Below the pieces are notes generated by a model. It had not been told where the DNA came from and did not search any database. It saw nothing but the letters and a program-made list of their open reading frames with translations. Of a stretch of 64,000 nt of DNA, positions 1 through 64,000 are shown one piece after another; positions within the stretch are counted from its first letter, which is position 1; the number at the start of each line of letters is the position of its first letter. The stretch comes from Podarcis liolepis (taxonomy: Eukaryota): the NCBI GenBank assembly GCA_965112155.1, contig OZ218103.1. One strand, written 5' to 3'. The position numbers were made by a program, and so were the translations under genes.

Positions 1-1455
1 CAAAAGCAAGGATATTGAGGGTGCTCCACACAAATGGGCTCTACATCAAGAGTGCTCTAGCATAGCTAGTAAAGTGTGGCAACTCCCCAGTCACTTTCTG
101 TACAAGAAAAACAATAAAAGGCTTGCTCCCCTACTGCTGTGCAAAGTGCTTTGCTGACCCCATGCTCTATGGTTAGCTCTAAGGGCTAGCAAAGCACATT
201 GTGCTGCCCTCCCAAATGCCACACAGCCAGCTGGTTGCTGGGCGTTTTTGTGAAATGCTGCACAAGGGACTGACAGGTGTCATTGACCTGACATCTGATA
301 ATTTGAAAGGAGGGTTGTCCTGCCAACCTGTCAAAGGTGGCCTGTGGGGATGGGGGAGAATAGGAAACCGACCCACTGGAGCAACAGAAAACATATCTGC
401 TCCATCTTTGCAGTGGGACTGCAAGCAGGCTGTTTAAGTGGATACAAAACTGGATTGCCATTAAATACTGAAGTTGGGATTATGATACCTCTGTTGAAAA
501 TAAGTGGAAGTAAGAGAAGACAATGGGTGGTGGACATGCTCATTTTTAAATCATCGCTTTCTCCAGACAGCACTTGGTGCTGATAAATTGTTTTTTGTTT
601 TTTTTTAATTTACCATTATGAAATGTAGAGAACCAAACAGGTATGTGCAGCTGAACAGGTACAATGAGGTCTTAAATTCAGACCAGGTATTTGGGCCCCA
701 TAAATTGAACTGAACTGATCTGATTAATCTGCAGATTTACACCACCTGGGAATACTGGAAGAGGAAGCGGTGTCTATGTTGTGCTTGTGTAAGCGCAACT
801 CTGGTACCTGTTGGCTGAGCTGGTGTGATGGCATTGGATGCTCATGAACTTTCCTACTGTTTAGGGAATAGAGCTTGTCAAAATGATTGTAATCCAACTT
901 TTGAAGGAAGGAAAAGTTGCTGGTTTGACAAGGATTGCAGCACAGTCCCTTGGGATGAGAGTATGCTTGAGGGACAGGCTGGAGACTAGAAGTGCATGGA
1001 AGCTAAAGGCCCCAAAGGCAATGGGGGTGAATGAAGGAAAAAGAAATTTGGGGCAAGATAAATAATGGCTTGAGGGAAGGGAGCAAAGGAAATGAGGACA
1101 AACTAAGTTTCTTTTCTCATCCGCATTTTTAAAAAACTTTATTTCAAAACAAAATTTTATATTGTTGCTTTTAAGGAAGGGACTCTTTGGGGGGGGGAGC
1201 CACATAGATCAGTATGGCTTTGTATGCTCTGTGGAATGTCTATGTATAGATATGAGAACACAAAAGGCCACCCACAAGGCACAAGTGGGCATTTTTCAGT
1301 GCTCTGCTCTGAAAAGTGAGGACCCAAGGAAACGATGTGTAATAGAGACGTGGAGTTGAAAGGGAGCCATTTTGATTTGAATTAATCAGCCACTTTGCAA
1401 GCTTCTCATTGCAATACATTGAAATACCACACAAACAGATCACAAAGACACTCAC

Positions 1456-1612
1456 CCTTTTCCTCTGGCAAGGATCGCAAGTGCTCCATGGTGACCAGCT
1501 GGAAAGTGTACAATCGATGGGCTGTGGTGGGTTGCTGGGAGACCGGCGCCATCTGCCTTTGGTCACATTGGTATCAGCTCCATATAGTTGAAGAGAACTG
1601 TCTTTTTCTCCA
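1456..1612 (-). CDS. C8B: Complement C8 beta chain, exon 2 (propeptide, furin-type RWRR site, start of TSP1 domain)
   Basis: 157-nt exon bounded by tgcAG and GTgagt. Translates (S)GEKDSSLQLYGADTNVTKGRWRRSPSNPPQPIDCTLSSWSPWSTCDPCQRKR, matching remembered human C8B ...PIDCELSSWSSWTTCDPCQKKR. Lies next to DAB1 as in mammals. Confidence 0.93.
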
Positions 1613-2236
1613 CTGCATTTTAATAGAGGGAAAGCTATTTTTTCATTAGGGCGCATGTCAATCTGTCTCCTATTTCTTAATGCCAGCACCCACCTGGGCA
1701 CCAGTTTAGAGCACTTCCCATTCACAGAAAGAGAAACGAGGTGTCCAGTTAAAGTACACAACAGTTTTGCCACTCTGCCTTGTGCAAAATTCAAGTTGCA
1801 CAACCAACTCAAGTATTGTAATTGCTGCACGAGCGAAATCCCACATAATGGAATTCTTGTGTGATTACTAAGGATGTGTGATGCAGAACTCTGCATGGAC
1901 CACTGCATGCCCATCAGCATACCACTGAGGGGCATTTATTGTTGAAAACAGTCAACATACAACCTCAGTGCCCAGTACTAATGGGTGTATAGATAGTACC
2001 CAGAGTTGATGTTGCATCTCAGCTTGAGGTGATGCCAATTGACCAAAACTCACTGAAACTCAGTAAATGGTGAGACAAAATCTAATAAGCCCAGGCTGAA
2101 TTTAACCTGCCACTTTGAAGTCCCTTCCTAGCTATTGGCTGAATTGCTACGATGTCACAGAAGCTTGATATTCAGAGCTTATTCACTGTATTGAAATAGT
2201 GGTCCTCCCTCCACCCTTCCTGCTCCCCCACAAGTA

Positions 2237-2405
2237 CCGTATTTTTTGCACCATAACACTCACTTTTTTCCTCCTAAAAAGTAAGGGGAAATGTCTGTGC
2301 GTGTTATGGAGGGAATGCCTACAGGTGGCATGCGTACGGATTTTCCTCCTCTAAAAACTACGTGCGTGTTATGGTCGGGTGCGTGTTATAGAGCGAAAAA
2401 TACGG
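2237..2405. mobile_element. Tc1/mariner-superfamily (Tc2/pogo-like) MITE
   Basis: TA|CCGTATTTTTTGC...GCGAAAAATACGG|TA terminal inverted repeats with TA target duplication. Confidence 0.85.
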
Positions 2406-2419
2406 TATATGGTTCTCAC

Positions 2420-3110
2420 TAGATTAGGTAACTGATAGGTGGATTTGTAGCTGGTTGACTGACCGAACCCAAAGAGTGCTCATTAATGGTTCCTCATCAT
2501 TCTGGAAAAAAGTGATGACAAGTAGGGTGCTACAGGGTTCTTTCTGTCCTGGGCAGGGGTGCTGACATGGAACCCAGGTTATGGGTACCCAGTGGAGCCC
2601 ATGACATAACGTGCCATCATGACATATTGATGACACGTTGTGTCGGTGGCTCAGCGGCACTTCTGAGGCCTCGCAGGGTCTCAGAGGTTACATCCGAGGC
2701 CTCACAAGACCTCCGATGCGACTTCTGGTTTCGACTGGAAGTCGCATTCGGAGGCCTGGCAGGGCCTCTGACATTGCTTTTAAGACCTTGCAGAGCCTTG
2801 GAGGTCACATCTGAGGCCTCATGAGTCCTTTGATGTGACTTCTGGTTTGTACTGGAAATCGGGTTTGGAGGCCTGGCAGGGCCTCTGACCTCCTCTGGGA
2901 GGTCGTATCAGGTCTCTAGTAGAAACTGGAAGTCATGTCGGAACCCCATGTTGTGAAAGCTAAGCAAAATTAAAAATTAAAAATTGTGGGTGCCCTGGCA
3001 TCCAGGGTCCCCTAGACCTGACATCTGTGGTCCTGGGCCTATAGCTGTTCAGCATCTTTATCAACAACTTGAGGGCATGCTCATCAAATTTGCAGATGAC
3101 ATCAAACTGG
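2420..3110 (+). mobile_element. Degenerate CR1 LINE reverse-transcriptase fragment, split by an insertion
   Basis: Remnants of QRVLING...GVLQGS / VLGL-LFSIFINNL...LIKFADDIKL RT motifs on both sides of 2554-3029. Confidence 0.75.
2554..3029. mobile_element. Non-autonomous DNA element (hAT-like) inserted in the CR1 fragment
   Basis: 8-bp direct repeat GTCCTGGG at 2546-2553 and 3030-3037. Begins CAGGGGTG and has internal degenerate GAGGCCT/ACTTCTGGTTT repeats. Right TIR is poorly conserved. Confidence 0.6.
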
Positions 3111-6100
3111 TATTCAGAAGTATTAATGCTTGAGACTGGAAATTGGTGGGGAGCAGTGGCTAGCCTGTGCCCTTCAAATGCTGCTGGACTACAACTCCCA
3201 CCACCCTCAGCCAGCATGGCCAGTGATTAGGGATGATGAGTATTGTAGTTTGGCAACATCATGAGGGCAACAGGTCAACCATGCCTGCCTTATAGCCTGG
3301 CTGCAGCTTGAACATGGACAATTTGTGGGAATCTTTCATGCCTTCATTCTGACATGCACATGAGACAGAGATGGGACACAGAGTAGTCACAAATGGCCGG
3401 GTTTCCATTCTGCCTCTTTAACATATGAAGGGATTTTATAGGTTTTAATCTATATGTATCAGTACAAATGGAGGAAGGTAAAACAAATGTATACACACAA
3501 CCAATTCACTTTCTGTAACTAATACAATACCTGATAGGAATCTATTCTTTTCCTTGTATATTATACAACCCATCAACGGTTTCCCACGAAACAGAGAGAA
3601 TACTTCATATTTCAATTTGACACACTGACGATTGTTACCTCCATGTAAAACATTATGAGTCAAATGTTAAGCCCTTTTTTCTCAGACAAGGCTATTAATA
3701 AAAACCTGATAAGTTTCTCTGTGTGCATGTGGTGTAAAGCCTTTGACTGCACAAATGACATGAAATAATACTAGAAAACCTCCTGATATCACCAGCAAAA
3801 AGAAATCTATTTAGTGATCCTTTTCAGGGTTGAGTATGCCTCTTCAGATGTTCTATATCAGAAACATACGGAAACAAAACATAATAATAATAATATATAG
3901 AAAAGAAGAGGCAGTAAGGATTTGCGCACTAGCTGTGCCCCCGCCACTCAATCATCCTCCATAACTTGATCTTCTGAACCTGGGAGACTCCACATGAAGT
4001 CCTAAGTGTCTCCTCCTGCATTTTAGAATTGGAGTCCTAAAAGACTGCCCTCCAAGTTATGCTTGCTAGCACACTTATCGCTGCCCTCTTCTTCCTCCTC
4101 CTCCTCCTCTGTTTTCCAGAACGACATATAACGTATTTTACTGCTAGTCTGAAAACTGTGTGGTCCACCAAGCCATATTCAGTCCCAAGGATTGTTAAGC
4201 CTGTTGTACTGCTGCCTTCTAGGGTTGGAAAAATGGGAGGGGGAGTGTCAACTGCTTGGCAGAAGGATGCAGCATTTGGCTTGGGGGGCCTGCAAATTGT
4301 GCAGTCCTGTTTTAATGAGCTCCCTTAGGACTAGGGAGGCAAGATGCGCCTGTTTCAAAGACACCTTCAAATAGGTCTCATTGTATTTTCCAAGGAATAC
4401 AAAACATGGCGGGGAGTGGCAGTGTTTTGCCATCCTTAACACACAGATCCATGAGTCTTATTTATAAATTTTTCTGGAGCAATAAGCATGCCTTGTTGTC
4501 GCAACTATTACTTCCTACAATCAATTTTCTGAAAGTCTTTGGGAATGTAATCAAACTTTAATTACAAAAGAAATTAAAATGATAATTAATTTTTCACTGG
4601 CAGTTAATAAAAGCTTCCATCCACCTTGATTATGGTGGGTTAAACACCCAGAGCAGGGTGTAAATTCTGCTTCGAGGAGTAATTTGAAAAACAACAACAA
4701 CAGCAAGCCAGAAATAGAGAACAAAGACAAGTGCTATTTTCTAGAAAGATGAAGAGAAATAAACAATGCAGAAATAATTAAGATGGGAATGCCACTGGCT
4801 TCAACAATTTCTTTTAGCAGAAGCAGGTTTGCAACAAGTAGATTTACATGACGTAAGTGTACATTTTACACCGCCATGATATATTCCAATTGCTTGCCCA
4901 GTTAAGGAAATAATTGATACTTCTCTTAATTGTACTGCTTACAACTTAATCAGGCATTGAAGGGTCTGATCGAAAGTGAAACACAATATACCTACCTGAC
5001 ATCTGCTTAACACTTTTTGTCATATTAAAATAAATGAGTGCTATTATTAATATTAGGAACAAAAAGCAGTTTAGTAGTGAGGGGTGGCTGTTCCTGGCAT
5101 AGAGTGCAATTCTGCAGAATAAGATGACAAAAGGGGTTGATGGGAGAAGAGATTATACATAATGACGGTCTGACGAAGTTACAACGGGGCAGCAGTGTAG
5201 GAGAGGTGGAGGGCTTTAAAAGTAAGGATGAAGTGCCTGAGGTTAACATGTAGGGAAACAGAATTACATGATCAAACAATAGGCGAAAAATATGAATTTA
5301 GTGTGTGTGGGTTTTTTTTTAAAAAGGGAAGATTTTGCGGAAGAGGGTGTTAGTAGGAAAGAAGTTATAGTCGTCTTCCAGATGACTTCCTGATAGGCGT
5401 AGTTGTACAGGAAAAGGCAACTCTGGGAAATGTAGTAAAGGATGCAGAGTTTGCTTGGCTGCTAGAGGAGAAGGACAGGAAGAAGTCAAAGGTGGCCCTT
5501 TAGTGGCATGCCTCTCAGAAGGGCAGGCGACAATACCTAAGAAACCCAGAGTGATATTCTTTAAGTATTACACTAGCACTGTGGAAGAACCATGTCCATG
5601 TGTTTATCCTATAGGCATCAGTGTGATATTTAAGGGCCTACAGCCACATGGACCTTTCCCACAGAATCAGCTCTAGTGTTGCAGGCCTTTAAATGTTATA
5701 TAAGAACAGTGGGATAAACTTATAAACAGCAGCACAGCTCCTGTAATGGAAGGTGAAGGATTAATGGTTGCAGACTTTCCAAGTGTCCCTGTTTTCCAGG
5801 GGCAGTCCGGGATTTGCAGAAGCTGTCCTGGTTCCAGATTTGATCCCAGAATGTCCTGGGAGAAATGCTGTAGGGTATGGAATAGGACACCCCTATTTCA
5901 TTGGATAAGTGTTGGAAGATATGTGGTTGACAGCATGGAAACAGAAGGTATCACCCATATTAAGTGGAGTATGTGAAAAAGTGGAAGTGACAAGTTGGCA
6001 TATACAATATTCACTCCCCATCCCCCAACCCCCAAATCTTAAATTTTAGACACGACTAGGCAAGACAGCCACAGGGAGAAAGATGTTACTGAATATCAGA

Positions 6101-6339
6101 GCACCATTTCACATACTTTGGAGTCTCCAAGCGATCAGGCTTGTTCAAATGCATGTCACTTTGCAACATGTTCAGTTCAATATGGTCCTCCTTTGGTAAA
6201 ACTTTGCTACTAATCCAGAAATAGCTCAAGAGGCACTTTCTATGTACTACACAAATATCAGAACAGAAGGTTACCATTAAATGTCACTATCTATCACATT
6301 ACCATACTGATATTGGTTTGAAAAACAATATTCACTTAC

Positions 6340-6431
6340 CTGGAGCAATGCAAATTTAAGAAGCTTATGCTTGCACAGATCACGAAAACTCTGGTCAGCC
6401 AAGAACAAAAGAGTATAGATGCTGCACTCAT
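6340..6431 (-). CDS. C8B: Complement C8 beta chain, coding part of exon 1 (signal peptide)
   Basis: ATG at 6431-6429. 92 nt encode MSAASILFCSWLTRVFVICASISFLNLHCS plus AG, followed by a GTAAGT donor. The phase-2 end joins exon 2 in frame (AG+T=Ser). Hydrophobic, signal-like peptide. Confidence 0.88.
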
Positions 6432-6479
6432 GTTTTAAAGTACTGTGGGAAATCTATAGCAGGTTTCTTTACTAATTCC

Positions 6480-6900
6480 GTTTGCTACTGTGTTTGAAAA
6501 CAGTGGGGCGAGCAAAGTGGATTAGTAGCTGTTTCCCAGCAGGCAAACAAAAGATAAGCTACCTTCCGACAAATTTAACAAAGTTTACTGGTTGGACAGA
6601 GCCTTCTACTGGGCTGCTGGAAAACTGTTGGAGAAATTCGGAGACATGAAGCACAGCTCAGGACCCGTTTACTGGCCTGTCTTTCATAAATCTAAGGCTG
6701 CAATCCTATAGCTAGTTATGGAGATTTAAAACTGGAATTCTGTGCACAGTAACCTTGGTGTAACATGCCTTATTGGACACACAGTGGGACTTACTACAGA
6801 GTAAGGAGGCACAGCAGGGGACTGCAACCCCTGTTAACTTCTACCTATAATTGGCTTCCCATTTGTGGATTAACATTACAATTCTTTGTATTTAATGGTG
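6480..6900 (-). promoter_or_regulatory. C8B: Putative C8B proximal promoter/5'UTR with liver-type motifs
   Basis: Directly upstream of the ATG. FOXA-like GCAAACA (6543-6549), adjacent AGATAA (GATA) and two CAAAGT HNF4-like half-sites (~6513, ~6579). Motif matches only; TSS not determined. Confidence 0.4.
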
Positions 6901-7138
6901 CTTAGTCTCAGGTAAGTATAGGATTTCACTAGTAAAGTATTTAAAATCTTAATTTAGAAAAGATTTGAATAGGAAATCATTATCGCCCTCAAAGCCCAGT
7001 TACTACTTTTCTGTTTTCATCCTGAAATAATCAATCACAATGAGTTAAAACACAGAGACTTCTTTGATTCTGGAGGAAAACTAAACCATCTGCTAAAAGT
7101 ATAGGAGATACTGGTCAAGATCGATAAATGCTTTAGGG

Positions 7139-7140
<2 letters not shown>

Positions 7141-7178
<38 letters not shown>
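7141..7178. repeat. (AC)19 microsatellite
   Basis: Direct reading. Confidence 0.97.
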
Positions 7179-7180
<2 letters not shown>

Positions 7181-7873
7181 ATTTTTAATTGTAGCTTTTT
7201 ATCTCATGGCAGCCACATTTTGAATAATACACTGCAGATCATATTCTGCAGCTATAACCACTCCCCATCAGAATAAAAACAAGGGTCATGAAAAGAAGAG
7301 CCAGTGTCTACAACTAGACACAACTGCTTACAGTCTGATGCTTGGTTAAAGAAATATTTTCACTACCCGTGATATGGATCTGGCAGTCATAAGCAGGTGG
7401 GAATTCCACAGATAACAAGGACTGTACTGATTTAATTGTAGTTGAATGCTTGTGCCAGACCTCAACCACCAGCAATTGCTTCTTTTTCCTACCAATTATA
7501 AATAGAGTCACGGGCTCCTTTAAATAATGAGTTGAGCACAATCTTATCTTCGATGGCCGTTAATACATCAAATTTCTAAGGAGGTTATGTTGATTTATGT
7601 GTAAATTCATTTGTAAGTTTTTACAAACTTTCAAGGCAGCTAACAATCTGATACAATACAACGCCATTAAAAAACCCCAGAAGAATTGATAAAACAAACC
7701 ATAAGCCAATTGGGGAAAAAAAACAACAGAAAACAAAACTGGGGGAATAACATTATATAATTCTATTTGCAGTGCTACCACTAAAAGGGCCCTGTTTTCA
7801 GACATTCTCCTTGAGGAGACCTGGAGGGCAGCTTCTACACACTTTAACTTGTTTGGCACAAATTCTTCAGGTA

Positions 7874-8115
7874 CAGTCGTACCTCGGGTTAAAGTAGCTT
7901 CGGGTTGAGCGTTTTTGGGTTGCGCTCCGTGGCAACCCGGAAGTAACAGAATGCATTACTTCCGGGTTTCGTCGCTCACGCAGACGCTCAAAATGACATC
8001 ATGTGCATGCGCAGCAAGTTGTGGCACGTGCAGACGCACAGACATGGGTTGCGTTCGCTTCAGGATGCGAACGGGGCTCCGGAACGGATCCTGTTTTCAT
8101 CCAGAGGTACCACTG
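7874..8115. mobile_element. Tigger/pogo-like MITE
   Basis: TA|CAGTCGTACCTC...GAGGTACCACTG|TA. Confidence 0.88.
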
Positions 8116-8844
8116 TATTCTAATTACTATCATGAAATCTAAAAGACATGAATTACTACAACATACATCCCTTATACATTTATAAGTCCCATTCAAACAC
8201 AAAGCTAAAAAAATAGAATTGTTTTATTGCAACATCATTTCTTTACAGCAAGCAATTTAGCAACAACCATTTAACAGAGAACTTGTGCCATATCAGCTGA
8301 CTTATTATGGGAAGTGCTCAGGAAAGCCTGAGTTCTGCCAACTGGATTCTCAGCAGATGGCCTAACCGATAACCTTTCCCCTTCATTGGTATTCAATGAA
8401 GACTAACAATTAAGAAAGATGGTTCAGGCTGTCCAAAGGTTTTGTCAGCTTCAAGTCCCATTGGTCCCATGACTAACAAAGATGTTTCTAGCAGTGGCTT
8501 GACCTTTGATGTGATCAATTTCACTGTTAATCATTAGTGCACAGATAAAATGCCATTTACTGGAAAGTTTGTGGATCACTGTTTGCACAGAAGGCAAACA
8601 GTATCACCTGAGATTATAGATACAGAAAATGTTGTATATTTTGTAAAAAGACAATGCAGAACAGAATCCGTTGACCTACAGTGAGTGTAGTTTAGAAACA
8701 ACAATAGCACTCAATTACTAAATAGGGAAATATAATTTATAATCTGTTGTTTTTCCAAAATACTTTTATTTATTGTTCTGCAGTGTTAACCAGATATATG
8801 TTAGAATGAAAATTTACACAGAAAGTTAGCAATCATATTAGATA

Positions 8845-9068
8845 CAGTGGTACCTTGGTTTGCATACGTTTTGGATTACAAATACGTCAAAGCCAGAAGT
8901 GTGTGTCCCAGTTTGCAACCTTTTTTTTATTACAACTTTTTTTTTTTTGGATTACGAACAAATTTTTTGGGAGGCCCCGTTGGTGAAAGCACACCTTGGG
9001 TTACAACTGGTTTTGGTTTACAAACGGACCTCTGGAATGGATTATGGTTGTAAACCAAGGTACCACTG
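8845..9068. mobile_element. Tigger/pogo-like MITE
   Basis: TA|CAGTGGTACCTTGGTTT...AAACCAAGGTACCACTG|TA. Confidence 0.88.
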
Positions 9069-9445
9069 TATTTTGGTTCAAATGTATCGTAAATGAGACA
9101 CCTAGCAGACATAACTGGGTACATCTTTGTACATACAAGAGTGGCAACCAGACTGTGAAGACTAATATATTATTCAGTCTTGACTCAAATTAATGGTCAG
9201 AAAAGAAAGTCTTAATATTAACTTGCATGCCAGATCACAGAACAGGTAATATCAAACTTTCAGAGATATTTGCTATAATCCAGTACAGGTTCAGCAATGC
9301 TAATTTGCTAACATCCACTGTTGTCATGCTGCCCTGAGAAGGTTGGCCACGGGTGAATGTAGTCCTCGAGTCAAAAAATGGTTAGCCACTCCTACACTAG
9401 ACCCCTGGTGGTTTATTCCATCAAGTAGTATGAAATATTCAAGCA

Positions 9446-9674
9446 CAGTGGTACCTCGTGTTACGTACCGCCCCCCCCCCTTATGAATGCTGCGGGTTAC
9501 GTGCTCTGCTAACCCGGAGGTAGATGCCCCCTTGTTGTGACCTTTGCCCTGGGATGCGAGCGGAAGTCACGCTCTGGAGGTGCCCTTAGCGAAAGCACAC
9601 TTCATGTTACGAATGGTTTCCAGTTACAAACAGACCTCCGGAATGAATTATATACGTAGCACGAGGTACCACTG
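9446..9674. mobile_element. Tigger/pogo-like MITE
   Basis: CAGTGGTACCTCGTGTTACGTA...TACGTAGCACGAGGTACCACTG|TA; left TA is mutated to CA. Confidence 0.85.
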
Positions 9675-9802
9675 TATTTGAAATTTCAGTTGCTATTAAA
9701 ATTTCTGCTGGCTTCAACCACTGGCAAAATTGCTTTGTATATTTTCATACTGACCATAAGTAAGTCATTATTCTTATTTGACATAAAGGAACTTGGATAA
9801 AG

Positions 9803-10145
9803 AAGGGGCGTGGGTGGCGCTGTGGGTTAAACCACAGAGCCTAGGACTTGCCAATCAGAATGTTGGCGGTTCAAATCCCCGCGACAGGGTGAGCTCCCGT
9901 TGCTCGGTCCCTGCTCCTGCCAGCCTAGCAGTTCGAAAGCACATCAAAGTGCAAGTAGATAAATAGGTACCTCTCCGGCGGGAAGGTAAACGGTGTTTCT
10001 GTGTGCTGCTCTGGTTAGACATGCTGGCCACATGACCCAGAAGCTGTACGCTGGCTCCCTCGGCCAATAAAGCGAGATGAGCGCCGCAACCCCAGAATCG
10101 GTCACGACTGGACCTAATGGTCAGGGGCCCCTTTACCTTTACCTT
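9803..10145 (+). mobile_element. Sauria SINE, near full length
   Basis: tRNA-like head (GGTGGCGCTGTGG A-box, GGTTCAAATCC B-box), (ACCTTT)n tail, and a perfect 13-bp TSD AACTTGGATAAAG at 9790-9802 and 10146-10158. Confidence 0.93.
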
Positions 10146-11495
10146 AACTTGGATAAAGGACTCATTCAACACCACCTAGAGATCCAGGATTGATGCATAA
10201 CTGACACTTACCGTACTAACTGTTCACCACAGTACCACATTGTCTTAATTGTTAGGAACATACTCAGTATGAACATTGTTCTTTCATAGAATCATTCCGC
10301 CAACTGTTTACAGGCTTTCCCCTCCTTTTAAAACTTTTGACTGGGGTACCCTTTTGGAAACATGAATGCACTGAAATGTTGTTGGGTCTAAGAGAGCTAT
10401 GAAATTGGATTATGGAGATAGCAATTTATAAGGAGAGATATTTTGCTGCTAATAATGCCTCAAAGAGGCATGGCTTTTGAGTACATCATTTGTTTTATTA
10501 GCTTTCTGATAAAACTTTTTGAGCTTGATAGATGGGCTGCAAGGCAAACATTTCCATGGAGATAAGACTATTTGGAACTGGGGAAAGCTAATTGCTGGAC
10601 AGTTGTTTCATTAATGAGCCTGATATCCCTTTCCTGCAGCAGAATAATTTCAAAAGGAGATAGGTAATGCTCCTGCAGGGAATTGGAAAATCTCAACAGG
10701 GTATCTTGTGTTATTTCTCACTGCCTCACAGATAAGAGAGAGGTCATATGATGTATATATTTCCGTTTATAACCAATTCTGTTTACAACCAGAGGGGGTA
10801 AAATTGCATCTTCCTGAACACACATTTATTTTAAACCTACAGGCCCCATTGAGATATAATCTCAGAATTACCTAGTTACTTCTAAGCAAGAAGAGGCAAA
10901 AATTAGAAGTAAAAATATATCAAAACTTAGGCCCAATAGGATGCCTTTGTGCTTTGCATGTTGTTTTAGGCAAGCCCAATTGTTTTTAAAACTATGGCTT
11001 GCACAGATAGCCTACCCTGGAGGTAGCCAACAGCTTGGCTGGGGCTGATGGAAGTTGTAGTCCAACAGCATCTGGAAGGCACCTGACTATCTCTGACCTA
11101 CATTGTCTCAGGACAGTGATCATCAGCAGAATTAGAGGAACAAATGAAGTTGTCTTATAGAAAGTCAGACCGTTGGCCCATCTAGGTCAATATTGTTGAC
11201 ACTGACTGACAGGTGGCTCTCTGGGGTTTCAGGCAGAATCCTATTTTATTTTTTTAAGTATATGAATGTGTCTTTACTCATTGAAAAAGGCTTGTGAACA
11301 CAGTGCAAGATCCAAGTGGAAGAACACAACATACTAGCAGTTCACCACAACCTGCAAATGTTATATTTACAAAAGTACAGTTTTATGGTATTGGGACTAT
11401 AGTCAGGAATGGACAAGTGGTCAACTTTATATTTTGTCTATCACATTCAGCCTGCAAAAGAATGAGAGCAAATAATGCTTATGATTTAAAATGTT

Positions 11496-11501
11496 TTTAT
11501 T
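11496..11501 (-). terminator. DAB1: Probable DAB1 polyadenylation signal AATAAA
   Basis: ...TGTTACAAATAAAAACATTTTAAATCAT with upstream TGTA and a U-rich downstream stretch. Other AATAAA hexamers exist (11699, 13313, 13473, 14731). Confidence 0.6.
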
Positions 11502-12396
11502 TGTAACAGTATTACATGGTGTGTTACAGAAATTAATGGAAAATTTCTAAAAATTTGTTGGTTTTTTTCTGCTGAATGCATTACACATAAAGTTAAGGGT
11601 GAAAAAAAGATGGTCAACAAATGGTTTTTCCTCTGAGGTAAAGTTAAAGTAGATCTAGAAATGTACTGCAAAAAACAGTCATTTTTATCTTTCTTTTCTT
11701 TATTAAAAAAATATGTGTCGGAATGCAGAAATCAAAATGAATAAAGGTAGAGAGTAAACATCTTTGCAACGAAGGTGCCCAGTACATTATTTGATCATAG
11801 GTTTTGTCAGACAGTTGAATGACTACGATCTATCAAAATATTTTTTTAATGACATGGTTGGAATCAAGACAGTACAGGATGGTGAGTGGGATTCCCTGGT
11901 TTAAAATTTAAAGTGACAAATTTAGTGCTAGTGAAGAGCAGGATGGGGAACGCTTGTTGACTCCCCTGAACCTATTATGTATCTATCAAATGGTACAGTG
12001 TAGGCTCCGATATTTCTCTTCTAGGCTATGGCAAAAAATGAATCTTCTGATGGTGGAACAGGGTAGCTATGGAGTCTCTTGTTTCAACCCCACCCCACCC
12101 CCCCAAAAAACCCACAACCAAATGTTTACATGGAGCAAATTTCTTTGTGAGTTCTGATTTTGATATCCAAACTCGATTCTCTTTTATAGCTACTGTGTAG
12201 TATTGGTTACATAAACTTTTCCCATCCTGGGAAGGTCTTCAGAGTCGTATGGTTACAGAAATCTCCAAACTATGATGTGAACGCTTTGGTCATTAACTGA
12301 AAAGCTAATGAGACCACAACCTACTCCAAAGTTTTATGAAGAACTGCAATGTCACCTTCTTCTAATCCAATATCCCAACACAAAAATGGTAAATAG

Positions 12397-12547
12397 TAGG
12401 GTTGCCATATTTATGGAAGCAACATTCAGTATACAAAAGTTGAACTTTTTTCCGGCAATCATCCTCAATCTTGGACATTTTACCAATTTCCCGTAATTCC
12501 CCCTCAATGCTATTTTCACTGGGGAATTCCGGATGTTTGGCGACCCT
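12397..12547. mobile_element. hAT-like MITE inside the DAB1 3'UTR
   Basis: TIRs TAGGGTTGCCA...TGGCGACCCT; 8-bp TSD GTAAATAG at 12389-12396 and 12548-12555. Confidence 0.8.
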
Positions 12548-15500
12548 GTAAATAGCTTTGCTGCTAAGGAAGACTGTAGCATTTTCTATTAAAATCAATT
12601 GGAAGATTATCTAATAGGAAAATGTTTTCATTCACTTGGTTGAACTGAAAATATAGAATCCCACACATTTTAAATCCTACTGGGAATATATTTTGTTTGA
12701 TGTGAGTTTGCCACAGAGATCCTGACAATTAGAATAGAGAGAAGAAATGACAGGAACACTGCATCAGATCTCACTTTGATACTGAGCCTATCAACATCTA
12801 GTGTATCATTCACTCACTGGCAAAGCACACATTCAGTATATATTTCACAGTTACTGGCTGGAATTAGGAAATTTAGTTGCCAGCACCACCAAATCACCAT
12901 CCTGTTCAGCTTTCAGCTGTGTGTGTAAAATGCTTTCATTAAACCATTCAAACATATGGAAATATACAACTCCAGGCCTACACAAATCAATGGAAAATAC
13001 ACAGAAACCTTGGTGTTATGATCTAAAAACAAAAATCTGCATAACCCATTAAGCAATTCCTCATTTGGGTTCATTAACTTTTTTTTTTAGTGCTAAAGCA
13101 CTAAAATTCAATATATTGTGATCTGCATAGGAACTTCAGGAAAACACGTTTGACCTGTATAACAATTCTCTGTAGGCCAAAAATATATAGATTCTTTATG
13201 CAAATTATGTGCTAAGGATAGGAACCAAACACTGCACTTTTCTTACATAAATGTTTAAAAAAGAGAATTTTTAAAAAGTTGTTTCTGATTTGTGTGTAAA
13301 CAGTTTTGAATTTTTATTTTCTAGCTATGAAATGGCTATGGAATGTACTTTTTTCCCTTGAAAATGTACAGTATGTAGTAATTATTTGTGTCATAAAAGC
13401 AAGAAAATAAATCATGTGTTACCCATCAACTTTACTAGTTGCTGACAACCTAATTGCTGCTGGGAAATGCACTTTATTATAAGCATGTGGGGGGCGGGGA
13501 AACCATACGAGATGCAAGAGCCACAGACTGGGGGTTTCCACACTTCCAAAGTACTGCCATTTGCTACCTTCTCTACAGTGTCATGGCATTATTAAAAGAA
13601 TTCTCATAACATTTTATATTTACAAAAAAAACCTGGCAAATTTCATTCAAACTCCTTAAAGCCATTTCCCCTTAAACATTTAAAGAGTTTTATGGTAAGT
13701 TTTTTTTTTCCTTTTTAATTTCAAGTTATAAAATAAAAATCCCATTTGAATTTTTCTGATGTACAAAAAGTGATAAAGATGAACAATTTGATCACAGAAT
13801 CAGTTTCAAAATTCATGCCATCTTCATCTTGGTTAATAAAGTCCATCCCAATCAAATCCAGAAAGCATACTGGAAGTATTTGGCAAACAATTTTTTTCTC
13901 TCTCTCTCTCTTCAAAAATGGCACACAGAGAAGAAAAACACTTGTCTGCATAGCATTACAGCAGCAAGATATCAAAGAAATAAAAAATATTCCTTTACTG
14001 GTCTTTGTTTTAAGAGTCCCCTAGGAAATAACACTGTTAAGTCTTTTTCTTCTTCTTTTTCTTCATCAAAATATTTGATGTCCTTTTCTACCCACAGCAG
14101 AAGTATTCAAAACAAAAAAGCAGCATTTCATCTCTTTGATGTACTGTAATTTCAAAAGGTCCATTTGGCAACGTTTCCCAATCAAGATGGATAATCAGCA
14201 GAATGGCAATCCATGGTTTCAAGTTAAGGATAATTTTCACAGGAGGCGTTTTGCTGCTAGAGTCTGTCACCTGTCTGTAAGAAAAGGGGATAGAATGGAA
14301 CACTCAAATACTTTGTCCCCCCCACACCTTCAAATATGCCATTATGGAGTAGTATTGGGCAGTGGTGGTGGGGAATACAGCCAGATCAGTCTAATATGGT
14401 GATAAAAAGTCACCATATCATCAAAATGTGCAGCCACAGAGCTCAATGGCTGTAGAATTCATGATTTTTTTCCTGCTTTTTTATATTATTAAATGATTAG
14501 CAGTCCTTTAACAGATTTGAACTGATTACTTCCATAATGTGGTGCACTTGAAATGGCAAAAAAGTGACAAGGCGTGGTGGGATATGCTGGATAGTTGAAA
14601 CTTGAGGAAAGGTTTTGCTTGGATATCAGAACTGTGGAACAAAACAAAAGTGTCATGTTCTGCCATAGAGAGTTGCCACTGGTTGCCAAAACATTTTGCT
14701 TGTTGAACTGATGCAGTGAGGTGATTATCCTTTATTAGATGAGATCAACTGCAAGAAAATGTGGGAGCCAAAGGCCTGTCAAGGCTGTAGTTTTCTGTTT
14801 GAGTCTTGAAGCACCACAAGCGTGGGTCAACGCTATTTCTTAGGTCTGTTGATCTGGGCATAGAGAGGCTCTCTTTCCTGGGAACAATAGAAAGAAATGT
14901 GAATAGAGACAATTCTAGTCATTTGTATCTAAGCAGCAGATTTCAAGGGAGTAGGTAAGTAGAATAAAAATGCTAAAGATAGCATTTTTATTATTTTGAA
15001 TTATGATGGTGTTTGAAAAGGCAGTAATAATATAAAAGGAATCAGCAATTCCACATTGTTTATTAAGAACCCAATGTTTAAGTTGAAACGATTATAATGA
15101 AATAGAATTCATGTACATCTCACACTACAATTGAGACCAGAAGAGGCTAAGTTTGCAATTATTGTTTTTAAACACACAGAGCAAATCGGCCCATTGCCCT
15201 CACACCCTGAAAGACGATTCAAGACAGCTGACTAAATGGTAAAAATATTATATTTATTAAAATGTAGCAAAATTAGAGGGTCTGCCAGTTAAGCAAATAA
15301 TTAAGTGTAGGCAGGTGGAATCGATGAATGCATATGAGAGAAGCAACCCTCTATCTCATTGGAATGTAAGCCATTGCATTGTGAGTCCCAGGACTGGGAG
15401 CCAAGGACTGGGAGAAAAATCTCCCTTTTTGCTGAGCAAGCCTTGGGTATGTGAAACCCAACCTGCACACCTGACTCTTCCTGCGGGGCATTCATCATGA

Positions 15501-17873
15501 TGTGCAAACCATATCCTTAGCATTCTTTCAAGTACCAATAAACCTCAGACTATGGATGATGACTATTACCACCATAATGCCTCAGGGTGGCAGTGACATC
15601 TTATCTCTTCTTACCTGCCAGCACTGAATGCCAAACAGTCAAGTTAACCAAATCACCACAAGATACCCTACAGTGCGAAGTAGATAAAAACAGGGAGTCA
15701 TAAGTCCCAACCAGTGGCTCCCTCTAAACTTCTCAACACCCCACCCCAAAAGTGGCTCGGCAAAGCCCACTATAGAGGGGCAAGACAAAATGAGGGAGAA
15801 GGGGGTGGCAGTGTAACTTTAAATACTGGACTGTCCCCTCCCATGACACACTCCTGCTCAAATGACTAGCTGTCCTTTCCCCCTGGGAGAAAACAGCTTG
15901 AGTCTCTATCAAGTCCAAGAAGGTGGGTGGATGAGGCAAATTCAATCCTGCTGAGAGCAAGGACATCATTCAGCTTATAAACATGCAGTTTTAGTTCAGA
16001 GGAATAATGACAAATTGTTTTCCTGTACTCCAGTTAAATATTTCACATCTTCTACTATGAACTTTTCTGTTGGCGCATTCTAGCAATGAGATGCAGAGTG
16101 GCTTCACTCCAAAGTCAGTATAGGTTTGATTAAAATAATAATGGCTAAAAATAGCAAAACAATGATTGGTGATGAGCTAACAAGAAGCCCAATGCGCCAT
16201 ATATCACCTTAGCATTCCATGATATTATACAAATTCAAAATCCAAATAAATGTTAAGTTAGTGATACCAGCCAGATATATCAGCAGAACTACCATGTAAT
16301 AAACACATTGCAAGCACTGGCAAGTTTGGCTATAGAGCTTCCTAAAGGATCTAAACATTTCTATAAATTGCCCTAGTAAACTGACATCAGGATCTTGCCC
16401 CACTATGAAATCCTGGTGTGGAGCAGTGCTGTAGGACCTACGCTCCCTCCTTGTCGAGTCCAGCAATGGGCACATGCAAGTGATGAAAATTCTGGATAAC
16501 TTGAAAGCTTGCTCACAACTTTGTGACATTTGGGTTGGTCTTGACAAAAGTATACTGTGACGGGTTATTTCCAAATAGAGTGGTGGTGTTGGTCTAAAAA
16601 AAATGCAGGTTATTTTTCTTTGTAAATGACTAATTTAAAATGCTGAATTATATTATGGAACTCTTGTTTGCAGGGCTTGTAAGTAAAAAATGAATGAGTT
16701 GGAGCATATAACAGCAGCATATTTTGCATTCCAACCCACAAAATATCCACTTTTCAAGAAGAAGGGTAAAGGTAAGCATACCATATCTTGTCTTTATGGG
16801 TGATATCCAACAAGGTCAGTCCACTTGGGCAATGGATTTTTGCTCAGGCAAATGGGATTTCTACTTCCTCTCCCCCTCCCCCAAGCTCCCACCACGCCTA
16901 AATAATCTGCTGTGGAGGCTAGGGGACCCTCAACAGGGCACAAAGTTGGGGGTGGAGGGGGCCTCAGAAGGGAGTAAAGGGAAGTCCCATCACATCTACT
17001 ATTGTGATGTTTGATCTTGGCCCATGAATCTGTAGCACCTATGCAGAGAATCTAAGCATTTCAAATCAGGTCTTATTGCACACATAATGAACATTATGTC
17101 CATCATCATATTTACCCCAGTATGCAAGAAATAATAACAATTCTATTCCAAATTTGGGGACACTTCAAAGATTATGCTTACATAGATTGCTGCTGCATAG
17201 ACCACAGACAGACACAATTCTGGCTAGTTTACAATACAATAGTACTTGAAAGAAAGACAATTTGGCCTCTAGGCTTCATAAATTTTGATGGGACCTTTCA
17301 CTCTGCTCTGGTGTAATCCTCACTTTATCCTTAGAATAATGGCCTTGAAGTTTCAGAAAGGATCCAGCTATCTGTTGTCAGTGTACTTTGGGTCATATCT
17401 TTAGCAGTGAATAGCAAATGCACATGGTTGAACAAAGTAAATTAAAAAGCCGTTTATCACCTTATAGTACCAGAAGTGCATGAGAAGTAAATTAGAAGGG
17501 ACAGGAAAGAATATGTAAATAATAAATAATGCCAAGATAAGAGAGATGGCCCTTTCCTGGGTCAATTGTCATGAACTGGACACTGAAAAGCAGTACCAAG
17601 ATAGCCAGCAAATTATACCCTTTAATGTTAACCAACTCAATGTAGCTTTGTCCTACAGACACTAGTTAACAGGGTATAGATACATTTTTTTTAATGGCCT
17701 TCAAAAATTATTCCATAGAACTGGCTTTTTTATCTTCCTTATAGCCTTTGCAAAAAAACCCACACATTTTTAACAAGATTGTTGCACCTCAATTCCCATT
17801 TCTTAGCTATCAAAATTATCCTCTAATTCAGAAAGTCACTGCTAAGGCTTCAGCTTAAAAATGATCACAAATA

Positions 17874-18706
17874 CAGTGGTGCCTCACAAGACGAAATTAA
17901 TTCGTTCCACAAGTTTTTTCTTCTTGCGAGTTTTTCATCTTGTGAAGCACGGTTTCCCATAGGAATGCATTGAAAATCCATTAATGCGTTCCTATGGAAA
18001 CTGCTTGCCAGGCTGGCGGTGCGGAGAAGGTCTTTTCTCCCCACCGCAAGCCTTCAGGACAGGTACGGGAACAGAGGGGAAGGGGCGCAGCGCTTCTCCT
18101 CTGTTCCCGGGGCTTGCGGTGGGAGGAGGGTTTTTCCTCCCCACCGCCAACATTCAGAACAGCATTCTGAATGTTGGCGGTGGGAAGGAAAACCCTCCTC
18201 CCACTGCAAGTCTTCAGGACAGCCATCTGAAGGCTGGCGCGGGGAGAAGGTCTCTCCGTCCCACCGCCAGCCTTCGGAGGAGCCTTCCGAAGCCTGGCGG
18301 CGGGAGGAGGTCTCTCCACCCCACCGCCAGGCTTCGGAGCAGCCTTCCGAAGCCTGGCGGTGGGGCGGAGAGACCTCCTCCCGCCGCCAGCCTTCGGAGC
18401 ATCCTTCCGAAGCCTGGCAGCAGGAGGAGGTCTCTCCGACCCACCGCCAGGCTTCGGAGCAGCCTTCCGAAGGCTGGCAGCAGGAGGAGGTCTCTCCGCC
18501 CCACCGCCAGCCTTTGGAGGAGGTCCGAGGACAGTGGGGAAGACGCGCTGCGCTTCCCCGCTGTCCCAGAGATTTCCCTATGGGTTTTCGTCTTGCGAAG
18601 GAAGCCCATAGGGAAATTCGTTTTGCGAAGCGCCTCCAAAACAGAAAACCCTTTCGTCTAGTGGGTTTTCCATCTTGCGAGGCATTCGTCTTGCGGGGCA
18701 CCACTG
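17874..18706. mobile_element. Tigger/pogo-like non-autonomous transposon with an internal 60-bp GC-rich palindromic minisatellite
   Basis: TA|CAGTGGTGCCTCACAAGACGAA...TTCGTCTTGCGGGGCACCACTG|TA; about five 60-bp units at ~18215-18520. Confidence 0.9.
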
Positions 18707-18710
18707 TAGC

Positions 18711-19094
18711 CAGGGCCGGATTTCGGTTTGATGAGGCCCTAAGCTACTGAAGGTAATATGTCCAGCTGTCCTTTGTCAACAACAAATTGTCGCGGTTTTT
18801 TCTGTTGAATATATGCTATATGGTAATTTATGGACCTAATAGGTATCTAAAGTCATTTGCCCATAACAAAATATGTATTTATCAAAGTAATTGTTGAACT
18901 GAAATACAATTAAGAAGAAGTATATTAATAGTGAAATAATTATTAAGCTCTAACTGTATGCAGGTTTTATTTTATTTGTTTTTATCTTATATTTTGGAAA
19001 TGAACATCCAGGTTTTTTTTCCTTTAAATTTTTTTGGGGGCCCCCAGAGAGTGGGACCCTAAGCTAGTTTAGCTTATATGTAAATCCAGTACTG
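18711..19094. mobile_element. hAT-like non-autonomous DNA transposon (copy 1)
   Basis: TIRs CAGGGCCGGATTT...AAATCCAGTACTG; 8-bp TSD CAAATAGC, with the left copy interrupted by the 17874-18706 element. Homologous to 62803-63383. Confidence 0.85.
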
Positions 19095-19849
19095 CAAATA
19101 GCCTTTATGTAGCTTAGCTTTACAACTAATAGTACTGTTTGCTCCCATTATTATTTTTCTAAGAGAACTACCATTCTGGACCTTTTCTTCAAGCTAAAAG
19201 TATTACCAAACACCTTATATCCTTTACTATTGTCCCTGTATTCTTTATTATCTTAACAGAGACCATCCCTTTTTGCTAGTGGAAGCCAACCAGACAAGGT
19301 GATGGGCAGAATTTTTCTTACTGATGTATGTAAGGCTGGCATAAAAGATGCATTATGAACTTAAACTTGCAATTCTCCCAAGGCTGCTTTGACCTCTGCG
19401 CTCCTATGTAGATTTTAAGCAGAGTGTTTTCCTTCTGGCTGGCTGAACAGAAAGTAGAATCTCAGCTGATGCATTTCAGAAAATAAGTCTTCTGCTTCCT
19501 GATCATCCAGTCAGAAGGAAAGCCCTGTGTTGAGACTCTGCTGCAGAGAAAGAAGGTCAAGGAATCCCAAAGGAGTAGCACCTCAGTCAAGATTGTAATG
19601 TATCTTTTATACTACAAGCTAGGCTTCTTTAGAGAGCCAGTGGAGGGGTAGGCGCAGGGCTGTTCTGCTTCCTTATGGTGAAGGGACCCTTGCTTTATGT
19701 ACACATTAATAACAGCTGCTATATAGTTCTCCTTTGCACTGGGCTTCATGATGAAAAACAAGCCTCTAATTGTGCTTTGCTTGGTTATCCCGTCCCTATG
19801 ATGAACTCATTTACAGTACTCAGCATAGTAGGACATAGTATTTTATATA

Positions 19850-20499
19850 CCATATTTTTCGCCCTATAGGACGCACTTTTCCCCCTCCAAATATGAAGGG
19901 GAAATGTGTGTGCGTCCTATGGGGTGGATGCAGGCTTTCGCTGAAGCCTGGAGAGCGAGAGGGGTTGGTGTGCACCGACCCCTCTCGCTCTCCAGGCTTC
20001 AGGAGAGCCCCAGCCCCACTAGGTCGGGGGACAGAGGGAGGCGGAACGCCACCATCCCGCTGTCTCCCGAAGTGGTTTGGAGGCTGACGGCGGGGAGAAG
20101 AGCGCTTCTCCCCGCTGCCAGCCTCACAAGCTCTGGGGACAGCTGGGAGGCGCAGCGCGTCTCCCCGCTGCCCCCAGACCTGATCTGAAGGCGGGCGGTG
20201 GGGAGAAGAGCGCTTCTCCCCGCTGCCTGCTCCGCAAGCTCCGGGGACAGCTGGGAGGCGCAGCGCGTCTCCCCGCTGCCCCCAGACCTGATCTGAAGGC
20301 AGGCGGTGGGGAGAAGAGCGCGTCTCCCCGCTGCCCCCGGACCTGATCTGAAGGCGGGCTGCGGGAAGAAGAGCGCTTCTCCCCGCTGCCGGCCCCACAA
20401 GCGCCTGGGGGGGGGAAATAATTTTTTCCCCTTTATTTCCCCCCCAAAAAACTTGATGCGTCCTATGGGCCAGTGCGTCCTATGGGGCGAAAAATACGT
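19850..20499. mobile_element. Tc1/mariner-superfamily (Tc2/pogo-like) non-autonomous element with internal 108-bp tandem repeat
   Basis: TA|CCATATTTTTCGCCCTATAGGACGCAC...GTGCGTCCTATGGGGCGAAAAATACGT|TA; repeat units start at 20092, 20200 and 20308. Confidence 0.88.
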
Positions 20500-21264
20500 T
20501 ATATATATATCACCCCATAACTTGAATATCAGTAGTTATAACTAACATGTTTGCTTCATGTTAACTACTTGGCAAAATGGTTATGGGGCTGAATTTAGCT
20601 GGACCATTTTGACCTACAGTAAGTGGGCTGTATCTGGTCACTGTTATCCTGTGAGACAAAAGCACACTTGGCCCAGGGATTGGGGGAAATGTGATCACTC
20701 CACATTATAATGCAGACCTATCTAATGTGCCCTCTGCGAATGAATACATGAACTGGAAAAGGAGAAAACAAAAGAGACAAATTTCACCATTCATAGTTCA
20801 GCTTAGCAGCCCAGGACTAGCTTCGAGTGTTCACAGAGATTCAAAGTGCTCTTGCGTGTTGGCAACATTTCTGAAAAGGGGGCCTAGAAGGATAAACAGC
20901 ACCTGAATCACACCCCCCCAGGTAATTTTCAAAATATAAAGATCTTTACTGTAATAGTGAAGCCAATTCATTTATGCATAATTATGTCCCATGTTATTTG
21001 AAGGTAGACCATCGACTATAGTTAATATATGCAGCTCCTCCAAGTACAGGTCCAAATATGTTAAATGACAATAGGCTCACCTCCAGGAATGACAGGAAAC
21101 TAAGCACCATAGTTCTCCTATCTCAGTCCAGTTCTCCTCAAATTGAAGGTTCTGCGCTACAGGTGACAACCTTTAGACAGCAGCCAAAAGGAATGTGTCA
21201 GAGGGTAAAAACTGCATGTGGCTGCTCACTGCTACAGAAGGATCAGCCCTTTATGCTGACAACC

Positions 21265-22000
21265 CTGTTGGGTTCTGACAAGTGGGATCATCTTTAAGGA
21301 TGGTCCTGGTTGCAGGCAGGCTCCCAGGCCGGTTCCTCCCCCCCCAGCATGGGCGGAGTAATGCCATCATGCCAGAGTGGCACCACAATCACCCCGGCAT
21401 CTTGGCCAACCACTTTTGTGTGGGGTGATTGGGGGGGTATAAAAGTGGCAGCATGACACGTGTCAGGCATCTGCTTCATGCTGCTGAACACCCGCCCTTT
21501 ATTTTAGATGTCCTCTGGCCTTGCTTTGGACTTTGGTTGGTTGCCTGTCTTGGCATGGGGGCCAGGTAGGAATTTTTCCATTTGGCAATGGCCACTTGGT
21601 TTTCGCTTACCTCTTAGCCTACCTCGTCACAACTTTGTAAGGTTTGGCGGTTAGGCATTGGCTCACTGAGGGAGAGGTCCATTGACCAAGGGTATTCCGT
21701 TAAAGGAATGCAGGGCCTGGATCCTGTCTGATGTCTGCTTGAGGGGCTAGGGCCATGCCAGGCCTCTGGGGACACCGAGGAGAGCTACAGGCGGGTTCCC
21801 CCGATGTGGCTTCCTCTTTGGGTGGTTTACCCTTATTGACTTCCTGCAACGGGGGCAGGAGTCCGATATAGTCCTTTGTCAATACTGCTCACATTTCTGT
21901 AATCAACAAAGTTGTGGCCTAAAATTTTGCCCAATGACCAAAATTCTGTGTCAGTGTGAATTTGATTCTAACAAGGGCTGGTTTGGGGGCCTTGCCACGC
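21265..22000 (+). mobile_element. Possible solo LTR or other GC-richer interspersed repeat
   Basis: About 740-bp block with a composition shift, TG start, GGGTATAAAAG TATA-like motif (~21436) and an AACAAAGTTGTGGCC polyA-like segment near the end. No convincing TSD; boundaries approximate. Confidence 0.35.
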
Positions 22001-22573
22001 AAACTGCCTTCCTGTAAAAAATCCTGCTATGCCTTGATGGATAAAAAAAATAAAGATTGTAATACTTTTGAGCAAGTGCTGCCTTTTCTTCACAACACTA
22101 GCCAAGTCTTTGAAGAAATATAAATAAATGTACTATTGCTGTTTGCTGCCTTTGTCTTGTGAACCACAGATCTACATTCTCTAAATTGAAACAACATACT
22201 GCTGCCTAAGAATAATGCTGCACTCTTTCTTTTTTGCAATTTCAGTGAATGTATTAAGACATCTGTCCTGGCTTTTGATTTAAAAAACCACAGCAAGGCA
22301 AACATTTTGCTTATCAGTAGATTGCAGATTTGACTACTAACAGCACGGTTGTCATTTCTTTAAAGGTTAGTTGTGAATTCCAAGTTTGAAAGCTTCAGTT
22401 TAAGATTGCAGGTAGATGCAAAGTGCAACGTAGTTCAAGATATAGGAACTGATAAGAGACTCGGTTATTCAAATACAAAGACTTTAAGATACTACAGAAA
22501 AGAAGTGCTAACAACACAGAAAGCAAAATGACATTAAAAAAACCAAGTGGGAGAGTGCACTTGAACACAAACA

Positions 22574-22677
22574 CCATATTTACTTGAATCTAATGCTCAC
22601 CTTTTTTGGCCAAATTATGTTATGAAAATTAAGGTGCGCATTAGATTCGCTGGCACATTAGACTCGAGTAAATATGG
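22574..22677. mobile_element. Short Tc1/mariner-superfamily MITE
   Basis: CCATATTTACTTGAATCTAATG...CATTAGACTCGAGTAAATATGG|TA inverted ends. Confidence 0.75.
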
Positions 22678-24574
22678 TATATACAGAGGCAGCATAAACA
22701 AGATCATTGAGTGAAGATAATATAGCTTCCAAGTGCATCACTGAGTGCAACAGAACCCTGTGTTCATGCCAAGTTTATTCACTTCCAAATTCTAAAGCCG
22801 TCTATAAATATGAAGACCTCTCTCTCCCCCTCTTACTGGGAGAAGATGCTTAGCATTAATGAAGTAGGACTGAAGATATTGGGCCTTGTCACAGTTTTAA
22901 CTATTGATCATAGAGAACAAACTTGGACTATTCGCCCTCTAAATATTGTGGTAGCTTCAAGGGAAAAGAACAGGTCCATTCAATTCCTTAATGCAGCAGT
23001 TGCCAACATGGAGCCCTCTAGATAATTTAGGCCTCCATGTTCCATTGGCCTAATGGTAGAGGGTCATTGGAGTTGTAGTCTAAATCATTTGGAGGGCACC
23101 AATTTGGCCATCCCTGTCTTAATGCTTTTTCAGATAGACTATTATTTAACTGTAGATTTCCCCTACCTGATGAAAGTGCGGGAGAGCCAAAACGGAACAC
23201 CTGCTCATCCCTCCCTTTAAACTGTCATAATGCTAATATGGAGCCATACAATGTGCAAACATTAAACAGCAAAGCACAATAGTATAGTTCAAACTGATGG
23301 GGAAAGTGGGATAAAGGAGTATTTTTAAAGAGACAAAGTAGTTATTGAAGAGTTTGACACCCCCTTAGTTGTATACTGCTTAGAAATCTAAAGCCACAAA
23401 TGACAAAGCAAACATTTCAAATTTACCTAGTGAGACTGCACAGACTTCAGGGATGACAGTGGTTTCAGGTGAGGGCAGAAATGGTTTTAGGCTCATGGGA
23501 AAGGGACTATTGGATAGCAGCTAGTACATTCAGATATCTGTGGTTGGAAGCACATTCTTAAAAGCCTGGAAACCGATGCACATTATGCACTAAAAATAAA
23601 TCCACCATTTCCATTAATTTGTTTCATATGCTCCATACACAGAAAGATGAGCAATAAATCACATAGTGCTTGAACTGTTTCAAATCACAGCGCAGTGTAA
23701 TAAAAGAAACATTTTTCATATGGCAGCATTGGAATACATTGAGATGAGATGGGGATGTTCAACACTCACAGGCACTGTAGCATCACAATCTTTCTGACAA
23801 AACACAGATGCCAGAATAAAAATAGCCACGGTCACCCTCATAAAACATCTATCAACACCCACAACATGCAGCGTGCAGTTAACGATTAAAGCAATTGTGT
23901 TGCCTTAGCATTTTGTCATGGAAAATATATATTTAAAATGATAGGGTGGGTTGTTAACCCATAGACATCAACATTGTAATTTAATATTTTCATTAGACCC
24001 TTTAACTAATAGGTTTTCCAATTGACCATTATTGTGGCCACAGAGTGGGAAGGCACATCTTAATTTATGGATGGTGCTTAATTCATTCTCTTAAAAAATA
24101 TGTTGCACTGCTGATGTCATTTCAGTCCTGGATGAACATTGCCTGCCACTTTGCAATTTCTATCAGAAAAAGATAAAATACACAATATACAAATATTTTA
24201 AATGCTAATCATGAATACCAGAAACTGCAGAGCGTCAATATTGTGTAAGAAAAACAACAACTATGAACCTGTTGTTGATAATCTCTCATTTCACAGTTGC
24301 TGTAATATATATTTTCCCTAGGGTTGTATTTTTTTTTTTTATAATTATTCTGACAACACAAAAGTGCACCACCTAGAAACAGAATTATCAACCAGTGATG
24401 CATCAATGGTGTGAGAAGTAGTGAAATGAAGGTATGAAATATTCCATTTTGTATATGTGGAATATATTATGTTTGTGGCTAGCATCAATGTAAATGAAGG
24501 CAGGCAATGGTGAATATGAATAGCTCAAAAGTGACAGAGAGAAAAGGACAGATACCTACCCCAACCTGCGCTAT

Positions 24575-24658
24575 CTAGCTATCGCCCTGTGGACTTACAG
24601 TATCACCAATGGGCTCACCAAATGGATCACTGTTGGATGAGGCCTGAGATCCATCAGG
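24575..24658 (-). CDS. DAB1: DAB1 exon 14, coding part with canonical stop (exon continues 15 nt to 24560)
   Basis: PDGSQASSNSDPFGEPIGDTVSPQGDS-TAG, then ATAGCGCAGGTTGGG|GTAGGT. Confidence 0.95.
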   Translation of the reverse strand, partial: PDGSQASSNSDPFGEPIGDTVSPQGDS

Positions 24659-26575
24659 CTAGAATACAAGAACATAACACCTTTTTTTCTCAACAACAGA
24701 AAGGAAAACAAAGTCAGCAGTTATTTTCATGCAGTGGGTGCATTTTAACATGAATGCCTATTGTGGATGAAAATAATTTAAAAGTCATATACTACAGCTG
24801 ATATTTCCTAGGACCAACTGGTGCCAGTGGGCCAGCCCTGAATAAGATAGTAAACTGATTTGAGCTCACAGAAACAGTTTTTTAGGTTAGTGCATTTTGG
24901 CCAAAGCTAACTTTACCTTCAAGACTTGGTCAAGAAGCAGACAAATGCCTAGTGCATGGCTTCTGCTTTAAGCCTGCCTAATTAGTGGTTCTAGTTTGTG
25001 ATGAGCCATTCATGTGAAGCAGTTGCCATGGCCACATCTGACTATTTTTGCACCGCAACTCAAACCCAGCCAAATATGAGTTTTCAGCAACGTGAGAGCA
25101 ATCTGGATCTGTGTATGGTGCCCATAACTAGTTTGTGGTCATCACAAGCAAATTTGGACACCACAGATCTGAGACCAAGTTGCCATTATCAATGTGAGGT
25201 CATGCTTCTGCTGTCTCCTTGCAAGTGGGGCAGGCACAGAGTCATGCGTTAGCTATTGTATTCACCACTCGTGCTATTCAACTTAAGCCAAGCCATGTGA
25301 TTGTACTGACAGCAAAACGTATCCATATTGTCACCTACCCAAGCCACTACACATTGACCTGTGAAGGGTTGTCCATTCCCAGTATTAAGGTGTATACTTA
25401 CTTTCATTTTCAAATGTCACTGATTCCCCCCTCCCCCTGGGAAATCAAATGTGTTGTGCTATTTTTACAATGTCTGAAGAAATCTGCCAGCTCCTCCCCC
25501 TGGAAACAATCTGGTCATATAAAGCATTCCTGTTGAATGCTAGAAAATGGAGAGCATGGATTCCCTCTTCCCTGCCAATCATCCTCCCTGGCTTGCCCTG
25601 GAGAAAGCAGAGGGAAGAACTCACTACTCCGTAAGATCCTTCCTAGGTTGAGTTCAGCCTGAAGGGGGCAAAACTCGACTCAGACACTATGAGTGCCAGG
25701 GGCTGCATTTTGAACTCCCCCTCCCCATTGCATCACACCAAAGTCTCTGAACTCCTTTGTCTTTCTGCCCCAATATCTTTGTGTTTCTAAGGCAGAGCTG
25801 CCAATTTATATTGGCTACAACGGTGCCATCACACAAAGCTTCGGTGGCACACTGCTTCCTGTTCTTGAAATCTAATTCACAGTTGCTCCTCCTGAATTCT
25901 GTCTCTTCGAAGAGCCGGCAGGAGGAGGTAGATATGGACTAATAAATCATGAGAGAACAATCCAGCAGAAATGTATAACAAGCAGGAACACTCAAATAGA
26001 CTGCATAAGCTGACATGTAGATAAAAATGTTAAATTAATCTGTGCAATCTTCCATTTTGACTTACACATTTTTGGTTCAGCAGTATACATGCTAGTCTAG
26101 CACATATCGGTGCTGATGGGGAAACTGGAAGAGTGAAGTGGGAGCACTGATCAACACTCTGTCCTCTGTAATTTACATTAGTTGTGAGCAGTCAGGAGAA
26201 AATCAGAAGAGTTTGAAGGGTGGGGGAAGGGGGCTGGGTTCATTATTTCTTCTTCTGTTTGATCATTGCATCAAATAGGGAGAAAAATTGAGGGAACATT
26301 TGCGTTCATATCCTAACTCTATTTTTTGTAGGGCAACCTTCATTGCCCAAAGTCAATGTTAAGTGTCTATAATTGGACTAGGAAACACTCCTCTATTTTC
26401 TTCTACAGTCCAATTTTGCTGATTGAATACTACCTTTAATGTGATCTACAGCAAATGTTTTAGTACTCATGCAAAGTAGAATTTGACTAGAATTTTCAAA
26501 ATTTTCAAAACTGTGAACCATGTACATAGTAACTGAGCAGTTTATGGGTTAATGATTTGGAGTTGCCCCACTTAC

Positions 26576-26703
26576 CGCTTCCTGTTCTTCACTTTTACTT
26601 GGACTTTCAAAGCCCTCTTCAAAGAGGTCATCTGCAGCAGGGTCACTGGTATGAGATGCTGAGGATTTGGATGGAGAACTTTGTCTAGGAGCAGGAGTTG
26701 GAG
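26576..26703 (-). CDS. DAB1: DAB1 exon 13 (contains the Cdk5-type SSPSK site)
   Basis: 128 nt, (P)[42 protein letters not shown], ends in phase 0 at GCG|GTAAG. Confidence 0.97.
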
Positions 26704-27897
26704 CTGAATAAAGACAATAGAGATAATTTGAATTGAGTGGATGACTGACTCCTAAATAACACCAGAGAACCTGCTGGCATGTGTCTGGGTGGGCTATGAG
26801 CCAAGTGCCACTGTGTGGTTTTGCAATCTCCCCCCCCCCCCCCAAGATTAACAATAAATGGATCTGAGAAACTTGTCTTAAAAGGCAAAAATTGCTCTTA
26901 GTAAACTGTTTGGGAACCATTGAGTTTGACAGTTTTGAAAGATTCAAAATATTTTAATTTTAGTTTGCAAAATTCAGCAACCTCTTATCATTCATATGAC
27001 AACAAACAATGTCCTGGGTTTACTTTGTTTTTAATTTATGCAGCAGTACCAATGTGTTTATCTTAAAATCTTTAACAAAAATTAGATATATATATAAATA
27101 AATAAATAAATAATAGCTTTCTATCACTGGAAGATGTCCATCTTTTAAAAAACTACAGATGCCTACTGAGTCATTTCTTGTAACGACACTGTGAAACAAA
27201 TGAAGTATAAAATTAGCAGTAGTCCACTGAAATCACTTGCAATGCAATTGTTGCAGTACCATCAGAAATACACATTAAACACACTAAAGGAATGTTGCTT
27301 CAGTGCAGTGATGATCCATCACCACACCTGCTTAAATCCAACTCCTCCATCCAATTTTATTGTGTGTTTAAGCACGGGAATAATCTCATCAGCAATTCTT
27401 AATTTAGGGTTGATTCACACAAAATGTTTTTGCAACAATGTAATCACAATGCTCAAGTAAGGCTGGTAATTATGAATCCAAAATCAGTAAGCCACCATTG
27501 CATCAAGCACAGCTTCCATTGGAGGAGGGGGGCAGAAACCCTCACCAAATTTCTGGATTTCCTTAGCTCATGAAGATAGCAAACAGAATCCCAGCTTTGG
27601 GAACTTCCAAAGCCGATTGTGCAAGCCAGTTTTTTATGCATATTTAAGATGACACTGTCTTTCAACAACTAAATTACACTGTCTTTCAAAAATGAAATTC
27701 ATTAAAAGTAATGTGTGTAATTAATTACGGACATCCATGAACTCCATGCGATTATCCTCGATTTCATGTCTTCCCAACTTCAAAGACGCCCAATTTATTT
27801 AATTTTTAATTACATTCATGGATATTTCTGACAGCTCCATCTCAGAAAAGGGAAACAATGTGCGGAAGGTTGCGGCAGAAAAATGGGGAATACTCAC

Positions 27898-28446
27898 GTG
27901 AGTTCGTCGATGGCGTTGTAGAAGTCACAGGAGTCAAATTTAACTGAGAGATGTCAAAGTCATCACAATCATCTGCTTCCTGTGCCATCCCAACTTTGTT
28001 AAAGTAACTGGAGAAGGCCTCTGAGGTACAACTGAGGGAAGGCTGATCTGGTTTTCGTGATGGCACTGGCGGAGGCTGAGCCATCTGGAAATCTTTGAAC
28101 ATTTCTTTTCCTGCTTGCTGCCTAGGCCTATCTGTCTGCGGACTGGATCTGGTGGAATCGCTTGTAGGTGGAACGGTAGCAATGGGAGCAACGGTACCTT
28201 GAAACATGGCTGCTTGTAAAGGCAATACAGTTTGTGTTGGCATGAAGGCAGCAGGCTGAAACTGACCAGCTACAGATGGCCATGGTTGCTGGGTGGGAGA
28301 AAATATCCCAGGTTGTCCCCATGCAATTGACTGTCCTCCCTGCATCACCTGAGCAACTGGAGGCTGAGCACCCATGGCCAGTTGTTGTTGAACAAGAGGT
28401 TGTTGTCCCCAGAAGGAGGGCAGGACAGCTCCCATTGCAACATAAC
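27898..28446 (-). CDS. DAB1: DAB1 exon 12
   Basis: 549 nt, (G)[15 protein letters not shown]...[11 protein letters not shown]...[22 protein letters not shown](P), aAG / GTGAGT. Corresponds to ORF 27842..28435. Confidence 0.98.
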
Positions 28447-31400
28447 CTTCGGGGGGAAAGAGAGCGGGGACAATTTCAGAACAGGAAGAGCAAAAAAAAA
28501 CCGAGGGCAGCCAAGGAAGAAAAGTTGGTCAGATATACAAATGAGTTTTGGTGACTTCTGTTGCTCCACTGAAAGCGTTGTTGGACAGAGGCATGGGGCA
28601 GGTTCAGAAGCTGTTACTAGACTACATGCAAAACTAAATCTATTTTAATGAGCCGGCATTTTCCAATAAATAAGAGAAAAAGGGGAGTGTTCCTAATGAT
28701 GTTTTCTCTGCCCTTTCTTCTGAACGGAAATCTTCTATATTAGAGTATTTGTTTTGCTCATTCACCCAGCCTATCACAGACCAGTACTTAGTTGTACCAG
28801 TACTTTGCTTCCAGTATTTTTAGCTTGACATGCAGCTTTGGGAAACATATAAGCTTACTTTATTCTTGCATTTTCAGTAAGTAGGTTAACAAAAGGTATT
28901 GTCTTCACCTATTCCATACCGTAGTTTACATCTAAACCCTTTTCTTTCCATGTTGTCCATTGCCCATTTATTACCCACAAATTTATCAAGCTAATTGCCC
29001 AAGGTGCAGTTATGTTTCTGAAATGACCATCTGTGTAGACTTCTGATTCCCCCCCCCTATTTATACTGGACATTAGCTCCTTACTCACTGGATTTCAGCA
29101 GCTGCAGTTATCACACAAGGGCAGAAAAGGTATCTAGATATGGAGAATGTCAATCATATATCCGAGATTTTGAGTAACACGAAGAAGTTGGACAAACTCA
29201 CACAAACTGTATGCAGAAAGGTGAAAGTAGTATGGAAAAAACATTCACACTCACCCTGCCCCAGTGTATTCATACAACCCCCACCCCCTATCCTGGCATC
29301 TGTAGTCAAACAGGTATTGCAAGTTTTTGGAGCACTGCAGAGAGCCTACAAGACCTATTTGATCTGACTGATTAAAATAGAGCATGCACATCATTTAGAA
29401 CTGTATTTCTGGCCCTCTGTGAGAGTAAAGGTCAGCAGCCAAGCCTACACTACTGCTTTAGAGGAGTAGGGGACAGCTATATAAAGCAAGACTGCCTCCC
29501 CTCCTCAGTTGTGTTTTGTCCTTCACCCAGCCACCTGCCCCTTTGGTGCAATGTCAAAACATTCCAGTTGCTAAAGATATTTGGTGTTTTCCTCAAAGAT
29601 GGGCCTAGAGCTTAATGGTCTCCTCCTACTTTTGTGAATTTGGGACCAAGGGTAGGTAAATATAATGAATATCCCTACACAAGTGCAATGTAGATTATAC
29701 GAAGAAATGCACAAAAAGCAACAGTCTGGTGAGTGCTCCGAAGCACTTTTAGAAGATAAAAGGAGTATCCTCATACATAACTATTAAAATCTCAAAACAG
29801 GTAGGATTGTTAGGGGTTCTGAATAAATGTCTCATATCCACAAGGATGGGTGTGCGTTACACAGGCAGAACTCCCTTGGCACAATGAAGTGACCATGAAG
29901 TAGGGAGGTGACTGCTCCCCAGACCATTTGGGACCGGCGGTGATGGGAGGGAGTTTTGTCACCAGCATTTTTAGAACCCATTGCAAAGACTTTAAAGTTA
30001 TACTTGATAAAAGTCTTTCCCCACTAAAAACCTAATCTGGTGTTCCATCTCATTAGCGCTGGGGTCGTGGTGCTATGATAGCTCCACCATCTCTATGAAA
30101 CCCACTCACCCACCCCAATTATTATCATCTGTTCCCACTCTCCATGAAGCACACGTGTAATTGGCCTTATTAACCAACATTAATAGGAAAGAGCAGCCAT
30201 GTGTGCTTAGCCTTCAAGTCTAGTTTTAGGTTTGGATAAGGTAGGACAGTGTTTGAATGTTCGTAGTCCAGGCTGCACTCCAAATGAAAGATGCCACTTA
30301 TTTTCTAAGAGATATTCTTAAAATGTAGCCAAAAGATCCATTAGCTTGCAAAAACATTTTGTATGAAGGCCTAGTTTCAACATTTTACATACATCACTTC
30401 TAATTCTTCTATGTTTCAGTTTCTTTTTTTGTTCATCCAGCACACCTTAACATGGGAAATTTCATTTAGCTTCTTAATTAGTGGCTCCCTCTCCTTAAAA
30501 ATCATGACCTGGCTGAGTATACTAAAGCAGCATTCAAATGTTATTCCCTTTTCTCATTTTAATGTTTACTCTACCTAGATTTTGATTATTATTTTTTTGC
30601 TAAATGGAGATTAAACAAGTTTTGCTGATGAGGCATGTACACAACAATGAGGTAGTCTTTATATTGCAAAAAAACCCTACACATTTATTTTTGCTATGGA
30701 AAGAAGCAGTTTTCTTGCTTTATGTTTCAAAGCCAGCTGTTAGCATGTCAACAGCTCTGACTAGATAACTCCAGGTTCATTTTGAATGTTTGTATTAGAG
30801 TGTTCAAAAACTTCAACCTATTTCATTTTCTGGACAATGGGATGTGTACGGTAACAAAATAAAAGTAACAAACAGAAGCGGAAAATGGGATAAGATTCAA
30901 ACCACACCTGCAATCTGTTAGCAAATTGTTATACAAGTAAATGTGCAAGTATGCAGATATAGCCTAATTTAACATCAAAGGAGCTGCAGGCTGTCCAATC
31001 AGGAATGGCTGGCAGGGTGATACTGCCCTGTATCTCTTCTGGCTGTGGTGTTGCTACTGCTTACTGGAACAGTGCAGGGCAAAGATCAGGGCTGCACAAG
31101 CACATTCAAACTCCTACACTGTCCCAGTAAACAGCAGAAATATCACCAATACACTGTACCAGCCACTTCTGCTAGCAATCAAGGGACAGGCTTCCTAAGT
31201 CTGTATGTCTTTACACTCTTCTTCCTAGCAAAATCATGTAATATATGCATGCACATGCGTATGCACTTGCTTTGCACAATTTATTCCAATCACAAAGTTT
31301 AATTTACTTGAAAGCAGAAACTAGAAATTTAGTGCAGACCACACACAGTTCTGGCTAATTCACACCTAACATTACAGTGGATTTTAAAGAGACAAACATA

Positions 31401-32056
31401 CATTTTCATTTGTGTTATTTCTTCCCGATAAAGAACTACATAAGCAAAAGAGGATTTAAGCAAAAGCAACTGCTCAACAAATCAGAAGTAGTAATGGGGA
31501 ACAAATGTATTGTCTGTGTATTATTCCAAGCTTCAGAAATGAGGTTAAGCTATCATTGTTTGCATTTTGGACACCGAAGAACAGTGAAAAACATAAAACA
31601 CCAGTCTTTTTTCTCCTGTGGCTACTGGAACTCCAGGAAAATCAAAAGAGAAAAGAAAGTGGCCTTGAGGAAAGAGGCCTTAAGCAGTTTGAGAAAGAGA
31701 TTGCCCAAATGCCTTCAGAAGAATATGGAAGGATTTAGGAGCTGTTCACTGAATGAATCACAAATGGATTGCCAAAATCTTAAGGTGTAAACTGTATCTT
31801 CTGGGTTGGGGGACGTAAATAAGATGCTTGATGAGAGGTGTTCATTTTTTTCTGTGGATTTTATATCTGTAATGGGTCATTCACTGCAGTCATTGGTTAA
31901 TGAGCAGGTATGAGGGAACTAGAACTAACTAAATCTACTAATTCATCAAGGGTCTAGATGTTCTGATGTACAACAGAATAGCTCCCATTAAAAGCCACAT
32001 ATGCTCAGACTGGCCTTTAAGTTCTCAAGTTATATAGCACGATGTGAAAAACTCAC

Positions 32057-32165
32057 CTGAGGGTACAGCAGCAGTGCTGTAAGGTACAGAACTAAATACA
32101 TCTGCACCAGCAGGAAGTGACTGGGATGAAGATGGGATAAAGGCATCACCTGGAGTTGCAGGGGT
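32057..32165 (-). CDS. DAB1: DAB1 exon 11
   Basis: 109 nt, [36 protein letters not shown](G), cAG / GTGAGT. Confidence 0.97.
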
Positions 32166-32761
32166 CTGTAAAACACGACAAGATTAGAATGTGCTGATTA
32201 AACAGACATGGGTGGCATCTCAGTTGTGGCTTCTGCTGCCAAGAACTGGCTCTACATCCTTTTTCCTAATTAAAAAAAGCGACAGAGAGGAAAGCATAAG
32301 AGAGGAGATGCAGAAGAGAGAGAGCAGCAGAAAGGTGGGGAGGGAAAACAGCAGCAACTAGAAAACAGAATGGGAAACTGCATCAGGAAAATCTCTTATG
32401 ATTTGTAATGTATTAAATAAACCCGAAAGTGTTCTTCCCCAGCTCCTACGATATATGCAAATTCCTACAGCACCTGTTCTCTCCCACCCCCCATGAAAGG
32501 TCTAAGGCTGTGTGATATTAATAGCTTCACAGGGGATCAGTATAAGCAATTAGTGCAGAAAAAGAAGTAGAAAGGTAATGAGCAATTTTACATAGGGAAA
32601 AATTCAAACTGGGTAAAATGATTGCAAACCTTTTTGAAATTCTTTCAGCTTCAGTATGGGGCATTGTTAGTCATGAATATCTAAATGCATTATGCTGCTA
32701 CAATAAGCCTGCTAAAAGTGGCATGTGTGAAAGAGGCAGGACATTTCTCTCTGGTACTTAC

Positions 32762-32824
32762 AGGGGGAGAGGTTACATCAGGAGGAGTGGACATGTCCCC
32801 AAACAGCTCTAGTTGGGTAACAGC
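32762..32824 (-). CDS. DAB1: DAB1 exon 10
   Basis: 63 nt, AVTQLELFGDMSTPPDVTSPP, cAG / GTAAGT. Confidence 0.97.
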
Positions 32825-35800
32825 CTGCAAAGAATTGCAAAAAGAAAGAACAAAGTTTTAGGCATGTCTCATCTCTTATCCACTGAGCAACACAGAAGCC
32901 AGTTTTGTAATGGAAAGCAAGAGTAACTTCTCAAAACAATTTTTTACTTGCAATTTTTGGGGGCCAGTCTGTGAGGCAAACCTGAACAATTGTCTGTCAT
33001 TTCATTAATATCTAATTGGCACTCTAGATATTAAAGGATTTAAGAAATAAATAAATCCACAGATGGTGTGAAGAGGGAAATCTTTACACAGAACCACCTC
33101 CTGATCAGAAGACAGGATCAATTTCTCCCCCCTGCCCTTCGTAGAAATTTCCTCCTCATAGAGGAAGAAATTTATCCAAAGGTTGCACTGGCTTCAGTTC
33201 TACTACCTTGTCAATGAGTACCCAGACAATGACCTTTACAAACCTCCCACAAAGGATTCTATGTCCATATCATCCTCTCACCAAGTGAGCTGTAATCCAT
33301 CAAATGGAACAGTTCCCACTGTCCTATAGGTATCTTCTACTGACTCCTTGGGACACCTAAACCATTGTGTTCTAGATACATTTCTTCCCAAGGCAGGTTG
33401 TTTAAAGGCACCAACAAGTGTGTTTTTTCCACTAATAATTTACATCCTTCAGACATTTAATTTGCATCAATCCCAATCTCTGGGATGAACTGTTGGGACA
33501 AATGTGGCAGAACCTGTTTCTGAAAACCTATGAGAATTGAGTTGCATTTGGCAAGGGAGGAAACAATATATATATTTTGCAGCGTGCCAATAAGGAACAC
33601 TGTCCCTGAAGAAGGTATTTTTTGTTTCTGAACACATTATGCAATAATAAAATATTTTGGTTATTTTGATACATTTTTCTGATTTATTTCTGCATTCAGT
33701 CTCTCCATCCCCCCTTTTTTTGGCAGCCTGCCTCCATCATCATAAATGCCTGTCCCACTTCAGGTTGCCATCAGCAAATCATGGATGGGTGCGCTGAATA
33801 TGCATGAAAAAATCCAGGTTGTGGATGCTAAAATCATACTGCTGATAATGCCATATTAAATCTGGGCTCCAGTTGCAAGATTTGGACTTTATGGGCATTG
33901 GATTTGAGCATGGAGGTGCTTCCCAAATAAGACAGCCATTTACAGACACCCAGCAACTCCAGAGGCAGAATCGGCCAGTCTTCTCAAGCCAATCTTGTGA
34001 TTAACCATTAAATAATGTATGCTGTACTACTCTGCTATTTCATTACTGGGACTCTCATGAACTTCACAGAGCCTTACATTCAAATCAGCATTCAGGCAGA
34101 GTTTTAGAGGTGTTCAATGTGCAAGCTAACTATAATGCTCAAGCAATTCCAGTCTCTAACAGTCTGCCTTCCAAGCGTGGAGCTCTCTGTCTACTTATGA
34201 ACAAATTCTACAAAAAGGATGTTAACTACCTGAGCTTGAAGGAACTCCAATTAAAGGCCCTCAAAACTGAAAGTGAACTGGATGCTTTTTATAGCACAAA
34301 ACCCTTAAAAAAATGGAATTTGACACCTGCGTTGTCTTAATATGAAGGAAAAGGGATTAGCTATTCCACATGTAAACGCAAGAAAGGCAAGGCAGATTTT
34401 CAGATGCTTGCTTTGAAAGCATTTGGTCCTGTAAAATGTAATCATTTAATAAAATGTCATTTTAAAGGTTGTGTCCCTTTTGTTGCAAAAAAAGGTGTAA
34501 ACTAATCCATTCCTTTAAAAGATACTTTCAGAAAGAAATTTCTTTACTAATTATCACTGGTAGATATTATTTTTTAGCTTCTGCAAGACAAAGGGGCTCT
34601 GATAAAACTGTGCTTCTTGGTAATCTTTAATTTTATGATACCTTGGGAGCCAGAGAATTATTTTGGGATGGACAGGTACACCCACCCACCCTACAATCAA
34701 GTAGGTTATAAGAAAATGATGGAAGAGAAGCATAGATGGTAAACATTCCTGTTGTATAATGTACATTGGAAATACTTCACAGATTTTGAATTAAGTTATT
34801 CCTGGTCATTACAAGAACATCTACTAATAATTTGGAAAGCAAAACAGATGAAACTCAGTTTTCTGTGTTTTTGAGTTGCATACTGTTGTCTCACAGTGTC
34901 CTAGCGTACTCAACTTTCAACTGGGCTTGCGAATAAGGCACAGCATTTGAGACTGTCACTGTAATTGCAAAGTGAATTATTGGACATTCACAGAATGATG
35001 CCAGGAAAGAAAGATATGATAAACTGATGAACAATTCGAGGAGGTGCATTAGCATGCAAATAGTGAAGCTGATCAAAATTAATTTGGCTAATATAAATAA
35101 ATGATCTCTTTAGAAGCTAATAATTTTCTTTGAAAGAGCATATTTGAATTTGATTTACTAGAACATTTTCCATGATGGCTGCATATTGAAAAAGTGCCTC
35201 TACAACTATGGGAATTAGGACAGCTGTTTAGAGGAAGTGTTTTTAAAATAAATGCTTTGAAGTGATCCTGACCAGGCTAACAGGCCCATCTGCTTTTGGA
35301 GGTAATTGTGTGGGGGATGTTGCACATAGGAACTGGTCAACAGATACACAAAGCAGCAGGTGAAGATCTACAAACTAACCGTATGACTACATCATCCAGC
35401 CTTATCTTTCTTCTTTTATTTTTCCTTGCTCCCCCGTCCTATTTTGTGTAATATCTTTTCTGATGTACAGTTCTGGAGAACTTTAAGGCTTGAAACACTT
35501 TTGTGTCATTTTGGTTGATTCTACTAAAGTTACTGTTCAACTGTGGATATGGGAGTTAAAAATACAAAACATTCAAGTGTTTTCTCAAGTCTAGGCTAAC
35601 CATACCCATTTCTGTGGGTTTTTCCTCAGATGACTTCACCTCTGATGTTCCACCCTCATAGTGCTGCACAAAAATCTGTTTTTTATTTGGCAACAGATTT
35701 TTAAAGTTTAGTGAGCAGAAATAAAGCGGTGCAAATAAGGTTGCAACACAGCGAAAGGAGCGTAGGAGGATAACTGATTAGCATACAGCCCCATCCCCAC

Positions 35801-36857
35801 CATGCAATCATTCATCACAATGCATAATTTTAGTTTTAGCTGATTCAAGCACTATAACTCCTTCTCTCACACACTCTGCAATGGAAACATACTCTGTGAG
35901 TAAAGAGCATCACAGATGCAGGGTTTTTCCTATATCTGCCAGAATCCTAAGTGTATTTCTGTTGGTAATTAAATATTTAATGATATTTAATTATTAAAGC
36001 ATTTGTGTCTCACCCTTCAGGTGTACATGCACCACTCAGGGCAGCTAACAACAAGTAACATCATGCTGCCTGTAGAATGGAAACATTTGCATTTGCACTC
36101 TGTCACCAGTGGCAAAGAATCTCCATACCTTACATGCTGCTGCTGCTACTACTGTAAACTGCTTGTTAAGCATCTGCTTGTTAAATGTGGATCTTGCTAG
36201 ATGCAATTTGTATAGGAAAATTAGCTTAGATTTCATATTTTAGAAATTTAAATATCTAATGTACAAAGGAAACTCTGAGAAATAAAATATGGGACTAGCT
36301 AGAGTTTATTTTACACCGTTATATATTTGCTGGGATGGAAAGGCAGCCGATGTATGACACACATATGAATGAGTTGTGCTTTTTTAAGATTTTTGTTGTC
36401 ATTTCTTTGTGCAGAGAAAGAGAACTCTAAATGGTAAGTGGCAGAAATTTTGCAGAGATCATTCACCACTGTGGAGGTGCTAGAAGGTGACTGTAATTTT
36501 ACCTCATTTCTCTAACTTTTGACTTGCTTTGTCTTTGGGACTATGTCTGGGGCTTGCCTTGGATGGAAGGCATTACTAGGGAAAGACCCTGTCCATTTTC
36601 TATTTTAGAACTACAGGTCAGACTCAAACAGCTTCTTCTCAGGTTTTATGAAATTTCAGCATATTCAATTTTCACAAGCTGTTTGAGTAACACTGTGTGA
36701 ATGACAGATAAAGTGTTAAATATATGGATTATAATCAAACATTTGTGCTTTCTGCCAACATCTTAAGAGCTTGTAGTAACTGGCACTAATCTCTGTTTAG
36801 TCATACTCTGCTAACTAGTTTGGCAAGTTCATCTATTTCTACTGAGAATTCTCTTAC

Positions 36858-36914
36858 CTGAGTGACTCTACCAAGATTTTCATCTATGTCCAACAACAGG
36901 CTTCCATTCTCCAG
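36858..36914 (-). CDS. DAB1: DAB1 alternative 57-nt cassette exon in intron 9 (chicken exon 9-2 / mammalian 9b-9c equivalent)
   Basis: ttacAG|CTGGAG...ACTCAG|GTAAG, phase 0-0, LENGSLLLDIDENLGRVTQ. Resembles the 19-aa insert of chicken Dab1-E (remembered as LENGNLLLDIDENLVSVTQ) and mammalian 9c NRNLPTDFDEIFEATK. Confidence 0.9.
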
Positions 36915-36923
36915 CTGTAATGC

Positions 36924-36991
36924 ATGATTGATGAAAATGAAAGTGAATGATTTATGAAAATGACATGTTCTGCTGAGCACAACAATGATGA
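36924..36991 (-). promoter_or_regulatory. YCAY cluster (Nova-type intronic splicing silencer) upstream of the 57-nt exon
   Basis: 7 YCAY tetramers in 36924-36963 and 2 more at 36985-36991 on the transcript strand, occupying the polypyrimidine tract region. Confidence 0.8.
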
Positions 36992-39900
36992 CTTCAACAA
37001 TTATTGATTTTACTTCTGAACAAGAGCTATTTTATAGTTTCCTGGTCAGATGCTTTTGCTTGCCTCAGTGATTATACACATACTATAAGTTTTCATGGTT
37101 ATATCGTACAAAGAAACAGAACCCAGCATGGAGAAGTGAAAATGAAGGGTTGGGAATATCCATTTAAGAAAAACCACAGGTCTCAGTGGCTTCCCTTGAG
37201 TTCTCTGGGCTGTATAAATGGACTATAATATGGGACATTGAGGCAAGGGGAAAGAGCACAGAAGTTCTCATACACAGGGGTCCCTAGGGTGAGGATGACT
37301 TCCACCTCTACTGTGTCCTACATATATTTCCTCATATATGAAAATGGTCAACATCCACTCATAAGAGAAAAATAAATCCTTGCAACTGAACACATTACAA
37401 TGGACAGAAACACCACTCATTGCCTATAGTTATAGGGATGCCACGGGACCCACACCAACCATTGGATTTCACCATTATTTTCTCTGAGCAAAATCACTTC
37501 TCTATTAGGGAAGGAAAAATAAAGTTCCAGAATGAATCAGAAAGTCCCTTCAAAATGAACCAGGCAGTCCTTTTGTCTTTTCTGAATCTGGAGAAAAGCT
37601 CTACAACAGACTTCCACAATCTGGTGCCCTCCCAGTGTTTTGAACAGCAACTTCCACCATCCCTAGTCATTGGCCAAATCCTAGAGAAGAGACTTCCTGA
37701 TTTATTTTTAAGATGTTCTGGGGTGTCCCGGGGCTTTCGTGAATGTATATTTTTCTCACAACTTTGGCTTCCTTCATATGCTAACAATACTGAAAGGCAG
37801 GAAGAGGCTCATATCTTTCAAAGCAATTACTTTCAATTGTGGCTTCACATTTTGCTTAATAACTCTCATTCTAACAGGGCTAGAGATTTACTTTAAAAAA
37901 AAATAATGCCAAGGTCCCCTTGTTGGTTGTGGGCCCAGTACAGACAGCCCCTGAACTCCACCTCTCATCCCAATGGCCCCAGTCAGCATGTGTGCATCTA
38001 TAAGCTATCAGTTGGCCCAATGCACCATTTAGGGTTAATTTTCCTTTTGTTCTCCTGCCAGCAGGAGAATACCGGTATGTAGTCACTACTTATGGACTCG
38101 CTTTAAGAAAGGCCTACAAAGGTTAACCAGCATATGATTTCAGAGAAGCAAGAAGGCAGAGATTACTTTGCTACAAATCATGTACGTTTTCAGAATCTAA
38201 AACAAATTATCTTTTTTCTTGCGACAGGATTTATCTTGCTTCTCCTCCTCCTGAGCATCACTCCAGCTGTCCTAAAAGTTCTTCACTGCTGTCACGCTGA
38301 GTCACGCTGTGCCCTCAGCTGCCTTGCTGAACCAACACTGATTGCTCTTATGAAGCTGTCTGGAGAAACAGCAACAGCGTAACACTGGAGAAACATGTGT
38401 GCGGCGTTCAACAGACCATTAGCAACAACCTGATTGTGCTATGGCAGGACCTCCCAGAAAATAGTTGCCTGCCATGTCACTGCATGTCCCAAGTGCCCAA
38501 TTATCATGGAGCACTTGGGCTGTATCCTCCATCAGTTCTTGTTCTGCATCACTTGCCGCTGAGGAGATGCTTCCTAAGGGTGAGCCATTAGTGTCTATTA
38601 GACCGTGGAAAAGTCTTCAGCGGAGACTTCACAGGACTACACTGCTCTAACTGGGGGCAAATATTTGGCACCGTTTGTCTGTCTTTCCTTAGACGTTTCA
38701 ATACAAAAGGTTTCTCCAATTAGAGCAAACCCTCCTGCACCCCCCACCTGCTTCTTCCTAGCGAGCTGCAGAAACAACCGGCAGCATAGCAAGACGTTAG
38801 ATTGCTTGATCTTTCTGTATAATTGCAGCCTTTGTGGATTTCTCTCTGTGTGTTAAAATGTAAAGGCTGCTTCTAATTACTTGAAAATCTGTCTCATCAC
38901 AGATCAAAACATACACACACATACCCCACAGCTCAGTCAGTGAAGAACACACAAGCAAGTTGCCTGAAGGGGTAGGGGGAATAGCAAAAACCCTCCTACC
39001 AGGAAGGCATTAAGCCTTTCAACAACTGTTGTGTCTCCTCCTGTTGGCATACAGAAAGAGAGGTTGCAAATGTTTCAACCCGATGTTTAAATTAAAAGGC
39101 ACCTGTTTGGGTTTTGTAAGCCTCTCCATTGCCACAACATTTGTCACTTGGTGGAAGGGAAAAGACAATATCATATTTGTTTTTTAAAATAAAAATTTGT
39201 AGGAGGTTAGTGAAACAACAGGATACAATGTAGTCTACCTGTGCTATGTTCATTGAGAAACACACCCACACCCACCCACCCACGGGGGGGGGGGGGAGGG
39301 GAGAAGTTAGGTTGTATCCCATGCTAATCCTACTCATCTAATAGACCAGCTGAAGTTAATGGATACAACTAACTTAAGTTCATTAAGTTCAATGGGTCTA
39401 AGTTGGGCTAGCATTAGACAAAATCCCGGGTCTTGGATTCTTCACCTTTATATTTGACAGACAAAGCAAACAGTTTAGACAATTGGTACATTTCAATTCC
39501 AAATAGCCATTCTCTTTTTGAACTCCTCCTGCTGCTAATCTGGTGCTTGTTTTTCCATGATATTCTATCATGTTTGTGCCTTATTTTACCACCAGCCTTT
39601 TGAGCATGCCTCATTCAGTCTAACGGAGCTTGTATAGAATTGATTTCTGATGAATTTTGCCCAATATATTTAGGTCTGCAAACCTCCTAGGAATGTATTC
39701 TCCGGAATCATTTATTCCTGGCATTAAGTCTCCTTTGTGCACCCACTGTTAATATTAGCAAATGCTCTGTGGGAGGCCTCCAAGCCTTAGAATAGTTTAT
39801 TAAGCAATTAATGAAGTTTTTAATTCTTAAAATCTTTGCAGCAGGAAACGTTTGAGCAAATCATAAAAAATATCACTGTCTTGACCTAATGGATAGAGAT

Positions 39901-40119
39901 GCTGCTTCAAAAATCTAATAAAGTAGTTAATTGCTTTGTCTCTCATCTCCATAATGCATTATTAAAAAGCCTTCTCAAAACTGACACATCTCAAAAATGC
40001 AAGCTCTGGAAGCTGAGAACAATCCTTTCTAGTCTCTATTGTAAATCATTCCTGAGCTGCCAGGGGACTCCCACATTGGTGTGTGTGTTTGATTTGAAAC
40101 TGCCTGAAGAAGTGCTCTG

Positions 40120-40870
40120 CTGGCTTAGGCCAGTGGCTCATTTAGTCCAGCATTGTCTTCTCACAGCTTCTTACTAGATGCCTAGGAGAAGCCCACTAGC
40201 AGGACATGAGCCCAACAGCATTCCCAGCAACTAATATCCAGAGGTATACTCCCATCAACAATGGATATGGAACACAGCCAGTAGCCTTATTTTCCAATAA
40301 TTTGTCTAATCCTTTTTTAAGCCATTGGATTTTGGTGGCTATGCACTGCATGAAGAAATACTTCCTCTTGTCTATTCCGAATCTTCCAACATTTAGCTTC
40401 ATTAGATGACCCTGGGTTCTAATATTATGACAGAGAAAATTTTCTCTGGACACTTTCTTCGCACAATGCATAATTTTCTACACCTCTATCTTGTTTCCCC
40501 CTTACCTTTTCTCTAAAGTAAATAGCCCCAAATGTTGTAAGGCTTTGGAAAGTACAAGTACACTGTGACTACTGGATCTCCCCTATCCATATGCTTAGTG
40601 ACACTCTCAACAAATCCTACAAGGATAGATAGACTTGCAGAAGCCATGCTGGTTGTTCTTCAGCAAGGCTTCTTCACCAGCTTGCTTGGTAATTCTAGCA
40701 TTAATAATGCTTTCCACCAGCTTTCCTGGAACAGACGTTAATCTAACCAGATTGTAATTTCCCAGAAAACCCCATCACCACCTGACCTCTTTGTAAAAAT
40801 TGGTCTTACATTGGCTACTTTCTCCGGCACAGATGAGCTTAGGGACAAGTTGCACTTTTTTTCTTTTCTT
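40120..40870 (-). mobile_element. Degenerate CR1 LINE 3' fragments
   Basis: The minus-strand ORF 40196..40471 contains IRTQGHLMKLNVGRFGIDKRKYFFMQ...KKGLDK, resembling the CR1 ORF2 C-terminus. Boundaries approximate. Confidence 0.75.
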
Positions 40871-43800
40871 CACTGAAGGTCAGCAATTTCACATTCAAGT
40901 GAAATTAGTCTTGGGTATCCTCTGGACCGAATTTCATTATATATTGTCAATATTACTTTTTATTTTTGTTTATAATATTTAAGATGTTTATATGGCTTAA
41001 TTTTTGCTTGTGTTAATGGCTAAACCCAAACAGTATCAATCACTATGCTTTGTTTCAAGGCCCACAAAGTAGGAACTGAATCCATAGTTTGGAGCTGGTT
41101 TATGAATCTTGGCTTGCTTTAACCACAGTTTGTTGTTAACTTCTAAACATAGGTTGGTGAGGACTGCTTAGAAAGTTCTCATTAGTGCAGCGAGTGTTAT
41201 GAGTGAAGCGTGTTATCTTGTTCTTAGTTTCCTTTGTATTCCTCACACAGTTTTCAAATTCATCACTTCCAGATGAATGTCTAGGTTAGGTCAGCTAGCC
41301 ACTGCTAATTATTTTCAAATTGTAGCTTAATGTATTTATAAGCAAGTGTTCGCATTAAAATCTTTCGACGTTGAACACAATTCATTCAAGGAACATTAAG
41401 CATTCCACCTCACTTGTTGACTAGCTTCAAAAGAAGAACTTCCTCAGATAATCAAAATGTGTATTGAGCCATTTAAGTTTATTCTACTCAACTTGATTTT
41501 TGTAGTCGAGTTAATTCAAAACTCCTCTCTGATGTGTTTGTTTACCTTTAAATAGGAATCTCATTAAATAGCATGATTTACAACAACACAACAAACACCC
41601 AGAAATCTTTGTAATGTCTTTCCTGACTTAATTCCCTAAGGCTGTTTGACACATCTAAGCATTTATGTGCACCTCATGAAATGCTACCTTATCATAATTT
41701 TATATAGCTTATTTGGTTTTTTTTAAAATAAAAGTGACTATAGGGTTGTTAGGCTACAGTCCTACCATTATAAATTTTAGCAGCACTTAGGCATGGCACA
41801 ACTTTTGACTTGGTTGTAGCCAATTTATCTGTATTTGGCCTGATAATGTAAGTGAATACGGTAGCAAGCTAATTTAAATGGGTAAAATACAAATGCAGGC
41901 TAAGCTACAAGGTAAGGTGGGGATAATACTCTGAAATCAATGGAAAACATGTTAAAATGCAGACATTTTAGAGGAAACGCACTCCGGTTTTTATGAAAGG
42001 TATTTGGAAACAAGCAAGAACAAACTTCCAGGCTGCAAGCCTATAGTCCCTTGGGGGATGCCCAAGGAATATAGGATTTGACAGTTTCCAATGGTGGAAA
42101 CACCCTCTGTATTGTGGAAAGGCATCTGCACCCAGTGCCCTTCCAAGGTTGGAGGCGTGTCATGAGATGCTCCAGAATTCTCACAATCCTGACACATCCC
42201 TCAAACAGGAAGCATAGTAGCATAGCATAGGAAAAACACACCTCTCCCTTCTTTTGCCTTGCTGCAATAAGCCCAGCATACACACACCTACACCCCCACC
42301 CCCCACGTCAAGAGGTGACCTGCTTAAGCACGATACTTGATTCTTGACCCCTAGGTCTATGAATCTCATTACACAGAACATTATGCAAATATGAAAAAAA
42401 CTCAAATCCAAAACAAAAGTGTAAATCTTGCTGTAAATTATATGGTATATGGTATTGTTAATTATCTGTTTAGAGATTTCAAGAATGGAAGCTTGTTTTT
42501 TCCTCCTCCTAGAAATAGTTCCTTGGTTAACGAGAAAGGGTAGTCATACTGTAAATACATACATATAAACATGCAAGCATAGACACGCCTCTTACAAAGT
42601 TGAGCCACATTATTCATGTCCATGAGAGCAGACACAGCATGTTTGCCAGTGCAATTTATATTCAACATGGACTAGTAGACCCCAGGATTCATGTTATGGA
42701 GAATGAATATGTCCTCTCACTTTACAGGTTGCACCCACAGTAAAACTTGCCCTTCTTTGGTAATGCTGCTGGGGAGGATCCATTTTTGTTTTGCAAGACC
42801 CCAGAAGTTGATGAGAGAGGGAGCAGGGAACCCTTTGCCCATTTAACTAAGGTGTGATTTGATGAGAGAGGGGACCAGTGAATGTGGGTTGGGTCACTGG
42901 TGCCTGAGGTAAGGAGAAAATATTGAGGAATAAGTCAATTGTGCTGCTTTCAGACACTTTACTGGGGTGAAATAATTAATTATCACCATCATTATCCTTC
43001 TCTTTTGTTTACCTTCTGCTACATGCCCTGGAGCTGAGTCATTTCTATAGGTTAATAGATATTCCTCCCGAGTTTCCACTATGAGGTAAATAACTGCAGC
43101 TTCCTCAGGTACAGGCTGGAAGGAATCTAGACATTTTACTAATAAAAGTAATATTTTTGCTCTACTTTGATATGACCTGAATAGCATAACTGCAGTCTTT
43201 TGCTATGCCACTACAAAATCAACAAATCTAGGTCATTTGAGCTCCTTCCAGTGCCATATTTTTTTCCTGAGCAATGCTAGCATGGGAACAAGTCATGCCA
43301 TGGCCTCCTCCATGTGGCCAACATCTTTTGTGGCATCAAAACTAACATCAAAAGAGGTGCTTCCAATCTATCCAATAATGTAAAGGGCGGCGGCGGGGGG
43401 ACTTCAGCTGTTTTGTTTGAAAGCATTAAAATTTAAAAACGATCCCTGAAGCGTTTCCTCCGGGTTTCTATAGACTGTTCATTACAGGAATCAACTTGAT
43501 TACAGCATTTATTTTCCCATTATAGTGGCATGATCCAAAATCCCACATGCAGAACCTTTCCATCCTCATCAATTAAAGAAACAAAACAAAACAAAACAAC
43601 CCAGTCTCTGCATATGGTGATTCTCATGGTGCATGTGGATCATTTCTGTAGCCTTAGAAGTCAAGGAAAATTTTCCCTGCACAAACTGAGATCTCCATGT
43701 ACACTGCATTTGCTCCATCACATCCCAAATCTGTATATGTTGTGTAGTCTGGGGTAAAATTGTTGTGTAACCTATTAACACATTTTCAATGGGTAAGTTA

Positions 43801-46800
43801 AGCATTTTTTTGTTGTGGACTTCCTCAAATATTTGAGAAGGTATAAGTGAGAGAAAAGGGGACTGTAACCATTCAATGGTTACATTCAAATGGATGGCCA
43901 TTCAAATGGATCACCTTGTCAAACCTAGCCAAAGAGTGCAATTACATTAGAACACACTATCTGTCAGTTAGCCTTATGCAGAGAACCATGTGTCCTTTGG
44001 GACAGCAAATAATATGTAGGTTGGGTTCTCACCAACTAGGTGCGCTCCCACCCACCCACCCACCCACCCACATTACACAGACAGGCTTCTCTGATCTACA
44101 GCTTTCATTGGTGGCAGAAACAAGCAAACAATCAATTCATAATTATAATTCACCATAGGTGCCATTTAATAGGAAGTTCTCCAGCAAAATCCCCACTGAA
44201 TAGGAATGATTGAAGACCAGAACAACACACTTACATGCAAGTAAATTTGCATGGGAAAACATCATGATAGGATGTGGCAATCATATACATGGCAGATCCT
44301 AATTCTAGGACATACCTATATCACTACTATATTCATATCTGGTGATCTAAAGATTTAATTTTAAAGGCAGCTAAAACTTGTATCTGACAAATTAGCTCAA
44401 GTTCAGAAGAAGCTAACAGCTTGCAGATTATTTTTTTCAATTTTCAGAAAGAAAGAAAGAAAATATTCTAAAGAGCTGGAGTTAAAACAAGCAGAATACC
44501 ACTTTGAGATTCAGAAATGCCATATTCAAATTGAGAGGATGTATTACATTTTATGAAACATTGGCATAACATTTTCCTCACATTTAAGATTTTGCCAGAC
44601 CTTGTTATCTTATGCTTTTTCAGGATAAAATAAAGGGAAATTCTCTATTTAATTCCTTAGACTTAACTTAATAAGAATACATTTTATCTTGCATTAAACT
44701 GACAAATGTTTCCCTAAACTGGCAGGAAAACTATTTTTCAAATCCCGTAATAGTTTGCAACTCACAAAAACAAGAGAGGCTATTTAAGAAAGTACCAGTG
44801 TTCTCTACTGAAGAGCTGAAGGTATAAATTTTCTGAGTGAACATGCTTGGTGGGATGAGAGATCATGTGAATTATAGCTAAACACATTGATTTAAGATTA
44901 CCCCCTCCTCAAAAAGAAAGATGGAAAAGGCTCTCGGTAATGTTTTTTTTTTCTAGAACCACTTCAACAAAAGGAGACAAAAACTATTTCATCAGTGCCG
45001 GGCCAATATGTGAAGGCAGTAACAGGCTCTCCCCATTCTTTGTGATATCAGCAATGTTTCAGGCCATGTGCAGACAGTGGGAGAAATGTTTGCTTCCCTG
45101 TAATGTGGCATCTGTTAGTTTTAAAGGAGTTTATGCACACAGCAGTACACGGTTTTCCAAGAGGGAAACGCATACTTCCTCTGCTACAGATGCCCTGCAT
45201 CACATCCCTACACCTCTGTTTGCAACATGCTTTTGAGCTAGCTATTTGAGATGGCTAGGAAGCACCCTTCATCACTTTTCTGGTGGTATGGGAACTGGTG
45301 GAAACAAATTAGCATAAAAAACAAACTGTACATTTTCAAGGAGAATTTTGATAAAGTTACAACTTTTATTATGTTTTTGGAATATTAATAGACGGAAGAT
45401 GCTTGCTTTCAGAGACAGGTGCAGGTGCTCTCTGAATTAGAGGCAGGAGCAGTAATTTGAGAATAAAATGAATTAATTTAAAGAGAATAATGTAACAGTA
45501 ACAGACAGAATTTTCTTAATTAAAAATGTCAGAAAAAGTCTTACTGACAAAGTGTCTTTTTTCAATTATGTTTTTTTCCCCTGGTCTGGGGGCCTCTTCT
45601 TTTTGACTTGTTGCTAGTGGTAGTGTTGCACTGCTCAGCAATTGCAACATAGCTGGGATTTTGCAGTGCCTTTGTTTTCTCCCTTGGTGTAAAAGCAGGC
45701 TTCCCTGGATTGTTATATGATGTTTGGACATGTGCCCTCTTCACACACCCCAAATTGGTGAGGATTAGAGGACAGGAATTCATTCAGAACCAGGAGAGGA
45801 ATAATTGGTGGATCATTCCAATAGGAAACATTACACTAATCAGTAATATAATTGCTCCAGGAGATGTGACTATGCATCTTGATAACTGATGTCAACATTT
45901 TTCATTTTTTAGTTTGCAATATTGTGGCATTTATAGCCTTGATATTCCTGCACTTTGCAAAAGTATCAAGTGAGGGAGAAGGATTTATTGTTGAAACACA
46001 TTGACAGCATATTGATGTCCCAAGCAGAAAGTTAAAGAGATTTGCACATCACAATAAACACAGGACAGCAGTGATGAGTTCTCCTGTTCTGAAACATGAA
46101 TTCAGATTTACCCTATGCACCAATGTATTAATGCTATATTTGTCCCTACCCCAATCTACACTATTTGTTCTTATTGGTAAGATAGAAATGTGAAGACAAA
46201 GGTAATTTTTGCTTTGAAGGAGCAAAACTTGAAAATCAAAACTTAATGTAACCTAGAAATTCAGTGAAGGAACATATTATGTAAGAAATATTAATGTTTC
46301 CAGTTCAATTTCTATAGCTGAGAAGTATTTCATTCATAAAGACAACTTCATCTCACAACTGCCATCTAGCAAATACTATATATGCTCAAGGAAAAAATAA
46401 ATGCAACATTAACGTGATTATAAATGTCTAGATGGAATTGTGGAAATAGGTCTCCTGCTTTGCTTAAGCAAGCTGCACACATTGCTGGAGGGCAGTTCCT
46501 GCAGATGCTCCCCCGAATGCCATCTGGATACTACTTTTGAATCCAAGGTACAAGAAAAACCTACCAAGGTACATTTAATAATACGACAGGGCAGGAAGGC
46601 TCGTCAAATGCACACAGCATACAGTGATGTGTGCATTGCTAGATACAACCTAACAACATTCCATGAAAACATATAGAGCATGACACAAAGTTGATAACAT
46701 AGGTTGCAAAGAAGACAGCAGCAGCTGCATGTTGACTGCTTACAAACGCTTCTGCTACAATGGTGCGATTTCTGCACTGAGACAAACACTTTTCACCTTT

Positions 46801-49800
46801 GCTACTCAAGCTTTGCCATTAATGATCACCAGAGTTCCCCTGACAAATTGTACTAATATCAAGACAAATAAACAAACTATGATTCTATCCCTACAAGTGT
46901 ATCTGTAACATGGGGTTCATTCTGTATCTCTTGCTGGGTGAAATGTCTACACACACACAAACACACACACACCAAACACCATCTTTATTTTAAACAAACT
47001 AATAAAAAAAAATCCTTTACAAGTAGATCACTTTCTTTTTTGCTTGGCAAAACCAAATTCTCCTGGTCTGTTAAAACCCTCTTTAGTTTTGCACGTACAA
47101 ACTACTGGCATTTTCAGTCAGTTTCTTATTTGAAAACATGGATTTAAGAGTTGAGCATCCAGTGAATACAGAAATCTAGACCTGGATAAGTTTTCAGAAC
47201 TATGGTTTAAATTTCACTGGTTAAATCTACTTAAACATTTTGTAGGCCATGATCCAGCAGAAGCTTCCATTCATTAATTTCAATGGGGCTTGTGCAAGAA
47301 AGCTTCTGTTGGATTTTGACCCAAATGCTAAGAGAGTAGTTAAGGGTTAGTCTTACTTACTAAAAGCAGGTATGAGATTAAATTTAATGATCTGCTTTGA
47401 ATTATACATATGGGGGAAATCTCAAAATAGTGTGAGTGGTGCCTGTTCATGCAACAGGGTGTCGGCTTTCCCTTCTTCATCCTGCAGTCCTAGGCATGCC
47501 CCCCATCCTCCAAAAGAACTGCCCTGGAAACTCTGGATGGGGACCCACTGTTGTCCAGACTGATTTCCACTGCACAGGTGAGAAGACATCACTGGATCTA
47601 AACCATTTTTGTGTGTAAGCAATCCTGAGTAGTCTTTTGCAACCAAGCAAACAAATGTAATATTAAAATTTGGGATGCTTAGAAGTTAAACATGAACAGA
47701 TTGTTGTTATTGGTCCCAATTTAAGCTCAAAATTTGTGAAGCTCATGTGTTAACCATGACCAGATTATCATTAGTGTTCTGAGCACTACTATTCCTTGCT
47801 GAGCTTCTAGTAGGAGATACAAAGAGAGATTCAGTATATTTCATTGCCAACCTTGACATTCACAAACCTTCATCTGATTATTGTGAGTCATTGGATACTA
47901 AGGAGAATCCATGGAATTACTGACTTGCTAGCCATAGTGAGTTTTCCTCCAGGATCTTTAGTATCCAAATTGGCTTTCGTATTTGCATTAGTAAAAATAT
48001 TTTTGTGACTTGTAGCTCTGAGTAACCACTTGTACACTTACATACATCCATGCACATATATTTGTATATTTCAACAAATGTGAATAACTACTATTACTTC
48101 TACTACTGCTATATAAGAATGCGACAGAAACACATCTTAAGTAGAATAAATCTTTCCAAAAACCTACACCCATTCAAATCATAACTGATGTGGGTTGAGT
48201 CCTAATATCCTGATTTGCAAACAGATGACACCTACTCTGCCCAGGGATACATGACTAATCAATGGCAGGCAATGGGGGATTGTGGAAATGCGGTAGGGAT
48301 ACATCTTTATATAGAACTGTGATGAGTTGTTTGAAAGCCTTCATAAAATTGTAAACAGATAGTTTGGACATGTTGATGGGAAGATTAGGTTTTATTGTGA
48401 CTTGAGTGACAGGCTTAGTGAAGGGTATTTACGGTTTGCCTCCTGTTGCTAAAAACACCATGACAAGCAGAACCTGACATGTGTGCATAATGGGAAGGCT
48501 TTGGGGAAAAAAATTATAAGAAAAAGAGCTCATTAAGAAGCTTGTATTTCAGCAAGCTTCATTTTCACATGCTGAGAAAACTGCAGCATTGGGGAGCCAC
48601 ACAAGGCATGGAAGATCTGCGATTTAGCAAAGGCTGCTTTACTTTGACTTTGCTCACACGCATTCCCAAAAGACTAAGTGGGAAGCTCTGTCCAAAAGTG
48701 GCAGGGAGGACTGGTCAACATCAATATCAAAATAGGAAGGAAGGAAAGAAGGAAAGGCATAATGCCGTCCAGCATTCATACTCAGCAGAGACACCAAATT
48801 AATTTTGCAGAATACAAATGTGTGTAGCTGTTATACACAATTTATTTTCACTCTCCAATTTCTACCCAGCAGATTAATTATGATGTCCATATGCAGCAGG
48901 AGAACAGGAAAATAGCCTTGCCAAGGCTGCTTTCCCCAAAATGAAAATGAACTGTCTTGCATCAGCCACAGTGTTATAAAGTACAGTGAATTAGAAAGAG
49001 GAGAGAATAAGGAAACACTTCTCTGTTGTTAAAGTCATTTAGCCAAAGTCATTTAGACATTCATGTGAGCAAGGTTTACTATTAATAAAGTAAGTGTCCA
49101 TGGATATCTAAATCAGATAGAGGCACACTGGGTAATACAGGCACAGAAATTGAATTTTAGAGCGCTGTCTAATAGAGAAAGCAATAAATTGGGGGGGGGG
49201 GTGAAGGCAACTGTCTTAAAGACAAAGATGGCTGTGTATAAAAGAGAGAACATTAAAACCAATGAGTGGTTGAATAAGATATTGGTTTTAATGTGTGCTT
49301 TATTTATTTTTACTTTGTAGAATTGCTGGATACCTGACTACTCTTCTTTGTGCCTCTTGTACACAGGTGAGAGGAGAGCAAAATCCTGTTCTTTGCACAC
49401 TAATGGAGAATTACTGATCTGTTTTGCTTCTCAGCAATGCTGTAGCCAAGTCCTTGTTCCCAGGATATGGAGCCAGCCTTGGAGTAGACCTGACAGGGGG
49501 ACATTCTCCCTCTGGGGTACTTTTAGGCTTGGCTCTTGGCTTTGTGATCTGTCATCGACTTCACCCCCCATTTCCCCTATGTTCAGTGTTTGCTCCAATG
49601 CAGTATATAAAGTAGTGGAGGACAATGTGAAATTTTAGTGTATGGATATGTAAATTGTCTTTTTTTTCCTTAGAGTGTGGTGCTACCAAAGTGATCTAGA
49701 TTCATTAGAAAATCTGCTATGGTAACTCTGCCACAGGAGGACTTGCATTACTCTGCTCGCCAACCTCCCTGTGATTCCCCGCACAGCAACCCATAAAGCT

Positions 49801-49992
49801 TTTTCTTCCCATCCCATGAAACTACAAAAGCTCGCTTTTCCTTGGGCCTCTTGGGTTTTTATTCATGGAAACCCAGCGCTTTGATACGGCACTACAAAGC
49901 CTGCAATGGAGGCTGCACAATGACAGCCTTACATTTTTATGTATATAGGAAGACAAACCTGTGAGTGTTGAAGAGCTATTGAAAACTTGTTA

Positions 49993-50103
<111 letters not shown>

Positions 50104-51133
50104 TTAGGATTAAGGTAAACATACAAATATTGAGAGGTAGTTGTAGTTGGTAGCTTGAAGAGTGCTATGCGTGATCCTGCACTTGTGCAAAACTGATACT
50201 TTCTTATTGTAGTGAAACAGACAGATTACCATAGTCAGAGACAGTCCTCAGAACCCAGGTACGCCATAATCCCCATTTCTGAGATCATGGTCATATGGGT
50301 TTCCCCAACAGGCCCAGCTCTCTGGAAAGATACCCATTTATCCAACTGGCACTCCTGCCAAACAGCCAATTGAAGTAAACAAAACCATCAAAATATATAT
50401 CCCTCAAAAACAAGCTAAAACGTCTACAAGAAGTTGATTTTAATTTACAATATATATCTAGGCTTTGAGCATCTACTGGTTAAAATATCAGTTTCAGATC
50501 CACATTTGTAACAGTTGATCAGTTTCACCTTTTAAAACAGTAATTTAGTGCTTCCCAATGCTCATGCTAATGGTCCTGTACATTTTGGAAGGTAATGAGT
50601 GATCTAGACACAACATCTCACCAAGCGACACCCTGCACCATATCAGAAGCAGCAAGGGGTAGTTTACAGTTGTGAGTCACAATACAAGTCAAAGCTTGGT
50701 TTTCAGCCAATTACTGTGCTTCTTTGAGAGGGCTGACAATGAGCTACTTTATACCACTCAAATATAGATTTGTTAATGGGGAGAATACTTAGTTTAGAGC
50801 TGAAATGTATGTAGTCTATATACGATAAGTTAACACCAATGTGTCCAACACAAATTAAACTAAAACTTTTTTCTATGTTATACACAATATTCAGGGTAAA
50901 GCTTTCAAGGCAATATAAATAATATATACCAACATAAACAAAGCTGGGGGGGGGGGAGAGAAAGAAGTTATTAGAGAAATCACACCATACAAATTATATC
51001 TGTACTTGCATGAGTATGAAATGGTACACATGTCATTGGGATAAATGAAAATGCTTAAAAGGAACTTTGGTCTATGGAATGTGCTTGACTGACTGCTGGA
51101 GGCAATGAGAACACAGATGGAGCAATTCTATAC

Positions 51134-51199
51134 CTGATAAATGTTTTCTTCTGTTTCAGGCTCACGGATTGGCTCATGTCCAGCCTCAAACACAATGTA
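51134..51199 (-). CDS. DAB1: DAB1 exon 8 (66-nt alternative exon, Y200/Y220)
   Basis: YIVFEAGHEPIREPETEENIYQ, AG/GT boundaries, phase 0-0. Confidence 0.97.
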
Positions 51200-52699
51200 C
51201 TATTACATCAGCAGCAAAGGAGGAAAGGTCAAAGATGAATCAGAAAAGAAAAAAGGCAATTTGGAACTTCAGAAGAAATAACCATAGACAAGTAGTAAAG
51301 AAGCAGGTTCAAAGTACAGGCTGGCTTAGGAGCAATTGACTTTTGCTGAAAGGCATATCACGCAACCTTCTTTTATGGAAGAGAAATAAAGGAGAAATGG
51401 AACTTTGCTAATTGTCATTTGACAAGTTTCCTGCTGTTTTCCCTACGGAGATACAACCAAAGGCTCAATTCTGTTCCCACAGCAGCTACTGGGAATTTTT
51501 ACTGTGGACTTCTGTGGGATCATAAAGAAGGCCCTGGGCTGCTGAGGGCACTTTTAATCTGTTTGAGGGAAGGAGGGAGAATTAGCAAGTGCAATGAGTT
51601 AAATTTCAGCTTCGATTTTCCAATAGGGGGCTAATTTTTACACTATATTTGAGTACGTAACATTATTATTATTATTATTGAATTTATATGCTGCCCTATA
51701 CCTGGAGGTCTCAGGGCGGTTCCATAGTCAAGATCAGTTATGAACAAGTGTTTATTTTTGACGGTGAAATTTATTAAAGGAGGTGCAATTTGCATGAAAC
51801 AAAAAGTTGACTATCGCTGTCGCCTTCTTAAATTAGCGGCAGGGAAATCTGGCTCAGAGCACTGGTCTCAATGTGACTATGCCCCGCAACCCATGGCCAC
51901 CTGCCCCACACAGGTGTCGTAAGGTCACAACAGAACAATGGGAAGTTTAAAGTGAGCATCTAGTTTTTCTTTTTGCAAGTGGGGCTCCTTGTCATGGCTT
52001 ATCAGCTAAGCAGCACTGAAAAGTAGAATCAGCTGCACCTGCAGCTGAGGAGTCTTGCTTGTACCTTTTTGAAGCGGTTTGCATTCAAACCGCTTCGTAT
52101 AATGCAGCTAGCCTCTTTGCAAGGGCACTCCCAGCACTAGTGGCTCTGCTTCAAATGGCTTCCTAAAATGAAACTCTTGTTTTATGAAGCAGTCTGAAAT
52201 GCAGCGCCAAAGACATAGCCTTCTGGGCTCATTGATTTTTCCCTTTATTCCTTTCAGGGCTAGCATAGTTTCTCTCCCATTCCTGGGGTGTTTTTTGAGG
52301 ATGGGAGGGCTTTGATCCACTGCTGCTTGCAGCATGACACCCCCAGTGCCCCATCTCTACTGTCAGTGGGACAACAGCTACAGACCCTTCCATAGCTTCA
52401 CTGAAGACACATATAAGTTTGATTGCCCTCTCCAAGAAGGCAGATCTTAAAAATCCCATGGCCTCAGAATGTCCTCCCGGGTACTAAAAGATTGCAGCAT
52501 TACTATAATACATTCGGAATTTAGTATTAAGAATACTACCTATAAATCAGTGTTTTGAAGATATTTGATAATTTTTATAGCTGACTTATTAGACACCTAA
52601 ATTATATTTCTTTTTTTAGCACTGTCACTCAACTTAAAAGCTTAATCACATCCTTAACTATTTCTGAAACTCTGTTTTTATAAAAGCTTCAGAAATTAC

Positions 52700-52738
52700 C
52701 TGGTAAACAGGATCTTCTACATCTTCCTCCAAAATTGT
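52700..52738 (-). CDS. DAB1: DAB1 exon 7 (39-nt alternative exon, Y198)
   Basis: TILEEDVEDPVYQ, AG/GT boundaries, phase 0-0. Confidence 0.97.
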
Positions 52739-53206
52739 CTATTGCAAAGAAAGTAGAAGAGACAAAAAGGAAAGAAAGTAAACAGCAGGTGTACAAGAGC
52801 CAAATATTGAGGAAAGATATGGCACATTGTTCAGTAAAGGAGGGCTAGATATCTACTCAACCTTGCATTGCATATATGAAGGCGCACATCAAGAAGGAAT
52901 ACTCTGAAATTCTTCCAGTTTTAAATATCACAAATTAAATATTCATGCAACCATTTCGTATGTCTACTGTGCTCAGCTTTGTTATTCTCAATCACTGCCA
53001 AATTGTATTATGGCACTACTGATAACAGCAATATTCACAGACAGCAGTGGAACCTGTAAATCTTCTATCCACTGAAACTAGTAACCAGTTATCAGTGCTC
53101 AGCATCAGAAGACTCACCCATTTAATGCTACAGGTAAGAGAATAAGTTTGCATGATTCAACTTCCTGATTTCTGTGGCAAAGGATCAGTTTTATTCTTTG
53201 TTCCTA

Positions 53207-53413
<207 letters not shown>

Positions 53414-55143
53414 CTACATAAAACAAATTAAGAGTATTTCAATAATATGGGAAAGACAACTAACAAACAAAATGTGACCTTTCCTAATGAAACAGCTGGT
53501 CTTAAAAACACTTATTTAGTAACAGTATAATGGATTCATTTAGATGCATCAATGGATTCTTATACTCTTACTTGTGAGTAAACCATTTAAATTATTACAT
53601 TGAAATTAGTGTTCGTGCTGAAGTATGAAATCGTCTGATCCATAAAATGAATTTGTATAGTTTGTAATGTTTGGCTGTAATGCAAACTTGGCAACATTTC
53701 TGCTGGAAGTTCTTCTCTGGCTTCAAACATTAAGTGGCTCTGCTCCTCCTTGGTTAATGATCATTAGGCCATGTCAAGACAAGACCAGCTGATTTCTAAG
53801 CACCTGGGCAGAAGCCCTTTAACGTTAGCCCTTTATTCTCAGTGTCATTGTCATTGATCAATGTGAAATTATGTGACCTACAAAGCCAGCTGCTTTGTTG
53901 ATGCATGCACATGTTATCTAATTTTAATTTCCTCACTGCTAATGAAACTATCATTGTTTCCTGGAATTACATGACTGGTCAAGCCAACTGAAGTGAGGTC
54001 AATTCTCTTGATGGCTTCTTGAGAATGCTTTATGTGATTGTTGCTCCCTATCTATATCCAAATCCCTCTCTTGTTCCTATATGCATGTATTTGGGTGCAC
54101 AGAGTGAGTGAACTTCAAAGCAACTCTCTGTCATGGCTAGTGCTGTGGGAAAACTGCTGGAGGATTGAACCAAGGTGCAGTTGCTAAGTGACAGGGGAGC
54201 AATATAATAATGTGCATGTAGCAACATTATGAGATGAAAGAGAGTTCTCAGGTGAGCTTTTTCCAAATGCTTGCCAACAAATCTCATACCAGCCAAACCA
54301 ATTCCAAAATGAACCATAGGTTCATCTCAGGTTCCATCTCAGGGTGGAAATTGTATATTTAGGTCCATTTGTTCCTACTTAATGGCAGACACCAATTAAA
54401 GTTTTGTGGAAATGAGTTAAATCCTGGGTTAAATCTACAAGTCAAAAGTTACTGAAGATAGGCTTCCACAGCCATATTGGAACTTTCATAACAATGTCTA
54501 GCCTGTGCCTGAAGTCAATGTGACTAAATCTACACTACTCTAGCTTAACTTGGTTATTCAAATTGAGTTCTTAGGATGGCAGCCTTAGGCATTTTAAAAC
54601 ACTCCAAAACACACCCTTTCTCATTGAATTAAATACCTTGTTTATATTGGTCTAGCTGCAAACTTTAACTAGGCAAAGGTTCATTTCTATATAAGCTAAT
54701 TATATTTGCAGATTAATGGTAATTATAATTATGAGCATAAAAGGCATTGCTTATATTTATTAGTGGTTTCTAATACAATGAAATGAGAGTAGACTATGCT
54801 AAGTAGCTATTTGTTTTCCATCGTTTTCTATCTAAATGAGTCTAGGACCCTAAGTAAACTTATTTGTATTCAGCTAGTGTTTCCAGTTTAATTAGAAAGG
54901 AAAATAATTACTAATTAGAAGGAATACATCAAGAAAAAAATTGAGAAGGGTGAATTGTATTTCTTTCTTTCCAGGACTGGTATTGCTAAACTGCCATCTC
55001 AGAACATTTATGCATGCACTTCTGACAGCATTATATACTGCATAAACAATGCTTACAGGCTGCCCTTTCAAAGCAGCACTGTTCTAGACAGAGCTATCAA
55101 ACTGAGTTAAACTGCAGAAAATGACAATAATTTTGATACTTAC

Positions 55144-55275
55144 TGCCTGGGCTGTTTTTATTGCCACAAATCTATGATTCCCTTCCTTTCCGCACACATA
55201 TCCGAAGGCCCGATGGTCTGTGATATCCTTCGCAATGTATGAAATTTCATGAACTGCATGATGGTGCTGTAGTAG
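55144..55275 (-). CDS. DAB1: DAB1 exon 5 (PTB domain)
   Basis: 132 nt, aacAG...GCA|[50 protein letters not shown]. Upstream exons lie beyond the window end. Confidence 0.98.
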
Positions 55276-55629
55276 CTGTTCATAAACAAAAAGCACAAGA
55301 AGCACAGGGCATATTTTACCAAAGTTCACATTTTTTACTGAGGCATGTAATTTACCTTTGTGAGGATACACCTGAAAGACAGTGATGTTTCAATAAAAAG
55401 CAAGGTATATATTCTTCAAGACTATTTTTGATTGATTTGATATTACGCTTATAACCATTTTCATGTTTTGTATGCATTTCATCCAGTGCTTAGTGTTCAG
55501 TCAGATTACCCCCAAAGGCGCACTCTTTCAGTGTCTCCCAAGACAGACAGATGCCAACAACAACAACAAACCTTCCCTGTCTGTCACCACAGGTTCCTTC
55601 ACTGCTACCTAACAGTTCAGGACTTTCAA

Positions 55630-56237
55630 TGTAGAGTGCTCACTGATGGTTACTCAGGGTTCTGTCCTGGGCACATCAACAGTATAGTGTCCCACTCAAG
55701 GGAAGTGATAATACCACTCTATTCTGCCTTGGTCAGACCACACCTGGAGTACTGCATCCAGTTCTGGGCACCACAATCGTAATATTGACAAGCTGGAACA
55801 TGTGCAGAGGAAGGTGACCAAGATAATCAAGGGTTTGGAAACTAACACTTAAGTTCAATGATTGAAGGAGTTCAGTATGTCAAGCCTGGTAAAGAAGAGA
55901 CTGAGAGGGGATATGATAGCAATCTTTAAATATCTAAAGGGCTGTCAGGTGGAAAATGGAGCAAACTTGTTTTCTCTACTCTAGAAGCTAGGACCTGAAC
56001 CAATGGATTCAAGTTACCATAAAGGAAATTGAGACTAACCATCAGAAAGAACTTTCTGACAGTAAGAGCTGTGTGACAGTGGAAAAGACTTCCATGTGAG
56101 GTGGTAGACTCTGCTTCCTTGAAGGTTCTTAAGCAGAGGCTGGATGTACATGTACAATTAAGTTGAGATTCCTGCATTATAGGAAGTTGGACTGGATGAC
56201 CCCTTGGGGTCTCTTCCAATTCTACAGTTCTGTGAAT
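55630..56237 (+). mobile_element. CR1 LINE 3' fragment (internally deleted)
   Basis: SREVIIPLYSALVRPHLEYCIQFWAPQ motif; typical CR1 3' end GGATGACC...TCTTCCAATTCTACAGTTCTGTG. Confidence 0.9.
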
Positions 56238-57639
56238 CTGTGGCTGTTTTCTCATGTGTGCTAGGACAGCTTGTGCTGTTAACAGCTCCTTTAGTGCTGT
56301 TGTGCCTTGCAGACTGTCACAGACTGTGTGTGTGGTCAGCAGCCTCCATTTACAACCTGCAAGCAAATACACTTAGCCTAGAAATGTGAACAAACATGTG
56401 TAGGTCTGCGCAGAACATGCTAGTACAATAGTAACTTGTCAGCGTGTTTGTTGTACCCCAGCTGAAAGGGCTTTCCACTGTTTCCAGAACCGGAAGGCCA
56501 TCTATTAGTGCAAACAGTAGCAGGGTTATCACTTCCAGATAGCGGTAACTTTTCAGTTTTCATCACCCAGCTAAGTAACAGCTCTTTTTACTTTTCAACA
56601 TGTGAAAGACTTGTCTGGCACAGAGGAGAGTTCAGCTCTGCAATTTCACTGCTCAATATAGCCTCCTGCACTGACACATACATTTTTATTTTTTGAAAAA
56701 TAGTGCTCTTTCTGCCAAAATTTGTCTTCCATAAAAAAGAAGCTTTATGTTTAATTAGCAATATATATTTAATTAGAATTGGGGGGGGGGGTTCCTCTCT
56801 GCATTTTTGTGTGTGTCAGCTGTTGCACATTGCTTTGTATGCAAAGAGACAGCAAATGTGAACGTTAGGTGCTTGGATTTTATATTGTGAAGTTCTACAA
56901 AATGCAGTAAAAAAAATAAATCCAGAAAATATCCTTACAAAACCCTTCTGCATCATTGTTGCATCCTAGTAAAACTGAACTGAAAAAATCTACCTCCAGC
57001 CAAAGGCAATATCAGGGCAAGATATTTACAGATGCAAACAAACCAAATCCTCAGACATTGCTTTAAAATGATCAATATCTTTGCTAACATGAATCTTCTA
57101 GTTATCTGCACTTTTTATGCAGCAATAGATTTCTATGGGCCACATGTTATGATGAACATTTGAACATCTGGATAAACTAGCTGCTGACCCATTAATCAAA
57201 GTGGGTTTACTGAGTGGTGATTTCTGTGAAGAGAGAGGGAAATCAATATTCATGTCAACTTAGGCAGACCTTGTAGTGTTCCTGCCCTTCAGTAATGGGA
57301 ACCACATTGGTCAAGAAATATCTATCGCTAGATTGATATTGGCTGACATGTAAGTTTTTGCTTTTACAGAGGTCCTCTTCCTTTCTGAAAGAAAGGTAAA
57401 CCATGCCTGGTAAAAAAAGCAAACCTGGAACCAGAATTTCTTACTATGGATGATTTTCAATGCAAGCAGGATAGACTTTTACTCACCCAAAGGACTTCCC
57501 CTTCCTGTCCTCCTCCCTGCAGCTCATTGTGTACCCCACAATGTATCTGCTAGGGCTGCAAGGGGGGAAATGGACGTCTGCTCACATGACATGGGATTTC
57601 ACATAATTTTGGAGGGGGACAGTTCACAGATCTCTAGTA

Positions 57640-57775
57640 CAGGCTTCCTCAACCTCGGCCCTCCAGATGTTTTGAGACTACAATTCCCATCATCCCTGAC
57701 CACTGGTCCTACTAGCTAGGGATCATAGGAGTTGTAGGCCAAAAACATCTGGCGGGCCGAGGTTGAGGAAGCCTG
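57640..57775. mobile_element. hAT-type hairpin MITE (GGGAGTTGTAG family)
   Basis: Long inverted ends CAGGCTTCCTCAACCTCGGCCC...GGGCCGAGGTTGAGGAAGCCTG; 7/8 TSD (CTCTAGTA/GTCTAGTA). Confidence 0.87.
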
Positions 57776-60163
57776 GTCTAGTATGTTGCCTGGACTAATC
57801 ACCAGAAAATACTTGTGCTAGTCACCACAGAAAATATACCAACTGGAAACTTCCAATCATCTAAGCAGTGTAGACTGGTATTGTTTAGGAGACCATGAGT
57901 ATGTACAAACTTAGAAAGTGTAACAAGCAAGGGTTCCTAATTTTTTTTTAATGTATTATAGCATCACGGCTTCCATTTATTTCTGTGCCGCCACATATCT
58001 TATAGCTTCTCCTTGTAGTGTTTTATTCTAGTCCTCTCACAGGCATGATATACTAAAGATTGTAATCAGTGAGTTTCTTTATTCCTTTATTGTATTGTCA
58101 CAGCTAATATCAGTTATGTACCTGCAGGGGCATTGTTCAAAGTTGCTAGGTTTCCCCCCATTAAAAATGTCTTCCACTTCAAAAAAAGATAAGAAAGTAC
58201 AAAAAGGTTACATGTGCATTCACTCTTTAGAGTCATTCTGATTCCTAAGCAAACCATTTCATTGCAATGCATAGACAAGTAAAACAGAAAGAAAGCAGTT
58301 TCTATATTCCAATAGAAAGGGTGAAATGCAAAATTCAGTGGACAATAACTGCATATAAGACTATGTTATTGTTCCAGGCTGTGATTTAGGCACTTAGCAG
58401 TAAGAACAGCAGGGCAGCAGTATGGATGCTATACAAGCCACTGTGAGCACAAGCAAATCACCTGTATATGAACACTTATCACTCATATATCCTACATTCC
58501 TATAAAAGAACATTATGTTATGAATACTATGTAAAGAACACTATTATCAAATATCTGAAAGGAATGGATGCACTGTTCTTATTGGAGACATGAAGGTGGT
58601 GTCCCTAAAAGTTAGCATTTATCTGCTAATCCTACAGATTGTAAATCAACACAAAAATATTCAGAGGAAGGGTAGGAATCCTGAGGGGTGGGGGACCAGG
58701 ACAACTTCCATCAGTTCTAACCACTAGCCATTCTGGCAAGGGCTGATGGGATAACTTCTGGAGGGCCCTGGCCATAGACTCTCACTTGCATCCTACCAAA
58801 TATATATTATGCCACATTGCCAATAACTTCAGACATAATAAGTTAATTATAGGGTGTAGTATAACCATTCTTCATGAGAATTGCATGTTCCCCAGCGTAT
58901 TAATGATGCAATCTTATTTACATAATATAATTGTATTGATTTATTAGAATTTCTTTTCCTGTGCTCAAGTTGCAGGCTTTCTTCTGAATCATGAAATTAA
59001 ATATCTTCCACTCCTCGATTGCATATTATGGAGAATGTTATCTCAAGCTCCTATTCAATCAAAGTTCTTTGACACCGCTTTATTGATTGCCAAGCAATGT
59101 TTGCAGAGAAATTAAACTATGATCAGACTCCTTACTTGTGGAATTAGACATAAAGATTATTCTGCCATGGTAAAATATCACCTACAATGCTGAGACGGCA
59201 GATGGAAACATTTATTTGGGAACCCTCATTAACTATCGGAAAATCATTACATCTCTAATGGCTGATGATGCCAAAGTGTTACCTTGCAAACTGTACCAGG
59301 CTATTAAGAAGTAAGTTAAGCATGCCTACAGCAATAGCTTTGTCTGTATTTAATTTAAGGAGTATTTAGAAAGATGACTGTCAAGAGATTTAAAAAAAAT
59401 CTATGAAGTTTTACTTTATCTTGGCACAGGAGATATGAAATATTATACTGCAGACTCTGATATGACAAAACGCTGGTGCATGTTGATTAGAAACATCAAA
59501 CTGTTAGACATCAATTAAATCGGATAAACTGTTTAATTGTACATATTTATGTGAAATGTTGACAGATAACGAATACACCTCTTTCCCCATACAACTGTAT
59601 GTTTACTACTTTTAGTATTTTAGTTTTTTCCTGGGGAGCTGAATTGGTTCCTGTTGAACACAACACACTAGCAAACCCTATTGAAAAGACTCACCAGCAA
59701 ATCGTTCTCACAACAGTAATTCAGAGTCAAATTAGCATTACACTAAGGAAGAGACAGGAGACCCACAAGCTAAAAACATCAGTATTTATCGATGTTTCTA
59801 ATGGTGAATGCCTTTTGCTGGTTTTATTCTTATATGCTTTATGAGAACTTGATAAAGAGGGAGGTAAGGAAGAAAGAAAACAGTAAAATGAAAAAGTGCC
59901 TTATCTGATTAATAAAGTGTTGCTTATTGCACCCATAATATAATGTATGGATAACTTTGAGAAAAACAGTACTTTTAGAATATGTTTTTGGAAATCCAGT
60001 TATGAAACTCTGAATGGACGTATCATTGCAAAATGGCTCATTAATTTCAGCTTTTTCATGCCCTTGCTTGCACATGGGATTTAATAGGCTACAATTAAAT
60101 TGCAAAACAGATAAAATGAAAATTACCCCTTGACTTTCATGAAATATAGTTTAAGTACTAGCC

Positions 60164-60300
60164 CAGGCATAGGCAAACTCGACCCTCCAGACATTTTGGG
60201 ACTACAACTCCCATCATCCTTAGCTAACAGGACCAGTGGTCAGGGATAATGGGAGTTGTAGTCCCAAAAACATCTGGAGGGCCAAGTTTGCCTATGCCTG
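60164..60300. mobile_element. hAT-type hairpin MITE (same family; degenerate copies at ~3165-3290, ~11028-11095, ~22995-23115, ~58690-58775)
   Basis: CAGGCATAGGCAAACT...AGTTTGCCTATGCCTG; 7/8 TSD (TACTAGCC/TACTACCC). Confidence 0.87.
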
Positions 60301-60318
60301 TACTACCCTTTGCATTAG

Positions 60319-60319
60319 C

Positions 60320-60376
<57 letters not shown>
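60319..60376. repeat. (CAA)n microsatellite, ~19 units, forming the tail of the adjacent LINE fragment
   Basis: Direct reading. Explains the poly-N, poly-V and poly-L ORFs. Confidence 0.95.
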
Positions 60377-60377
<1 letters not shown>

Positions 60378-60585
60378 TTATTATTATTTGTACCCCACCC
60401 ATCTGGTACAAAACCCATTTCCTAAGCCACTCTGGGCGGTTCCAGTACGTATGAAAACATAGTAAAACGTCAGACATTAAAAACTTCCTGATACACTGCT
60501 GCCTTCAGATGTCTTCTAAAAGTTGTGTAGTTCTTTATAATCCTTGACATCTGATGGAAGGTTGTTCTACAGGGAGGGCACCATT
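60377..60585 (-). mobile_element. L2-like LINE 3' end fragment
   Basis: Reverse-complement homologue of 63015-63263 (GCCCAGAGTGGCT...CAGATGGG..GGGGTA.AAATAA followed by a simple-repeat tail). Family assignment is from recollection. Confidence 0.7.
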
Positions 60586-62802
60586 AAAATAATCTATTGG
60601 AATGTTGAAGGTTTCTTACAAACTATCATCCCCCCCCCCCACACACACACTTAGAAGCTAGCCTCATAACGTCCACATGTTGAATTTTCACAGTCTCTTT
60701 CCTGAATTTGTCTCCAAGCCTGTTATCAACTTATAAGTGAAATACAAACTATTTGGAGGGCTAAAGGATGAGAGAACATGGAGATAATACAGCTCTTGGA
60801 GGAGTGCTGGATTGGCTCTTCTGGAGTGTTTGTATTTCACTGACATCCACACTACCCCCTTTCACAGCCCCCTCCCCATATCGGTAAGCAACAGTGACCC
60901 ATCCAGCTAGTAAATTAGCATAGTTACTTTGCTCCACTTGGTGAGCTGCTTCTGCTAAGTAGTACTAGAAGAGATTTGTTTGTTTAATGTACTGCGCTTC
61001 ATCCGTAGGTCTCAAAGCGGCTCAGAACATAAAAATGCAATATAAAAGCAGTTATTCACTAACCACCTGTCCACAATGTTCTTCAACTGGACAGTGTTGC
61101 CATTTTTAAAGAAGGAAACCAAAAACAAAAATTAAACTAAGCAATGAAATCACTACAAATAAACACATAAAAGCCAACAGAAACCGCATGAAATCCTTCT
61201 AATATAGGTTTCAAAAGCCAGCACAGACACTCAAAGTTCTAATACACCCCTAACATAGTTCAGTCTGGACTTGCTGGGGCAGAGGAAGATCAGAAAAGCC
61301 TCCCCCTCAAAATAAATAAATAACTGATTTTGACTGGTTGTGTTTTATATTGTTAAGTTACTTAGTGATTTGTTTTCTTTTTTGTAGAAAGCAATTAAGA
61401 AATGTAATAAAAATAAACAAATGAATAAGCACAGTATCAAACATCACTGGTGAGGTGCCATCATTAATTTGAATACCACTTTCAAGAATGTCCTCTCCCT
61501 AGAAAGTGCCTGTCTCACCTCATTATGCATAGAGAAAGGGCTGTTATGTAGATATGTACAGGAGAAGATGCTCCTTCAGGTAACTGGCTAGAAGACATTT
61601 GCAGCTTCAAAGATTAATGCTAACACTTTGCACTCGGCTGGGAAATCTTCCCGGTTATCAATTAAACTTTGTTATATCTTTCCCATGCAATCTGAAATTT
61701 TATTCCACTGCATCACTACTTTTACAGAGGTTTCTGCTCATGGATCCACTTAGCTATTAATTTTATTTTCTCTGTCTCCACTTATACCTGACTATATTGG
61801 CAAAATTGAATGGATCTAGCTACTTCAACATTTCCTCATTCTGCCCTGTTCTTTCTTTTTCTGTGGCCTTCAAGTCATGGTGAAATCAATCAAGTTGATC
61901 AATTAAGCACTTAGAACGGCCAGGAATCACTTCCAATAAGAGGGTTAGCTTCTGTGACAAAGACACAACAATACCACAGCTACCCTGTTTTTAATGAGGG
62001 AATCTATTTATTGAAAGACCACAGTATTAAGGTTGCACTTAATACTAAAGGAAACCAGTTAAAGCAACCAATCTCCCAGTAAAGCTACATAAAGAAAGGT
62101 CCATTCCAAAACCAAACAGAACACAAATATCAATAAAATATGCAGGGGAAGAATTCACAGGCATTATAGACACAGAATATTTAACGTTAACTTGCTCTCA
62201 GAGCTTGCCACAGAATGTGAATAATTCAGATCTTATTTATGAATTGCTGTGGCCCATGCACATTTTCTCAATTCTCTGAAAAGACTGACAGACTGCCCAT
62301 CACCTTTTGTTTGAGCTGGCTGAAGCCTATTATTTGTGTCTTATAATCTATGGGTGATATATAACATTAATCAGAGAATGGCCGCTGAAATCAATAAAAT
62401 TCTAAGTCCATTGATTTTAATGGATCTGCTTCAAGTATGACTTAGTTGGCTATCATCCTATTTCTATTAATAGCATCTTCTATAAACAACTTCTTCTTCC
62501 TTTAGAAAGAAAAGGGGGGAAACCTTCCATAAATGCAGTTCTATGAATGAAACAACATCTACCTACCCATGCAGCATATAATGGAATATGGAACACTGGT
62601 TATGCAGATTGCTTAGCGTGGACTGGAGAATTATAGCCTCTACTTTCAGTTCCTTTCAGTTAAGTTGTTGTGCCTGCTGCTACCCTTTTCTGAATAATTT
62701 CATCTCTTCACATTCCTATTTGAAATTACCTAAGCTGCAATTATCAAAAGCTTCCTTCACATATTAATCATATGAAGAGGGTCCATGCACTGAAAGAAGG
62801 AT

Positions 62803-63383
62803 CTTTGTCAACAACTGTTTTTTGTGTTGAAGATATGGTATATGGAAATTTATGGACCTAATGGGTATCTAAAGCCATTTGCACATGCAGAATGTAGGCA
62901 CCCTATATATAGAAATGAGCAAACTAGTGATATTTTAGGGAGCAGGCGGTGCCCATTACTTACATCATAGGAGCCTACACAACATAAAACACTGTTGCTG
63001 TATGTTGTATGTTGCAAGAAGCCAAGTTACAGGGAACCAGACAGAGGGCCTTCTCGGTAGTGGCGCCCTCCCTGTGGAACACCCTCCCACCAGATGTCAA
63101 AGAGAACAACAACTACCAGACTTTTAGAAGGCAGCCCTGTTTAGAGAAGCTTTTAATGTTTGATGTATTATAGTATTTTAATAAGTTTTTTGGAAGCCGC
63201 CCAGAGTGGCTGGGGAAGCCCAGCCAGATGGGCGGGGTATAAATAAATTGTTGTTGTTGTTGTTTATCTTATATTTTGGAAATGCACATCCAGGTTTTCT
63301 TTACCTTTAAATTTTTTTAGGAGCCCCAAGAGAGTGGGGCCCTAAGCTATAGCTTGTTTAGCTTATACGTAAATCCGGCACTG
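62803..63383. mobile_element. hAT-like element copy 2 (left end missing), interrupted by a LINE tail
   Basis: Shares CTTTGTCAACAAC, TTTATGGACCTAAT.GGTATCTAAAG and CCCTAAGCTA...AAATCCGGCACTG with 18711-19094. Confidence 0.82.
63015..63263 (+). mobile_element. L2-like LINE 3' fragment nested in hAT copy 2
   Basis: AGGGCCTTCTCGGTAGTGGCGCCCTCCCTGTGGAAC...GCCGCCCAGAGTGGCTGGGG...GGGTATAAATAAA(TTG)n; absent from copy 1. Confidence 0.75.
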
Positions 63384-64000
63384 GTAATACCGAATGCTGT
63401 TCATTCATTTTTCTGCAGTACGAAAAAAAATGCTGAAAGTCAAAGGCTTTGCTGAGCATATGCAATACCCTAGGCCTCTTCCAAATAATCATGCCAGTGA
63501 CATTTTTATCATTGTTATTACTGCTGCCATTTTCATTACATTGCATTTTGGGCTGTTTTTGTAATTAATAATAAAACATCCTGGAACTATGAAATGAAGG
63601 TCAGGCTTTATTATTTTTAATCAATGAATTAAAAAATTGTCTTTGGCCAAGGACTAAATCCAAGATTCTATAACCATCAGTAACACTGATGTGGCAGATG
63701 TGCTCCAAAGAAATGTCTGCAGTTGCTAGTAGGATCCCATTTAAAAAAAAAAATCAAAAATCCAGATTTTTTAAAATAAAATGTAATGTCAAACCGGGCC
63801 TCAGGCACAATCCAGCCATTCAGTTTCACTGTACGCCATGCATTGTCAAAAGAACTGCAGTGGTTGGAGCATCAGAAAGAAATGCTCCGTGGCTTTTCAG
63901 AGTTATTCAAATAGCTCATATAAGACTTTCAATGCATATTGCGATACATGACAATGATACAGTCTTGCACATGCCAGTGGCGCTTTTGCACTGTTAGCTA

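What the first reader, a model, noticed from the sequence alone, without database searches (positions are those of the whole stretch)
14833..14877. Hidden EPLYA (EPIYA-like) phosphotyrosine tail encoded at the start of the 'non-coding' last DAB1 exon
Seen: the terminal exon begins exactly in phase 0 with GAA AGA GAG CCT CTC TAT GCC CAG ATC AAC AGA CCT AAG AAA TAG = EREPLYAQINRPKK*. Exon 13 ends in phase 0, so skipping exon 14 gives ...SEEQEA-EREPLYAQINRPKK*. Established: EPIYA/EPLYA motifs are Src/Abl-phosphorylated SH2-docking sites in Helicobacter CagA (EPIYAKVNKKK), Bartonella Bep effectors, Pragmin and p140Cap/SRCIN1, where they recruit Csk and/or SHP2. DAB1 is itself an SFK substrate and activator in Reelin signalling. 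From memory (unverified), the human exon reads GAG CCA GAG CCT CTG TAC GCG CAG ATC AAC AGA CCT AAG AAA TAG (EPEPLYAQINRPKK*), differing mostly at synonymous third positions, which is the signature of coding constraint. Inference: DAB1 has an under-recognised alternative C-terminus that adds a further tyrosine site and could recruit Csk/SHP2 as a feedback brake on Reelin-Src signalling.
Basis: partly seen in the sequence, partly recalled or inferred. Interest (0 to 1): 0.92.

Follow-up and report, generated by a model that had tools for sequence, protein, structure and literature searches.

The report
Known alternative DAB1 tail, EPLYAQINRPKK
The 45 bases are real coding sequence for an alternative 14-residue end of the lizard's DAB1 protein, made when the penultimate exon is skipped, but databases already list this isoform across land vertebrates and only its proposed signalling role is untested.

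Summary
Window 14877..14833 follows a good splice acceptor and reads EREPLYAQINRPKK then stop. Exon 13 ends in phase 0 at 26576, so skipping exon 14 joins ...SEEQEA to this tail.

It is not hidden. RefSeq/UniProt isoform X2 of lacertid lizards (P0251: XP_028589170.1, XP_033007897.1, XP_053248274.1, A0A670I3D2) maps exon by exon onto the window at 100% identity within each exon and ends in exactly this peptide.

I found 77 annotated DAB1 proteins with the tail: mammals, marsupials, birds, turtles, squamates, a caecilian and Xenopus. L, Y, A, I and the last K never vary, while position 2 varies freely. A pig liver cDNA with this exon skip and a 45-nt terminal coding segment was published in 2011.

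The tail is therefore a conserved, already annotated alternative C-terminus. The Csk/SHP2 feedback-brake idea is plausible from the motif, which is nearest to the CagA B-motif EPIYAQV and the p140Cap EPLYA. No data here or in the searched papers support it.

Two tests could not be run. 

The parts
14833..14877 (-). First 45 nt of the terminal DAB1 exon: 14 codons (EREPLYAQINRPKK) plus the TAG stop at 14835-14833. Coding when exon 14 is skipped, 3'UTR when exon 14 is included.
   Evidence: Residues 544-557 of P0251 map to 14877-14836 at 100%.
14878..14907 (-). 3' splice site of the last intron: polypyrimidine tract and the AG at 14879-14878.
   Evidence: 80% pyrimidines at -3..-22.
26576..26703 (-). 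It ends ...SEEQEA in phase 0 with donor gtaagt.
   Evidence: P0251 mapping. The length equals the 128 nt of pig 'exon 15'.
24560..24658 (-). Exon 14: a 99-nt frame-preserving cassette exon with the canonical C-terminus (...SDPFGEP...GDS) and the stop TAG at 24577-24575. The end at GTTGGG|gtaggt is inferred from homology to pig GTCTGG|gt. An end at CAG|gttggg (24566) would give 93 nt, also a multiple of 3.
24593..24598 (-). Internal GTAAGT in exon 14 after ...GDT, in phase 0. A candidate alternative donor that would also join in frame to the tail; its use is not shown.
   Evidence: scan note s1-846056. Birds and turtles use a different internal donor, after ...ISPQ.
27899..28435 (-). Most of the large exon 12, used as the search query. 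179/179 residues are identical to lacertid isoform X2.

Best explanation
This is the alternative C-terminus of DAB1, already annotated, in a lacertid lizard. Exon 14 is a 99-nt (or 93-nt) cassette whose length is a multiple of three and which holds the canonical stop codon. When it is included, translation stops 9-15 nt before the last exon junction. That is too close to trigger nonsense-mediated decay, and the terminal exon is then pure 3'UTR. When it is skipped, exon 13 (phase 0) joins the terminal exon (phase 0). The protein loses the DPF-containing canonical end and gains 14 residues, EREPLYAQINRPKK. This tail has been kept in tetrapods from frogs and caecilians to mammals, with an invariant L-Y-A-x-I core and a basic end, so it is very probably translated and under protein-level selection. 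These steps are shown or strongly supported. What the tail does is inferred. Most likely it is a tyrosine-based short linear motif that adds one more YxxI-type phosphotyrosine docking site to isoforms that carry it. I put that at roughly 35-40%, with the SH2 partner undetermined.
For: Sequence and phases. Lacertid isoform X2 (P0251; accessions) maps onto the window exon by exon, with 100% identity in the tail and in exons 12-13. One search returned 77 annotated DAB1 proteins with the tail, giving 24 distinct tails across mammals, marsupials, birds, turtles, squamates, a caecilian and Xenopus. In the 22 unique 14-mers, L5, Y6, A7, I9 and K14 never vary and position 2 takes 9 different residues. 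The lizard tail matches the mammalian tail at 13 of 14 residues, which is at least as conserved as constitutive exon 13 (38/42) and more than the canonical exon-14 end. A pig liver cDNA (sDab1-Li, GenBank EF444935) skips the homologous 111-nt exon and stops after 45 nt of the last exon (PMC3044655). For motif function: p140Cap EPLYA/EGLYA tyrosines are Abl substrates and bind the Csk SH2 domain (PMC3561454). The CagA B-motif EPIYAQVA binds Csk, SHP2 and PI3-kinase p85 (PMC4412286). The known Dab1 sites Y185 and Y198 are also YxxI sites; in P0251 they read YQTI and YQYI, and their function is described in PMC4928174.
Against: Most database isoforms are automatic predictions. No paper found mentions the peptide or a phosphosite in it. 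The E-P of 'EPLYA' is not invariant: marsupials have ESLYA and Gopherus tortoises have APLYA or TPLYA. Horseshoe bats have lost the tyrosine, and Rousettus and Rhineura have lost the stop. The pig isoform with this tail was only weakly tyrosine-phosphorylated by Fyn.
Confidence: 0.8

Rival explanations
1. The tail tyrosine is phosphorylated by Src-family or Abl kinases and recruits Csk and/or SHP2. This gives tail-bearing DAB1 isoforms a built-in negative feedback on Reelin-Src signalling.
For: E-P-L-Y-A is the p140Cap Csk-binding motif. pY-A-Q-I is nearest to the CagA B-motif EPIYAQV, which binds Csk and SHP2. The tyrosine, the +1 alanine and the +3 isoleucine never vary in the 22 unique 14-residue tails.
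Against: There are no direct data. SH2 choice depends on the +1 to +3 residues and is promiscuous: EPLYA motifs of AteA bind Crk and RasGAP instead, and the CagA B-motif also binds PI3-kinase and Crk. No paper links Dab1 with Csk binding. Fyn phosphorylated the pig tail-bearing isoform only weakly.
Confidence: 0.15
2. The tail is an extra 'ab-type' site like Y185 (YQTI) and Y198 (YQYI). Once phosphorylated it binds SFK SH2 domains, PI3-kinase p85 or SOCS proteins. It would then strengthen SFK activation or Cul5-dependent turnover rather than brake signalling. It could partly replace Y198 in isoforms that lack that exon.
For: It has the same Y-x-x-I layout, with an acidic or aliphatic lead-in, as the ab sites in P0251. 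The ab sites drive SFK activation, degradation and PI3K activation (PMC4928174). The CagA B-motif binds p85. The pig clone combines loss of the Y198/Y220 exons with this tail.
Against: The +1 residue is A, not Q. The co-occurrence rests on a single clone. There are no binding data.
Confidence: 0.15
3. The tail works without phosphorylation. It could be a YxxPhi-type sorting signal for the AP-2 mu2 subunit. Alternatively, the basic RPKK end could affect membrane or nuclear localisation, replacing the DPF motif that is lost with exon 14.
For: YAQI fits YxxPhi. Exon 14 carries SDPF, which the skip removes. The terminal K and the basic character are conserved. Both pig isoforms shuttle between nucleus and cytoplasm.
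Against: YxxPhi matches are common by chance. The DPF/AP-2 role is recalled from Dab2, not tested for DAB1. There are no localisation data that isolate the tail.
Confidence: 0.1
4. Exon-14 skipping is low-level splicing noise, or the tail is functionally neutral. The conservation would then reflect RNA-level constraint at the start of the 3'UTR (splice enhancer or regulatory element), not protein function.
For: Most isoforms are automatic predictions. Neuronal 3'UTRs can be highly conserved. No dN/dS test was possible.
Against: Conservation follows residues, not bases. All three bases of codon 2 vary freely while flanking codons are fixed, and the stop stays at the same codon from caecilian to mammals (Xenopus has two more residues before the core). 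A cDNA clone exists. In birds and turtles other upstream junctions also read into the same frame, though only in-frame forms could be retrieved.
Confidence: 0.12

Closest known systems
RefSeq/UniProt 'disabled homolog 1 isoform X2' of lacertid lizards (XP_028589170.1 Podarcis muralis, XP_033007897.1 Lacerta agilis, XP_053248274.1, A0A670I3D2)
   Same: Identical protein over every exon present in the window, including the junction ...SEEQEA|EREPLYAQINRPKK.
   Different: Nothing differs. This is the same feature, already annotated by automatic pipelines.
Pig sDab1-Li cDNA (GenBank EF444935; Long et al. 2011, PMC3044655)
   Same: The penultimate coding exon (111 nt) is skipped and the ORF ends after 45 nt of the last exon. 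The upstream exon is 128 nt, as here.
   Different: The pig tail starts GAG CTG (E-L) against GAA AGA (E-R) here. The pig clone also lacks the exons with Y198/Y220 and includes two other cassettes. The authors did not comment on the tail tyrosine.
Helicobacter pylori CagA EPIYA B-motif (EPIYAQVA)
   Same: E-P-[I/L]-Y-A-Q-[V/I], with lysines a few residues downstream. Once phosphorylated it binds Csk, SHP2, PI3-kinase p85 and Crk (PMC4412286).
   Different: It is a bacterial injected effector with repeated motifs. The DAB1 tail is a single host motif at the extreme C-terminus. Its phosphorylation and binding are untested.
p140Cap/SRCIN1 EPLYA and EGLYA motifs
   Same: Identical E-P-L-Y-A pentapeptide. 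Abl substrate and pY-dependent Csk SH2 binding (PMC3561454).
   Different: The downstream residues differ: p140Cap has EPLYAAFP and DAB1 has EPLYAQIN. Those residues decide the SH2 partner.
DAB1 'ab' phosphotyrosine sites Y185 (YQTI) and Y198 (YQYI)
   Same: Same protein, same Y-x-x-I layout after an aliphatic residue and an acidic stretch. Known SFK substrates.
   Different: The +1 residue is Q rather than A. These sites lie next to the PTB domain rather than at the C-terminus. They are constitutive or regulated by different cassette exons.

Membership tests
DAB1 exon-14-skip isoform (alternative C-terminus) | The upstream exon ends and the terminal exon begins in phase 0, with usable splice sites. 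| tested here: met
DAB1 exon-14-skip isoform (alternative C-terminus) | The predicted product equals an annotated or cloned isoform. | tested here: met
   P0251 matches at 100% in the tail and in exons 12-13. Pig cDNA.
DAB1 exon-14-skip isoform (alternative C-terminus) | Junction reads 26576-to-14877 in RNA of this species. | not testable with these tools
DAB1 exon-14-skip isoform (alternative C-terminus) | Tail conserved as protein across vertebrates. | tested here: met
   77 proteins and 24 distinct tails. Across the 22 unique 14-residue tails, L/Y/A/I/K never vary, in tetrapods from amphibians to mammals. No fish was seen. A nucleotide-level dN/dS test was not possible.
EPIYA-like phosphotyrosine motifs (CagA, Pragmin, p140Cap) | Pentapeptide E-P-[I/L]-Y-A. 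| tested here: met
   Present in the window and in most tetrapods. Not universal: marsupials have ESLYA and Gopherus has APLYA/TPLYA.
EPIYA-like phosphotyrosine motifs (CagA, Pragmin, p140Cap) | The tyrosine is phosphorylated by Src-family or Abl kinases in cells. | not testable with these tools
   No phosphosite report was found. The pig isoform was weakly phosphorylated by Fyn and the tail site was not examined.
EPIYA-like phosphotyrosine motifs (CagA, Pragmin, p140Cap) | pY-dependent binding of the Csk and/or SHP2 SH2 domains. | not testable with these tools
   No data; no paper links Dab1 to Csk binding.
ITIM ([ILVS]-x-Y-x-x-[ILV]) | I, L, V or S at position -2 from the tyrosine. | tested here: not met
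   Position -2 is P in lizards, birds and placental mammals. Only marsupials have S there.
YxxPhi sorting signal | Y-x-x-bulky hydrophobic residue. | tested here: met
   YAQI, with Y and I unchanged in all 22 unique 14-residue tails. The pattern has low specificity and does not show function.

The most novel reading that the evidence does not exclude
The tetrapod-conserved LYAQI tail is a genuine sixth, isoform-specific phosphotyrosine site of DAB1 that the Reelin literature has overlooked. The pig study that cloned the isoform says it 'only carries' two phosphorylatable tyrosines. Once phosphorylated, the tail would recruit an inhibitory SH2 protein (Csk, SHP2 or a SOCS protein). Splicing of exon 14 would then set how strongly and for how long DAB1 activates Src-family kinases. 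Bacterial EPIYA effectors such as the CagA B-motif would be mimicking this kind of host motif.
Probability: 0.2. Interest if true: 0.6.

Novelty: already known. Interest (0 to 1): 0.3.

Why it matters
As a genome feature it is ordinary. It is a correctly read alternative C-terminus that annotation pipelines already list for this lizard and many other tetrapods. What remains is a cheap, testable question for Reelin-signalling researchers. A 14-residue tail with a tyrosine kept for about 350 million years, closely resembling known Csk/SHP2/PI3K-docking motifs, has apparently never been examined. In birds and turtles it is predicted on long, possibly major, isoforms. If it is a working phosphosite, DAB1 isoform choice would change signalling output in brain and in peripheral organs such as liver and testis, where the pig skip isoform is most expressed.

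Tried and rejected
1. RNA evidence in this genome. The look-up of sequencing runs listed candidate runs. In the local mapping script they were replaced by N.

I did not scan metagenome contigs with a degenerate pattern, because that could mainly have pulled human contamination, which I am barred from keeping.

3. The first two protein searches. The 50%-identity representatives library gave mostly fragmentary gene calls with no alternative tails. A search whose region included the canonical tail returned only canonical isoforms. Only searches without the canonical tail, or anchored on an alternative-tail protein, found the isoforms.

4. Literature. The peptide strings YAQINRPKK and LYAQINR gave no hits. 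EPIYA plus Dab1 gave one irrelevant paper. Dab1 plus Csk/SHP2 gave no direct link. Bar et al. 2003 (JBC gene-structure paper) is not held.

5. The ITIM reading was rejected because position -2 is proline.

Full report
**Observation.** The finding lies on the minus strand. The plus strand of 14833-14877 gives an unrelated peptide. The reverse complement reads GAA AGA GAG CCT CTC TAT GCC CAG ATC AAC AGA CCT AAG AAA TAG, which is EREPLYAQINRPKK then stop. Just upstream lies a good 3' splice site...tttctttctattgttcccag, with 80% pyrimidines at -3..-22.

On the same strand, at 26703-26576, lies a 128-nt exon ending ...SEEQEA with GCG|gtaagt, in phase 0. At 24658 begins the exon with the canonical DAB1 end (...SDPFGEP...GDS), whose stop is TAG at 24577-24575.

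An open run of 14 codons is not remarkable in itself (p about 0.46). The pentapeptide EP[IL]YA occurs once in the six-frame translation of the window, against 0.04 expected in first-order Markov resamples.

**What it is.** Exon 12 (179 residues, by reference) found DAB1 proteins in the representatives library. A bat DAB1 fragment from that search served as the query for the word-indexed library.

- When the canonical tail was part of the scored region, only canonical isoforms appeared.
- When it was left out, annotated isoforms appeared that go straight from ...SEEQEA into E-x-EPLYAQINRPKK.
- A third search anchored on such a tail returned 77 tail-bearing DAB1 proteins.

These proteins come from:

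- rodents, including mouse isoform X3 and rat X5;
- shrews, horse relatives, cattle, reindeer, bats, armadillo, a macaque;
- elephant and sirenians, with EPLYAHIIKSKK;
- marsupials, with EYESLYAQINRPKK;
- birds, with EAEPLYAQINRPKK, including chicken X14;
- turtles, with ETEPLYAQINRPKK;
- squamates: Zootoca, Lacerta/Podarcis, Hemicordylus, Anolis, Sceloporus, Salvator, Rhineura;
- a caecilian, with KKEPLYAQINRPKK, and Xenopus tropicalis, with ...EEPLYAQIQRPKK.

No fish was seen. That may reflect the search method rather than absence.

**Identity with an annotated isoform.** P0251 is RefSeq 'disabled homolog 1 isoform X2' of Podarcis muralis and Lacerta agilis (XP_028589170.1, XP_033007897.1, XP_053248274.1; UniProt A0A670I3D2). 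It is 179/179 identical to the window's exon 12 and contains exon 13 exactly.

A local exon-by-exon mapping places its residues 500-543 on exon 13, ending at 26576. It places residues 544-557 on 14877-14836 at 100%.

The window therefore comes from a lacertid lizard, and the 'hidden' product is already in RefSeq for that lineage.

**Experimental precedent.** Long et al. 2011 (PMC3044655) cloned two pig Dab1 cDNAs. In the liver form, sDab1-Li (GenBank EF444935), 'exon 16 was excluded ... and it stopped at exon 17'. Their table lists exon 15 as 128 nt ending GAAGCC|gt, exon 16 as 111 nt, and the coding part of exon 17 as 45 nt beginning GAGCTG.

That is the same architecture as here: 128 nt, a cassette whose length is a multiple of three, then 45 nt. 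The pig first codon GAG against the lizard GAA is the only synonymous difference I could document.

By qRT-PCR on other isoform-specific exons, sDab1-Li was highest in testis and liver.

**Mechanism of the switch.** The exon-14 end is partly inferred.

- It is most likely GTTGGG|gtaggt at 24560, homologous to pig GTCTGG|gt. That gives 99 nt.
- The alternative, CAG|gttggg, gives 93 nt.
- Both are multiples of three, so skipping preserves the frame.

With exon 14 included, the stop lies 9-15 nt upstream of the last junction. By the established 50-55-nt rule that is too close to trigger nonsense-mediated decay, which explains how a 3'UTR intron is tolerated.

In birds, turtles and a reindeer entry, annotated isoforms use an internal donor of exon 14 (...ISPQ|E-x-EPLYAQINRPKK). 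Three birds extend exon 13 by VSSNK before the same tail. Only in-frame forms could be retrieved by my search, so this does not count as independent evidence of frame selection.

**Evidence for coding constraint.** Among the 22 unique 14-residue tails:

- L5, Y6, A7, I9 and K14 never vary.
- E3, P4, Q8, R11, P12 and K13 are nearly fixed.
- Position 2 takes nine different residues.

The stop sits at the same codon from caecilian to mammals; Xenopus has two more residues before the core. The lizard and mammalian tails share 13 of 14 residues. That is at least as high as constitutive exon 13 (38/42) and higher than the canonical exon-14 end, which differs in length.

This residue-wise pattern fits protein-level selection better than a uniformly conserved RNA element.

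There are exceptions. Horseshoe bats have ELQPLCADQQT. Rousettus and Rhineura have lost the stop.

**RNA in this lizard.** The look-up of sequencing runs listed runs, including 2026 RNA-seq raw reads of the same species label. No junction evidence could therefore be obtained.

- p140Cap EPLYA/EGLYA tyrosines are Abl substrates and are needed for Csk SH2 binding. That paper also cites CagA and Pragmin EPIYA as binding Csk (PMC3561454).
- The nearest match I found is the CagA B-motif EPIYAQVA. Once phosphorylated it binds Csk, SHP2, PI3-kinase p85 and Crk (PMC4412286).

The partner, however, is set by the residues after the tyrosine. EPLYA-type motifs of the Anaplasma effector AteA, with proline at +3, bind Crk and RasGAP (PMC13753828).

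Within DAB1, the tail's Y-x-x-I layout resembles the 'ab' sites Y185 (YQTI) and Y198 (YQYI). Those drive SFK activation, PI3K activation and degradation. An activating or turnover role is therefore as plausible as a brake.

An ITIM reading fails, because position -2 is proline.

No paper in the library contains the peptide or links Dab1 with EPIYA motifs or with Csk binding.

The pig study measured phosphorylation only with antibodies to the known sites. It used C-terminal GFP fusions, found total phosphotyrosine of sDab1-Li much weaker than full-length, and states that the isoform 'only carries' Y185 and Y197. The tail tyrosine was simply not considered. That is weak evidence against a strong Fyn site and no evidence about Abl.

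**Verdict.** The structural interpretation is correct but already known: it is annotated in this lineage and across tetrapods, and was cloned in pig in 2011. The signalling hypothesis is an untested, reasonable idea. I rate the feature 'already known' with modest interest. The residual value is the cheap experiment it suggests.

Noticed in passing
window 24593-24598 (-): A perfect GTAAGT sits inside exon 14 after ...GEPIGDT, in phase 0, so using it would also read into the EPLYAQINRPKK tail. Birds and turtles have annotated isoforms that use a different internal donor, after ...ISPQ. In this lizard that position reads CAG|GGC and has no GT. No squamate isoform of this kind appeared among the 120 proteins listed.
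   Followed up: partly
window 24560-24577 (-): The canonical stop lies only 9-15 nt upstream of the last exon junction, and exon 14 is 99 or 93 nt long, a multiple of three. It is a frame-preserving cassette with an in-frame stop that should escape nonsense-mediated decay.
   Followed up: partly
P0251 residues 240-260 align here at about 90%, with the mismatches at the ends, where the alignment runs past the exon boundaries.
   Followed up: partly
window 26561-26575 (-), just after exon 13: Three bird isoforms extend exon 13 by five codons (VSSNK) before the same tail. The lizard reads GTA AGT GGG GCA ACT (VSGAT) and runs into a stop a few codons later, so the extension is probably not available here.
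   Followed up: no
proteins P0279, P0289, P0228, P0230, P0260, P0213, P0263, P0265: Lineage-specific decay or change of the tail. Rhinolophus bats have lost the tyrosine (ELQPLCADQQT). Rousettus and Rhineura have lost the stop. Elephant, manatee and dugong share EPLYAHIIKSKK.
   Followed up: no
PMC3044655: The paper that cloned the pig skip isoform says it 'only carries' Y185 and Y197 as phosphorylatable sites, and never mentions the conserved tyrosine in the new C-terminal tail.
   Followed up: yes
window 14731-14736 (-): An AATAAA lies 96 nt after the tail's stop, and further signals start about 1.1 kb downstream. Which poly(A) site ends the terminal exon was not determined.
   Followed up: no

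Follow-up and report, generated by a model that had tools for sequence, protein, structure and literature searches.

The window, a 64-kb stretch of lizard DNA, covers the 3' part of DAB1, which lies on the minus strand. Proteins of Lacerta agilis and Podarcis match its exon-12 peptide at 100% identity and map residue for residue from exon 5 onward, which marks the DNA as that of a lacertid lizard (exon numbering follows the earlier note on this DNA). Three exons at the 3' end of the coding region are central to what follows. Exon 13 (26576-26703) has a phase-0 donor at 26575, which joins either exon 14 or directly exon 15 in the models that we mapped. Exon 14 (24560-24658) is 99 nt long with phase 0 at both ends; it was placed by mapping the models P0007 and P0006, its 3' end being set by the likely donor described below. 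It carries the TAG stop of the usual DAB1 isoform (24575-24577) and with it the usual C-terminus, and other models skip it. The coding start of exon 15 (14833-14877) reads EREPLYAQINRPKK followed by a stop, and would supply an alternative 14-residue C-terminal tail.

Within exon 14 the sequence reads ACT/GTAAGT on the minus strand (the slash marks the possible exon end), with the GTAAGT at 24598-24593 encoding a Val-Ser pair that doubles as a putative latent 5' splice site. The Thr codon before it ends at 24599, exactly 60 nt into the exon counted from the acceptor at 24658, and the TAG stop begins 21 nt after the first base of the GTAAGT. The earlier note had described an in-frame donor at a codon boundary at just this point, and the sequence confirms it. 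A join from the shortened, 60-nt exon 14 to exon 15, which begins in phase 0, stays in frame and would give a protein of 577 aa versus 570 aa. The hexamer GTAAGT occurs 30 times in the window on both strands, and the expectation of finding one in frame in a 99-nt exon is about 0.008, a value uncorrected for the many exons scanned when the site was picked out. Among the other minus-strand GTAAGT sites in the gene span, 5 of 10 match no compared gene model.

Several further features of the window were noted along the way. Lacertid models include a single optional 57-nt exon between exons 9 and 10 (36914-36858, minus strand). An open frame in intron 13 (about 25915-25690, minus strand) resembles a C-terminus that is joined to exon 13 in the unnamed protein P0364; in this lizard the bases before it are CGG, so it has no AG acceptor. 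Intron 14 contains GC-rich arrays of 60-bp and 54/108-bp repeats with internal hairpins (18116-18548 and 19844-20505), and inverted arms of 34 nt border the second of these, an arrangement reminiscent of a small non-autonomous transposon. A thrombospondin-type cysteine/tryptophan peptide at about 1520-1440 (minus strand) marks the next gene downstream, which is likely complement C8B. Long DAB1 models fused to a thrombospondin-type neighbour occur in two stingrays and sheep (P0251, P0400 and P0531), and these could be annotation fusions or read-through transcripts.

Donor strength and use in gene models

Donor strength was expressed as the energy of the U1 duplex over two windows, -3 to +6 and -3 to +8. 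This measure is distinct from MaxEntScan and SpliceAI scores, depends on the sequence assumed for the U1 5' end and over-rewards G-U pairs. Over the shorter, 9-mer window the flagged donor scores -4.9 kcal/mol, a value shared by the exon-10 donor and by the internal donor of exon 9 and close to the exon-5 donor at -5.1, in agreement with the suggestion that it resembles the used donors of exons 5 and 10. Of the 2131 GT sites in the gene span, 252 reach this strength. Over -3 to +8 the flagged donor has -5.4, the weakest value among the 14 GT donors listed. An out-of-frame GT site earlier in exon 14 also outpairs it, and donor-like decoys of this kind are common.

The likely normal donor of exon 14 is GGG/GTAGGT (24554-24559), which has the best U1 pairing among the nearby GT sites. 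We infer its use from this pairing because the site lies 3' of the stop, where it is invisible to protein models. It sits 39 nt downstream of the flagged site and scores -9.5 over -3 to +6 and -11.9 over -3 to +8. The flagged donor had been called a better intronic match than this canonical one, which holds for positions +1 to +6 but is reversed over both of the windows used here. With -4.9 against -9.5 at a distance of 39 nt, the flagged site could work as a donor but is weak, and the much stronger downstream donor would be expected to outcompete it.

None of the 115 squamate DAB1 proteins, which carry 31 species labels, joins exon 14 to the tail through the flagged donor; the counts are of proteins and not of independent transcripts, and the gene models behind them are predictions that miss rare junctions. 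In ninety of these models the protein terminates at the stop of exon 14. Another 15, under 12 labels that include Lacerta/Podarcis and Zootoca, leave exon 14 out and finish with the tail, eight have some other end and two are partial. The set excludes the bird protein P0190, which falls in a squamate cluster, as well as unnamed proteins, its species labels were assigned by hand, and the underlying models come from the best 120 of 1187 matches, two squamate clusters being represented by 15 of their 34 and 15 of their 18 members. When we searched with the turtle exon-14-plus-tail region such joins ranked at the top, and no squamate join was present among the 120 matches listed of 158. The proposal that the flagged donor serves as the route past the stop thus finds no counterpart in the squamate models, where the route is exon-14 skipping. 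The two partial models, from Varanus (P0232) and Naja (P0191), end at the flagged point or one residue earlier, which suggests that gene predictors see a donor there, as a matter of prediction and not of RNA evidence.

The tandem GTAAGT GTAAGT donors of exon 9 (50014-50025) provide an internal control in the form of a Val-Ser donor that is used. As at the exon-14 site, the Val-Ser pair GTA AGT forms an internal phase-0 donor, here CCT/GTAAGT, with the same 9-mer U1 energy of -4.9. Its use is visible in 35 proteins that lack the VS pair, at least 11 of them squamate, next to 283 that have it, and this two-residue variant corresponds to the 553/555 naming of DAB1. The same pipelines therefore catch this donor, as well as the bird and turtle donor described below, so comparable minor donors do get captured. 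The two Val-Ser sites differ in that the exon-9 donor only drops two residues, whereas the exon-14 site has no models and would swap the C-terminus. We think it doubtful that the flagged donor is used to a meaningful extent, and any use is probably minor.

A candidate 24-nt phase-0 micro-exon with AG and GT flanks (23770-23793, between exons 14 and 15) was also considered as a route to the tail and rejected as unsupported, its peptide being present in none of the 536 compared proteins.

The exon-15 tail and exon-14 skipping

Exons 13 and 15 are phase-compatible, and P0006 maps exon 13 straight onto 14877. The tail is reached by exon-14 skipping in 97 of the 536 compared proteins, which come from mammals, birds, reptiles and amphibians and include models of mouse, rat, macaque, marsupials, frogs, caecilians and newts. 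The earlier note was right that a way around the stop exists and that exon 15 encodes a peptide. Databases already contain predicted models of the skip isoform, and a shorter human DAB1 isoform in UniProt may be this form. A literature search at the level of titles and abstract starts gave no description of an exon-14/exon-15 isoform of DAB1 or of the tail peptide, and the passages searched in the DAB1 paper PMC3232236 mention neither exon 14 nor exon 15.

The tail motif also closes 4 of 150 distant Disabled representatives, namely those of the hemichordate Glandiceps talaboti, two amphioxus species and one unnamed protein. These four ends score 48-54 against the 12-residue tail, whereas shuffling the whole set of 150 twenty times gave no score above 33. 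All four proteins have a PTB domain, and in each the motif comes right after DPF repeats. Named insect or spider-type and DAB2-like representatives within the 150 do not have the motif at their end. Among 16 amphioxus models, 11 end with a Q-EPLYA tail and five end with Q-VG at the same point, just after DPF. A tail-like tyrosine motif with a score of 48 was also seen in the unnamed Disabled-like protein P0349 (residues 192-203), where it lies just after the PTB domain and is not C-terminal.

The tail varies to some degree, with ESLYA in koala, wombat and newts and EPLYT in two bat models. Its best-kept residues are [LIV]-Y-A-x-[IV], and these are kept even where the basic end varies. From sequence comparison we infer that the tail is the ancestral deuterostome end of Disabled, retained in DAB1 as an alternative last segment. 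The best reading of the gene models is that it is an old alternative C-terminus made mainly by skipping exon 14.

Origin of the GT and the bird and turtle donor

In a comparison of residues, Val occupies the position of the GT in each of the 29 squamate labels whose exon 14 is complete, as Val-Ser in 28 of them and as Val-Asn in Tiliqua. Tuatara, birds and turtles have Ile at this position (one bird has Leu). The earlier note had expected the route to be present in sauropsids and absent from mammals, and this division does not hold: the Val is found in squamates and not in birds, turtles or tuatara, and mammals reach the tail by skipping. A single Ile-to-Val transition on the squamate stem would have made the GT, judging from residues and not from the codons of the relatives. 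One newt has independently acquired Val at this position and keeps Gln-Val further on, so the exchange of Ile and Val is tolerated. The fixed squamate Val would fit selection for a splice site as well as selection for the residue.

Bird and turtle models exit exon 14 at a different point. In 12 models from seven species (chicken, ibis, gull, penguin, sandgrouse and two turtles), and in one reindeer model, exon 14 is left after SPQ and the tail follows, and six further bird models exit after SPQ into another exon. This SPQ/V donor is like the flagged one in that it leaves exon 14 before the stop and reaches the same exon-15 tail in frame. It is unlike it in lying 12 nt downstream, after the Gln codon, where the GT is deduced from the Val codon and not from bird or turtle DNA, and it is dead in this lizard, in which the position (24581-24589) reads CAG/GGCGAT with no GT or GC. 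The residue following the Gln of SPQ is Val in coelacanth, amphibians, turtles and birds, Gly in tuatara and squamates, and Ala in the mammals compared. The two ends of the amphioxus protein parallel the choice at the bird SPQ/V site, but amphioxus is known here from proteins, and the parallel is only suggestive because any phase-0 CAG/GT donor that is read onward gives Gln-Val.

A second CAG/GT is present in this lizard just beyond the stop. The 15 nt that follow it (24574-24560, minus strand) read Ile-Ala-Gln-Val-Gly, with the CAG/GT at 24565, and resemble the bird SPQ/VG site; they may hold another donor that is in frame, or be what is left of a short duplication of some age.

An alternative to a latent site is that the flagged GTAAGT is a real, regulated minor donor, by which squamates, after the loss of SPQ/V in lepidosaurs, regained 12 nt upstream the ancestral route, in which the DPF-containing half of exon 14 stays ahead of the EPLYA tail. 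The intact +1 to +6 match in frame, with the 9-mer energy of two used DAB1 donors, would suit such a donor, as would the two partial squamate models that stop there, but it is used in none of the 115 squamate models. The change from Gln-Val in coelacanth, amphibians, turtles and birds to Gln-Gly in tuatara and squamates is consistent with a loss that was later made good, and amphioxus, with its Q-VG stop and Q-EPLYA tail, has both ends. However, both internal sites are missing in tuatara and mammals carry Gln-Ala, so the exon-14-plus-tail route is dispensable, and the SPQ join is found in 0 of the 26 amphibian proteins listed. The fixation of Val across the squamate labels speaks for a used donor. 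The Val-Asn of Tiliqua, which cannot keep the G at +5 and so breaks the donor, speaks against it. We consider a regained donor unlikely and continue to favour a latent site with a tail made by skipping.

A candidate tyrosine dock and its relation to known systems

With the tail the skip isoform, 557 aa long, gains a single tyrosine, Y549, in the context EPLYA (14857-14871), which agrees with the pattern EP[IL]YA. The EPLYA and EGLYA motifs of p140Cap are described as being phosphorylated mainly by Abl, binding Csk and lowering Src activity (PMC3561454), and EPLYA motifs in the bacterial protein AteA as binding Crk and RasGAP (PMC13753828). By analogy, the DAB1 tail is likely an SH2 dock, with Csk or Crk as candidate partners. 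Once phosphorylated by kinases of the Abl or Src families, the tail would recruit either Crk or Csk, the latter acting in Reelin signalling as a brake on Fyn/Src. Inclusion of exon 14 would switch the tail off by way of its stop, and skipping would switch it on. The name Dab1 is absent from the main text of PMC3561454 and PMC13753828, and searches for Dab1 together with Csk or EPIYA gave only unrelated matches, as seen from titles and the starts of abstracts.

Our overall reading, which we consider probable, is that the GTAAGT is a latent donor with little or no use, and that the exon-15 tail is conserved coding sequence, modelled by exon-14 skipping, to which Csk, Crk or other SH2 proteins likely dock by way of its phosphotyrosine. 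A more far-reaching version would be that an on/off switch for a Csk/Crk EPLYA dock is as old as the deuterostomes. The tail would then be ancestral and the usual vertebrate C-terminus a run-on past an old Q/VG donor, still seen in amphioxus, birds and turtles; this donor would have disappeared in lepidosaurs and been replaced in squamates by the flagged GTAAGT, 12 nt upstream of the old place and created by the change from Ile to Val, keeping an isoform with both DPF and EPLYA. We put this forward tentatively and consider it unlikely.

The tail could also be coding with its tyrosine serving as something other than a Csk/Crk dock, for example if the basic end (RPKK) binds membranes or importin, in which case the splicing route would be irrelevant. 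The basic end is indeed conserved together with the tyrosine, and the known signalling sites, as defined by mice in which they were mutated, are the four proximal tyrosines (PMC4928174). This explanation seems improbable to us, however, because the best-kept residues of the tail form an SH2-ligand pattern that persists where the basic end varies. Similarly improbable is ribosomal readthrough of the TAG, in which translation would continue through the five post-stop codons and on into exon 15: no further stop interrupts this frame before the end of the tail, given the likely donor at 24559, and the length of exon 14 is divisible by three, although skipping would not need it to be, but skipping already explains the conservation of the tail, the stop context UAG-AUA is not known as a leaky motif of the kind of UGA-CUAG or UAG-CARYYA, the bridging peptide is found in none of the compared proteins (though gene models would not show readthrough), and the only literature match for Dab1 with readthrough and stop codon concerns yeast.

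If the favoured reading of a latent donor and an SH2-docking tail is correct, the tail would bear on how DAB1 signalling is limited. DAB1 and Src-family kinases form a positive loop that is limited by degradation (PMC4928174), and a Csk dock would add a second brake to this loop, while a Crk dock would add an extra output. The truncated p45 form of DAB1 is hypomorphic, and what the C-terminus does is explained only in part (PMC4928174, PMC4389405). Accounts of DAB1 signalling centre on four tyrosine sites close to the PTB domain. A splice-controlled tyrosine motif at the C-terminus, conserved as far as hemichordates, offers a direct test for a Csk brake or an additional Crk site. This can be approached in mouse, because the skip form is present among the models of both mouse and rat. 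On its own, the flagged donor would amount to a small variant specific to squamates.

Among the closest known systems is p140Cap (SRCIN1), whose EPLYA and EGLYA motifs include a core identical to that of the DAB1 tail and which is likewise a brain adaptor acting on Src-family kinases (PMC3561454). The EPIYA motifs of Pragmin and CagA form a related system. Unlike that of p140Cap, the DAB1 EPLYA is at the extreme C-terminus and belongs to a splice isoform only, and it is known here from its sequence. The tail is also comparable to the known splice switches in the tyrosine-rich region of DAB1 (exons 7/8 and 9b/9c), in that splicing changes the number of SH2-binding tyrosines. Those known switches remove sites near the PTB domain (Tyr185, 198/200, 220 and 232; PMC4928174), whereas the tail would add a site at the far end of the protein.
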